DNA of 64,000 nucleotides from Cetorhinus maximus. Its lineage: Eukaryota. The stretch lies in assembly GCF_964194155.1 (NCBI RefSeq), contig NC_135887.1:37138001-37202000 (forward strand), given 5' to 3'. Of the stretch, positions 1-64,000 are shown one piece after another. The notes beneath the pieces are model-generated. The model was not told where the DNA came from. It was given only the letters and a program-made list of their open reading frames with translations, and ran no database searches. How positions within the stretch are numbered: the stretch's first letter is position 1; every line of letters starts with the position of its first letter. The position numbers and the translations under genes are program-made.

Positions 1-250
1 GTGAGTTATCTCAACCATTCCTTGTAGTAGTGAGTTCCATTCTAACTGCTGTATGGGTAAATAGATTTCTCCTGAATTCCCAATTGGTTTATTGTGGCCC
101 TATTTTTGGACCCTAGTTATGGTCTCCCCTGCAAGTAGAAGCATCTTTTCTAAATCTGCCCTATTAAACCCTTTTATATTCTTAATCCTTAATAGGTCAC
201 TTCTCAGTCTTCTCTTTTCCAGAGAAAAGAGACCTCGTCTGTTGTATCTT
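1..250 (-). mobile_element. CR1-type LINE 3' fragment
   Basis: Reverse strand matches the CR1 C-terminal 'LFSLEKRRLR.DL' segment that recurs at 11470-11995, 45480 and 60900. Confidence 0.6.
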
Positions 251-515
251 TTGTTTTTAAGATGGCTCTTGGACAGTCAGCTCCCTATACGGAGATCTTC
301 ACTATGTACATCCATCCTTCGCCATCTATTGCCCTTTCTCCTCGAACCTCCTCATTCCATTGTTTAGGTTACCCTGGCTCTAATAGTAAGTGAATTTTAT
401 CCCTGACTACAAGTTAATTGCTAGTTTAAACTACTACTGCCCATCCTCTGACCATGCCTGCTTTCTGCTTCAATGGAGCTCAGAAATTTTCACAAATTTG
501 CCTTCAAAATTCCTG

Positions 516-644
516 GGCAGAAATTTTCCAGACCTTCATGCTGTCGGAATCTTCCGGTCCTGCCGAAATGAATGGAGATTTCAATGGCTCACCGGTCCCA
601 CCGCAGGGGAACACGCCAAGAGGGCGGACTGGAAAATTCTAGTC
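516..644. mobile_element. Small MITE, Harbinger-like termini
   Basis: Imperfect TIRs ggcagaaattttcca ... tggaaaattctagtc; similar termini at 39115/39809 and 57111. Confidence 0.55.
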
Positions 645-1059
645 TTGATCTTCTCTGGTCATCAAGACTACACTTCTGTACTATCCTACCATAAGACTCA
701 ACTATTATGCCTGTGACTTGCTGCTTTATTACTTATATTTTAAAGTAAATTTAAACAGTTTATAGCCTTTACCCCAACACTGCCATTCCCTGATGAATCT
801 GTGACTGGCCTGTTGGTGCTACTGGCTTCTTAGCTTCAGTTATAGGCTGTTCCTGGCCAGAGAAACACTTTTCTGGCCAAAGTGCATCTCCACCGCTTCT
901 GGTTCTTGTGGTGGCGTCCAACATCGGCATCATCATTCTGCCTCGCAACCAATTTTGCACACCTCCTAAATCTTCATTCCCATGGAAATACCTCCATCAG
1001 TGTGTCCTTCACTCGTCCACCCTTCAAACTTGACTTGTTCCAGGACATTCTTAGCCAGC

Positions 1060-1560
1060 CTCCCATATTCTAGCCTCTGCGATCTTGAGGTCATCCAAAA
1101 CTCTGCTGCCCTAACTCGCACCAAGACCCATCACCCTTGTACTTGCTCACCTATGATGCCTCCTGGTTAAGTGACACCATAATTTTAAATTCCTACCCTT
1201 GTTTTTCAAATCCATCCATGGCCTTGCCCCTCCCTATCTCTGTAATCTGCTGCAGCCCCAGAACCCTCTGAGACAACTGCACTCCCATTCCGCTCTCTTG
1301 AGCATGCCCAATTTTAATCACTCCACCATCGGTGGCCATGCTTTCAGCTGCCAAAGCCCTAAGCTCTGGAATTCTCTCCCGAAACCGCTCCACCTCACTT
1401 TCCTCCTTTAAGATGCTTGTTAAAACCTATTCCTTTGACCAAGCTTTTGACCACCTGCCCTGATATCCATTTATGTGGCCCAGTGTCAAATTTTGTTTCA
1501 TTATGCACATTTAAAGCTGCACAGTACAACTTATGGTTAAAGTTTTCTATAAATACAAGC
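1060..1560 (+). mobile_element. L2 LINE 3' fragment
   Basis: Degenerate 'LEVIQNSAA', 'FKSIHGLAPPYL', 'AFSCQSPKLWNSLP' L2 ORF2 C-terminus, then an ataaatacaag tail. Confidence 0.8.
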
Positions 1561-1609
1561 CATCCTTGTTGATATGGACAATTTCTCAGTTCTGATATGA
1601 TTTTAGTAA

Positions 1610-1855
1610 AGCCTTTTTTGCATTTTCTCCTTATCTTTTTTGTAATATGAAGCCCAGAATTGTTCACAGTACTTACTGCAAGTATGGAACAACCAAGGTT
1701 CTATAAAAGTCGAACGTAATTCACCTGCTTTTTAATTTTCTCCTTCAGAAAGGAACCCCAGTAAGTTCTTGGTTTTCGAGTGGCCTTATTATCCTGTGTC
1801 ACTGCTCAATGATTTGTAGATTTGTAGCCCCTCTGCTCCTTTACCCTGACACTAT
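1610..1855 (-). mobile_element. Old CR1 fragment, homologous to 15040-15200
   Basis: cccagaattgttcacagtact and aaccaaggttctata blocks typical of CR1 ORF2; diverged counterpart next to claudin copy 2. Confidence 0.55.
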
Positions 1856-1921
1856 TTCCTCCTTTTTTTTATTAGCCCACACATAAATAAAATAAACACA
1901 AGTTCTGAAAGAGATTTGGAT

Positions 1922-1927
1922 TTTATT
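1922..1927 (-). terminator. Candidate polyadenylation signal (AATAAA), claudin copy 1
   Basis: tttatt on + strand about 780 nt past the stop codon; conserved at 15293-15298 in copy 2. Confidence 0.55.
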
Positions 1928-2705
1928 TTGGCCCTTGTGATTCACAAATATACTTAGTCCCCAGCTCACTGAACATAAAGTGCCCTAAATACAACCAGGC
2001 TTGGAAAAGAAGGGTTCAGACAATCTAAATGGAAGTAACATTAAGAAAACAATATGAAATGAAAAGGCAAAAAATAACTTCACTCACACAGTTGCCACTG
2101 AAATACAAATATGATTGGTATTAAAATCATGTCGTTTAAAGATCTAAACTATTCAGGTAGGGTAGAGACCATTTCACAGTTACCACTTTCTCACTATATA
2201 CGAAATGGCGGCGGCTGATTCTTTCCAATTGGTCCAGATACTCCTAGTGCCAGGTAGGTATTCTGGTTACTCTACAGCTTTATAAAGCATGCCTTCACAA
2301 AAAAGGATTGCCGACTAACTGGTAAATCAATTTCATTGCTGCACATTATATAAACAGCTGCTCAACATAGGTTATTTTATAAAATTTTATTATCTCCCAG
2401 CAATATCTCCCTTTCACAACCATCTTTACTTTCAAACTCCGGCCAGATTTCCAACCCCTGTACCTGAGCTTGGGCTGGTTGCAAACTCACTGACTTCAAA
2501 TCCTTCCTGATATTGAGAACTTAGATAACAGGCACGTACGGTTAATAGTAGTTACTGAACTTTTAAAGAAAATTATACAGCGAATTACTTATCAAGTGTT
2601 TTACAGTAAATTGCTTTAATTCTTGGATTGGCAAATAATGTAGAAAACGCGTAGTGTTGGTGTGACCTTATCTCTGGAAATTGTTTCGATCTGTTCCTTT
2701 TCAAG

Positions 2706-3338
2706 TTACACATAGTTCTTACTCGGAGCTATAGATCGAGGCGCCGAATACTTTGCAGTGTAGGAATTCTCGTCTTTGGGAGGGCAGGAACAGCAGAGCA
2801 GAGCCCCTCCGAGGATCAGCAGACCCGAGGTTCCCCATCCGATGTACAAGGAAGCTCCAAGTTCTCTCCTCTGGGCGTCCGTCACCAGCGGGTTGTAGAA
2901 ATCCTTGATGATGGTGTTCGCTGACCAGGACACTGGGATCAGGGTCAAGACTCCAGCCAGGATGAAGATAATTCCCGATATAATTGTGACTTTGGCCTTT
3001 GTTGCTTCGTTTTCTATACAGTTGGTGCATTTCCCTCCCACGATGGAGACGAGGATGCCCAGAACTCCCACCACGAGGGAGATAACAGTCAGAGCTCTGG
3101 AAGCCTGAAGGTCTTGGGAGAGGGCTAACAGGGAATCGTACACCTTACATTGCATCTGCCCAGTGCTCTGAACAATGCAGTTCATCCAAAGACCTTCCCA
3201 AATAATCTGCGCCACCACGATGTTGTTCCCAATGAAAGCGGTCACTCTCCACATGGGCAGCACGCAGGTGAGAAGAGCGCCCAGCCACCCGAACACACAC
3301 AGGGCTATGCCCAGAATCTGGAGTCCCATTGATACCAT
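2706..3338 (-). CDS. cldn4: Claudin-4-like tight-junction protein, copy 1 (single exon, 210 aa)
   Basis: [16 protein letters not shown]...C claudin signature, four hydrophobic segments, DFYNPLV in ECL2, C-terminal YV PDZ ligand; intronless like CLDN3/4. Confidence 0.95.
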
Positions 3339-3440
3339 TCTCCTAGTTTTGTGGAAGCAATCCGCGACGTTCCAAGAGTAACAACTTAGTCTGCTTTCAC
3401 GATCCGGAGCAAGCTGAGGACGAGCAGTAAAAGTGATGGC

Positions 3441-3470
3441 AATTATAGCCCCTCAGGAGTGGGCGGGCAT
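3441..3470 (-). promoter_or_regulatory. Core promoter candidate: GC box plus TATA-like element
   Basis: Minus strand gcccgcccactcctgaggggctataatt, about 105-130 nt upstream of the ATG; identical in copy 2. Confidence 0.55.
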
Positions 3471-3864
3471 TCGCTCCTGTTCTCAGTTTACCGAAGCTGA
3501 AATCAGGGAATACCTGTTGAACCAGATTCCAGTCCAGTTTCAGGTGCTTTTGGTAACTAATAAGGCACATGAATGGGGATGGTCAACAAGTATTTGTGTG
3601 CTCCTTGACAGCTGTGTTTGCAGTTAAATAGATTTTCTTCATGTAAAGAAAGCAATTGTTTATTAGAAAATTATATTGTCCATGTAGCTTTAAACAATAT
3701 GCTATTTCAAGAACAAAGGAACTTTCCCTCCTCCTGATAACTCTTTCACTTTGGAAATGTTCAAAGTTTATGTAAAACAAATCTTCAGAGGCCTTTTCTG
3801 CTCTCTATTTCCTTCTCTGATTCTAATGATGGGTGGAGCTGACTAAAAGGTAAACTTTGATACT

Positions 3865-6800
3865 TAGATAAAAGCAAAATACTGCAGATGCTGGAAATCT
3901 AGAACAAAAACAAAAATACCTGGAAAAACTCGGCAGGTCTGACAGCATCTGCGGAGAGGGATACAGTTGACGTTTCGAGTCCGTATGACCCTTCATCAGA
4001 ACTAAGACATATAGAAATGAGATGAAATATAAGCGGGTAGAGGGGGGTGGGATAGGTAGAGCTCGACAGAGGGCCAGTGATAGGTGGAGGCCAAGAAGAG
4101 ACTGCCAAAGATGTCATAGACAAAAGGACAAAGGAGTGTTGATGGTGGTGATATTATCTAAAGGATGTGCTAATGGGGACATTAAGGGCAGCAAGCAGGA
4201 TAAGCTAGTGGCAGATTGTCCTAGTGGGGGTGGGGTGGGGGGAAGGGATTGAAATGGGCTAAAAGGTGGAGATGAAACAATAGATTGAAATAAATTTAAA
4301 AATAGGAGGGAAAATAAAAATATGTTTGTTTAAAAATTATAAATTGTTGGGAAAAGGGGGATCGGAAAGGGGGTGGGGATGGAGGAGAGAGTTCATGATT
4401 TGAAATTGTTGAACTCAGTATTAAGTCCAGAAGACTGTAAAGTGCCTAGTCGGAAGATGAGATGCTGTTCCTCCAGTTTGCGTTGAGCTTCACTGGAACA
4501 TTGCAGCAGGCCAAGGACGGACATGTGGGCATGAGAGCAGGATGGTGTCTTGAAATGGCAAGCGACATGGAGGTCTGGGTCATGCTTGCGGACAGACCAA
4601 AGGTGTTCTGCAAAGCGGTCACCCAGTCTGCGTTTGGTCTCTCCAATGTAAAGGCGACTGCATCACTTGAAAGGAGTGTTTGGGCCCTTGGACAGTGAGA
4701 AGGGGGGAAGTAAAGGGGCAGGTGTTGCACCTTCTGCTTTTGCATGGGAAAGTGCTGTGGGAGGAGGTTGAGGTGTAGGGGGTGATGGAGGAGTGGACCA
4801 GGGTGTCCCGGAGGGAACGATCCCTGCGGAAAGCTGCCGGGGGGCGGGGGTGCTGAAGGGAAGATGTGTTTGGTGGTGGTATCATGCTGGAGTTGGTGGA
4901 AATGGCAGAGGTTAATCCTTTCAACTCGAAGGCTGGTGGGGTGATAAGTGAGGACAAGGGGTCCCTATGCTATTTGCATGCAGAACTATGATAGGGTCCC
5001 CCTTGTTCTCACTTTTCACCCCACCAGCCTCCGCATTCAAAGGATCATCCTCCGCCATTTCCGCCAACTCCAGCACGATGTCACCACCAAACACATCTTC
5101 CCTTCACCTCCTCCCCTGTCGGCATTCCGTAGGGTCCCTATCTTGGTTCTGGGAGGGACAGGAAGGTGTGAGGGCAGAGGCACGGGAGATGGGCCGGACA
5201 CAGTTGAGGGCCCTGTCAACCACAGTGGGTGAGAAACCTCGGTTAAGGAAGAAGAAAGACACGTTAGAAGTGCTATTTTGGAAAGTGGCATCATCGGAAC
5301 AGATGCGATGGAGGTAAAGGAACTGAGAGAATGGGATGGAGTCCTTGCAGGAAGTGGGGTGTGAGGATCTGTAGTCGAGGTAGCTGTGGGAGTCGGTGGG
5401 CTTGTAATGAATACTGGTGGACAGTCTATCACCAGAAATTGAGACAGAGAGGTCAAGGAAGGGAAAGGAAGTGTCAGGGGTGGACCATGTGAAGGTGATG
5501 AAGCGGTGGAAATTGGAAGCAAAATTGATAAATTTTTCCAAGTGCAGACGAGAACATGAAGCAGCACCAATACAGTCATTGATGTACCGAAAAAAGAGTT
5601 CTGGGAGGGGGCCTGAGTAGGACTGAAATTAGGAATGTTCCACATACCCCATAAAGAGACAGGCATAACTGGGGCCCATTCAGGTCAGTGAGAGAACAAG
5701 TTCAGCCAGACAGAGGAGAGTGGTGTTGGACGGGGATTGTTCGGGGCTCTGTTCAAGGAAGAAGCAGAGAGCCCTCAGACCATCCTGGTGGGGGATGGAG
5801 GTGTAGAGGGATTGAACGTCCATGGTGAAGAGGAGGCGGTTAGGGCCAGGGAACTGGAAATTGTTGATATGATGTAGGGCATCACAGGAATCATGGATTT
5901 AGGTGGAAAGAAACTGGACAAAGGGAGAGAGAAAGGAGTTAAGATAGCAAGAAATGAGTTCCGTGGGGCAGGAACAGGCTGACACGATCAGTCTACCAGG
6001 AAGTCCTATTTGTGCATTTTGGGGAGGAGGTAGTAGCGGGCTGTTCGGGCAAACTCTTGGAAGCTGTGGAGGGAAGATCTCCAGAGTAGTTGAGGTCAGT
6101 GACAGTCCTCAAAACAATGACTTGATGTTCAGTGGTGGGATCATGGTCCAGGAAGAGGTAGGAGGAAGTGTCTGAGAGTTGGCGCTCAGCCTCTGCGAGG
6201 TAGAGGTCAGTATGACAGACAACAACAGCACCAACCTTATCGGCAGGTTTGATAACAAAGTCAGGTTTGGACCTGAGAAAACGGAGTGCGGCAAGTTCAG
6301 AAGGAGGTTAGAATGGGCGAGAGGAGCAGAGAAATTGAGACGGCTGATGTCATGCCAACAGTTCTCAACGATAAGATCAAGAGCAGGTAAGAGGCCAGAG
6401 GGAGGGTTCCAGGTGGAGGGAGAATACTGAAGGCAGATGAAAGGATCCGTTGAACGGGGGGGAGGACTCCTGCCCAAAGAAGTGAGCACGGAGACGAAGG
6501 TGGCGGAAGAAGGGTTCAGCATCGTGCCAAGCCTGGTGAGAGGCGTAAGGGTATGAAACTGAGTCCTTTGCTGAGTACTGAACGTTCAGCATCAGAGAGG
6601 GGAAGGTCAGAGGGTATGGTGAATTCATGGCAAGGGCTGGAATTAGAAGACGGGATGGGGTCAGAGGGATGGAAAGGGGTGGAGGTCCTGGATGGATGTT
6701 GGTATTAATGAGTTGGTGGAGCTTGCGCCTGAAAGGAAGAGACAAAGTTTCTTGTTAAGGCGTCGGATGAGACGAAAAATAAAATGAAATTGGGGACAAG

Positions 6801-7379
6801 GACAGCTTTGAGATATGATGAGTCAGTGCTGTTGGAGGGAGAGGTCGAGCATGTTCATATGGCAGTGGATGGCACTGAGTTTGGATCTCAGGATGCGGCA
6901 AGAACAGCAGCCCGAGGAACGTTGTATGTCCCAGAGATACCGGTAATCCTGGGTGGATTTGAAACATGAGGGATAGAACTTCAGTTGGAATCCACGTGGA
7001 GTAAGTCAGAGATGGAAACAGTCACTGAGGAAGGAAATATGGCTTTCAAAGCGAGTTTTGGTAAACACCTTGTCAAACACTAGGAGGGAAATGGAAAGCA
7101 ATGAAGGTGAACAAGAAAAAAGAGACAAACGGAAATCCTGTCAGAGAGAAGAGCAGTACCTCTTCAAGGTAGGCATTCCCGAAGGAGAGGTGGCAGTGAA
7201 TTAAACATTAAGATAAAAGAAAAATACTGCAGATGCTGGAAATCTGAAACAAAAACAGAAAATGCTGGAAAAACTCAGCAGGTGGAATCTCCACAGATGC
7301 TGTTAGACCTGCTGAGTTTTTCCAACATTTTCTGTTTTTGTTTCAGATTTCCAGCATCAGCAGTATTTTGCTTTTAGCT
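3865..7379 (-). mobile_element. Penelope-like retroelement (degenerate RT and GIY-YIG region) with terminal repeats and an inverted terminal segment
   Basis: Fragments PFLDLSVSISGDRLSTSIHYKPTDSHSYLDY and CKSRRCNTCP; colinear with 41605-44708; terminal repeat at 3865 and 7211. Confidence 0.9.
3964..4004 (-). ncRNA. Minimal type I hammerhead ribozyme motif
   Basis: Minus strand UAGUU-CUGAUGA-A-GGGUC(AUACG)GACUC-GAAAC-GUC-AACUG: both core boxes, stem II, stem I, palindromic ACGU stem III, GUC cleavage triplet. Confidence 0.8.
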
Positions 7380-7920
7380 GTGAGATTTAGCTGAGGATAG
7401 GTGTTGAGCTGGAGCTGTTTGAGCTGTTGTGTTGGGAACTGCTGCCTCTGGGCTGGGAGGAGATGCCATTTGAGCCAGCCCTCCATTCAAGCCAAAAAAG
7501 TCTTGGACTTTAACAAGCAGTTTTGCTCTGAGGTTTGGTTTCCACAGCTGAGTGGAAGTGAGTTACAGATCGTGTGGTATGCCTTTATTGAAGCTACAAC
7601 AGTTTGCCTTGGGTAATATTACTGGATTTCTTATAGTTAAAAATCTATAAGGGAGTGCTGCCTGGAAGGTATACTTGTGCATTTGACCAAGTGGAGAGTC
7701 TTTTTTGGGGGAGTATTTGTAAGACTAGCCTTAATTGTTAATAAAACTTTTACTTTTAATTTTTAAAATCCCAAAAGTCTGGACTTCTTACTGCTGAAAT
7801 CAGTATGTCTTCTTCTCATTTTCTCATTTTCAGAATACAAATAAAGGGTACGACTCATAAGCAAAGATTCCCCCTGGGATTTGGTTTGCACAGCAATTAA
7901 CACTGGCTGTGATCATAACA
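7380..7920 (+). mobile_element. Probable truncated LTR
   Basis: Ends in gatcataaca like the solo LTR ending at 18900; aataaa near 7740; no TSD found. Confidence 0.4.
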
Positions 7921-7924
7921 TTGA

Positions 7925-9225
7925 TGCTTGCCTTCATTTTGCCTGCTTTCTAATTTCACTTACTACTTTTCTACTTCCTGTTACCAGTTTTGGTTCCCTC
8001 CAATCTGAGCTCCCTTTCAGGTTCCCATTCCCCTGTCAATCTAGTTTAACCATCCTCAACAGCATTAGCAAATCTCCCTGCGAGGATGTTAGCCCCAGTC
8101 CTGCTAAGGTGGAACCCGTCCATCTTGTACAGGTCCCACCTACCCCAGAACCAGTCCCAATTGCCTCAGAAATCTGATGTGCTCCCTCCTACACAAATTC
8201 TCCAGCCACATGTTCAACTGCTCAGTCCTTCTATTCCTGTGCTCACTAGCACGTGGCACTGGGAGTAATCCTGCGATTACTGCTTTTGAGGTTCTGCTTT
8301 TTAATTTCTTTCTTAATTTCCTAAAGTCTGCTTTCAGGATCTCATCCCTCTTTCTATCTATGTCATTGGTACCGGTGTGGACCACGACCTCTGGCTTTGG
8401 ACTCTTCTGAAGAATGTCCTGCAGCTGCTCTCTGACCTCCTTGACCCTGGCACCAGGAGCCAACATACCATCCTGGAGTCACGTCTACAGCTGCAGAAAC
8501 GCCTGTATGTTCCCCTAACTAACAAATCCCCTATCACTATTGTCCTTCCACTCTTCTTTCTCCCCTCCTGTGCAGCTGAGTCAGCTGGTGCCATGGACTT
8601 GGCTGTTGCTGTGCTTCTGTGAGGAACCATCACCCTCACTAGTATCCAAAATGGAAAACCAGTTAGCAAGCAAGATTGACTCAGGAGTCTCCTGCCCTAC
8701 CTGCCTATTTCTCTTAGACTGCCTGCCGGTCACCCATTCCCTCTCTGCCTGTTTGCTCCTAACCTGCGATGTGACCACCTTCCTAAATGTGCTATCCATG
8801 TAGTTCTCTGCCTTGTGGATGCATCAGTGACTCACGCCAGTGCTCGAGTTCCAAAACCTGGAGCTGAAGCTTTTGCAGCCGATGACACTTCCTGCAGATA
8901 TGTTTGTCTGAGACACTTGGTTTGTCCACAGCTTCCCGCATGCCACAGGAGTCATATTCCACTCAGCCAAACTGCCCCGCCATACCTTTACTTTACAAGC
9001 GATTTATTATATGTAGAAAAACTTACCAGTTATTCACCAATCGGCTTCTTCTGCTGCACTGATGTAAGAAGCAAATACTGATGGGTGAAAAAGGTAGAAA
9101 AAAAAGGAACACCTCCTTCCCCCTTTACTGAACTCCCTCACTCACCAAACTCTAAGCTTCTCACTCAGTCCAAGCCACACTCTGTTTGCAAGCTGCACTC
9201 AGACCCCTGTATTTATACTATCTGA
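7925..9225 (-). mobile_element. CR1 LINE 5'UTR and ORF1 (SGNH esterase) remnant
   Basis: IVIGDLLVRG, VVVHTGTNDIDRKRDEIL and WLENLCRRE motifs; 5'UTR homologous to 34250-34365. Confidence 0.85.
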
Positions 9226-9229
9226 AACT

Positions 9230-9885
9230 CAGAAGAGAAGGTACAGGAGGCAATTAGGAAATAAAATGGTATGTCAGCCTTTATTACAAAGGGATTAGAT
9301 TATAAGAGTAAAAATGTTATACTACAATTATATAGAGCCTTGGTGAGACCACACCTGGAGTACTTCTACAGATTTGTTCCCTTTAACTAAGGAAGGATTT
9401 GCTCACCTTAGAGTCAGTGCAACAAAGGTACATCACACCAATTTCTGGGGAGAGATTGACTAGACTAAGCCTGTGTTTCCTAGAATTTGAAGAATGAAAG
9501 GTGATCTGATTGAAACATATAAAATTCTTAAGGGGCTTGACAGGGCAGATGCTGGGAGGATGTTTCCCTTATCTTGGTAGTGTAGAACCTAAGGGTCACA
9601 GTCTAAGAGTTGGCTATTTAGGATTGAGATGAAGGGAAAGTTCTTCACTCAAATGTTTGTGAACCTTTGGAATTCTCTACAACAGAGAGCTGTGAATGTG
9701 CAGTCCTTGAGTACATTCAAGACAAGATAAATGGATTTTTGGGTTCGAAAGGAAATAAGGGATATGGGGATAGCATGAATAGGTGGAGTCTAGATAGAAG
9801 ATCAGTTATGCTCTTATTGAATGGGAGAGTGGGCCCAAAGGGCCAAATGGCTTACTGCTGCCCCTCTTTTGTAGATTCTTGTGTT
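9230..9885 (+). mobile_element. CR1 LINE 3' fragment
   Basis: LYRALVRPHLEY and GDLIETYKIL encoded, then a CR1-type 3'UTR. Confidence 0.85.
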
Positions 9886-9889
9886 CATA

Positions 9890-10480
9890 ATATCACCCAC
9901 TTCCACGTCTATAACATTGCCCTACTCTGACGCTGCCTCAGCTCATCTGCTACTGAAACCCTCATCTATGCCATTGTTACTTCTGGACTTGACTATTGCA
10001 ATACACTCCTAGTCAGCCTCCCATCTTCCACTCTGCATAGACTTGAACGTGTCAAAAACTCTGCTGCCCATATCCTAAAGAGCCCCAAGTATCAGTCTGA
10101 TAAATGCTCAATTTTAAAATTCTCATCCCTGTTTTCAAATTCCTCCATAGTCTTGCTACTTCCTATCTCTGTTACTCTGCCAGCCCTCCGGGATCAATTC
10201 TCCAATTCTGGCCTCATGCTATTCCGTTTTTAATTGCTCCATGATTGGCAGCCTTGTCTTCAACTAACTAGGCTCTAAACTCTGGAACTCACTCCCAAAG
10301 CCTGTCTACCTCTCTCTGTCCTCCTTAAAGACTTTCAAAACATATCTCTTTCATCAAGCTTTTGGTCACCTGTCTTAATAGCCCTCACATGGCTCGATGT
10401 CGACTTTTGTTTGGTAACGGTTCTGGGAAACACCTTGTAAAATTTTGCTACATGAACAGCACTACATGAATGCAAGTTGT
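9890..10480 (+). mobile_element. L2 LINE 3' fragment
   Basis: tgcctcagctcatctgctactgaaaccctcatc and gactattgcaat; same family as 1060, 21480, 38075. Confidence 0.8.
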
Positions 10481-10524
10481 TTTAGCAGCTGTTCAGCCTC
10501 AATTGTGATTAGTCATAATTTCAG

Positions 10525-10795
10525 AATAACAACTTGCATTTATATAGCACCTTTAACTTAAAATGTCCCCAAGGTGCTTTACAAGTGTTATGAAACAGAA
10601 TTTGACATCAAGCACATAGGAAAGTATTGGACTAGATGACCAAAAGCTTGGTCAAAGAATTATGTTTTAAGGAACATCGTAAAGGAGAAAAGAGAATTAG
10701 GAGGTGGAGAGATTTAGGGAGGGAATTTCAGAGCTTAGGGACTTGGCAGCTGGAGGCATGGCTGTTAAAGCTGGAGCGGTTAAAATTGGCATCAA
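10525..10795 (-). mobile_element. L2 3' end
   Basis: acttgcatttatatagcacc tail in reverse, plus agagcttaggg. Confidence 0.7.
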
Positions 10796-11119
10796 AATTG
10801 GCTGCATCCATTCCACAGTGTACTCACCAGAAAAATACAGGTTGGTAACTGATAGACCACTCTACAGAAGTTGGCCACAATTGGATGCAAGTTAGTTTTC
10901 ACCTAAAGTCTCTGGTTCAAGCTGTTAGGATAAACCAAACAGTAGATAAGAGTTTCCCACAGGGAGGAAGATAAAAACTCAAATGTCATCCTCAGCCTGC
11001 TCTCATGCACCTCCGAGCAGATGGTTGAACTGGTACAGACTGGATGCAAGTCCTCACAGAAAGAGAAATTCTCAATATGCAACCTTTAACAACTGAGGGA
11101 AAACTGAGCTAAAATCAGT

Positions 11120-11250
11120 TAATCTACCACAGGGACTGCAGTGGTTCAAGAAGGCAGCTCACCACCACTTTCTTAAGGGCAACTAGGGATGGGCAATAAA
11201 TGCTGGCCCAGCCAGCGAAGCCCACACCCCATGAATAAATAAATAAAAAA
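11120..11250 (+). mobile_element. 3' tail of the LINE family seen at 25870-28617
   Basis: ttcaagaaggcagctcaccaccac...aataaatgctgg matches 28517-28615 and 55600-55685. Confidence 0.7.
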
Positions 11251-11469
11251 CCAACCCCTTTCTCCAGTTCTGTGTTAAACTGTGAACAAAGATTACTTTC
11301 AAGGCCTTAAAGAAATGGAAACCTAGATTGTGCACCTTGTTGATTTCCTTCGGCTTGCATCCATGAATATTTCTGTTGGCAAAGGTCTGATCTATCTGCA
11401 ATCATCTCTGTTATGTAAGCCTCGAAGCCTTTCTGCTAATTCAGAAGGAGATATACCTGAATTTTATGT

Positions 11470-11995
11470 AGCCTTGCATTGAATTTACAGCATAGAAACA
11501 GACCATTCAGTCCATCAGCTCCATGTAGATATTTATACGCCACATGAGCTTCCTCCCATCCTTCTTCACCATTGGCATATTCTTCTATCCATTCCTCCTT
11601 CATGTACTTATCATGCTCCACTTTAAATGCGTCTATGCTATTTGCCTCAACTATTGAGATACCTAGTTCCACATTCTAACTGTTCTTTGCGTAAAAGAAG
11701 TTCCTCCTGAATTACACATTGGATTTATAAATGACTATCTTATATATATGGCCTTTAATTCTGGTCTCCCTGGAAGTGGAAGAATTTCTTCTACATCTAT
11801 CCTTTCAAACCCTTTCATAATCTTAAAGACTTCTAATAAGATGCCCCTCAGTCTTAATTTTTCTAGAGAAAAGAGACCAGCCTTTTTAATTTTTCCTGAT
11901 AGGTTTAAACACTCCATTTTGGTATCATTTTGGTGAATCTTTCATTTTCATTTTCTCCAGTGTGTGTGCATCTTTTTTATAATGGAGACCAGACT
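11470..11995 (-). mobile_element. CR1 LINE 3' fragment
   Basis: GLFSLEKLRLRGILLEVFKIMKG; VEANSIDAFK. Confidence 0.8.
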
Positions 11996-12186
11996 GGGTA
12001 AAGGAGGCAAATTTCCTTCCCTATAAGAACATTATTAGTAATTGCTTTTTATGATAAGCTGCTAGTTTCATTGTCACCATTACTGATACTAGCTTTTTGT
12101 CATTCAACATTTATCTAATTAACTTAATTTAAATTCCTCCCCTTTAAACTCAAGGCTGTGGATTAATAGGACCAGGCCTCTGGATT

Positions 12187-12286
12187 GACCTTGATGAAAG
12201 GTCACATGACTGAAAGGTTTACCCTGTTTCTCTCTTCACAAATGCTGCCAGACCTGCTGAGTATTTCTAGCATTTTCTGTTTTTAT
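12187..12286 (+). mobile_element. Short Penelope terminal-repeat insert with degenerate hammerhead
   Basis: 10-bp TSD cctctggatt (12177-12186, 12287-12296); ttgatga-aaggtc-acat-gact-gaaa, then gacctgctgagtattt. Confidence 0.75.
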
Positions 12287-12534
12287 CCTCTGGATTACTA
12301 GTCCAGTAACATAACTATTATGCTATGATATCCTTTACAGGCAGCCATACCATAATTTTTACATAAAAACCAAATGAGTGAAACTGGATATCTTTCACCC
12401 TGACTGATACCTGCGGAACATGCTTGGACTCTGCAGGTGTATTTGGAGTATTTTATATCTGCTTAATTCAAAAGTAAGTTTGTTCATTCCTGCTGTATAT
12501 GCAAAGCCACACCAGTGTACAGTAGTTCCAAGAT

Positions 12535-14215
12535 CATACAATGGTTACAACACAGTCTCTATGCCAGCTCACTGCAAGAGCAGCTCAGCTAGCAATAGTC
12601 CTCTACCTTTTCTCCGTAGCCCTACAAATTTTTTTCTCTTCAGGCAATTAGCCAATTCTCTTTTGAAGGCCTCTACTGAATCAGGCAATCCCTTCCAGAT
12701 CCTAACCACTCACTGCATAAAAACATTTTTCTCATGTTGCTATTGCTTCTTTTGCCATTCATCTTAAATTGGAATCCTCTAGTTCTTGATCTATCTGCCA
12801 ATGGGAACAGTTTCTCCCTATCTACTCTGTCCAAACCCTCACAGTTTTGAACACCTCTATCAAGTCTTCTTTAAGCCTTCTCCAAAGAGAACAGAACCAG
12901 CTTCTGCAATCCCTCTACATAACTGAAGTTCCTCAGCCCTGGAACCAGAACTGGGCACAATATCCCAGTTGAGGCTGAACCAATGTTTTACACAGGTTTA
13001 TCATAATGTTGCTTTTGTACTCCATGCCCCTAATTATACAGCTCAGGATTCTATAAGTTTTATTAACCTTTCTCAACCTGCCCTGCCACCTTCAATAATT
13101 TGTGCGCATATACCCCAGGTCCCTGTGGTCCTACACCCCTTTAGAATTGTACCCTTTAATTTATATTGCCCCTCCTCATTCTTCCTATCAAAATGAATCA
13201 CTTTGCGCTTCTCTGCATTAAATTATATCTGTCACTTGTCTGCCCATTCCACCAGGTTGTTTATGTCCTTTTGAAGTTCATCACTATTATCCTCACAGTT
13301 GACAATAATTCCAAGCTTTGTATCATCCGCAATTTTTGATTCTGTGCCCCATGACTCCAAGTATATTTCAGGTAAAACAGGGAAACTAATACCAACCCCT
13401 GGGGAACCCCACCATATAGCTACCTCCAGTCTGAAGAACTATGATTCACCACTGCTCTCTGTTTCCTGGCACTCAAGTCCATTTCATATCCATGCAGCTA
13501 ATGAGCTCTAACTTTGCTCACATGCCTGTTATGTGGCACTTCATCAAATGCCTTTTTGAATTCCATGTACACTACATCAACGTGCCCTCATCAACGTTTT
13601 CTGTTATTGCATCAAAAGACTCAAGCAAATTGGTTAAACATAATTTGCCTATAACAAATCGGTACTGGCTTTCTTTAATTAATCTGTATCCAAGTGACGG
13701 TTAATTTTATTCAAATTATCATTTCTAAAAGCTTTCCCACCACCGAGGTTAAACTGACTGGTCTGTCGTTGTTGGATTTATCCTAACACTGTTTTTGAAT
13801 AAGGGTGTAACACTTGTAATTCTCCAGTCCTCTGGCACCACCCCTATATCTAAGGGGGATTGGAAAATTATTGCCAGTGCCTATGCATTTTCCGCCCTTA
13901 CTTCCCTCAGAATACTTGGAAGGATCTCATCTGGTCCTGGTGACTTAATAACTCTAAGTACAGCCAGTCTATTTAATGCCTCCTTTATATCAATTTTTAG
14001 CCCATCCAGTGTCTCAACTACCTCCTTTCACTTCAGCAGCTTCTTCCTTCATAAAGACATATACAAAGTACTCAATTAGTTTCTCAGCCATGCTTACTGC
14101 CTCTATATGTAACTCCCCTTTTGGGTTGCAAATCAACCTCACTCTTCCTGTTACCACCCTTTTACTATTTATCTTTCTATAGACAACTTTTGGATTCCCT
14201 TTTTGTTAGTTTGAT
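12535..14215 (-). mobile_element. CR1 LINE ORF2 (RT) remnant
   Basis: Reverse strand encodes SPGPDE, RPVSLTSVVGK, DVVYMEFKKAFD and IADDTKL-like motifs, with stops. Confidence 0.85.
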
Positions 14216-14404
14216 GTTTTTCCAAATTTTGTTGAACAAGTAAGTGGAAGGCATAAAAAAGTTTTTTTGGAAAGATATGCAGATTGAGTTAGATGAATTA
14301 GGGTGGAAAGAGGCACATGTGGAGCATAAACCCTGACGCAAACAAATTGGGCTGCATGGCTTCTGTCTGTGCTGTAATTTAATTCTATCTAATCCAATGC
14401 AAAT

Positions 14405-15012
14405 ATGTCAGCTGTGGCTCAGATAGCAGCACTGTAGCCTCTGAGTCAAAGGTTGCAGTTTCACTACTCCAGGATTTGAGCACAACAATCCAGGATGATA
14501 CTCCAGTGCAGTAGTTAGGGAGTGTTGCACTTTTTGTAGAGACATTAAACCCAGACTGTCTGCCGTTTCAGGTGACTGTAAATGACAACATCTTGCATTT
14601 GAAAAAGATCCTTTGACACTATTTCAAAGAAGTTATTGTTGGTGTCCTGGTCAATATTTATCCCTCAATTAACACCACAAAAAATATTATCTGGTCTTTA
14701 TCACGTTACAATGGGAGTTTGTTGTGTGTTAACTTCCTACATTACAACAGGGAGCAAACTTCAATAACTACTTAAGAACAAAATATTGCTGATGCTGGAA
14801 ATCTGAAACAAAAACAGAAAATGCTGGAAAAAATGCTCTGAAGGAGGGCCATACAGACGCGAAACATTAACTCTGTTTCTCTCTCCACAGATGCTGTCAG
14901 ACCTGCTGAGTTTTTCCAGCATTTTCTGTTTTTGTTTCAATAACTACTTCTTTGATTGTAAAGCGCTTTGAAAAGTCATGTGGTCATGAAGACTGCTATA
15001 TAAATACAAGCC
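14405..15012 (+). mobile_element. tRNA-headed SINE of DeuSINE (SacSINE1/AmnSINE-like) type
   Basis: gtggctcag head, gtgtcctggtcaatatttatccctca core, aaagcgctttg...ctatataaatacaag tail. Confidence 0.7.
14774..14935. mobile_element. Short fold-back Penelope terminal-repeat insert with degenerate hammerhead
   Basis: 14-bp TSD ttcaataactactt (14760-14773, 14936-14949); inverted arms; ctgaagga-gggcc-ataca-gacgc-gaaac. Confidence 0.8.
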
Positions 15013-15292
15013 TGTCTGTCACAACTATTGCCATTACTACAATTTTGGTCTAACCAACGTTATATTCAAATTTAACACATTTTCTTCGCTTCCTTACCCT
15101 CTCCTTCCAGAATGAACTCAATGCGTTGTTTGGTTTGAAGTGCCCTTATTAACCCAGGTCAATACTTTTGATCACTTGTGCCCCAGATCTACCTCCGTCT
15201 ATTGTTTCCTGTGGTTCCCTTTGCTCATGTGTTTTTTTTTATTAGCCCACACATAAATAAAATACACAAAAATTTCTGAAAAAGATTTGGAT

Positions 15293-15298
15293 TTTATT
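15293..15298 (-). terminator. Candidate polyadenylation signal, claudin copy 2
   Basis: tttatt at the position homologous to copy 1. Confidence 0.55.
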
Positions 15299-16077
15299 TT
15301 GGCCCTTGTGATTGACAAATATACTTAGCCCCCAGATCACTGAACATAAAGTGCCCTAAATACAACCAGGCTTGGAAAAGAAGGGTTCAGACAATCTAAA
15401 TGGAAGTAACATTAAGAAAACAATATAAAATGAAAAGTCAAAAAATAACTTCACTCACACAGATGCCACTGAAATACAAATATGATTGGTATTAAAATCA
15501 CGTCGTTTAAAGATCTAAGCTATTCAAGTAGGGTAGAGACCATTTCACAGTTACCACTTTCTCACTATATACGAAATGGCGGCGGCTGATTCTTTCCAAT
15601 TGGTCCAGATACTCCTAGTGCCAGGTAGGTATTCTGGTTACTCTACAGCTTTATAAAGCATGCCTTCACAAAAAAGGATTGCCGACTAACTGGTAAATCA
15701 ATTTCATTGCTGCACATTATATAAACAGCTGCTCAACATAGGTTATTTTATAAAATTTTATTATCTCCCAGCAATATCTCCCTTTCACAACCATCTTTAC
15801 TTTCAAACTCCGGCCAGATTTCCAACCTCTGTACCTGAGCTTGGGCTGGTTGCAAACTCACTGACTTCAAATCCTTCTTGATATTGAGAACTTAGATAAC
15901 AGGCACGTACGGTTAATAGTAGTTACTGAACTTTTAAAGAAAATTATACAGCGAATTACTTATCAAGTGTTTTACAGTAAATTGCTTTAATTCTTGGATT
16001 GGCAAATAATGTAGAAAACGCGTAGTGTTGGTGTGACCTTATCTCTGGAAATTGTTTCGGATCTGTTCCTTTTCAAG

Positions 16078-16710
16078 TTACACATAGTTCTTGCTCGGAG
16101 CTGAAGATCTCGCCGCAGAATACTTTGCAGTGTAGGAATTCTCGTCTTTGGGAGGGCAGGAACAGCAGAGCAGAGCCCCTCCGAGGATCAGCAGACCTGA
16201 GGTTCCCCAACCGATGTACAAGGAAGCTCCAAGTTCTCTCCTCTGGGCGTCCGTCACCAACGGGTTGTAGAAATCCTTGATGATGGTGTTCGCTGACCAG
16301 GACACTGGGATCAGGGTCAAGACTCCAGCCAGGATGAAGATAATTCCCGATATAATTGTGACTTTGGCCTTTGTTGCCTCGTTTTCTATACAGTTGGTGC
16401 ATTTCCCTCCCACGATGGAGATGAGGATGCCCAGGACTCCCACCACGAGGGAGATAACAGTCAGAGCTCTGGAAGCCTGAAGGTCTTGGGAGAGGGCTAA
16501 CAGGGAATCGTACACCTTACATTGCATCTGCCCAGTGCTCTGAACAATGCAGTTCATCCAAAGACCTTCCCAAATAATCTGCGCCACCACGATGTTGTTC
16601 CCAATGAAAGCGGTCACTCTCCACATGGGCAGCACGCAGGTGAGAAGAGCGCCCAGCCACCCGAACACACACAGGGCTATGCCCAGAATCTGGAGTCCCA
16701 TTGATACCAT
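16078..16710 (-). CDS. cldn4: Claudin-4-like protein, copy 2 (single exon, 210 aa)
   Basis: Intact ORF with claudin signature; tail [18 protein letters not shown] resembles the CLDN4 tail. Confidence 0.95.
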
Positions 16711-16812
16711 TCTCCTAGTTTTGTGGAAGCAATCCGCGACGTTCCAAGAGTAACAACTTAGTCTGCTTTCACGATCCGGAGCAAGCTGAGGACGAGCAGT
16801 AAAAGTGATGGC

Positions 16813-16840
16813 AATTATAGCCCCTCAGGAGTGGGCGGGC
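16813..16840 (-). promoter_or_regulatory. Core promoter candidate (GC box plus TATA-like), copy 2
   Basis: Identical to 3441-3468. Confidence 0.55.
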
Positions 16841-16961
16841 ATTCGCTCCCGTCCTGAGTTTACCGAAGCTGAAATCAGGGAATACCTGTTGAACCAGATT
16901 CCAGTCCAGTTTCAGGTACTTTTGGTAATTGATGAGGCACATGAATGGAATGGTCAACAAG

Positions 16962-17087
16962 TAGATAAAAGCAAAATACTGCGAATGCCGGAAATCTGAA
17001 ACAAAAACAAAAACTGCTGGAAAAACTCAGCAGGTCTGACAGCATCTGTGGAGGGAAGGTCAGAGTTAACGTTTCGAGTCCGCATGA
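16962..17087 (-). mobile_element. Short Penelope terminal-repeat insert in the copy-2 promoter
   Basis: Absent from copy 1 (caacaag|tattt at 3585-3596); 7-bp TSD caacaag; truncated inside hammerhead stem II. Confidence 0.85.
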
Positions 17088-17214
17088 CAACAAGGTATTT
17101 GTGTGCTCCTTGACATTTGTGTTTACAGCTAAATAGATTTTCTCCATGTAAAGAAAGCAATTGTTTATTAGAAAATTATATTGCCCATGTAGCTTTAAAC
17201 AATATGCTATTTAG

Positions 17215-19000
17215 AGGTTCACCGAGTCTGTAAGATGATTGAGATCGGAATCCCCAAACAGGCCCTCTATGAGCAACTGTCTCAGGGCAAACAGCATTAA
17301 TGTGGTCCGTACAAATGATACAAGGACACCCTTAAAAATAGCCTTTCAAACTTTTGCAATGCAGACCATCTCCCTTCGGAAAACACTGCAGCCGACCAAC
17401 CCATTTGGAGGCAAGCGCTATATTTGGTCCGGCATGCTTCAAGGATCATTTATACAACTTCTGATGTGTGCAGAGGAAGGGCAGAGGCGGCCCAGCTGCA
17501 TAAGTTCCCCCAAGAACCAACAGCGGCAACATGAACTGCCAGCTCTGTGGACATCATGTCTGTTAGGGAATAGAGATAGTTTAAGTTATATTGGTATTTG
17601 TGGGTGTTAGGAATGAGTTTCAGCTTTAAAGTTTAAGCTTGATTTGTATTTTTGCATCTGTGTGTTAAGAAAGGTCAAATTGAGTTTTAGTTTAACTTTT
17701 AAAGGGTGCTTACATTTCTAATGAGAGTTTTACTACTTAAGAAGTTAAGCAAACTAGAGTAGAAGAATTGGGCTGTTGCCTAGCAACAGGAGTCCAGAGA
17801 GGCAGGTCCCTCCCACAGACACACACAGAAAAGCTAGAAACAGCAGTTTATTTTGGAAGCTGTTGGAGTTTAGCTGCTTTTGAAGATAGCTGCCAGAGAA
17901 GCAACCTAGCAGGGGCAGATAGCCAGGTCCAAGCTGAAGTTTGTTGAAAGTAGCTGTCAGAGAGAGACTGAAGCAAGGGGGACAGATAGCCAGTCCCAAG
18001 CTAAGGAAAAAACCCCAAACTTCAGGGGAGTGGAACAGGGGAAAGTCCCAAGATGACCTTCTAGTCAAAGGAAGGACAGAAACCCGGAAAAGGTCCTGTT
18101 AAGTGAAGAGTGAGGGACAGAGAAAGGCTCCAAGCTTAAAGCTTAAAGTTTCAAACCACAGAAAGTGGATTTAAAGCAAGAACATCTTTCAAGAAGGAAG
18201 AAGGTCCAGACAACTGAAGGTTTGTAAATCTGTGCTATGGGCATGTGACACACTGGTGTACTGTTGACAGCTGAATCAGTGAGAGAGTGCATGGAAGAGA
18301 GCTTGAATGTATGTGGTTACCCAGAGAAGAGAAACATCGGAAGGAGAGTTCAAAACCTTGGAGGTGAATCCTTGCAGAAGGCACCTGAGAGAAAGTGTCA
18401 GTTTGGGAGAAGATTCCAAAGCAGGTTCTTGGAGAGTGGAGATTGGAAACCCTCGTGTGAAAGATGGAGTTCATTGAGACTGGTTGGCTCACGATGTAAC
18501 AAGTGTCTGGCGGGAGTTGATGAGAGATCCATAGTATCTGAGAGGCATCTGTCACTTGGTTTCAGAGTGTGGTATGTCTGACCACAGGATGCCTATTGGT
18601 ACATGGACTGTGTACATACTGTATATACTGTGAACATTAAAGTATAAGATAGTTTTTGTAACTTGTGTTATCCTTACAAATCTGTATATATCTGTAAAGG
18701 CATAGTCGTAATATATTTCATTTTTTCTTGCTAAATAAATACTTAATTCTTTTGTTAAAAGTTGATTTGCTGACTCCGGTGACTCTTCAGTGGTCACTCT
18801 CCATGTATCTAACAAACAAATTAGAAGTTAGGATCTATCAAGCTGGGTTCCACTCTGGGATCAGGCTTGTCCAGGAGTAACCTCAGCTAGAATCATAACA
18901 ATGTCGATCCCACATTGGATTCTTCAGTCATAAGAGGACCCACAGAAGACGATGAAATCATTTACAGCTTGGACATACTCGGACAATGAGGAGTCTACCA
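17215..19000 (+). mobile_element. RTE-clade LINE 3' fragment split by a solo LTR
   Basis: Removing the LTR restores the C-terminal knuckle CQLCG/TSCRSHIGFFSHKRTHRRR*. Confidence 0.75.
17561..18900 (+). mobile_element. Solo LTR (1340 bp)
   Basis: TGTTA...TAACA termini; perfect 5-bp TSD ATGTC (17556-17560, 18901-18905); aataaa near 18735. Confidence 0.9.
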
Positions 19001-20955
19001 AAGAGATGATTGACAATCCTGTTGAAAATAACCCTTGCCTCCTTACAAGACGTTTTCCCACAGAGAAGTGAAATACCACGATGATTGTCACAATTGGACT
19101 TGTTGCCCTTCCATTTGTATCTTGGGTTATTGAAGCTCTAGAGTTTGCTAGCCATGTGAGCTCCTCCACATTTGAATACTTCAGGTGGAATGCCACTGAC
19201 TCCTGGAAACATAGCCACAGAAAGTTGTTTTATGGCCTTGGTGATTTTGGCTTGAGATGGGTCGAAGGCAAGCTCTTCCAGAATGTGATGCTGTGGAAGC
19301 GATCCACACACTGTGGATTCTTGGTTTTGGAGGTTTTTATGGCGCTCTCCCGAATGAGAGAGAATATCATGTCTCTTCATTAGGAGCTGATTAACATCTG
19401 CTGAGAGGGCAGGTGTTGTACGGTTGGTTTTGGGGTCATAGACAGATTCTTCAAAAGGTTATTTTCAATGTATTTGTCATTCATCTTAAAGACTACATGT
19501 ATCCAGAATCTTAGTGTGGCTTTCATGCTGGACAAGGAGTGGCCAACTTGATCTTTGTGGAGCATTAAGCCCAAGAAAAGTCCCACAAATAGAACAAGGA
19601 CTTCTGTGCGGTGTTTATTGACCTGATCATGGCACAGTAAACCATTAAGGCCTGTGAAAAGTCCTATACAAATATGTCCACTTTGAAAATATGATCAGGG
19701 TCATCTGCTCATTTCATGATGATCAATATAATGCAGAATAGTCCCTCTTCAGATGTCTTTCCTGTCACCAATGGCATCAGGTAAGGCTGCCTAATGGCTC
19801 CAGTTTTGTTTATCATCTAGTTTTCAGCCATGCTCTTATATGCACTCAAAGATCTCGACATAGGCATATGCATTCAGTTCAGGACAGATGGTAACTACTT
19901 CAATCTGTAGAGGCTCAAGGCTTGCATAAAGATTACAGAGCAGCTACTAAGAGAATTCTTGTTTGCTGACAACTGGGTTCTCATAGCACACAATCCGGAG
20001 GACATCCAGCTGCTTGTTGACTGCTTTGCCCAAGCCTCAGAATGCTTCAGCCTTACAATAAGTCTGAAAAGACACAAACATTTTTCTTACTCTTGGTCAC
20101 AAATTCCAAGACCCTATAGTCACAATCAATAATACACTCTTCAACTCAGTTCAGAAGTTCTGCTAGCTTGGAAATATCCTCTCTAATAACACCATGTTGG
20201 ATGATGAAATCATCCATCACCTGGCAAAAGCAAGCTCAGCATTCGGCAGGCTCTCCGACAGGTTTTGGAAAGAGCATGGAGTTTGTCTCAAAACAAAGAT
20301 GAAAGTCTACCATGTGGTGATTCTCATATCACTTCTCTATGTCTGTGAGGAATGGACAACTAACCAACCTCACATAAAGCAATTAGATGCATTCCACCTT
20401 TGTTGAGATCATTCTGCAACATCAAGTAGCAGGACAAAATCCCTCACAACAAAGTTCTTGCAAGGTGCTGTATACCTGGGATCGAGAGCATACTCATTAG
20501 AACCCAGTTTCACTGGGTTGGCCATGTGGTTCACACGGAGAGCTTCTGCATACCAAAGACGGTATTCTACAGTCAGCTGAGCATGGGAACCTGCACCATA
20601 GGATGTCCCAAACTCAGATACAAAGACATTCTGAAAGCCAATCTCAGAGCCTCTATGTTGGACTCCACTACATGGGAAAAAAACAACCCTGGACCGATCC
20701 AACTAGAAATGTTCTGTCATTAAGCAATGTCAACATTTGAGAACAGAGTCAAGTCCCCACAGGGCAAGCAAACATGCCACAAAGTCAGTACCTTCACCCA
20801 CCCTCCAACAGTGAATTCATATGTAATATTTGCAATCAGATCTGCAAATCAAGATTTGGCTTAACATCACATATGAGACAACATCAAACCAGATGGTGAA
20901 CAATTGATCTCCTTGCTGCATATTCGTCCATCAAAGTTACGGGTGAATCCATCAT
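19000..20955. mobile_element. RTE LINE with inverted 5' part (about 19000-19590 minus, 19590-20955 plus)
   Basis: Minus: KAIKQLS..PGVSGIPPEVFKCGG and KGNKSNCDNHRGISLL; plus: AVFIDL, LAKASSAFGRL, CNQICKSRFGLTSHMRQH. Confidence 0.8.
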
Positions 20956-21229
20956 TTTAAGGACAAGGGAGCTCTCTCTCCTCCTGGTAACTCTTTCACA
21001 TTACAAATTCTCAGAGACCTTTACTGATACCAACATGCTTCTCTGAGATCTATGATGGGAGGAGCTGACTAAAAGGTAAACTTTAATACTTTCTTTATCT
21101 GACTGTAGGTAAACTATGGGATGATAATGAATTGGCTTGAACAGAGTATCAGTAGGGCCCTGCTAGAAGAAAGAGAGCAATACCAAAAACAGGGTCTGTT
21201 CAAACCAAATTAATATCCAAGTAATTAAA

Positions 21230-21478
21230 ATGACAATTTCTTCACTCATGGTTTTGTGGATCTTTGGAATTCTCCACTGCAGTGAGCTGTGGATGGTCAG
21301 TATATTCAAGACAGTGATCAATAGATTTTTTGGGGGCATTTTTAAAAAGAATAAAGGGAAATGGGAACAGTGTGGGAACATGGAGTTGAGGTAGAAGATC
21401 AGTTATGATCTCATTGAATAGCAGCCTGGCTCGAAGGGCTAAATGGCCTACTCCTTTTCCTATTTCTTATGTTCTTAA
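21230..21478 (+). mobile_element. CR1 3' end
   Basis: ttcttcactca...tggaattctc...aagggctaaatggcctactcct. Confidence 0.75.
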
Positions 21479-21479
21479 G

Positions 21480-21965
21480 GTCACCTGTGTCCACTTCTGT
21501 TATATTGCTATACTCTGCTATTGCCTCAGCTCACCTGCTGCTGAAACCCTCATCCAGTCTTTTGTTACTTTTAGGCTTAACTATTCCAATGCACCCCTGG
21601 CCTGCCTCCCATCTTCCACCCTGCTTAAACTTGAATATATCTAAAACCCTGCTGCCCATAACCGAACACTCACAAAGTCCCAACACCAATCACTACTGAG
21701 TTTTCTGGTTCCCAGTCTGGAAAATACCCTATTTTAAAATTCTCATCCTTGTCTTCAAACCTCTCCATGGCCTTGCTCTTCTTCTGTGTGTAACCTCTGC
21801 CTGCCCGACAGCCCTCCAGGATCTCTCTCCAATCCTGACCTCATATTGTTCTGATTTTAATTGCTCCATCATTGGTGTCCTTGCCTTCAGATGCCTAGAC
21901 CCTAAGCTCTGGAATTCATTCCCTGAGCCTCTCTATGCCTCCCCCCTTATTCAAAACATCCTTTT
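21480..21965 (+). mobile_element. L2 3' fragment
   Basis: CLSSPAAETLIQSFVTFRLNYSNAPLA. Confidence 0.8.
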
Positions 21966-22129
21966 CAACATGCACTCCTGCTCTTCCAGGTCCCACAAAA
22001 AGAAAGTTTTACACCTAACTCAAAGGGCTTCTTATGTTCTCAGACCAACTTCAAACCTGCTTCAGCCTAAAATATACCTAGAAGTTAAATGTTACATTAC
22101 ATAAATGAGCCACGGTTCAACTAACTCAT

Positions 22130-22555
22130 AGAATCACAAACCTTAAAGCATAGGAGGAGGTCATTCCTCTCGTAATAACTGGGCTGGCTTTTTGAAAGAC
22201 CTATCCACTTAGTCCTGCTGCCCTGCTCTTCCCTTCTTGCCTAGCATTTTTTACCCTTCAAGTGTTTATCCAATTCATTTTTGAAAGTTACTATTAAAAC
22301 TGTTTCCACAACCCTTTAGTCAGTGCAACCAGATCATAATAAATCGCTGTGTAAAGCTTTTTCTCATCTCACCTCTGGATATTTTGCCAATTACTTTAAA
22401 CCTGTGTCCTCTGGTTAATGATCCTTTTGCCACTGAAAACAGTTTCTCCATGTTTTCTCAACCAAAACCCTTCATGGTTTTGAATATCTCTATTAAATAA
22501 CCCCTTAGCCTCCACCAGTCTGAGGAGAATTACCCCAGCTTCTCTAGTCTCTTCA
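22130..22555 (-). mobile_element. CR1 3' fragment
   Basis: Reverse of gagactagagaagctgggg and tttaatagagatattcaaaacc. Confidence 0.7.
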
Positions 22556-22875
22556 AGCAAATGCTGGTGTTTGCCCTGCACATGGTAGCTTCCATCCACA
22601 GGCCCCAGTTAAAATGTAATCGGTGTCCTTTTGACATAAAAGCACCTTAATTTGAATAAATTCAAGATCTCCATCTGCTTTAGGTAGATAAAGCCCAAAA
22701 TGGTGGGAAGAGCTAGAGTTTGGATGAGTAAGAGACCTGCTCACTATTAACTGGTCATTCACCCGGCTTCTGATAGAATTAAAATTGACATCTTCTATAC
22801 ATTGGCGAGATTAATTCAGGACAACACTCTCTAGATACCTGACAAGTGAGCAGCATTGAATAACCAATCCACTGG

Positions 22876-23996
22876 TGTTACAGACAGGGGAGGAGAAATA
22901 AACTGAAACCCTCGATTCCATTCCCTTACTGTGCGTAATCAGTGTGGTTGTTTTGGAAAGAGTACACATGCTTCCAAGCCCCCTTTAGTGTCTGGTCAAT
23001 TTAAAGAAACAGCAGCAGACTTTCATGGGTTTAAAAATAAAGATTATTTATTCACACACATCCTGAAAAAGTCTAAACGCTATGTCATTCACACACCACA
23101 CATTCAAGAAAGAGACAATTAAAGAAGGTAGTGCACTTCTACAAGTGTTAAACCAAAAGAATAGCAAACAATTCAGGTGTTTAGCTAATTATAGGAGATC
23201 AGTCCAGTAAAGAGGAGTCTTTTTCCAACTCTTGAATTATAGTTCCAATGGGTCCAAAAATGGCCGAAGTCAGATACCTGAATTGTTGCATAATTCCCTT
23301 GAAGAGGTGAAAGTTCAGCGGGTCACAAAGTTAAGCACTTGTGGCTGCAGTGCCCAGAAGGTAAAATTTCTTTACAGATGAACTTAGGATTTTGGAATCA
23401 AGCTGGGAGGCTTTTAAAGACTTTACAGCCTCCTGGTTCTCAAAAGGCAAAGATGGCACAACCTCTTGCAGCTGCTGCTTGCAATGTTCTTCTGCAGACT
23501 ACCCAGGTCTTTTCTGGACCTTTAGATCTTCAGCTGGTTTCAGTCACATGGCCAATACTGGCATCATCTAGCCAGAATGGTTTGAAGGTCCAAAGACATC
23601 AGCACACAATAGAAGATAGATAGTGGTCTTTCACACTTATTTTACATAGGTAACTGGTTTTTCCGCTGTTTTTTGTTGATCTTGGAGATGATAAGTCTAG
23701 AGGTCTATTGATTCTGCGTTTGGAGTAAACTTTGATCAGTGGCAGGCGTGAATTCCACAAAGGGGTCTAGGTATGTCTAATCCAGGGGTACATCCCCACC
23801 CAGGATGACTCAATTAGGAACTTTCTGGAAGCTTAATATATTCTGCGTTGAAGAGGCAAACGTTACTTGACTCTTGGCAGCCATCTTAGCAGCTTCTCGG
23901 TGTCCATTTTAAATAAAAGGCGGCTCCAGAAACTTCAACGGGAATGAAGTCCATGTCTGAAGTTATGAATAGGACATGCCTTCACTGGGCATAACA
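22876..23996. mobile_element. Solo LTR (1121 bp)
   Basis: TGTTA...TAACA termini; near-perfect 5-bp TSD actgg/attgg; no coding content. Confidence 0.75.
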
Positions 23997-24384
23997 ATTG
24001 GATAGATTGGAGTCAATATGCTGGTGGTTCGCAGTGCTTCCAGAAGTTACATAAACCTATGCTTAGAATCTGTATGGTTGAACTGGCTGGCTTGCTTTCC
24101 TCTGCAACAATGGGGTTAGCTTCCAAGGTGTCTGTTGAGAAGCCTGCATCTAGAGAAGTGTTCCACTCCCCTTTAATCCTCTGCTCCTGGGTAAATTGAT
24201 CTCATGTGCTGGTAAGTATTTGAATTAGCTGTCTTAAACCTCACCTCCATTTATCCAAGTGATACAATCTGTACAATTGAATATTATGACTCATGTATCC
24301 TTTCTCTCTGTTGCAGATGCACTTTCTGCCTCTTATAGGGACACTCCTCTACTGACACTAGATAACATTAGAGAACAAGTAACA

Positions 24385-24950
24385 AAAACAACTTGTATTT
24401 ATAAACTGCCATTAATGAAATAAAATATCCCAAGTTGCTTCACAGGAATGTCATAAGTAAAATTTGACATTGAGCCACATATTAGGGCAGATGGTCAGAA
24501 GCTTTTTCAAAGATGTAGGTTTTAAGGAATGGCTTAAAGAAGGAAAGAGAGATAGAGAGGTGGAGAGGTTAGGGAGGGAAATCCACAGCTTAGGGCGTAG
24601 GCTGCTGAAGGCATGGTTACCAATCCTGGAGCAATTAAAATCAGGGAAGCTCAAGAGGCCAGAATTAGAGATGCAGATATCTTGAAAGGTTGTAGGGCTG
24701 GAGAAGACTAAAGTGATAGGGAGGGGCGAGGTCATGGAGGGATTTGAAAATAAGAATGAGAATTTTAAAATCAAGACATCGCTTAACTAGGATCCAGCGT
24801 ACTTGGACTTGGTACAAACAAGGATACAGGCAACAGGGCTTTGGATGACCTCAAGTTTATGGAAGGAAGAATATGGGAGACCAGCTAGGAGTGCTTTAGA
24901 ATAGCCAAGCCTGGAGGTAGCAAAGGAATGATTGAGGATGGATGAAATAA
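24385..24950 (-). mobile_element. L2 3' fragment
   Basis: FATSRLGYSKALLAGLP..KLEVIQS and AFSSLRPKLWISLP. Confidence 0.8.
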
Positions 24951-25869
24951 AACAAGAAGCAAACCAGAGTAAGTATTGTGTCAAAAATCCTCTTTTATAT
25001 ATCCATGATTTTCAGTGAAACCCTCCTCCATTCAATTGACTGATCTGATTGACGTGTCAGAAGAGTTCATCCATTTTTGAGGTCAGTCACCTCAGTTGTC
25101 ACGTTAGCACGCTGATGGCCTCAGTTTACTGGAACTATGGAATCCAAGCATGGCAGTTATCAAATTCACTCCCTTATCTTCCCAGTTTCCTCATAACATA
25201 GACCTTTTCACTTATTTAAGTTAGGGAGTCACATACATATGTCTCTTACAGCATTATCTCTAATCTGTGACCTTGGTGACCCTTTTTTTCTTTAGTTTCT
25301 GAGAATGCTTTATTCTTATATTTATCCACAGATTTTAATGCTTTTGTATCCCATATTCCAGTCTGGTTGTTGGACACATTTCCGGCAATTTTCAGTGCAT
25401 TTTAACTACAAATTTCCACCTCCACTTATCCATGGAAAGTGATGACATCTACATATTTGAATAAGGTGTATGTTAGCATAATAAACTTCTGATGCATGTG
25501 TGACCATACCATCAATGATATCTACAATACATCACATTCATAGAGTCACTATGAAATCATGCTAACATGCTGTGTTAGAATGAGTGGTCTAGTCTAGTCA
25601 CTTCCAACCTATAATTGGAATGATAATAGTAAAATCACCCAAAACACCAGCTACCATTAGTTATTCAGCCAAACAAAAAATGATCCCCAATACAAATTGG
25701 TCGACTGTTAACATTGCTTCCAGTCTGCCAATGATGCCTGCTCCATCAGAAGCAGGAGTTTGTGGTACATTACTCCCCATGTTATAGTGAGCAGGAGATA
25801 GCGTCCACCCAACACAATGAATAGGACTAGTAAAGTTCTCAGTGTAACTTCGTTGCAACATTAGCTAGA

Positions 25870-28617
25870 GATTGAGGTCAATGATTGTCAGGTCCTGATC
25901 ATCAGTGTGATGGTAAATTATAATACAAATAAAATTGGACAGGCCACCCAGTATTGACTGAGGTACAAGGCATGACAATGGCACAGCCAACCCAGTAAAC
26001 TCTGCAAAGTCTCCACTAATATTGGAGGATGTGCCAGAATTGGGAGAGCTGTTCCATAGACTACTCAACCATAAGCCTGTCATAGTCATGCGCACAGAAT
26101 TATACCTTTCAACCAGTGTCCCAGACTCCTCCATCACTATCTCTGGGTGTAATCTGGCTCACTGGCAGGACAGATCGACCAGAATTGGCAGCACAGTGGT
26201 ATTCAGTGAGTATGGAGTGGCCCTCAACATTAATTCCAGATCTTATGAAGTCTCATGACATTCAGGCCAAACATAGGCAAGGAACTCTCCTGTTGAATAC
26301 TGCTACCACCCTCCTTCTGCTGAATTATCATGTGCTCCTCCATGTTGAACATCATTGGAAGAAGCACTGAGGGTAGCAAGGACATGGAATGTAATCTGAG
26401 TGTGGAATTCACTGTCCAACACCAAGAGTAGCTCGGTAGCATCAGTACTGACCTCCAAGTTGGCTGAGGCCTGATTGGTCCTTTAGCTGGTGGTGAAAGA
26501 ACCAACATGAGGAAAATTTTACTTGGCTTTTTCCTCACAAATCCACCAGTCAAAAGGTGCATCTGTCCATAATAGTATTGGTAGGAGTGACCACCACACA
26601 GTTCTTGTGGAGAAGTCCCGACTTCACACTGATGTCGCATTCCATCTGGCTATGTGGCACTACTATCGTGCTAAATGGCATAGATTCAGAACAGATTTAG
26701 CAGCTCAAGACTGGGCACCACGAGGTGCTGTGCCATCAGCAGCAGCAGAATTATATTCAACCACAATTTGTAACTTCATGGTCTGCCATATTCCTCATGC
26801 TACCATTACCAGCAAACCAGGGATTCAATCCTGGTTCAATGAGAAGCGTAGGAGTGACAGGAGCAGCACCAGGGATACCTAGAAATGAGGTGTCAACCTA
26901 GTGACACTACAACACTGGACCTCATGCTAAAAGCAGAAGCAGCATCCTTTTGACAGAGCTAAGCGATCCACAAGATCAGATCAAAGCTCTGCAATCTTGC
27001 CACATCCAGAGGTGATTGGTGGTGTTCAATGAAACGACTGAAAAAAGGAGGCTCCACTAACATCCCGTCCTCAATGATGACAGAGCCCAGCATACTGTGC
27101 AAAAGACAAGGCTACATATACAACTATCTTCACCCAATAGGGTTGAGAGGATGCATCTCAGCCTCTCCCTGAAGTACCCTTCATTCACAAACACTACACA
27201 TCTGACAAGCTGATACACTCCACATGATATCAAGAAATGGCTGAGTGCAATGGACACAGCAAAGGCTATGGGTCCCAACAACAGCCTGGCTGTAGTGCTG
27301 AAGATTAGTGCTCCAGAACTAGCCAATCTCCTAGCCAAGTTGTTCCAGCAGTTACCTGGTTAACTGGAAAATTGCCCAAAAATGTCCTGTCCACAAAAAG
27401 AAGAACAAATCCAATCTGTATAATTACAGACCCATCAATCTACTCTTGACCATCAGTATGGAAGGTCTTCTTGACAGTGCTATCAAGCATCACTTTTCAA
27501 CAGTAACCTGCTCACCAATGCTCAGTTTGGGTTCCATGAGAGACTCCTGACCTCATTGCATCCTTGGTCCAAACCTGGACAAAAGAGCTAAATTCCAGAG
27601 GTGAGGTGAGAACGATTGTGTTTGACATCAAGGCAGCATTTGACCGAGTGTGGCATCAAGGACCCTTCCTAAAAACAAAGTCAATGGGAATCATGATGAA
27701 AGCTTTCCACTGGTCGGAATCATGCCTAGCACGAGGGAAGATGGTTGTGATTGTTTGAGGCCATCATCTCAGCCTCAGGACATTGTTTCTGGAGTTCATC
27801 AGGGTGGCGTCCTAAGCAAAAATATCTTCAACTGTTTCATCAATGATTTTCGCTCCAAAATCAGGTCTGAAGTGGGGGTGTTTGCTGATCATTGCAGTGC
27901 TCAGTTCCATTCACAACACCTCCGATAATTTAGCAGTCATGCCTGCATGCAGCACGACCTGGACAACATTCAAGCTTAGGCTGATAAGTGACAAGTAACC
28001 TTTGTGCTACACAAGTGACAGCCAATGACCATTTCCAGCACCTCCCCTTGACATTCAACAGCATTACTATCACTGAGCTGCGCACCATCAACATATTAGG
28101 GTCCATTCTTGACCAGAAACTTAAGCGAATGAGCCTGATAAATACTGTGGTTACAAGAGCAGCTCAGAGGCTAGGCATTCTGTGGCAAGTGACCCATCTC
28201 CTGACTCCCTAAAATCTTTCCAAATTTTACAAGTCACAAGTCAGGAGTGTGATGGAATACTCTCCACTTGCCTGGATGAGTGCAAATCCAACAACACTCA
28301 AGAAGCTCAACATCATCCAGGACAAAGCAGCCCGCTTGATTGGCACCCCATCCATCAGAATAAACATTAATTCCCTCCACCAGCAGTGCACCATGGCTTC
28401 AGTGTGTACCATCTCCAAGGTGCAATGCAGAAACTTGTTAAGGCTCTTTCAACAGCACCTTCCAAAACTTGTGACCCGTAGAAGATGCACCTACAATCAC
28501 CACACAGACGCAGTGATTCAAGAAGGTGGCTCACCATCACCTTCTCAAGGACAGTTAGGAATGCACAATAAATGCTGACCTTGCCAATAGCGACCACATC
28601 TTGTGAATGAATAAAAG
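25870..28617 (+). mobile_element. Degenerate LINE ORF2 (APE endonuclease and RT), CR1/L2 superclade, distinct from the main CR1 family
   Basis: IGRSDHHTVLVE, WFNEK, FDIKAAFDRVWHQG, VHQGGVL, FADH, MMEYSPLAWMSA. Confidence 0.85.
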
Positions 28618-28779
28618 AGGTTAACCTTACAGAGTACAGTTTCTTAAGATTTAACAATCAAGATCATTTGGAAAAATAATTTCCTGACCTCAAAAGGCAT
28701 CCACCACTTCAATATTGACGGCAACAGGGTCTAGATAAAACAAAAGAAAAGAAAGACGACATTTAAAGAATAAAATGTA

Positions 28780-29184
28780 TTTCATGAGCTCAGGACATCT
28801 CAACTTTTTTACTGCCAATTAAGCACTTTTGAAATGTAGTCACTGCTGTAATGTAGGAAATGTGGCAGCCAAATTGTACAGAGGAATGCCCCACAAGCAG
28901 TAATCTGATAATGACTAGATATTCTGTTGGAGTGATGTTGCTTGAATGAGAATATATTGGCCGCAACACTGCAAAGAACACCCCTGTCCTTTCAACAGTT
29001 CTGTGGATCCTGAAAGGGCAGACAGGGCCTCATTTAAACCTCTCATCCAAAGCTTAGCACCTCCAACAATGCAGCACTGCTTTGAAGTGTCAGGCTAGAT
29101 TTTGTGCTCAAGTTTCTGGATTGGGACTTGATTCCACAGTCTTCTATCTCAGAGACAAGATTGCCAACAATGAACTATGGTTAA
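28780..29184 (-). mobile_element. DeuSINE-like copy
   Basis: Reverse-complement similarity to 14405-15012 (tgtagtcactgctgtaatgtaggaaa; aatatattggcc). Confidence 0.7.
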
Positions 29185-29853
29185 TGTTAGGAAATCTTTT
29201 AAACAATGAGTAGAGTCTGTAAAAATTATGAGTAAATAAGTTGGTACTGTACAATTCATAAGTTTGTAGACTCGAGATGATCAGATTGAGGGCCAAATAC
29301 AAAAAATGAACCAAAGTTTAAAAACTAAGGTTCAGGCTCAAGCATGTTGCCCAAATGCAAGTTTATTACTCAAATGCCAATAGTGTAATAACTATTACAG
29401 TTATAATAGATTCATACAGCCTGGTTTCTTGCCGACCCAAGGTGATCAAACCTGGCCTCTTTAGATATTGGACTTACGACTATCCTGTGAGCCCTGACCT
29501 TAGAAGGGCCATTCCCTGATATTTTGTGTACCCTTTCTTCATGAGTTATATCACATGATACCCAGTGTGTATATAGAAGCGCATTCCTTCTCACCCAACC
29601 TCCAGAGTTGACAATTGGATATCTTGATGGTTTAACTGTTAAGCAGTTAATATTACGAAAGGAACAGGATGACCTAGAATCGACAATCTCAAATAAATGA
29701 TACCTCTTGGGTCCTTCCATTGTTCTGGCCAATACCCGAAACTCATACCTGCTTTAGTTTCTATTTCCATTGTTCTGGCCAATAACAGATGTTGACACAA
29801 ATGCAAATCACATCAAGATTTGATCAACCTTTAGACTCAGGCAAATTCTAACT
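29185..29853 (-). repeat. 3' LTR of provirus
   Basis: Starts tgttaggaaatctttt, ends ggcaaattctaac; aligns with 35690-36278; AATAAA on minus near 29362. Confidence 0.85.
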
Positions 29854-29864
29854 GTCCCTCCTCA
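29854..29864 (-). other. Polypurine tract
   Basis: Minus strand tgaggagggac abutting the 3' LTR. Confidence 0.6.
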
Positions 29865-29989
29865 TGAGCCTTAGTCTTTAAACTTTGATTCATTTTTTAT
29901 GTTTGGCCCTCAATTTGATCACCTCGAATCCACAAACTTATGAATTGCACAGCACCAACTTATTTACTCATAATTTTTACAGACTCTAC

Positions 29990-31800
29990 TCATTGCATAT
30001 GAGCTTTGAATATTTTGAGGACCATCCAAAAGGCTCCCATCTGCCAGATCTGCAGCTGATCCTCCAACCACTAACACACAGTGCGTATATCTAGCGAAGT
30101 AATAATAACAGTGATTGTCAACACAAATTGAACAACTGAGAAAATATGAGAAAGCATCTGAGCCCAGACAGATTGCCCCACATGATATACCTTTTCCCAC
30201 CATTATGGTCTTCTGGGTTTTGATTCCCCTCTCGATATCTTTATTATCCTGCTGCATATGAGCCAAGCTTTTTTGTGAGGTAGTTGTATGCTGAAGGATC
30301 AACTTCAAACTTAGCAAAAGAATGGAAAATCAGGTGGCCAACATGAAACCACCCAACTTAGGGCTTCCTCCTGAAGGGGCAGCTCCACCTGTATTTCTGT
30401 AATGTTGTGGAGCTGAACTGGTAATAACAGTTTTCTCTAACTTTGATCCATTCAGCTAGGGAGAGACAGAACATAGGGCTATTGAGCAGACAGAGGATGG
30501 TGTAGGTGTGAACCACTGGCAGTACCTTTCCCTGTCCATGTAGGTAGTTTTCACCTGACCAGGACTCCCTCAACTTATGGAGACAGTGCAATTTGGAGAA
30601 TGATCATCCAATGTGTACCCACACGTGGGTGTAGGATGCTGGTACACATCACTCCTACATACCCATTCCTTTCCAACTTGTCTGCAACACTTCCAAGTCT
30701 GGGGCTAACCACGTGTTCTTTTTGATAATCAACTATCGAGGATTGTCCCGAAATTCCTTAAAAATAGTATCATTTGGAATGTTCAATGACTCTTATGGAT
30801 TCTACTTTATACAACGACACAGGAGGGGCTGTAGAGTTCATGATGATCGGGACTGCCACTATTACTGGGACCAGACTGTTAATACCCTGAGAGTGAGCCT
30901 GAGAGTTAAAAAAGGCAGCTCCTTGCGACCTGATGCATTCATATTCTTCTTCCATTTTATTGGTTCCCAACTAAGTGACCAAGTTGTGATTCTTGAGAAA
31001 GGCAAGAATCTGATTAGATTCAAGGTCAGGCAATCCCTTTTGCAGTAAGGTCAGCACAAATCTTCCATACAAACTACAGGTGACTGCTTAGAGACATTCT
31101 GCTGTGCATACTCGTTTGTCTCCTCCAATAATCTCATTGACCTTATCAGCGATGGACTGCATGGCCGCTACTATCTCTCTAGGTGGATAACAACATTTTA
31201 CTTGTTCGTGAATTAGTTCCCCACTTTGGTCATTTAATTTGGTCAAACGCCCCTTGAGTTACCTCCCCATGACTTCATCATGTTCCCGCATCTTTATGAT
31301 TCAGGCCGGCCGAGCCAGCGGTGGTTCCTACCCCCACCCAGTCAGCTAAACCTCGTTTGCGTCAGGCCTTCAGCCCTTTACCCATGTAAGGGCTCTTCCA
31401 ATCTCTCCTTTGGTTTCTCACCTGTGCCTCCCCTACCATTTCATTTAACATGAGATGAAACAAATTAAGGTAGCTATTGTGGATCAGGCATATGCAGAGA
31501 GGTTAAATTAAAAACAGCAGGACCAATTTCAGAGTGCATGTTGTTGTATAACAAATCATCTGATTCCATCACTTCTAACCTATTTGTTTGTGGGATATGG
31601 GAATAACATGGACTTCCGGCAACATTTTTATCTGGTTTCCCAATGGCCTCTTACCTCACATGACAGCTGGCATAGGTACAGTTGTCACTTGGTTCACTCA
31701 GATGTTACCACTGTGTCTATTCCAGGACTGGGCCAGTTTAATGTTTGAATTAGTACTAAGCCATTCTTTCTATCAGGTTATCAGGACATTTTCCCCTTAT
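29990..31800 (-). pseudogene. env: Envelope glycoprotein pseudogene, class I fusion (F-like) architecture
   Basis: Hand translation: [*]RKR/GLADWVGVGTTAGSAGLN (31364-31300), heptad EIVAAMQSIADKVNEII, VIVAVPII..LYKVESI, CRQVGKEWVC..CGY..NCTV..RYC, TM WWEKV...IFSVVQFVLTITVIIT; stops and frameshifts. Confidence 0.75.
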
Positions 31801-31909
31801 AGGGCACCCCGACACCCTGACAGGAAATGCAAACATGCCAAATTGGTCTTAAAACCTCTGCCACCGGATCCCCACTGCTGTTCCATTACTGATACAAATG
31901 AATTTTACA

Positions 31910-34450
31910 TGAATCCCAGTCTGTCCAGTCTTTCCTCATAAGACAACCCACACATTCCTGGTATTAGTCTAGTAAACCTTCTCTGAACTGTTTTTAACGC
32001 ATTTACATCTTTCTACAAATAAAAAGACCAATACTGTACACAATACATTGAATGTGGTCTCACCAATGCCCTGTACAACTGAAGTATAACCTCCCTACTT
32101 TTGTAATCAATTCCCCTCACAATAAATTATAACATTCTATTAGCTTTCCTAATTACCTGCTGTACCTGCATACCAACCTTTTGTGATTCACGCACTCGGA
32201 CACCTAGGTCCCTCTGATTCTCAGAGCTCTGCAATCTCTCATCATTTAGATAATAAGCTTCTTTTTTATTCTTCCTGCTAAAATGAACGATTTCATATTT
32301 GCCCACATTATACTCCATTTGCTAGATCTTTGTCCACTCACTTAACCTATCTATGTCACTTTGTAGCCTCCTTACGTCCTCTTCACAATTTACTTTCCTA
32401 CCTGTGTTTGTGTCGTCAGCAAATTTAGCTACCGTTCCTTCAGTCCCTTCATCCAAATCATTTATATAAATTGTAAAATGTTGAGGCCCCAACACTGATC
32501 CCTGTGGCACACCATTCATCATATCCTGGCAACCAGAAAAAGACCCATTTATGCCTACTCTCTTCTTTCCTGTTAGCTAGCCAATCTTCTGTCCATGCCA
32601 ATATGTTAACCCCTACACCATGAGCTTTCATTTTCTGCAATCACCTTTGATGTGGCACTTTATCAAATGCATTCTGGAAATCTGTGTACAGTACATCCAC
32701 CAGTTCCCCTTTATTCACTGCACATGTGACTCCTTCAAAGAACTCCAATAATTTGGTTAAACATGATTTCCCTTTTACAACATCATGTTGACTCTGTCTG
32801 ATTGCCTTGAATTTTTCTAAGTGCCCTGCTATAACATCTTTAATAATAGCTTCTAACATTTTCCCTATGACAGGTAGGAAAACTGGTCTGTAGTTTCCCG
32901 CTTTCTGTCTCCCTCCCTTTTTGAATAAAGGAGTTATATTTGCTATTTTCCAATCTAATGGAAACTTCCCTGAATCTAGGGAATTTTGGAAAATTAAAAC
33001 CAGTGCATCAACTATCTCACTAGCCACTTCTTTCAAGACCTTACGGTGAAGTCCATCTGGACCTGGGGATTTGTCAGCCCGCAGCCCCAACAATTTGCTC
33101 AATACCACTTCCCACATGTTTATCATTTCCCATATTAATACTTTTCTCTCTTGCCTTGCCTCCAGTGCAGAGCGTCCCAATGGTACAGCCCCCACTTTCC
33201 CCAATGCTGGTGCCAGTGCCCCACAAACTGGAACCCACTTCTCCCACACCAGTCTTTGAGCCATCCGTTCATTTCTCTAATCTTATTTGCTCTATGCCAA
33301 TTTGCACATAGCTCAGGTAATAATCCAGAGATTATTACCTTTGAGTCCTGCTTCTTAATTTGGTGTCTAGCTCCTCATACTGACTGTGCAGAGCCTCCTT
33401 CCTCATCCTGCCTATGTCGTTGGTACCTGCATGGACCACGACCACTGGATACTCCCCCTCCCACTGCAGGTTCCTCTCCAGCCCTGAGCAGATGCCCAAA
33501 CCCTGGCACCGGGCAGGCAACAAAGCCATATGGACTCTTGCTCTTTGTTACAGAGAACAGTGTCAATCCCCCCTTACTATATTGTCCCCTCCTATCACTA
33601 CATTCCTTTTTGCGCCCCCCCCTTGGATGGCTTCCTGTACCACAGTGCCATGGTCACTTTGATCATCTACCCTGCAACCCCTGCTCTCATCCTAACAAGC
33701 TGAGACAACCTCAAACCTAGTGGACAATTGCAGAGGCTCACACTCCTGCACTCCTGCCCTCTGGGTCCAATTACCTGCCTTACTTGCAGTCACACCCTCC
33801 TGTCCCTGACCACTGACCCTATCCTAAGTGGTGAGACTGCCTCCTGGTATAAATCCAGGTAACTTTCCCCTCCCTGCTGTGTCGCAGAGTCTGCAGCTCA
33901 GCCTCCAGTTCAATGACTCTGAGCCGAAGTTCCCCAAGCCGCAATCACTTACTGCAGACGTGTTTGGCCTGGATCACAATGTTATGCAGGAGCAGCCATA
34001 TGCTGCAGCCTTGACACATCACCTGTCCTGCCATCTTTAATGTGTTTTAAATAATTACCTAATTATATTAATCATTTATTTATGTTGCTTTCTTATATAT
34101 TTTAGTAATTTTACCAATGTGTATACCATTTTAAACTTTAGGGATAGAATAGAACTTACCAGATACTCACCAAACAGCTAGTTCCTTTCCCTGTCGTAGA
34201 GTATGAACCAATTTCTATGGGGTGAGAAATATAAAAAGAGGAAATGAACAATTCCTTCTATCCCTTCACCGAATTCCCCTCTCATCAAACTCCAAGTTTT
34301 CACTCAGTTAGTCAGCCAGACTCCATTTGCCAAGGCTGCACCAAAGAACCCTGAATTTATAGTAAGTTGAACTGGGGCTACAGTAACCAGATTCAACCAG
34401 TTAGCTAATTAAGTACTCAGCTCCTATAGCTGAGAGTGAGTTTACCCTGT
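31910..34450 (-). mobile_element. CR1 LINE (5'UTR, ORF1 esterase, RT part; endonuclease missing) inserted in the provirus
   Basis: VVVHAGTNDIGR; KSPGPDGLH, GNYRPV, DFQNAFDKVPH, GVPQGSVLGP, FADD. Confidence 0.9.
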
Positions 34451-34859
34451 CTAAACCCCATGACTGGTAGCTTTCCGTGCTGCCTCATTCACCCCTCTCC
34501 AAATCCCAGTGCCCTTCTTAATGACGATGAAGGTAGGAAGAGACTTATACACCTCTGGATGGCACACATGCAGTACCAGTTTCACCCTCTGTCCTTCATC
34601 GCAATTTTGTAAGTCAGCCACTTGTATTGTTATCATACTAGGACAAGGGTCCACCCTAGATTTAAGCTGTGGAATATTCTGAGCTATCTCTTACTGCACA
34701 GCAGTAAGGTTCCCACACCCCCACTTTACATCTCTCTTTGTAACTTAAAGGGGCATCATCACCCCTTTTCCTTTTATGCTATTGTTATCACAGCTCACAT
34801 TCAGGTCACCCCGTTCTTTCCTTCTATAATCATATTCCCATGCAGATCATACGAGATCG

Positions 34860-35531
34860 TTGTACTCTATTTGTCCCATGGAACATTCCTGTTCCCCAAC
34901 CCATCACCCCAATATAGTGAACATCACACCCCAATGTTGCTTCAGCTTATCCTTCAACTCCCAGATCTGTTTTTGACATGCAACATGATTGTCTTCCTTT
35001 CCACCAATTTTCTGGTCCTCCACTCACTGCCTAAGAACATCCCTTAAGACAGCACTAAATTCATCAGTTTTCTGTTGATTTTGTTCTACCACCCCTTTCC
35101 TTTCTTCCAGATTTACCTCACACTGCATTGAATTTTCTGGTCTTATGACCAATCTCAATCTGTAAGTAAGAAAGTGATTTGGACAGAGACTCATAATGCT
35201 TCTTTTTGTCCTCTAACTGCTTCTCAACCTCACACAACCTACTCTGGTTCATCTCTGCCACTCTCTTTTGCCCTTCTAATTCTTCTTTTAATTTGGTTAT
35301 TTTGTGTGCTTGCCACAGAATAATCATGGCTTTCCAATCATGCCATTTAATTTTCTTTTCCTTCAGTAACCTTTGGTGTAATTCTGACAGTTGTCTCAGA
35401 CTGTCTACCTCAGATACTAATGATTTGGATGCTTCTGGCTTCTTGTCCACATATTTCTGAATTGCACTGACTAACTTATCTGCCATGACATCTACCTCCT
35501 GTACTGAACTTGTGACCGAGAGACCATCCAC
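34860..35531 (-). pseudogene. Coiled-coil N-terminal gag-like remnant
   Basis: 137-aa ORF 35118-35531 with E/K/L heptads just downstream of the PBS; continues after lesions with NHVACQKQIWELKDKL. Confidence 0.55.
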
Positions 35532-35668
35532 TAATTTATTTCACTTAGTCATAAACCATCTCTCCGTTTGAGTCCACTAATTTATTTTTCTTAATCACAA
35601 ACCCTATTCCTCCCATCAGAGTCATGCCTAGCAATACAACTTGCATTTGTTTCAACACTTTAACTCAA

Positions 35669-35686
35669 GTCCATCCAGGGATGCCA
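35669..35686 (-). other. Primer-binding site, tRNA-Asn(GUU)
   Basis: Plus gtccatccagggatgcca vs recalled vertebrate tRNA-Asn 3' end gcccacccagggacgcca: 15/18, all C>T; 3 nt from the LTR. Confidence 0.75.
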
Positions 35687-35689
35687 GAA

Positions 35690-36278
35690 TGTTAGGAAGT
35701 CTTTTAGCACAATTAAATGATTCCTTGTAATTCGGGTTCAAATGTGTTGTCTAAATGCAAGTTTATTACTCAGACGCCAATAGTATAATAACTGTTATGG
35801 TTATACAATAGATGCATAAAACTGGGTTTCTTGCAGACCCAAGGTGATCAAATTTGGCCTCCATAGATATTGGATTTATAACTGTCTATGAATTCTGACC
35901 TCAGGAATTCTGTTCCTGATATATTGTGTACCCTTTCTTTGTGAGTTATATCATATTGATACCCAAAGTGTATACTGAAGTGAGTTCTTTCTTGCCCAAC
36001 CTCCAGACTTGACATAATGGCCATCTTAATGGTTTAACTTTAAGCAGTTAATATTACAAAAGGAACAGGATAATCTAGACCATCTCAGGTAGTTTGGTGA
36101 TACTATTTGAGTCCTTCCATTGTTCTGGCCAATACCCAATACTTGCATCTGACGTGGGATGTAGTCAAAATATCTGCTATAGTTTCTACTTCCATTGTTC
36201 TGGCCAATAATACAAATTCAAATTCTGATAATTATATCAAGATGTAATTTCTTATAGGACTCAGGCAAATTCTTAACA
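35690..36278 (-). repeat. 5' LTR of provirus
   Basis: tgttaggaagtctttt...ggcaaattcttaaca (TG..CA); homologous to 29185-29853. Confidence 0.85.
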
Positions 36279-36794
36279 GCTAGCACCTGAACAGGACCAG
36301 TCCCCCAAAGGCACAGGCGCACCTGGCAGCACAGTGATGAGGATAACATCCCTGGGATAAGATCCTGATCAGATTATGTTAATGATTATGAAATGGGCTT
36401 CCTTCAGTGAGTTGTCGTGCAGTCACTGGGCACTAGTTATGACAACTTTGGTCTCTGTCAGATCCTTGGATTTTGTCCAAGATATTGATCTTGTTAAGCA
36501 ATATTTGGAAGAATTTCTATTTCTGCAGAGATGTTATTACACCACGTGCCACACTTGGAGCAACCTTAAGCTCGTAGATTCCCTCACTTTCGATATAGGA
36601 TAAATTCAACAAGAAGCTATTTTCATCATTTCACTTAACAAAGTAGGGAATATCACAGAATAACCCACTGCAGCTTTGCTGTATATTCAACTGGCACTAC
36701 TGGGAAAAACATCCTGTGACATCTTCTTCACCACCTTCTGTAGAGCCCAATAATTTTGAACTGACCAAAATTCTATCCAATCTATGCCACAACC

Positions 36795-37035
36795 CCAAGG
36801 GTCAAAGTCTTAGAATAAGGGATTGTCCTTTGGGACTGAGATGAGGAGAAATTTCTTCAATCAGAAGGTTGTGATTCTTTGGAATTCTGAATCCCAGAGG
36901 GCTGTGAATGTGCAGTCATGAGTATATTCAAGGTGGAGATCAATGGATTTTTGGGTACTGAGGGAATTAAGGGATATGGGGAAGTATGGGAAAGTGAAGT
37001 TGAAGTAAAAGATAAACCATGATCTCATTGAATGG
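36795..37035 (+). mobile_element. CR1 3' end
   Basis: gatgaggagaaatttcttc...tggaattct...agaggctgtg. Confidence 0.75.
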
Positions 37036-37039
37036 CTGA

Positions 37040-37870
37040 CCACAATCCTTTGTTGCACTTCCTCAAGGGCAAGCATGTCCTTCCTTAGATAAGGAGACCA
37101 AAACGGCATTCAGTACTCTAATTAAAGCCCACCTAAGAGCCTTATCCAGCCTCTGTTGATATTCAACCAGTGGCAGCAGAGAATTGGGGGACTTACCATG
37201 TGGAGAGACCTACAATCACCTCCCAGGTGGGATCTCTTGTTCAAAGGCACCCAGTGCCTGATTGAGGGGTCCAGCATCAGGAACGGGTGACAGGCACTGA
37301 AAATCACCCCCTTCCCCTTGCTACCGATTACCTTCCCCCCACAACTGGCAAACCCCTCTCCGCAATCCCCACCCCACCCTCACTCACCAGTACCCTGAGT
37401 CCCTTGGTGACTCTAGGCCTCTTTCTGGGTGTATTAGCAACAGCAAACACGGCTGCCAGTGGTGCTACTGGCAATGGAGAGCTGCGGCCTCTGATTGGCT
37501 GCCAGTTCTCAGGGTTGGATTTCTGCCCAAGTGGTCCTAAAACCAGGGAAAGGCCCAATGCTGGAAAGTTAAGTGCCTGACGTAATTCCTTCAGGCCTTC
37601 CATTTGTAAGCAACATGGGACTCCCGCAGGTCGGAGAACTAGCAGGCGATGCCCCAATCGCCAAGATTAAATTCCGTCCTAGTTTTCTCTCTTCCTCATT
37701 TCCTAAATAACAAGGTAATTTACTACTTTCTTATCCATGGGAACTATTCTAGAATCTAAAGAATTCTGGAAGATCAAAACCAATGCCTCCACTATCTCTG
37801 CAGCTACCTCTTTTAAAACCCTAGACTACAGGACATCAGGCCCAGGAGCTTTATCACCACCTGCCATAAC
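37040..37870. mobile_element. Minus-strand CR1 fragments with a GC-rich DNA-transposon remnant (about 37120-37680) between them
   Basis: FWSPYLRKDMLALEEVQ at left and reversed SPGPD at right; insert resembles 39115-39809 and ends aaattccgtcc. Confidence 0.5.
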
Positions 37871-38074
37871 CTAGAGTGCCTGTTTTATCTGCCACTAGAA
37901 TTCTGTTTGTGATGCTGCTTCCCGAGCTTGAAGTTCTTGATTGTTTGGATTGTCCCTGGAAGCTAGTCCCTTGAACTTGAAGTTCTTGGGCAAGTTGTTG
38001 CTCAAATTTCTCAAGTCTGAACCAAGCTCGAGGGGAATCATCATTCAAAAATACAACATGGTTTCAGCCAGGAC

Positions 38075-38700
38075 TGTTGTCAAACATTTATCTCTGCAAC
38101 ATCGTCCGACTACATGTCTGCCTCAGCTCATCTGCTGCAGAAACTCTCATGACCTTGTTACCTCTACACTTGACTACTGGTGCTGCTGGTGATCTCCCAC
38201 ATTTTACACTCTTTAAACTTGAGGTCATTCAAAATTCTGCTGACCAGAGCAACCTTACTAGCTCCAAGTCCCATTCACCCATCACCCCTGTGCCTGCTGA
38301 CCTACACTGGCTCTCAGTTAAGGAACATCTCGATTTTAAAATGTTCATCCTTGTTTTCAAATCTCTCCATTGCCTTGCCTCTCCCCATCCTTATAATCTC
38401 TAGCTGCCCAATTCTCCAAGATATCTATGTTCATTTAATTCTGGCATCTTGAACAACCCTGATTTTAATTGCTCCACTATTGATGGCTGTGCCTCCAGCC
38501 ACCTAGACCCTGAGCTCTGGAATTCTCTCCTTAAACCACTCCATCCATCTTTTCTCCTTTACGACGGATCCTTAAAACCTATCCCTTTGATCAAGCTATT
38601 GGCCATCTACCCTAACCAAGCCTTATGTGGCTTGCTGTCAGATTTTGCTTCATAACTCTGTTGTAAAGCACCTTGGGATGTTTTCTTTATGTTAAAGGTG
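38075..38700 (+). mobile_element. L2 3' fragment
   Basis: KLEVIQNSA; SPITPVPADLHWL; FKMFILVFKSLH. Confidence 0.85.
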
Positions 38701-39114
38701 ATGTGTATTTGTTTTTGGCACGTTAAATAGGCTTGGGATGGGATCATGTATGGATTGCTCTCCGTGCCACATGCGAACGAGTATAGAGATAGAATGATAG
38801 AGCAGATAAATGTGTAGTTGGAGAAATGGTGCTGGAGGGAGGGCTTTAGATTCCTGGGACATTGGGACCAGTTCTGGGAAGGTCAGACCTGTACAGGCCA
38901 CATGGGTTGTACCTCCATTGAACTGGGATGAATGTCCTTTCGGGGTGGTTTGTTAGTGCAGTTGGGGAGGGTTTAAACTAAGGTAGTAGGGGATGGGGAT
39001 CAGGATGTAACACGAGGAAAAACAAGGTGCACAAAGAATTGGGAGAGACAGCTAGCCCTAAGGTAAGAAGAGGAGGGTGGGTCAAAGATGGGGTCAGAAT
39101 AAGGCCCAGATTAG

Positions 39115-39809
39115 GGCCATGATTTTTCAGTTGGCTTGAGGGGGTGGGCCTGACAGCCGCCACATAAAATGATGCGCGATGACGTCAGACATGCGTCCCG
39201 ATGTCATCACGCTGTCTCGTGATGTTTCGTTCAGCGGGCGTGAAGCTGGTTCTGGTGCGCGCCCGCCGGTAATTGAAAGGCCAATTAAGGCCATTAACTA
39301 GGTAACTAATTTCAAGTTTACGCTGCCCGTCCAACCTTATGGTTGGTGGGCAGGTTAAAAGGCCAAGTGGCCTTTACGTTTTTTAGGAAACTTCATCCAC
39401 GAACAGGATGAGGTTTCCTAAAGTTTTTATGAATTAAATAAAAAGCTTTTCAGAAAAATAAAAACATGTCCCATCTCATGTGACACAGTCACATGGGGGG
39501 ACATTTTCAATAAATCTTTATTACATTTATTTATGTTTTTCAAAAGCGTTTCAATCTCCCTGAGGCAGCTCCGTGCCTCAGGGAGATTGAAGCGCTCTTT
39601 CGTGCGCATGCGCAAAAGACTGCTGGCCCCGACTCTCCCTCCTCCCCCCACCCGCACAGATAGCGCTGAGCGCTACTGCTCACGTCTTATGCTGGGTGGG
39701 CCTCAATTGGCCCACCCGCGTAAAATGGTGGCGCAGAATCAATCGCGGGCAGCGGTCGGCTCTGCGGCCGCCCTCACCAAGCCAGCCCGACGCAGAAAAT
39801 ATTCTGGCC
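39115..39809. mobile_element. Non-autonomous Harbinger-like DNA transposon (695 bp)
   Basis: TIRs ggccatgatttttc / gaaaatattctggcc; 3-bp TSD TAG (39112-39114, 39810-39812); CpG-rich. Confidence 0.75.
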
Positions 39810-40216
39810 TAGGTTTACTGTGTGTCTATGCAAATGCGAGGGGCCTGGTAAATAAGGTTGGTGAGCTGCAAGCACAGATGTCATGACGATGAGACCTGGC
39901 TCAAAATAGGGCAGAACCGGCCACAAAATATTCCTGTATAAAGATGTTCAAGAAAGGTAGAGAAAAAAAGGAGAATATTGCAGTGCTGAAGAGAGACGAT
40001 GTCCTAAAAGGCTTAGAGCTAAAAAAACAAAGAGGTATCATTACACTATGGGTGTATTCTATTGGCCACAACTCTGGGGAAAATACAGAGGAATAGATTT
40101 GCAAGGAAATTTAAAAAGAGTGCAAAATATATAGATTAGTTATAAGCCAAAACTTTAATAATCCTAATATAGACTGGGATAGTAATAGTGTAAAGGGCCA
40201 AGAAGGAGAAAAGTTT

Positions 40217-40280
40217 TCCTTTCTCCACAGATCCTGCCAGACCCGCTGAGTATTTCCAGCATTTTCTGTTAGTATTTCAC
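40217..40280 (+). mobile_element. Short Penelope terminal-repeat insert
   Basis: 8-bp TSD aaaagttt; tctccacagatcctgccagacccgctgagtatttccagcattttctg. Confidence 0.7.
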
Positions 40281-40837
40281 AAAAGTTTCTGAAGTGTGAT
40301 CGGGAGAATGTTCTACATCAGTATGTAGGCCCATTGCTATATTTGGTTCTGGGGGATGAGCTGAGTCGAGTGGATCAAGTATCATTAGAGGGACATAGGG
40401 ATCATGAAGTTTAGGTTACTTATGGAAAAGGACAAGGTGCAATCCAAAGTAAAAATAATCAATTTAGGAAGGTCCAATTACTGGAGTGAGAACAGACTAA
40501 ACCCAGGTAAATTGGAACCATAGATGACAGGCAAAACTGCAGCTGAACAATGGGCTTTAAAGAAGAGGTATCTTTGATGCAATCAAGAAAGGAGAGAGTA
40601 TGAGACGAGACTGGCAACTAACATAAAAGGGAATCCAAAAGATTTCTATAGGCATTTAAATGGTAAAAGGGTAGCAAAAGTTGGAGTGGGACTGATTAGG
40701 GACCAAAAAGGGGATTTACACAAGCACAAGGCACAACTTTGCATCTGTCTTTACCAAGGAAGGAGCTGCTGCCTAAGTTGAGGTAGTTAAGAAATTGGAT
40801 TGGCTAAAAATTGGTAAAGAGCAGGCATTAGAAAGAT

Positions 40838-41240
40838 CCTTTGGAGCTTAGAAGAGTAAGAGGTGATCTTATTGAAACATATAAGATCCTGATGGGATTT
40901 GATAGGTAGATGCTGAAAGTATGTTTCCCCTTGTGGAAGAGACTAGAACTAAGGGAGACAGTTTAAAAATAAGGGGTCTCCTATTTAAGACAGAGAGGAG
41001 AAGAATTTTTTTCTCTCAGAGGGTTGTGAATCTTTGAAGCTCTCTGCCCGGAGAGCAGTGGAGGCACGATCAATGAATATTTTTAAGGCAGAGATAGATT
41101 CTTCACTAAGAAGGGAGTCAAAGGTTACTGGGGGTAGGTGGAATGTGGAGTTGAGGCCACAATCAGATCAGCCATGATCTTACTGAATGACAGAGCAGGC
41201 TCAAGGGGCCAAATGGCCCACTCCTGCTCCCAAATTGCAT
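40838..41240 (+). mobile_element. CR1 3' end nested in the older CR1
   Basis: GDLIETYKIL through 3'UTR ggccaaatggcccactcctgctcc; host sequence gaaaga(atggc) resumes afterwards. Confidence 0.75.
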
Positions 41241-41701
41241 GTTCACATGAAAGAATGGCTGTACTTATAGAAGTTACCAGGAGCAGATCAAATACATCTG
41301 AGGATACTGAGGTAAGGGTGGAAATCGCAGAGGCACTAGTCATAATCTTGCAATTCTCCTTAGATACAGAGGTGGTGCCAGAGGATTAGAGAATTGCAAA
41401 TGTTGCACCCTTGTTCATAGAAGGTATAAGGGTAAGCCGAGCAATGACAGACCAGTCAGTTTAACCTCTGTTGGAAAAGTTTTTAGAAACAACAATCCAA
41501 GTCAGAATTGACAGTCACATGGACAAATATGGAATAATTAGGGAAAATCAGCAAAGTTTGCTAAAGGCAAATTATACTTTTTTGATCAGGTAACAGAGAG
41601 GGTTAAAACAAAAAACTGCTGTGGATGCTGGAAATCCAAAACAAAAACAGAATTACCTGGAAAAACTCAGCAGGTCTGGCAGCATCGGTGGAGAAGAAAA
41701 G

Positions 41702-41740
41702 AGTCGACGTTTCGAGTCCTCACGACCCTTCAACAGAACT
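41702..41740 (-). ncRNA. Hammerhead-like motif with variant core CUGUUGA
   Basis: AGUU-CUGUUGA-A-GGGUC(GUGAG)GACUC-GAAAC-GUC-GACU. Confidence 0.6.
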
Positions 41741-42125
41741 GAATATAGTTAGGAGAGGGGTGAAATATAAGCTGGTTTAAGGTGGGGGGGGGGGGGGGTG
41801 GGGAGAGAGAAGTTGAGGTGGGGGGTGGGGGGGGTTGTAGGGACAAGCAAGCAGTGATAGGAGCAGATAATCAAAAGATGTCACAGACAAAAGGATCAAA
41901 GAGGTGTTGAAGGTGGTGATATTATCTAAGAAAATGTGCTAATTAAGAATGGATGGCAGGATACTCAAGGTATAGCTCTAGTGGGGGTGGGGTGAAAAGA
42001 CTGACAAGGTATTAGTTGTAGATTTTAAAATAATGGAAATGGGTGGGAAAAGAAAAATCTATATAAATTATTGAAAAAAACAAAAGGGAGGAGGAAGAAA
42101 CGGGGTGAGGATGGGGGGAGGGAGT

Positions 42126-44700
42126 TTAATATCTAAAGTTGTTGAATTCAATGTTCAGCCCGGAAGGCTGTAAAGTGCCTAGTCGGAAGATGAGGTGCAG
42201 TTCCTCCAGTTTGCGTTGGACTTCACTGGAACAATGCAGCAAGCCAAGGACAGATATGTGGGCAAGAGAGCAGGGTGGAGTGTTAAAATGGCAAGCGACA
42301 GGGAGGTTTGGGTCTTTCTTGCGGACAGACCGCAGGTGTTCTGCAAAGCGGTCGCTCAGTTTGCGTTTGGTCTCTCCAATGTAGAGGAGACCGCATTGGG
42401 AGCAACGAATGCAGTAGACTAAGGGGAAATGCAAGTGAAATGCTGCTTCACTTGAAAGGAGTGTTTGGGCCCTTGGACGGTGAGGAGAGAGGAAGTGAAG
42501 GGGCAGGTGTTGCATCTTCTGCGTGGGCATGGGGAGGTGCCATAGGTGGGGGTTGAGGAGTAGGGGGTGATGGAGGAGTGGACCAGGGTGTCCCGGAGGG
42601 AACGATCCCTACGTAATGCCGCCAGGGGGGATGAAGGGAAGATGTGTTTGGTGGTGGCATCATGCTGGAGTTGGCGGAAATGGCGGAGGATGATTCTTTG
42701 AATGCGGAGGCTGGTGGGGTGATAAGTGAGGACAAGGGGGACCCTAACATGTTTCTGGGAGGGAGGAGAAGGCGTGAGGGCGGATGCACGGGAGATGGTC
42801 CGGACATGGTTGAGGGCCCTGTCAACGACCATGGGTGGAAAACCTCAGTTAAGGAAGAAGGAGGACATGTCAGAGGAACTGTTTTTGAAGGTAGCGTCAT
42901 CAGAACAGATGCGACGGAGGCGAAGGAACTGAGAGAATGGGATGGAGTCCTTACAGGAAGAGGGGTGTGAGGAGCTGTAGTCGAGGTAGCTGTGGGAGTC
43001 GGTAGGCTTGTAATGGATATTGGTGGACAGTCTATCATCAGAAATTGAGACAGAGAGGTCAAGGAAGGGAAGGGAAGTGTCAGAGATGGACCATGTGAAA
43101 ATGATGGAGGGGTGGAGATTGGAAGCAAAATTAATAAATTTTTCCAGGTCCCGACGAGAACATGAAGCAGCACCGAAGTAATCATCGATGTACCGGAGAA
43201 AGAGTTGTGGGAGGGGGCTGGAGTAGGACTGGAACAAGGAATGTTCCACATACCCCATAAAGAGACAGGCATAGCTGGGGCCCATAGCCACACCTTTTAT
43301 TTGGAGGAAGTGAGAGGAGTTAAAGGAGAAATTGTTCAGTGTGAGAACAAGTTCAGCCAGACGGAGGAGAGTAGTGGTGGATGGGGATTGTTCGGGCCTC
43401 TGTTCAAGGAAGAAGCTAAGGGCCCTCAGACCTTCCTGGTGGGGGATGGAGGTGTAGAGGGATTGGACGTCCATGGTGAAGAGGAAGCGGTTGGGGCCAG
43501 GGAACTGGAAATTGTTGATGCGACGTAAGGTGTCAGAGGAATCATGGATGTAGGTGGGAAGGGACTGGACAAGGGGAGAGAGAAGGATGTCAAGATAACG
43601 AGAAATGAGTTCCGTGGGGCAGGAACAGGCTGACACGATCGGTCTGCCGGGACAGTTCTGTTTGTGGATTTTGGGTAGGAGGTAGAAGCGGGCCGTCCGA
43701 GGTTGGGCGACTATCGGACATGAGGTCAGTGACAGTCCTGGAAACAATGGCTTGATGTTCAGTGGTGGGGTCATGGTCCAGGGAGAGGTAGGTGGAAGTG
43801 TCTGCGAGTTGACGCTCAGCCTCCGCGAGGTAGAGGTCAGTGTGCCAGACAACAACAGCACCACCCTTGTCAGCGGGTTTGATGACAATGTTGGGGTTGG
43901 ACCTGAGAGAACGGAGTGCAGTAAGTTCAGAGAGAGACAGATTAGAATGGGTGAGAGGAGCAGAGAAATTGAGACGACTAATGTCACGCCGACAATTCTC
44001 AATGAAAAGATCAAGAGAAGGTAAGAATCCAGAGGGAGCGGTCCAGGTGGAGGGAGAATATTGGAGGTGGGTAAAAGGATCTGATGAACGGGGAGAGGAC
44101 TCCTGCCCAAAGAAGTGAGCACGGAGACGAAGACGGCGTAAGAAGAGTTCAGCGTCATGCCGAGCCCGAAATTCATTGAGATGAGGGCGTAAGGGTATGA
44201 AACTAAGTCCTTTGCTGAGCACTGAACGTTCAGCATCGGAGAGGGGAAGGTCAGGGGGTATAGTGAATATGCGGCTTTGGTTGGGATTGGAAGATGGGGT
44301 GGGGACGGAGGGACAAGCAGGGGTGGAGGGTCCCAGATGGGTGTTGGTGTCAATGAGTTGTTGGAGCTTGCGTTCCTTAGCACTTGAGAGAAAGAGAAAA
44401 AGTTTCTTGTTGAGGCGTCGGATGAGGCGAACAATAAAATGAAACTGGTGGCACGCGCAGCTTTGAAAAAGGGTGCGGCGGTGCTGCTGGAGGGAGAGGT
44501 CGAGTGTGTTCATATGGCGGCGCATGGCACTGAGTGTGGATCTCAGAATGCGACGGGAACAGCAGTCTGAGAAACGTTTTATGTCCCGGAGATACCTGTA
44601 ATCCTGGGTGGGTTCGAAACAAGAGGGATGGAATTTCAGTTGAAATCCACCTGGGGTGAGTCAGAGACGGAGACAGTCACTGAGAAAGGAAATATGGCTG
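42126..44700 (-). pseudogene. Penelope polyprotein (RT plus GIY-YIG endonuclease), broken by frameshifts and a stop
   Basis: VLSKGLSF, IKPADKGGAVVV, FYLLPKIHK, GRPIVS, MDVQSLYTSIP, FLRYIDD, LVYCIRCSQCGLLYIGETKR..RFAEH across four track ORFs. Confidence 0.92.
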
Positions 44701-45869
44701 TGAAAGTGTTGATGAGGGTGTTGCAGTTAATATGGGTGTACATGGATTTCCAAATGTGTTTGCTAAAGTACCATACAACAGGTTTGTCAGGAAATTTAAA
44801 ACCCATGGAACAAAAGCAGCAATGGGAACATAGATATGAAGTTGGCTGAGTGACAGGAAACAGTAGTTGCGAAAGGTTGTTTTTCAAACTGGAGGTCGGT
44901 ATACAGTAGGGTTCCCTGTGGGTAGATTTAGATTGACATTAATGACTTTGATTTGTGTGCGCAGGGCACAATTTCAAATTTTTGGGATGACACAAAACTT
45001 GGAAGTATTGCGATGTGTGAGGAGGATAATGTAGACATCAAGAGGACAGACAAGCTGGTGGAAATGGGCAGACACATATCAGATGAAGGTTAATGGCATG
45101 AATTGTAAAGTATTACATTTTGGTAGGAAGAATGATGGGTGGCAATATAACACAAAGGGTACAATTCTGAAGGAGGTGTGGGAACTGAGGGAGTGTTATG
45201 TGCACAATCATTGAAAGTGGCAGGAAGGTTGAGAAAATGTTTAATAAGGTACACGGCATCCTCCACTTTATATAGTGACAGAGTACAAAAGCAAGGAAGT
45301 TTTGATGAACCTTTATTGAAGTAATGTGCCCAATTCTGGGCAACACACTTTGGGAAGGATGTGAGGGCATTAAAGAGGGTGCAGAAAACATGTATAAGAA
45401 TGGTTTCAGGGATGAGGGTTTTCAGTTGTGTCAATAAATTGGAAAAGCTGGGGTTGTTCTCCTTCGAAAAGGGAAGGTTAAGAGGAGATTTGATAGAAGT
45501 GTTCAAAATCATGAGAGATACTGAGAAACTGTCCTCAGAAGAATTGAGAATCAGGACATTCATTGAAGAGGAATAGCAAAACAACCAAAAGTGATTGGAA
45601 AAAATACTTTTATGCACAGAGTGGTTAGAATCTGGAATACACTATCAGAGTGGTGAAAGCACATTCAATAGTGGCTTTCAAAATGGAAGTGGATAATTAT
45701 CTGAATAGAAAACATTCACAGATCTACAGGGAAAAGGCAGGAGTGTTGCTCTTGCAGAGAACCAGCACAGACACAAGCTGCTGAATATTACTCTTCTCTG
45801 CTGTAACTGTTCCATAATTCTAGGTCACTTTCCTCTTCAAGTATGGGATGTTAAATAAATTAAAAGACT

Positions 45870-46165
45870 GCTATTTCAATCGTGTCTGTTACAACAGGGC
45901 GTCCTAAGTACTTCCCAGGCAATGGCGTAGGTATTTTTGAAGTGGAGGATAGATACACTGCTGCCAATTTCCTCATTCAAGCGCCCAAATAATGGTGAGA
46001 TTATGTGTTTTCGTGCTTATGGTCGGAAGATAAATATTGGGCAATGACTCTCCTGCCTTGAAATAATGTCCTGGGATTTTTCATATTCCCCTGAGAGGAC
46101 AAATAGTCCTTGTTTGATATCTCATCCACAGAGAGCACCTTCCATACTGTAACACTCCCTCGTCA
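45870..46165 (-). mobile_element. Degenerate DeuSINE-like copy
   Basis: gataaatattggg, tgggattttt, ccctgagagg and acactccct match the reverse of 14405-15012. Confidence 0.5.
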
Positions 46166-46356
46166 AAATCGCAACTTGGTGCAAAAACTCTTTAATTTTA
46201 AAAAAAAAAGGCTGCTCCTGGTCCCATGCGGATTCTAGACACCTCTTGCTGGGGACACTTCGGTGGTGGTTTTTCCTGTGCCAGGTTCATATATCAGGAG
46301 AAGCCTTTCATCCCCACGGGGTAGGTGAGCGCTCGCGAACGTTGCCTGTGGAGAGC

Positions 46357-46380
46357 GTGTGTGTGTGTGTGTGTGTGTGT
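46357..46380. repeat. (GT)12 microsatellite
   Basis: Seen directly. Confidence 0.95.
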
Positions 46381-46805
46381 TTTTTGAGGGGCGGGAAAAA
46401 GAAAATATGTTTACAACCCATTTTCAGTTTACTAATCCTGGGGAGCGGAAAGTAGCAAAGACCACCCCAAAAAAAGTAACACTGACGAGAGATGGAAGCC
46501 AGAAAAAAAAACTTTAACTGACTCTTTTGAACTTTCGTATCTTGCACTACAAAAGGCATTTATCCCAGTCTCTCAGCAACGCTCCCACGTAAGCATAGAC
46601 CCACACAAAGTTCTGGACTTCCAGCTGCCTAACTACCTTTGACTAGTTAATTGTTAGGTAAAGCACTCAACTTCCAACACCATAGCAACTTTAACCCTGC
46701 CGCTCCCAGAGCATTAAAAGGAATGATCCATTTCGTAGCAGATGTAAATGAGAGGATAGTTACAAATCAGATGATAGATACACTGTTAAGGAAACAAATT
46801 TGCTG

Positions 46806-46811
46806 TTTATT
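46806..46811 (-). terminator. Candidate polyadenylation signal, claudin copy 3
   Basis: tttatt about 590 nt past the stop codon. Confidence 0.5.
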
Positions 46812-47397
46812 GATTTAGTCGAATATGTTGTAAACCAATGTAACACAAACAGGAAAATGCAGGAGTAAATGTTTAAAATGACATTACAAAAGCGAACATT
46901 TTTTTAAAAATGAAACTTATATAAAAGAGATCGGCTTGTAGGTTAATGCCGGACGGGATCATTCAATTGACAGGAATAGGGGTAAAACTCCGTGTTCCGC
47001 TCTAGTGTACATATTGTCCGATTCTCATGTTACATTCGCAACACAGTCTTCACGTAAACTCCACCTGAAGCAAATTAGGTCCCCCCGCCCTCCCCAGAAA
47101 AAAACTAAACCCATCACTAGAACTAAACCCCACAAAAAGTCCTTTTCCTATTTTAAAAAACAGTAGGACATCGATGTTCAGGATTTAACCTTAAAACACT
47201 TCGGCAAAATTAATTTATAATTAGTAGTTTTCATTTAACGGAAGAAAATACCGTTTGAAGCTCACTATAGTTAAAAAAAATAATGATTTCGCAAATCCAT
47301 GCTCGAAAGAGCTCCTCATAGTCCAAAATGCGCCTTACAAAACTGAAGAATAAAGTCATTTTTCAGCAAGTGTCGACTTAATTGAGTAACGCTGAGT

Positions 47398-48030
47398 TTA
47401 CACATAGTTCTTGCTCGGAGCTGAAGATCTCGCCGCAGAATACTTTGCAGTGTAGGAATTCTCGTCTTTGGGAGGGCAGGAACAGCAGAGCAGAGCCCCT
47501 CCGAGGATCAGCAGACCCGAGGTTCCCCAACCGATGTACAAGGAAGCTCCAAGTTCTCTCCTCTGGGCGTCCGTCACCAACGGGTTGTAGAAATCCTTGA
47601 TGATGGTGTTCGCTGACCAGGACACTGGGATCAGGGTCAAGACTCCAGCCAGGATGAAGATAATTCCCGATATAATTGTGACTTTGGCCTTTGTTACCTC
47701 GTTTTCTATACAGTTGGTGCATTTCCCTCCCATGATGGAGATGAGGATGCCCAGGACTCCCACCACGATGGCAATGACGGTCAGAGCTCTGGAAGCCTGG
47801 AGGTCTTGGGAGAGGGCTAACAGGGAATCGTACACCTTACATTGCATCTGCCCAGTGCTCTGAACAATGCAGTTCATCCAAAGACCTTCCCAAATAATCT
47901 GCGCCACCACGATGTTGTTCCCAATGAAAGCGGTCACTCTCCACATGGGCAGCACGCAGGTAATGATGGCTCCCAGCCACCCGAACACACATAGGGCTAT
48001 GCCCAGAATCTGGAGTCCCATTGATGCCAT
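47398..48030 (-). CDS. cldn4: Claudin-4-like protein, copy 3 (single exon, 210 aa)
   Basis: MASMGLQ start, claudin signature, KYSAARS..NYV tail; UTRs unlike copies 1 and 2. Confidence 0.95.
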
Positions 48031-48119
48031 TCTCGGTTACTGTTCCGCAAACTGTACTAGACAAAAGTGCGACCTGTTGCCTTGATCTGAACTGAGAGCT
48101 GAACCACAAACACAACGGT

Positions 48120-48245
48120 ACTTATTCAATGCACATGGGCGTGGAGTTTCAGCACTTATTCCTCCTCCCCTAATTACCTCAAAACTAGAAGCACGGGTTT
48201 CGACTCCGTTTCATTGTCGTTTCCTTCGCCTATTCTAATTGGTCA
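48120..48245 (-). promoter_or_regulatory. Proximal promoter candidate, copy 3
   Basis: Sp/KLF box gggcgtgg (48137-48144), AT-rich aataag just downstream, CCAAT (attgg) at 48238-48242. Confidence 0.4.
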
Positions 48246-51200
48246 GTTTTATTTGAAGGGATGTTAGAAGATACTTTCCAAATCATGGAGATTACGAGAT
48301 ATATTGAGGAATGGTCATGTGCAGACTGCGTTTTAGGTGGGACGTCAGGTTCGTCATCCATCAAGTTTGCTGTTTACAGTATATCCTAAGACTAATCTCA
48401 ATTTCTGTGACCTAATACTAATACCAGAGTTACACCCTCAACCGATACACCCAACAACTCCAGGGAACAATCATCTATTTATAATGCAAAAACCGAACAC
48501 CAAATGCTGGATATCTAAAATAAAAACTAAAAATGTTGGAAATAGTAGGTTAAGATCGCTAAAGAGAAAAGATGAGGTACAGCCTATTAAATTTGCAGTT
48601 TTCTATTCATTTTTTTTTACAAATTTAAATTTTTTTTTTACCCAAATAAAAACTGCTTTCAACCATTTTTTAAACCCAAATTCAACAAAATATAAATTTA
48701 GACATGGGCACACCAGAATTCGAGACCATCAGTAAGAGTAGTTCTTGTCGGAGATATAGAGGTGAATTTCTGCTTATACTGCCAAATGGAAAATGAGCAC
48801 CATAGTGAATCAGCAGCCCATTTTACACACTGTCCAATTGTCACTTCCATTGAAACAAAATTAAACTGGAAAACGAGTTGACAGATTCACTACCACCAGC
48901 ATTGAAAATGAAAGTTCACCTCCATAAACCTCAGCTTGTCGGCTTTGATGGCTGGAAAAGAATCCAAGACAGAATTCAAGGAACAGCAGGAATCGGCCAA
49001 AATATGAATTACCTGGTTATTTGCTATTTTAAGGCCCTACAGTGCACACATTGGCTGTAGCGACTGCACTTCATAACTAATTCAATGAGGTGTTTGGAGG
49101 TGTGAACGATACTTCAAAATGAAAAAAAAATCTTTATTTCCCCACATTTTACACTGTACACTGGCCTACTCTTGACCATAGGAACACAGACAAAAGAAGA
49201 TCAAGGTCCATCTGGTTTACCTTCTGATATCTTGATAGTCACACGATGCAACCAAACAGGAGCTATTGACTAATCATAGCAATCAATCTTTATCTTTAGT
49301 CTGTAACAGAGCCAGGCATGTTGCAAGGAATATTCCAGTGGAGGAGCGTATAGAGAACCAGAGGTCCAAAGTCACCTTTCTGGTGTCTTTCTGGAGTGAG
49401 CCTTGAACTCCCAACATACTGAATGGACAAAAAATATCTTTGCTGACAATCATTTGGACCACTCTCAGAATCATATTTGAGTCAATTCCTTTGTACTGAT
49501 TTTACATACCTGCCATTAGTACAAAACTACATTTGCAACTTTGTCATTCTGCCCCAGACCTTTTCTGGGTGCTAGGCAATGACCGTACCTGAATGAGGAG
49601 TACGAAGTCAAATCAGACATCTGGGTCCACACAGAGATTTCATCTCCCCACAAATCAATCTCGAAACTTCTATCAAAGACCTAACCACTATCTCTGATGA
49701 ATTGGAGGAAGATCACTCAGAAGGCAGAAGAAAATAAGAAAATAAACATTTGCATTAATATGAAGCTTTACACAACCTCAGGATGCCCCACAGCCAATTA
49801 ATTATTTTAAAAATACAGTCTCCTAGCAATGTAGGAAGCACAGTAGCCAACTTGCACACAACAAATTTTCACAAACAGCAATGAGTCAATAATCAGGACA
49901 TCTATGTTTATTCACCACACCTTCTGATGCTGTGCGTTGCATTCATTCTGCCCTCTGATTGTTAGTCTGCAATATCCTTATACTGCAATCTATTTCTGTT
50001 TAGGCACTGTACCCACTCTGCCTTCTGACTGCAATTCTGTGGTGTGTCCACTTATTTTTCAATTGTTATTCTACAGTCTCGCTCACACACATATCTTGTC
50101 CAAACAGCCCTGTGAAAATTCTCATGTAAATTCTGTGGGCTGTACATACATAAGCTCTGTGTGAATCTGAAATTTTACTGAATGGTAAAGACAAAGTTAA
50201 GTAACCAGCCAGTGTCAGTGTTGGATCTGTTTGAGCTGCAGGTAGTCACTATGCTGCATAATGGCACTGAAGCTTAGTTCTTAACCCTTTATTTAATTGA
50301 GCTACACCTGAGTAGCTGTCACCTGCAAACTAGAAAAGACAGGATAAACTCAGGGAAACTTTGTGCTATCAATTAACCTCAACACATTTAGTTTATAGGA
50401 AAGATGTTTGTCCTCCTGTCAGTAAGCATGTCAACACTCACCACCAATGATGGTAAATGTATAATAACCATTTGGATAGAGTACTGGAGGGTAGCCAGCC
50501 TGTATTCCCCAGGCTAGGTTCCCAGAAACACCTGCTGAAGGAAAGAGGGGAGGAGCAATATTAATGAGAAAAGAAAACCTTATCACCAAGGGAGTACAGA
50601 ATTTGATAGGGCTGTCAACAGTCTGAATTAATACTTAAGTATTCAATATGTGCTGGTATGTGACCTTGTGTGTTTACATATGTATCTGTGTTATTGTAAT
50701 TCAATGACTCCATCACTGCCAAAGACACAAGACCTCCCAATAACATTAAAAGAACATTGAAATAATTCAGGAACAGCATGGAATGAGAAAAGGTTATTCT
50801 GGTTATTTAACCAAGTCCTTCCATTAAACCATACTGAAATCTACCCTATCATGGACCCTACTCAAAGCACCAACTCCTGAGGGATACAATTGGTGACATG
50901 TAAATCCCCAAAGGGTGGAATTCTGTAATTTCAATAACTAACATGTCAACACACCTATATGAAATTCCTCTGGTATTTTAAAGAAGCATTAATCTGTTTA
51001 AAATAGCTACGATCATACACTGAGAAATTTTCCATCAAACTCCTCCCCCATAGACAGTCAAGTAAAGTTAAGCCACACGTTGCAGCTAATTTTTGAAACT
51101 CTGACTTGTATACAAGAAGTTGTGTTCAAAAATAGTCTCATGGTCCCGGCAGGGCAGTGCCATGTCCCTCTGCTTTGTTTCTCACTGCATCTAGTAACAT

Positions 51201-52499
51201 ATTCTGCAGAACTATACCAAAAAGCAATAGTTTTGTTTTTTGTTACATTTGCCTTTTTGGTTCCTATATTTCTGACTATCCTCATAGCTGTGCCCTACCT
51301 CTCTATATCCCAAAGATTATTATTAGTTGCTCTGATATCTAGATCAAATTTATAGCATGTCCAGATAATGACCAGTTTATTTCAGCTACAATTTCTATTC
51401 AATTATTTTATAGATTCTTCTATCTCAGAAGGTGACAAGATTTTGGCTTAGGTTCAAACTGACGGAAAAAAAATTACACAGCAAATGAACTAATGAATTA
51501 AAGCAACAATACACCTTTTTATCAGTGCAGTTATTTTAGTTAGCTTCTCATGTAGTAAAAATAATAAATAATTAATAACTACTGCCCTAAGTTAATATAA
51601 AAGTAATTTTCTCACATGTGGTTCTTCCTTTCCACCATCTACAGCAATCTGCCTAATTAACTCTCTTTGAAGGTTTCATGGACTCACTGGTACAAAACAG
51701 TGATCAGGACACAGTGAACTTAAATAACTGTTGTCAAATTCAAAAGAATCTGCAAATCAAAGACCTATTTGAGTAAATCACATAAGATGTTTGTATTTAA
51801 ATTGAATTATTTACTCCTCCCTTTGGCGACAACCTGACAGTAACCAACTTGTAGCAAATTCAGTGAAGCTGTTTTGACTCCTTTATATACTGTGAAAGAA
51901 TTAAAAAAGGTAATATCAAGTTAAATCTTACACAAACTATTTCATTTTTGTCACTGTTATCTGCAGTATTGAATGAGGTTTATTTTAAGTCATCAGCTGC
52001 AATATTGGAGGAAACATTATTCAGAATTGCCCCTGCTTCACTTCACCTTAATCATTAGCTCAATTCTTGCTCTCTATCTCCTCTGAATCCACCACCCTTT
52101 TATCCTATCTCCATCAGTGAGATCTCACGTTTTACAATCTAACCTTCCCTGTCCACATTCTTGGCAACTGCTCATCATCTCATGGTACCCATAGTCTCAA
52201 TAACCAAAACCTATCTTTGACTGCTTTCTCATCACTTTTCCTTCCCATGTCCTTGTTTCCTTGTACAGTCCCAATAATTTGACCTATCAATGAAAAAAAC
52301 AGGACTCCTGCAGTCACGTTGTTACATCCCCCACTTCTGGTTCTCCCCTCACTAAACGTTTTTTGCTGCAGTTGATCTGTTAAACCAAGCGGTGAACTCT
52401 ACTTTTGATGTCTTTATTCCCAGTAGACTATCAAAGTCTGCCATCTCTGCCATTCCCCCCCCCGATACAGCTCCCATCTTTGCTTCCTCAAAGACAAGC

Positions 52500-53900
52500 T
52501 CAGATTGTGTTCTGTGTTAACAGGGTGGGTTGGCAAGAGAAGTCATTGTAGGAAATGCTCTGGCCACACTTGGATAGATGGGAATGGAATCAGCAATAAG
52601 GATTATGCAAAGAACAACATAGGATGGTGTAATTTATTATGCCAAAGGCTGCAATGAGGTCAAGGAGAGATCAAGCACCGTGCCCACAGTCATGCAAGTT
52701 ATTATTTGCGACTTTGTTTAGGGCTGTTTCGATACTGTGGAAGGTTGAACCCAGACTGGAGAGATTCAAATTGGGAATTATGGGAAAGATGGCTAATGGC
52801 TGGGTGACAATGACATGCTCAAGGACCTCAGAGAAGAAAAGGGGGTTGGAGATGGGACAATGATTGGTGAATCAGCTGAACAGACAATCTCAATCTTAGT
52901 GACAAAGAAGCCCATGAACACATTGCACTTGTTCTTGGAGGTGAGAATGAACTGAACAGGAGAGAGAATCACAGAATCACAGAGGAGTTTAAGCATATAG
53001 TTGGTAGCAGGGAAAAGAAGCTGGGGCTGTCTTTGCATTGCAGAGTGATCCTGGAATAGTGAGCAGTTTTAAAGAGAAGAACATAGCCTAATAAATCTTG
53101 ATGTGAATCAGACAAATCTAGTGATGCATGGCTAAACCAGTTCTGTGTCAGAGATGTTCAAGTTTGCACCTGCTGGACTTGAGGGAGCAAAGATAAAGTT
53201 GGGTGGGAAAGAATTTTACAGGGACAAGGGCCTTGAATGTAGAGGGGAGGGAGTGAAAGAGCAAATCAACAGCTGGATATATATTGTGGCAAATGGAGAA
53301 CCAAAGTCTAGACAGTTGGCAGCTTAAACATGTCATAAAACTTGGAGTCAACACAGAAGGAAGGGAGGTTGGAAGGGGTAATGGATGTGAATGGTGAGAG
53401 GTCAGAGATAGCATTGTCTATGATCGAGATGATGGAATTAGAGAAGCCATATGAGATGAAAAGGATGAGTGCGTAGCTATGAATATAGGCAGAAGAGTTT
53501 AAAGGAAGACAGGACAGAAGTGAAATCAGAGGTGAGACGACAATATGTTGAGATGGAGGTTGAAATCATTACGAGTGAGGAATCACATGGTGCAGAAGTT
53601 GAAAGAACAAAAGGTAAGGGGAAAAGCCACAGTGAGAATTAGTGATAAGGAAAACAGTGAGCTTTGTTGTGTGTGAATGAACATTCTGGGGGGAAATTGA
53701 AGAGTGGCAATGATTATTGAGTCTAGGAGGCCATATGTGGGTGGGTTAAGCAGGATATCAAGGAAGTTGACAAGATTAGACTCCAGCAGATGGCAAGAGC
53801 AGATGATAGAGTAGAACATTGCTGCTGATGCAGGGGCAAAGACAGGTGCCTCAATGATCTCTTTGGAAAATGGCAACAGCATCACAGAGAGCAGCTGTGG
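52500..53900 (-). mobile_element. Highly degenerate L2 ORF2 fragments
   Basis: Reversed acagccctaaacaaagtcgcaaataat and ttgatctcct..cattgcagcctttg (DL.AAFD-like); purine-rich plus strand. Confidence 0.5.
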
Positions 53901-54784
53901 GCTTATCCAAAGGTGTTTCAAGCCTGAGGCAGCAGCAGGAGAACAAGAAAGTTCGCCTACTCCTGCTCCAATTTCTTTCCCTTTGTATTTGTTTTCCAAA
54001 TATCTATCTGTGAAGAATCTTGAGATTGCCTTTGAGTTAAAGGTGTTGTATCCATCCTTCTTCTTCTTGTTTTTCTGTTTGTCGTTATGATTTTTTTTGT
54101 TCGGAAGGTGTGCACCAAGACCACAAGGCTCTTGGGCAATCTAGGTCTGAGAGTATAGAGACTGGATTGTATGAAGCAGGTCCAGGATCAGGTCCATCTT
54201 AGCATCAAGATCTAAGAAGGAATTTAGGATGGTCTCGACGAAGGGGATTGATCAGCCTTTACTTAGGCCTTTATTCAGCCTTCAGGAATTCTACAGATGC
54301 TGATATTTTTCCTTCACCAGTTTTGTGACTTCAGCGTACATTCCCTGATTTCACATGTATGTGCACATAATTGCTTCATATTCATGGTTACAACTTTGAA
54401 GCTTGTTTATGTGTTATTCTGTCTGTGTGCTTGCATCATAAAGTTCAGGAATCTGCGTTGTTGTGAAGTTCTCATTGTTGAGCTATGAAAAACCCATGAA
54501 TAAGGTATTGTGGTTGGGTGAGGTTGTTTCTTGCTCAAGAACTACGTCCTTGTTGTCTCTGTGGCTGTGGGTTGTTTGCAGGTTGGGCAACATTGGGTGC
54601 CCAAGAATTTATGCATTACAGGGTTCACTGGGGTAAATTATTTGTTGGATTAATTGTGCATCTGAATTTCCGCTTTGCACTGCCAGTAGAAAGACTTCCT
54701 CCTTCAGCACGAAGTAAAAAAGGTACCCCTTTACTGTCTTCTTTTCTTTCTCAACCATCGGATCAGCTGTTTTCTTTAACACTG

Positions 54785-55690
54785 AGCCTATCTTCAGCTG
54801 CTTCAATAACCTTCCCTCCATCATAAGGTCAAGTGGAGATGTTTGTTGATGATTGTGGTGTTCAGCATCATTCACAATTCCTCAGATACTGAAGCAGTCC
54901 GTGTCCATATTTAGCAAGATCTGAACAAGATTCAGGTTTTGACTGATAAATGGCAAGTAATATTTGCGCCATACCATTGCCAGGCAATGACCATCTCCAA
55001 CAAGAGAGAATCTAACTATCTGTCCTTAACATTCAATGGCATTACTATTCCCCCACTGTCAACATCCTGGGAGTTACCATTGACCAGAAACTTAACTGGA
55101 TTAGTCATGTAAACACTGTGGCTATAAGAGCAGGTCAGATGCTGAGAGTCTGTGGTGAGTAATTCACCTCCTGACTCCCCAAAGCTGGTCCACCATCTAC
55201 AAGGTATAAGTCAGGGGTGTGTTGGAATACTCTCCACTTGCCTGGTGAATGAACTCCGACAACACTCAAGGAACTCGTCATCATCCAGGACAAAGCAGCC
55301 GCTTGATTACCAACCCATCCACCATTTTAAATACTCACTCCCTCCACCACCAATGCACAGAGTCTGCAATGAGTACCATATACATTCACTGCAGCAACTC
55401 ACCAAGCCTCCTTCGGCAACACCTTTGAAACCCATGACTTCTACCGCTTAGAAGGACAAGGGCAGCAGATGCATGGGAACACCACCATCTGCAAGTTCCC
55501 CTCCAAGCCATATACCATCCTGACTTGGAACTATATCGCCATTCCTTCACTGTCCCTGGGTAAAAAATCTGGAATACCCTTCCTAACTGGACGGCAGTGA
55601 TTCAAGAAGGCACTCTGTCACTACCTTCTCAAGGGCAATTAGGGATGAGCAACAAATGATGCCTAAATCCCATGAAAGAATAAAAGAAAA
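54785..55690 (+). mobile_element. LINE 3' fragment, same family as 25870-28617
   Basis: FVDD, ILGVTIDQKL, EYSPLAW, IIQDKAA and the shared tail. Confidence 0.85.
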
Positions 55691-55719
55691 TATCTGAGAA
55701 CTGTTGCCAAAGACATCAC

Positions 55720-56290
55720 ACCTTGCAGCACTGGTTGCCATGACCTGCCAGCTGCCAAAGTCACTGTGGCCTTCTTCTGGCTCTTTCTGGGGGTCATCTG
55801 TGGACTTTAGTGGCATCTCACAAGCGGCTGCACACTACTGCATCTCACAGATCACTGGTGTCCTTTTCTGCCAGAACTGGACAGTGAAGCTATTTCACGG
55901 CCTTGCAGGGACAGGAGGGTTTTGGGTTTCGCCGCCATTACTGGATTCCCCTAGCCAGAGGACATCATTACCGGCACCCCTATGGCCATGAAAGCACCCA
56001 GCAGCCGGCCAGTCGGATCCACCAACAGGAAGGGCTTCCTTTCCCTCAGTGTTCAACTGGTCTGTGATGACAAGAAGAGCTTGCTCCATGTTTGTGCTCA
56101 CTTTCCTGGCAGTTGCTTAACTCCTTCATCCGCTGGCAGTCCAGGTGTTCTCAGATCTTCACTCCAACCCCCAAAGTGTGTAGATGGATCCTAGGGGATA
56201 AGAGAAATCCTTGAAGAGATGGTTAATGACCCCTCTATGCGTGCCCCAGTCAGAGGCACAGAGGCAATACGCCCAATAGCTCCTTTTTTG
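55720..56290 (+). pseudogene. PIF/Harbinger (HARBI1-like) DDE transposase remnant
   Basis: SGSFWGSSVDFSGISQAAAHYCISQIT; GFAAITGFP; NRKGFLSLSVQLVCD; AHFPGSC; WILGDK; WLMTPL. Confidence 0.85.
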
Positions 56291-56329
56291 GCAGTACATC
56301 CTCTGGCGAGTGTATGGCCTTTGTTGTCT

Positions 56330-56460
56330 TCTGAAAACTAGATCATCAACCTGAAATGTTAACTGTTTCCCTCTCCACAGAAGGTGCCTGACCTGCTGAG
56401 TATATTCAGCATTTTCCATTTTTATTTCAGATTTCCAGCATCTACAGTATTTTGCTTCTG
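56330..56460 (+). mobile_element. Short Penelope terminal-repeat insert
   Basis: ctgaaatgttaactgtttccctctccacag...gacctgctgag...agatttccagcatctacagtattttgc. Confidence 0.7.
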
Positions 56461-57384
56461 CTAAAATTGGTTTTCTCATCCTGACAGCAGGGTGAGAAAT
56501 CGGAGACCCACATTTCAATGAAGTCATGGTGACCTCCTCTCTGTGTTCCAATCCCCTTCCCCCAGTGCTGGGTGTTATCCTGGGGTTTAATAATGAAATT
56601 TGTGCTTCAAAGTTTCCCTTAATGCCTTGTTGCCTGTTTGCTTTCTTATTCTGTAATGACTCACTCTTGGGTGGCTGCTTCAAAGAAATCAATAAATAAC
56701 AATTTAGCAGTGGGATTGGAGCCTGAAATAGATGAAACTGGAACTGACAGAACCAGTCTGACAGGTCTGTGGCTGACAATGAGACTCTCAATGCCAAACA
56801 AAATAGAGCAGGTCAGAAAAACCTGGTATATTGACAACAACAACAGCAAAAGGCACTTACATAGAATGGCAGCATCCTCGTTCCGGGGGGAAGTGGGGTA
56901 GCAGGATGGAGTCAGGCCTCCCACCCCCAGATGCAGACTGAGGAGAAGACAGGGGAGTGGGACTGGCTTGAGTTAATTTTGCAGTGAGCCAGCAGGGACA
57001 TGACAGGCCAAATGACCACCATTAAATAATCCTATGTTTTTATTCAAAATAAAAACAGGTAATGCTGGGAACACTCAACAGGTCAGGCAGCAACTATGGA
57101 GTGAGTCAATGGCCAGAATCTTCCATTCTGGAGTCCAAGTTCAGTGGCGGGAGTGGAAGTCGGAGTGATTTCCGCTAGGGGGGCAGGATGGTTGACCATG
57201 TGCGATCTTGCGCCGGTCAGTTCATTACCTATGGGTCCATTGAATCTCATGGCGGGGGGTGGGCAGGATGTCACCATCACCTCCGTAGCTTTATGGGATC
57301 GAAAGTCCGGGCACCATATTTAAACAGGCACCTAGGCAGCCATTCACTCACTGCAGGCCAGGAGCTTCAGTCTGGCTACCATTA

Positions 57385-58430
57385 ATGTCCCAGAGATGAA
57401 AGCAACGTGCAGTCCCACGATTCAGCAAAGTCTCCCTGGAGATTCTCCTCCAGGCTGAGCAGGAAAGTGAGAGGTGCTGTTTACCCGAGGTGACAGCAGG
57501 AGGCCCTCCTGAATGAACATGGCGACCTGGACGGAGGTCACAGTGGAGGGTAGAACCCGTGGGGCCCAGTACAGAAACGCCCATCAGTGTCGAAAGAGGA
57601 TGAATGATCTGCATCTGCCAGGGCAGGTACACTGTCTACTCTCAATGCATACTCATAAGGGCATCAGGCAGTCTTAAGTGTGCAAGTGCACAGGAATGTC
57701 AGACAGGAGTTTGGGTCGCAGCACTCACCAGCACATGGTACATGTGCACTGAATGTGTGCCAGCCACTTCATGCTCTCAATCTTCTATCAGTTGCAGGAC
57801 ATCCTGCTAGTTAATCACTTACTGGGGAGGGCTCGGGTGCTGGCATAGGCATGCATGCGCCTAAACTGCTCATGCACCCATTGGGATGACAATCAATTCT
57901 GCTGTCTTTGTGCAGGAGAAGAAATCCCAAAACAAGCAGGAGCAGTCCAAGACTGGAGGCAGAATTCCAGACATTCGAGGGTTCACCCCTTTCGAGGAAC
58001 ATGTGCCAAGATAACTGTGAAGGAGCAGGACTGTGCCTGTGCTGAGGGTGAAATAGGTCTGCCCCAGGAAGTCAGTGAGGAAGACTCCAGTCTGCAGTTG
58101 TCAGATGCGCCCACAGGTTAACACATTGCTTTAATTAAGGAGCCTGCTTAGTCAATCACTAAATCTCTCTTCTCTATTCCAGGTACCAGCAAGAAAAGGG
58201 GGAGGCCAACAAGGGAGACCAGCCACAGAACCATCTCCAACCCCAACTCTGAAGAGGATGCCTCAGAATCCTCAGAGGATGCACTGTCACAGTGTTCACC
58301 TGCAGCCTCCACCAGCACAGAGACACTCACCTCGATTGGCGCAGGTTCTAGAGTAGGCTCGAGGTCACAATCTGGTATGTACATCACTGACACAGGTCTA
58401 CAGCTGGTGGAGGAAGTGACAGCAAGGAAA
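57385..58430 (+). pseudogene. Harbinger Myb/SANT-like DNA-binding ORF remnant with introns
   Basis: MSQR*KQRAVPRFSKVSLEILL; WTEVTVEG...QCRKRMNDL; GT donor 57627, AG acceptor 57915, next exon EKKSQNKQEQSKTGG; TIR-like ggccagaatcttcc at 57111. Confidence 0.75.
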
Positions 58431-58559
58431 CTGTAGATGCAGTTTCAGGGCTGAGAGAGAAGCTGTATACTCTTCTTAACAGCAGAAAACTAGAGACTGC
58501 TCTACATGTCTGGAGAAAGCTGTGGCGGGCACACCTAAATCATTAATGTCCTTCCTTGG

Positions 58560-59230
58560 TGATTTGTCATTTTGAGCTATTATGCAGGTGAAAGCTGCAA
58601 GTAAGGAGGCAACGGGCAAGTTAGCCTTGACCGCAAGAGGGATTGGGTGCAGGATTCAAGAGGTGTGTGTGCAGTTGACTGAAGTTGACCTCATAGAGAA
58701 TTGTTTAGCCTGCTTGTCTCCTTATCAAGGATGACAGTAGACCTTGCATAAAGGGTTTGCAACCAAAGTGCATCAGACCTCATTGACAGATCAGGGTCTT
58801 AGTTCATGAGGTGAGAGAGAATAGAATGGGCCTGTGCGCTGGACCATGCCGAGGAATGTTAGACTGTCCATGTGAAGCATCAGCAGCTCTAACAGGGCTC
58901 TACATGGTCCATGCAGGAAAGGTGCTTACCTTGGCTGGGGTGTCCACAATGACAGATCACAGTTTTGCACTGATGCTCAGCCCATCTAGGACTGAGGCTT
59001 GTAGGAGTCTCTGCGATTGGAGGGTCCAGGGTGGTTGCAACTCAGCAATCCATAGTGCAGATGAGGCACTCTGTGAGTGGACTCAAAAGTAATCTCAAAA
59101 CTTTTTGGCATGATAAAGATGTCAAGGGATATGGGTTTGCTGTGAGCGAGTGGCGATTGGGGGGCAAGAACACGATCTTCCCTGATCAATCTGCAGAGGG
59201 GTCATATGGTGTCCTCACGCTGCTCTTCCC
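58560..59230 (+). mobile_element. Very degenerate CR1 3' fragment
   Basis: gtaaggaggcaa..ttagccttga..caagagggattgg and gtcaagggatatgg follow CR1 3' order. Confidence 0.5.
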
Positions 59231-60559
59231 TGTGGACCCATATATCTGGTTCTGTCTGAAAGAACTCTCTGTAAGAGTCTGCCCCCCATTGGTAGAAGGT
59301 GTGAGGGTGACATGAGTACATCCCTGCCAAGGTAAGATTTGATATTGCTTCCAAGTTGCAATGCACATGGACTTTGAGGTCATGGGTAAAATCACAATTC
59401 TAATTACAAGTGCCTGAGGTCGTGGGAGAACAGAATGCTGTGCAGGTTCTAAAGCGCATTTACTGCCAAGCCTCTGTACATCAGCACCGTTTGGTGCATG
59501 CAAAAGATCAAGCCATCAGCAGGTCAGACAATAACCAGTGTAATTTAATTAAGCTATCATAAATCAAGGTACATTGGAGCAAAGTATAACGTCTGCAACC
59601 AAAAAGGAGCTGGGGCCTGCCAACCAGCAGAGGATAGAAAACCAAAGACTAAAGGAAATGTTTCGGCAGCTTATTCTGCCTGGAATTTGATAGCTATCAG
59701 ATTGTACAGGCCTCTCTGCCGCATTGTACCCCTGCTATGGCTTCTGCATGTGGATTGGCAACATTCTGGCCCTCGTCAGCTCCATCCCCTTCACCATCCT
59801 CATGATTGGAGGAGACATCTCAGTTCTCCATGTCTTCCTCAGCCAAGACATTCTGCCTTTTGTAGCACGAGGTTGTGCAGGGCGCAGCAGACAACAATGA
59901 TCCGGGACACTCTCTGTGGTGAATATTGGAGAGCCCCGCCTAAATGGTCCAAACATCAGGACCTCACCTTTAGGAGGCCTATTGTCTGCTCAATCATGGA
60001 TCTTGTGGAGGCATGTACAGCATTGTACCTTTCCTCAGCAGCGCTTTGTGGACGGTGAACTGGCATCATCAGCCAGGTCTTCTAAGGGTATCCCTTGTCC
60101 ACAATTGCCATGGTCCTTCAAAAACCCGTGGCACTTGGGAATGAAAGCATTGTGAGAGCGCACATTTCCATGCCTTCCTAAATGACAGTTTATCCTGTCT
60201 CTCAGAATTGCTTCCAATAATTTGCCCACAACTGAGGTCAGACTGACTGGCGTGTTATAATCTATCCCTCGCTCCCTTTTTAAACAAAGGTACAACGTGA
60301 ACAAACCTCTGTCTGGGATCCGAGCACAAACATGCAGAATTTACCTTCTGCGATCACATATGAGCTACATGTTCAAAGGTTTCTCTATTAATGAATGTGA
60401 CTGGCTATTGCCAGCGAGCTCTCAAGGCCAAATGTGCGCAGTCAATAGTGCCCTGCATTTGCAGGAAACCTGCGATTACTGCAAATTCCAATGCTCTTGC
60501 AGTCTGGCTGTCAGGATCCAAATGGAATTGGATAAATTGGTGCACTGTCCTGAAATCAT

Positions 60560-62020
60560 GGAATCATAGAAATTTTACAGCATATTACAAGGCCACTTGG
60601 CCCATTGTGTGTGCGCCAGCCAATAAACGAGCCACCCAGCCTAATCCCACTTTCCAGCATTTGGTCCATAGCCCTGCAGGTTATGGCACTTGAGGTGCAT
60701 GTCCAGACACCTTTTAAATTAATTGAGAGTTTGTGCCTCTACTACCCTTTCAGCCAGTGAGTTTCAGAGCCTCACAACCCTCTGGGAGAAAAAGTCTTTC
60801 CTCATCTCCTCTCTAATCTTTCTACCATTCACTTTAAATGTATGCCTCCTAATCACTGACCTTTCTGCTAAAGTAAATAGGTCCGTCCCATCCACTCTAT
60901 CCGGGCCCCTCACTATTTTGTACATCTCAATCAAATCTCCCCTCAACCTCCTGTGTTCCAAGGAGAACAACCCCAGCCTATCCAATCTTTCCTCATAGCT
61001 GCAATTTTCCAGTTCTGGCAACATCCTTGTAAATCTCCTAATGCAATTACGCCCTTTCTATAATGAGGTGATCAGAACTGCGCACAGTACTCAAGTTACG
61101 GCCTAACTAATGTTTTGTATAGTTTCAGCATAACCTCCCTGCTCTTATATTTATGCTTCAGCTCATAAATGAAAGGATTCCACATGCCTTCTTAACCACC
61201 TTATCAACCTGTCCTGCTACCTTCAGGGATCTGTGGACATTCACTCCAAGGTCTCTCACTTCCTCTGCACCTCTCAGTATTCTCCCATTTATTTTGTAAT
61301 CCTTTGCCTTGTTTGACCCCCCCAATTGCATGACTTCACACTTCTCTGGGTTGAATTCCATTTGCCACTTTTCTGCCCACCTGCTCAGTCCATTGAAATC
61401 TTCCTGCAGTCTACAGCAATTCTCCTCATTACCTACCGCACGTCCAATTTTTGGGTCATATGCAAACTTCTTGATCATTCGTCTTACATTTATGTCCAAA
61501 TTAATAAAACATACCACAAAAAGCATGCAACCTAGTACTGAGTTTTGCAGAACCCCACTGGAAACAGCCTTCCAGTCACAAAAACATTCATCAACAATTA
61601 CCCTTTGTTTCCTGCCACTGAGCCAATTTTGTATCCAGCTCACTACATTTACCTGGATCCCATGAGTTTTTATTATTTTAACCAGTCTGCCATGTGGGTC
61701 CTTGTCAATAGCCATGCAAAAATCCATATAGACCTTATCAACTGCACCACCCTCATCAATCCTCTTTGTTACTTCCTCAAAAAATCCAATCAAATTAGTC
61801 AGACATGACCTTCCCTTAACAAATCCATGCTGATGATTAATCCATGTCTTTGATTAATCCATGCCTTCCTAAATGACAGTTTATCCTGTCTCTCAGAATT
61901 GCTTCCAATAATTTGCCCACAACTGAGGTCAGACTGACTGGCGTGTTATAATCTATCCCTCGCTCCCTTTTTAAACAAAGGTACAACGTGAACAAACCTC
62001 CAATTCTCTGGCACCTATCA
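60560..62020 (-). mobile_element. CR1 LINE RT to 3' end
   Basis: PVSLTSVVGKLLE, VYMDF, WIQNWLSGRKQRV, WQMEFNPEKC, YEERLDRLGLFSLE. Confidence 0.9.
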
Positions 62021-62450
62021 AGGTGCATCTATCACTTCCCAGATGCACTTGCGTGTTGCTGACTTGGAGATGCCGCACAGGTCCCCAGTGGAGCCCTGGA
62101 CGGAGCCCCTGGCAATGGTGACCTTCAATGCCACTGGCATGGAAAGGGACCTTCAATGCCTCCAGCATGGGATTGCCTCCAAGTCCTTGTGGCCATAGCT
62201 CGCTGAGATGAAGCTGGCAGATGTGAGCAACCACATTCTGGGACATTCTAAGGTGCCTCCAGCATTGCCTTCCACTCATTTGTAGATAACTGCACCGCCT
62301 GCTATATACCTGTGTTCTGGCCAATGCCCGCCATTGCACTGGCCCCTAGTCACCAGCATCCTGACCTTCTTGAGGCCCTGCTGCCTCTTGTTGCTCAAGC
62401 CATTGCTCCTCTTGGTCCTTTCCCAACTTGCGATGGTCCTTCTTTCTCCT
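62020..62450 (-). pseudogene. Second Harbinger transposase remnant (N-terminal HTH part)
   Basis: VYSRRCSYLQMSGRQCWRHLRMS; MPVALKVT; QGSTGDLCGISKSATRKCIWEV. Confidence 0.8.
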
Positions 62451-64000
62451 TACCTGGATGAGAGCCAGTAGAAAGGCAGGGTTGTCTGGAATCTGCATTA
62501 TCTAGGCCTCAATGGATTTGTGAACACAATAAATTTAGTGGAGTAATAAATTTAGTGAACATTTCCTTTAAAGGTTTCCCTCCATCCCAAAGCCACCAAC
62601 CCTGTACTGAGCCCCTTGCCTGGCGTCCCATGGAAAGACATGGGAATCCCAACCCCACCCCTTCCACGTATAGCATATCCTGCAGGAGCAGCGATGTGTG
62701 TTCCTCCCGTTCACATATGGCTGCACGTGAAGACATTGCTCTTTGACCAGGATGATGAGAGCCATGTGCGAGAAGCCTCCCTCTGACACTATCCCACTTG
62801 TCTCCACTACCCTCGAGACTCTATAGAGAGACCATTTCCTTGGCAGCATAGAAAGACTAACTACATGAGCCCTTGTCAGCCATGACCATTCACCTGGGAG
62901 GATTGAGGTGTGGAGTCAGGAGTTTGCTGTCATCCATTAGCGTGCCCCTTGGAGGCCGGCTTGATCGGATGGAAGGCAAGAGAGATTAAATGACTGAAGG
63001 GATGATGCTGCAGGGAAAAAGAGATGGTAATGGAACAAAGTAGAGAAACAAAAGATGGGTCTAGAGGAGGTGCAAATGGAACTGACTGAATGGTAAAAAT
63101 AAATACTGTGATTGATTAATCCTTCTACTTTGTTTGTCACCACACTACCTATTTAAACACTCTGACAGAAGTGTGAAAATTGTTAATGGTTTGAGATTGC
63201 TGTTTGATAATTCCGATTCAGAGCACTCTCTGGTTCCACTCAATACTGACAGCTGTAACATTGAAAAGAAAAAAAACTATAAATGCTGGGATTCTGAAAC
63301 AAAACCGAAAGATGTAAGAAATACACAGTAAGCTCATTAACATCTAAAAAGAGTCTGAAGATGGTTTCATGCTTCAGGTATAAGCACCTTGCTATAACGT
63401 TTCAGGTGTGAATCTTTCATTCTTACAAAGATCTATACTCAAAATGGTAATCCATCTTTACACTGTTCAGAGGTATGGAATTGACAGAATAGCATCAATT
63501 TAACCTGGGGGGTGCCCATGGCAGAAACGTAATTCTCCATGTTGAGCTCAGCGTGAGGCTGAACCATTTTAGTTCCCGGCTTTATGTGAACAAAGAGTAC
63601 TGATTCCCACTGAAAAACAGTAGGATCCAGTGGGCGGAATCAGGAATCAGGCTGGGAGCTCGAGGATGTCAGGGATGAAAGGGACCAGTCTCTGCTATGA
63701 AGTAAACACTGGGAAGTAGTGGGGCTGGGGTTGGTTGACAACTAATAAAAATGCTAAAGGGAGAGACAAGAATAGTATAATGGAGGTTCAAGGAATCTTT
63801 GCAGAGCCTGGATGAACACTCCAGTTGCCCCGAACTCACAAGGGTCCCACAGAAAAGTTACATTTTTAAACTTACCTTGGCCTCTTCTTGCCACCCCGTA
63901 ATGCCTGCTGTGGTTTGGCTTTTAGGATCGATCCCCTACCTGTAGGCCTCTTATATCCAGTCGTTAAAATGCCAATGTGACACCGATGATGTAATCAGGC

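Follow-up and report, generated by a model that had tools for sequence, protein, structure and literature searches.

Envelope (Env) proteins resembling the fusion protein F of paramyxoviruses and pneumoviruses have been described, in the parts of the papers available to us, for lokiretroviruses (PMC7947760), foamy viruses (PMC11468914) and errantiviruses (PMC13524379), so that an F-like env cannot by itself name the virus from which it came. The lokiretroviral Env of Wang and Han (available part of PMC7947760) comes from aquatic vertebrates and, like the shark env described here, combines an F-like character with an RXKR site, a fusion peptide, a coiled coil, a transmembrane (TM) segment and a position within an LTR element. 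The anamniote Env survey (10.1101/2021.11.23.469661), as far as its accessible text goes, covers gamma- and beta-type Envs only. Endogenous retroviruses (ERVs) like the snakehead retrovirus (SnRV) have been reported in a cartilaginous fish, according to the portions consulted of PMC6001957 and PMC4977317.

Captured vertebrate env genes in the literature consulted were found via gamma-type motifs. Syncytins, percomORF and Seb-env are, like the gene reported below, intact env genes that outlasted their provirus, are transcribed and occur across host species, and percomORF is cited as the posited oldest intact ERV-derived gene (accessible part of PMC12813294). A 2026 preprint (10.64898/2026.05.06.723177; main text, in part) used syncytin queries on 36 chondrichthyans, retained only Envs with an ISD and a CX6-7C motif, and found synteny only within Squalus. 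This screen could not have retained the gene described here because it required both motifs: in contrast to the shark syncytin-like Envs, our gene is of F type, has neither ISD nor CX6-7C, and is found in three orders rather than one genus.

No conserved shark F-type env gene was found in the literature searched, the scope of which did not extend to Wang and Han 2020 (10.1093/molbev/msaa180) and the supplements of the 2026 preprint, and no such gene is mentioned in the consulted portions of PMC13709493, PMC10699275, PMC12067270, PMC12583693, PMC11521997, PMC6001957, PMC4977317 and PMC12386078. What is new here is an intact sister gene, likely a domesticated F-type env of galeomorph sharks. The copy from which we started is a heavily decayed, ordinary fossil env of a known structural kind, and by itself it matters only as the fossil that reveals the proviral origin of the intact gene. 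It lies in the window, a stretch of 64,000 nucleotides of Cetorhinus maximus DNA, with the following features.

30017..31917, minus strand: broken env, pseudogene of an F-type class I fusogen, equivalent to codons 92-749 of the intact paralogue
31353..31361, minus strand: basic furin-type motif RKR, immediately preceded by a stop codon; intact relatives have RKRR or RRRR here
31299..31352, minus strand: Gly/Ala-rich putative fusion peptide, its role suggested by position
31115..31258, minus strand: HR1-type heptad region, long helices in the paralogue's model
30480..30865, minus strand: beta-rich core (VIVAVP, LYKVES) and Cys-rich block, equivalent to the F-type beta domains of the paralogue's model
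30187..30272, minus strand: HR2-type helix and Trp-rich membrane-proximal segment, mapped on the paralogue and its model
30094..30145, minus strand: transmembrane segment, with hydropathy reaching 2.51 at the peak (aa 705 of the paralogue)
29331..29849, minus strand: 3' LTR-like direct repeat, from self-comparison; also found after env in two other copies (L028, L029)
35731..36273, minus strand: 5' LTR-like direct repeat, from self-comparison, partner of the 3' repeat
34455..35700, minus strand: broken gag-like region, common to other family copies; the gag label comes from position only
31914..34456, minus strand: RT-bearing LINE insertion that removes the 5' end of env
29865..29995, recurring inverted at 29204..29334, no strand: inverted duplication of 131 bp (92%) that brackets the 3' LTR-like repeat

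As judged from its sequence, the window element is an old LTR retroelement with the order LTR-like repeat, gag-like region, env, LTR-like repeat, without a detectable pol and with a LINE inserted. The two LTR-like repeats, which enclose about 7 kb, are 75% identical over 556 columns (K2P distance 0.205), and no pol remnant was detected between 28 and 38 kb of the window. The gag-like region contains an N-terminal coiled-coil ORF (35118-35540), yielded weak coiled-coil matches only in Pfam, and was uninformative in the ESM Atlas when this ORF was submitted (recognition 1780). The LINE, which we take to be of the CR1/L2 type, cuts the env at about 31917. The sequence doubled by the inverted duplication is single in L028 and L029.

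The initial annotation had hand-translated a series of fusogen motifs from the minus strand, and this series is real: all of the motifs are present between 29990 and 31917, in the order given and scattered over three frames. Reading along the minus strand, LLYNNMHSEIGPAVFNLT is followed by a stop codon and the RKR of the furin-type site that had been proposed (31364-31353), and then by GLADWVGVGTTAGSAGLN from 31352. Further downstream are LKGRLTKLNDQ from 31258, EIVAAMQSIADKVNEII, CSLYG at 31078, VIVAVPII at 30865, LYKVESI at 30814, the Cys-rich block from 30689, WW at 30202 and the hydrophobic TM segment at 30145-30094. Compared with the intact paralogue (P0001), the window env has accumulated 23 indels, 21 of them frameshifting, and 12 in-frame stops, which gives 33 frame-breaking lesions in total. 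In a tblastn search, P0001 nevertheless matched the window with 289 bits (E 1.6e-85), compared to at most 25 bits in each of 50 shuffles, and the resemblance is thus not due to chance. At the DNA level the two are 76% identical over 2177 columns. Codons 1-91 of the paralogue have no counterpart in the window, and Pfam returned no family for env when the window frames were read with X at the stops.

When the genome was searched at the DNA level with the window env, 19 matches of 66-82% identity were obtained, distributed over about 10 loci, and an env-spanning open frame was present at a single one of the 10 close loci (C7:31581168-31583429). Two other close copies that were scored carry 16 and 19 frameshifting indels, with seven stops each. 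A protein search returned at least 62 matches, most of them belonging to younger families at 25-29% identity, and the analysis included 20 further genome stretches. In several of the young elements, protease, RT, tether, RNase H and integrase domains were recognized. Neither the surroundings of the C7 gene nor six other loci (L024, L026, L028-L031) yielded any trace of pol, and L025 has only a short integrase C-terminal piece ahead of env. In L025 and L026 (C274 and C14:40.7 Mb), the gag-like region lies just about 0.7-1 kb from env, so that elements without pol, or with pol deleted, may have multiplied non-autonomously. The young families (L032-L036, L041, L042) encode F-type envs 24-29% identical to the intact gene, many of these matches having 0-2 stops, and show a weak Ig match ahead of the env core as well as SnRV-like RT motifs.

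An intact paralogue such as the initial annotation had proposed to look for, probably domesticated, thus exists in this genome, and putative RNA contigs from other organisms match it (see below). P0001 comprises 754 codons from its ATG, with RKRR at residues 287-290, so that 290 aa precede the cleavage site and 464 follow it. The short pre-cleavage part that had been noted in the window is not a property of the protein, but results from truncation by the LINE. The order of furin site, fusion peptide, HR1, beta/Cys-rich domains, HR2 and TM is complete in the paralogue, and the window copy maps onto it; a signal peptide was not evident from hydropathy. Counterparts were found in Scyliorhinus torazame (XP_072333160.1; 91.0% identity, 754 aa), Heterodontus francisci (XP_067889054.1; 88.3%, 754 aa) and Chiloscyllium punctatum (GCC29952.1; 86.1%, 739 aa), which represent three shark orders. 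The database annotation of all three reads uncharacterised or hypothetical. A quick env tree grouped the four shark proteins in one short-branched clade with a support of 100; its nearest relatives were frog and unnamed proteins, separate from the young shark families. The ORF has thus stayed intact in distant hosts while sister copies decayed, as expected of a domesticated env gene.

Across the four sharks, invariant columns amounted to 347/410 in the post-cleavage ectodomain, 136/185 in the N-terminal 200 aa and 28/54 in the TM segment and tail. Invariance is thus highest in the post-cleavage ectodomain, which is consistent with selection acting on the fusion machinery without proving it, as folding constraints alone would also be expected to conserve the fusion subunit more strongly.

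Searches of Pfam and of PDB sequences and profiles with the intact envs found no fusogen. PF00523 gave no match at E up to 1, 0.1 or 0.05 with intact envs and relatives, and among 26 relatives scanned by Pfam one fragment alone gave Baculo_F (E 0.0011). In line with an F-type protein, however, ESM Atlas placed aa 200-740 at 0.95 to clusters in which Fusion_gly and Baculo_F account for 21% and 11% of the members, and at 0.94 to an F0 cluster (82% of members). For structure prediction, a profile-free search of cluster representatives provided 42 relatives, 39 of which (P0030, P0038 and P0045 were left out) were aligned with the query, one Xenopus protein, one Logan member, two shark proteins and seven young envs, giving 51 rows. 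The AlphaFold model of aa 200-735 obtained with this alignment was of moderate quality (mean pLDDT 69, pTM 0.50), with the cleavage/fusion-peptide segment under 50; three sequences only gave a pLDDT of 28.

When this model was compared with the PDB by Foldseek, the top matches were RSV F and hPIV3 F (best E 1.9e-9, probability 1.00), and the best 38 rows were all paramyxo- or pneumovirus F, with low TM-scores of 0.2-0.33 (up to 0.34 overall). The top match in BFVD was F0 (E 3e-11), and matches there include insect-virus glycoproteins, baculovirus F, walleye retrovirus Env and foamy Env. VIA gave Z 8.2 to hPIV3 and NDV F and 7.7 to foamy Env, which are middling values by the tool's scale. Since embedding and predicted structure are two independent kinds of evidence, assignment of the env to the class I fusion glycoproteins of the paramyxo/pneumovirus-F structural type (subclass Ib) is supported, with the fold itself a prediction. 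Of the two relatives that had been proposed from the motifs, F of paramyxo- and pneumoviruses was thereby borne out by Foldseek, BFVD, VIA and ESM, whereas errantivirus Env was not, the env relatives being accompanied by a pol of vertebrate retroviral type that has a dual RNase H and RT motifs like those of SnRV. The view that the protein is not gamma-type also held, and a gamma-type Env or syncytin was rejected: CX6CC, CxxC and an ISD-like motif are absent from all four intact shark proteins, and the post-cleavage part is 464 aa long.

With paramyxovirus and pneumovirus F (PF00523; 6apb, 1ztm, 1g5g), the intact paralogue thus shares the predicted fold at aa 200-735, including F2-like strands and a helix, the furin site, the fusion peptide, long heptads, beta/Cys-rich domains and the TM segment. 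It differs from them in being a retroelement-encoded shark env of only 9-14% identity without a Pfam match, and in carrying some 200 additional residues at the N-terminus, which may be Ig-like, going by the UniRef name of P0003 and by weak Ig_3/V-set matches in relatives. The same F-like core is seen in foamy virus Env (8rm0; available part of PMC11468914), which VIA superimposed with an rmsd of 5.1 over 207 aligned residues, and in the BFVD models of foamy and walleye epsilonretrovirus Env (Foldseek E 1.6e-8 to 1.6e-6). Unlike these, the shark protein has 754 aa instead of about 980-1300 and does not match the foamy Env families of Pfam. The two walleye epsilonretrovirus models, WEHV1 and WDSV, matched the F-type model with E 1.6e-8 and 1.2e-7 (BFVD ranks 14 and 22).

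As to the viral lineage, the close family's own RT was not found, and relatives with 25-43% identity in env had to serve for the assignment instead. Among solved structures, the RT of the young family with the related env matched foamy virus best, then MLV, over Ty3; a second RNase H is present, and the database relatives are coelacanth and frog 'NYNRIN-like' pols. L037 and L039, whose envs share about 33-44% identity with P0001, have pol remnants for which this Xenopus/coelacanth group was again the best match. Gypsy-like pol fragments near the close copies L027 and L043 had an unrelated row as best match. By eye, the young family's RT motifs, PQG/QYVDD, match the SnRV row in the consulted part of the PMC7947760 supplement, in which the lokiretroviral rows read PFG/xIYVDD. 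We consider it fairly probable that the lineage is snakehead-retrovirus-related (clade Huo; available parts of PMC6001957 and PMC4977317), a likeness that concerns the RT motifs.

A lokiretrovirus, which would extend that group to cartilaginous fishes, was our first reading and was dropped after the RT motif comparison. It would account for the F-like Env with RXKR, and the accessible part of PMC7947760 also describes dual RNase H and, in some of these viruses, a coiled-coil smc gene; the related young family likewise has dual RNase H and lies near the base of a quick RT tree. That tree, however, had an unresolved base (support 32), no named references and labels guessed from Pfam domains, and in it the young family did not, as a weak result, group with the single foamy-labelled row. 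Together with the SnRV-like motifs, the missing PF00523 similarity and the survey in the same paper, which in its consulted part reports lokiretroviruses in none of three orectolobiform genomes and none from cartilaginous fishes, this makes a lokiretrovirus improbable. Direct integration of an F gene from a paramyxo- or pneumovirus, as a non-retroviral endogenous element, is hardly credible. The best structural matches are indeed to these F proteins, and paramyxovirus elements are known in teleost genomes (available part of PMC11521997), but identity to them is very low, foamy and walleye retroviruses have Envs of the same fold, and the sequence relatives are pol-linked shark envs and uncharacterised frog proteins. 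The env, moreover, occupies the env position of LTR-type elements, in the window between direct repeats and together with a gag-like region.

Transcription of the C7 gene was analyzed in 5 of 11 listed sequencing runs, whose kind is putative (taken as RNA or DNA). The run organisms A-D possibly overlap with the named shark species and were not added to them, and the host species is absent among the RNA runs. Contigs from the putative RNA runs of A, C and D, which stem from three studies, span the ORF completely or almost so, at about 90% identity and with no indel rows listed inside it; run X2 contributed two short pieces of the ORF only. The contigs of A, C and D leave the genomic sequence at positions 3430-3433 of L021, where a pyrimidine-rich AG acceptor lies 2 nt ahead of the ATG. 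In contrast, X10, a fourth run that was taken as DNA, has a contig that continues across this junction with 20 differences in 501 and no gap. The loose end common to A and C has a single match in the 4 Gb genome, at C7:31587674, ending at a GT donor, which defines a GT-AG intron of 4.24 kb between an upstream exon and the env exon. An in-frame stop can be read just before the junction, and the ATG of the env exon is therefore the start. The acceptor region is also present in the decayed viral copy L026, and the upstream exon shows no similarity to any viral copy. The spliced junction in contigs of two other organisms, from runs putatively of RNA, indicates that the gene is transcribed in those organisms. 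A putative orthology across the sharks is supported by the common upstream exon and the read-through contig. In organism D (run X5), the env exon is joined to a different upstream sequence, possibly an alternative first exon, which was not found within 120 kb around the gene at up to nine mismatches.

Differences between the ORF and the run contigs were synonymous in 37 of 73 cases, compared to an expectation of 27.6% (p 2.5e-5), and none of the 73 creates a stop. Under neutrality, 9-11 stops would be expected among 210-270 substitutions. This test, which is not a dN/dS estimate, uses the best-supported rows pooled over runs (33 + 40, with 644 + 66 further rows outside it), and the synonymous excess on this biased subset is only suggestive of purifying selection.

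Taken together, we assign a probability of roughly 80% to the reading that the window holds the dead env of an old LTR retroelement and that its spliced C7 sister is likely host-domesticated, with a predicted F-type fold, most likely as a membrane-anchored, furin-cleaved cell-fusion protein. For its role taken separately, we put cell fusion at about even odds; exclusion of related viruses and any other role are each rather unlikely. Somewhat less likely still, in our estimate, as a rival reading of the gene, is an antiviral envelope that blocks receptors or acts as a dominant negative instead of fusing cells. Env-derived restriction genes such as Fv4 and suppressyn are an established outcome of capture, the genome has many younger elements with a related env, and there is no placental need in two of the named carriers, as catshark and bamboo shark lay eggs. 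A receptor common to the gene and to younger envs that are only 25-29% identical is doubtful, however, and the gene has kept furin site, fusion-peptide region, heptads and TM segment, with the post-cleavage ectodomain as its most invariant part. Recent independent insertions of a still-circulating virus into the four sharks are very improbable. Retroviruses often jump between hosts (available part of PMC6001957), and this genome harbors a younger related family with near-intact envs. Nevertheless, the C7 gene is surrounded by no pol, no gag match and no LTR pair, with a short 3' LTR-like remnant only, all other close copies are old and broken, and one locus was returned per named species. Further, the upstream exon is genome-unique, unlike the viral copies, and used in two other organisms.

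A domesticated C7 gene suggests the following course of events. A retrovirus with an F-type env, probably snakehead-retrovirus-related, would have entered the germ line of ancestral galeomorph sharks. The close copies examined decayed, the window copy now being without pol and with a LINE in its env 5' end, and one copy kept its 754-codon frame; in two other organisms, an upstream exon that does not look viral is spliced to it. Fossils place the Carcharhiniformes at about 170 Ma, and estimates for the crown group are 192-202 Ma (consulted part of PMC9763247); from these order ages and the counterparts in three orders, the gene would be at least about 170 My old, and selection would have kept it for that time. 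The product may be a type I membrane protein that forms trimers and, once cut at RKRR, inserts its Gly/Ala-rich peptide into the target membrane and fuses membranes by HR1/HR2 refolding. The full proposal, that galeomorph sharks captured an F-type retroviral env more than 170 My ago and still use it as a cell-fusion protein, is tentative and falls short of even odds.

If true, an F-type env kept intact and spliced across three orders for at least about 170 My would be among the oldest captured envelopes; percomORF is just over 100 My old. Drosophila Iris may be an F-type precedent in another host, and a gecko foamy co-option reportedly may be one too. The finding suggests that captured envs of an entire class have so far gone unnoticed and, with the catshark as a model species, offers a testable gene for what captured fusogens do outside placentas.

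Additional observations concern env-like sequences in other proteins. The C-terminal part of P0045 (XP_067888431.1, Heterodontus fbxo15 isoform X3) is env-like, with the weak Baculo_F match mentioned above, and represents a possible exonisation. P0038, a 1084-aa cadherin-domain protein with an env-like stretch at aa 17-150, may be a chimeric model or an exonisation as well. Full-length or long env relatives (P0005, P0010, P0037 and P0046) were found among uncharacterised proteins of the frogs Pelodytes, Mantella, Bombina and Xenopus, and the Pelodytes protein, a single-member cluster, is the closest non-shark relative (31%).
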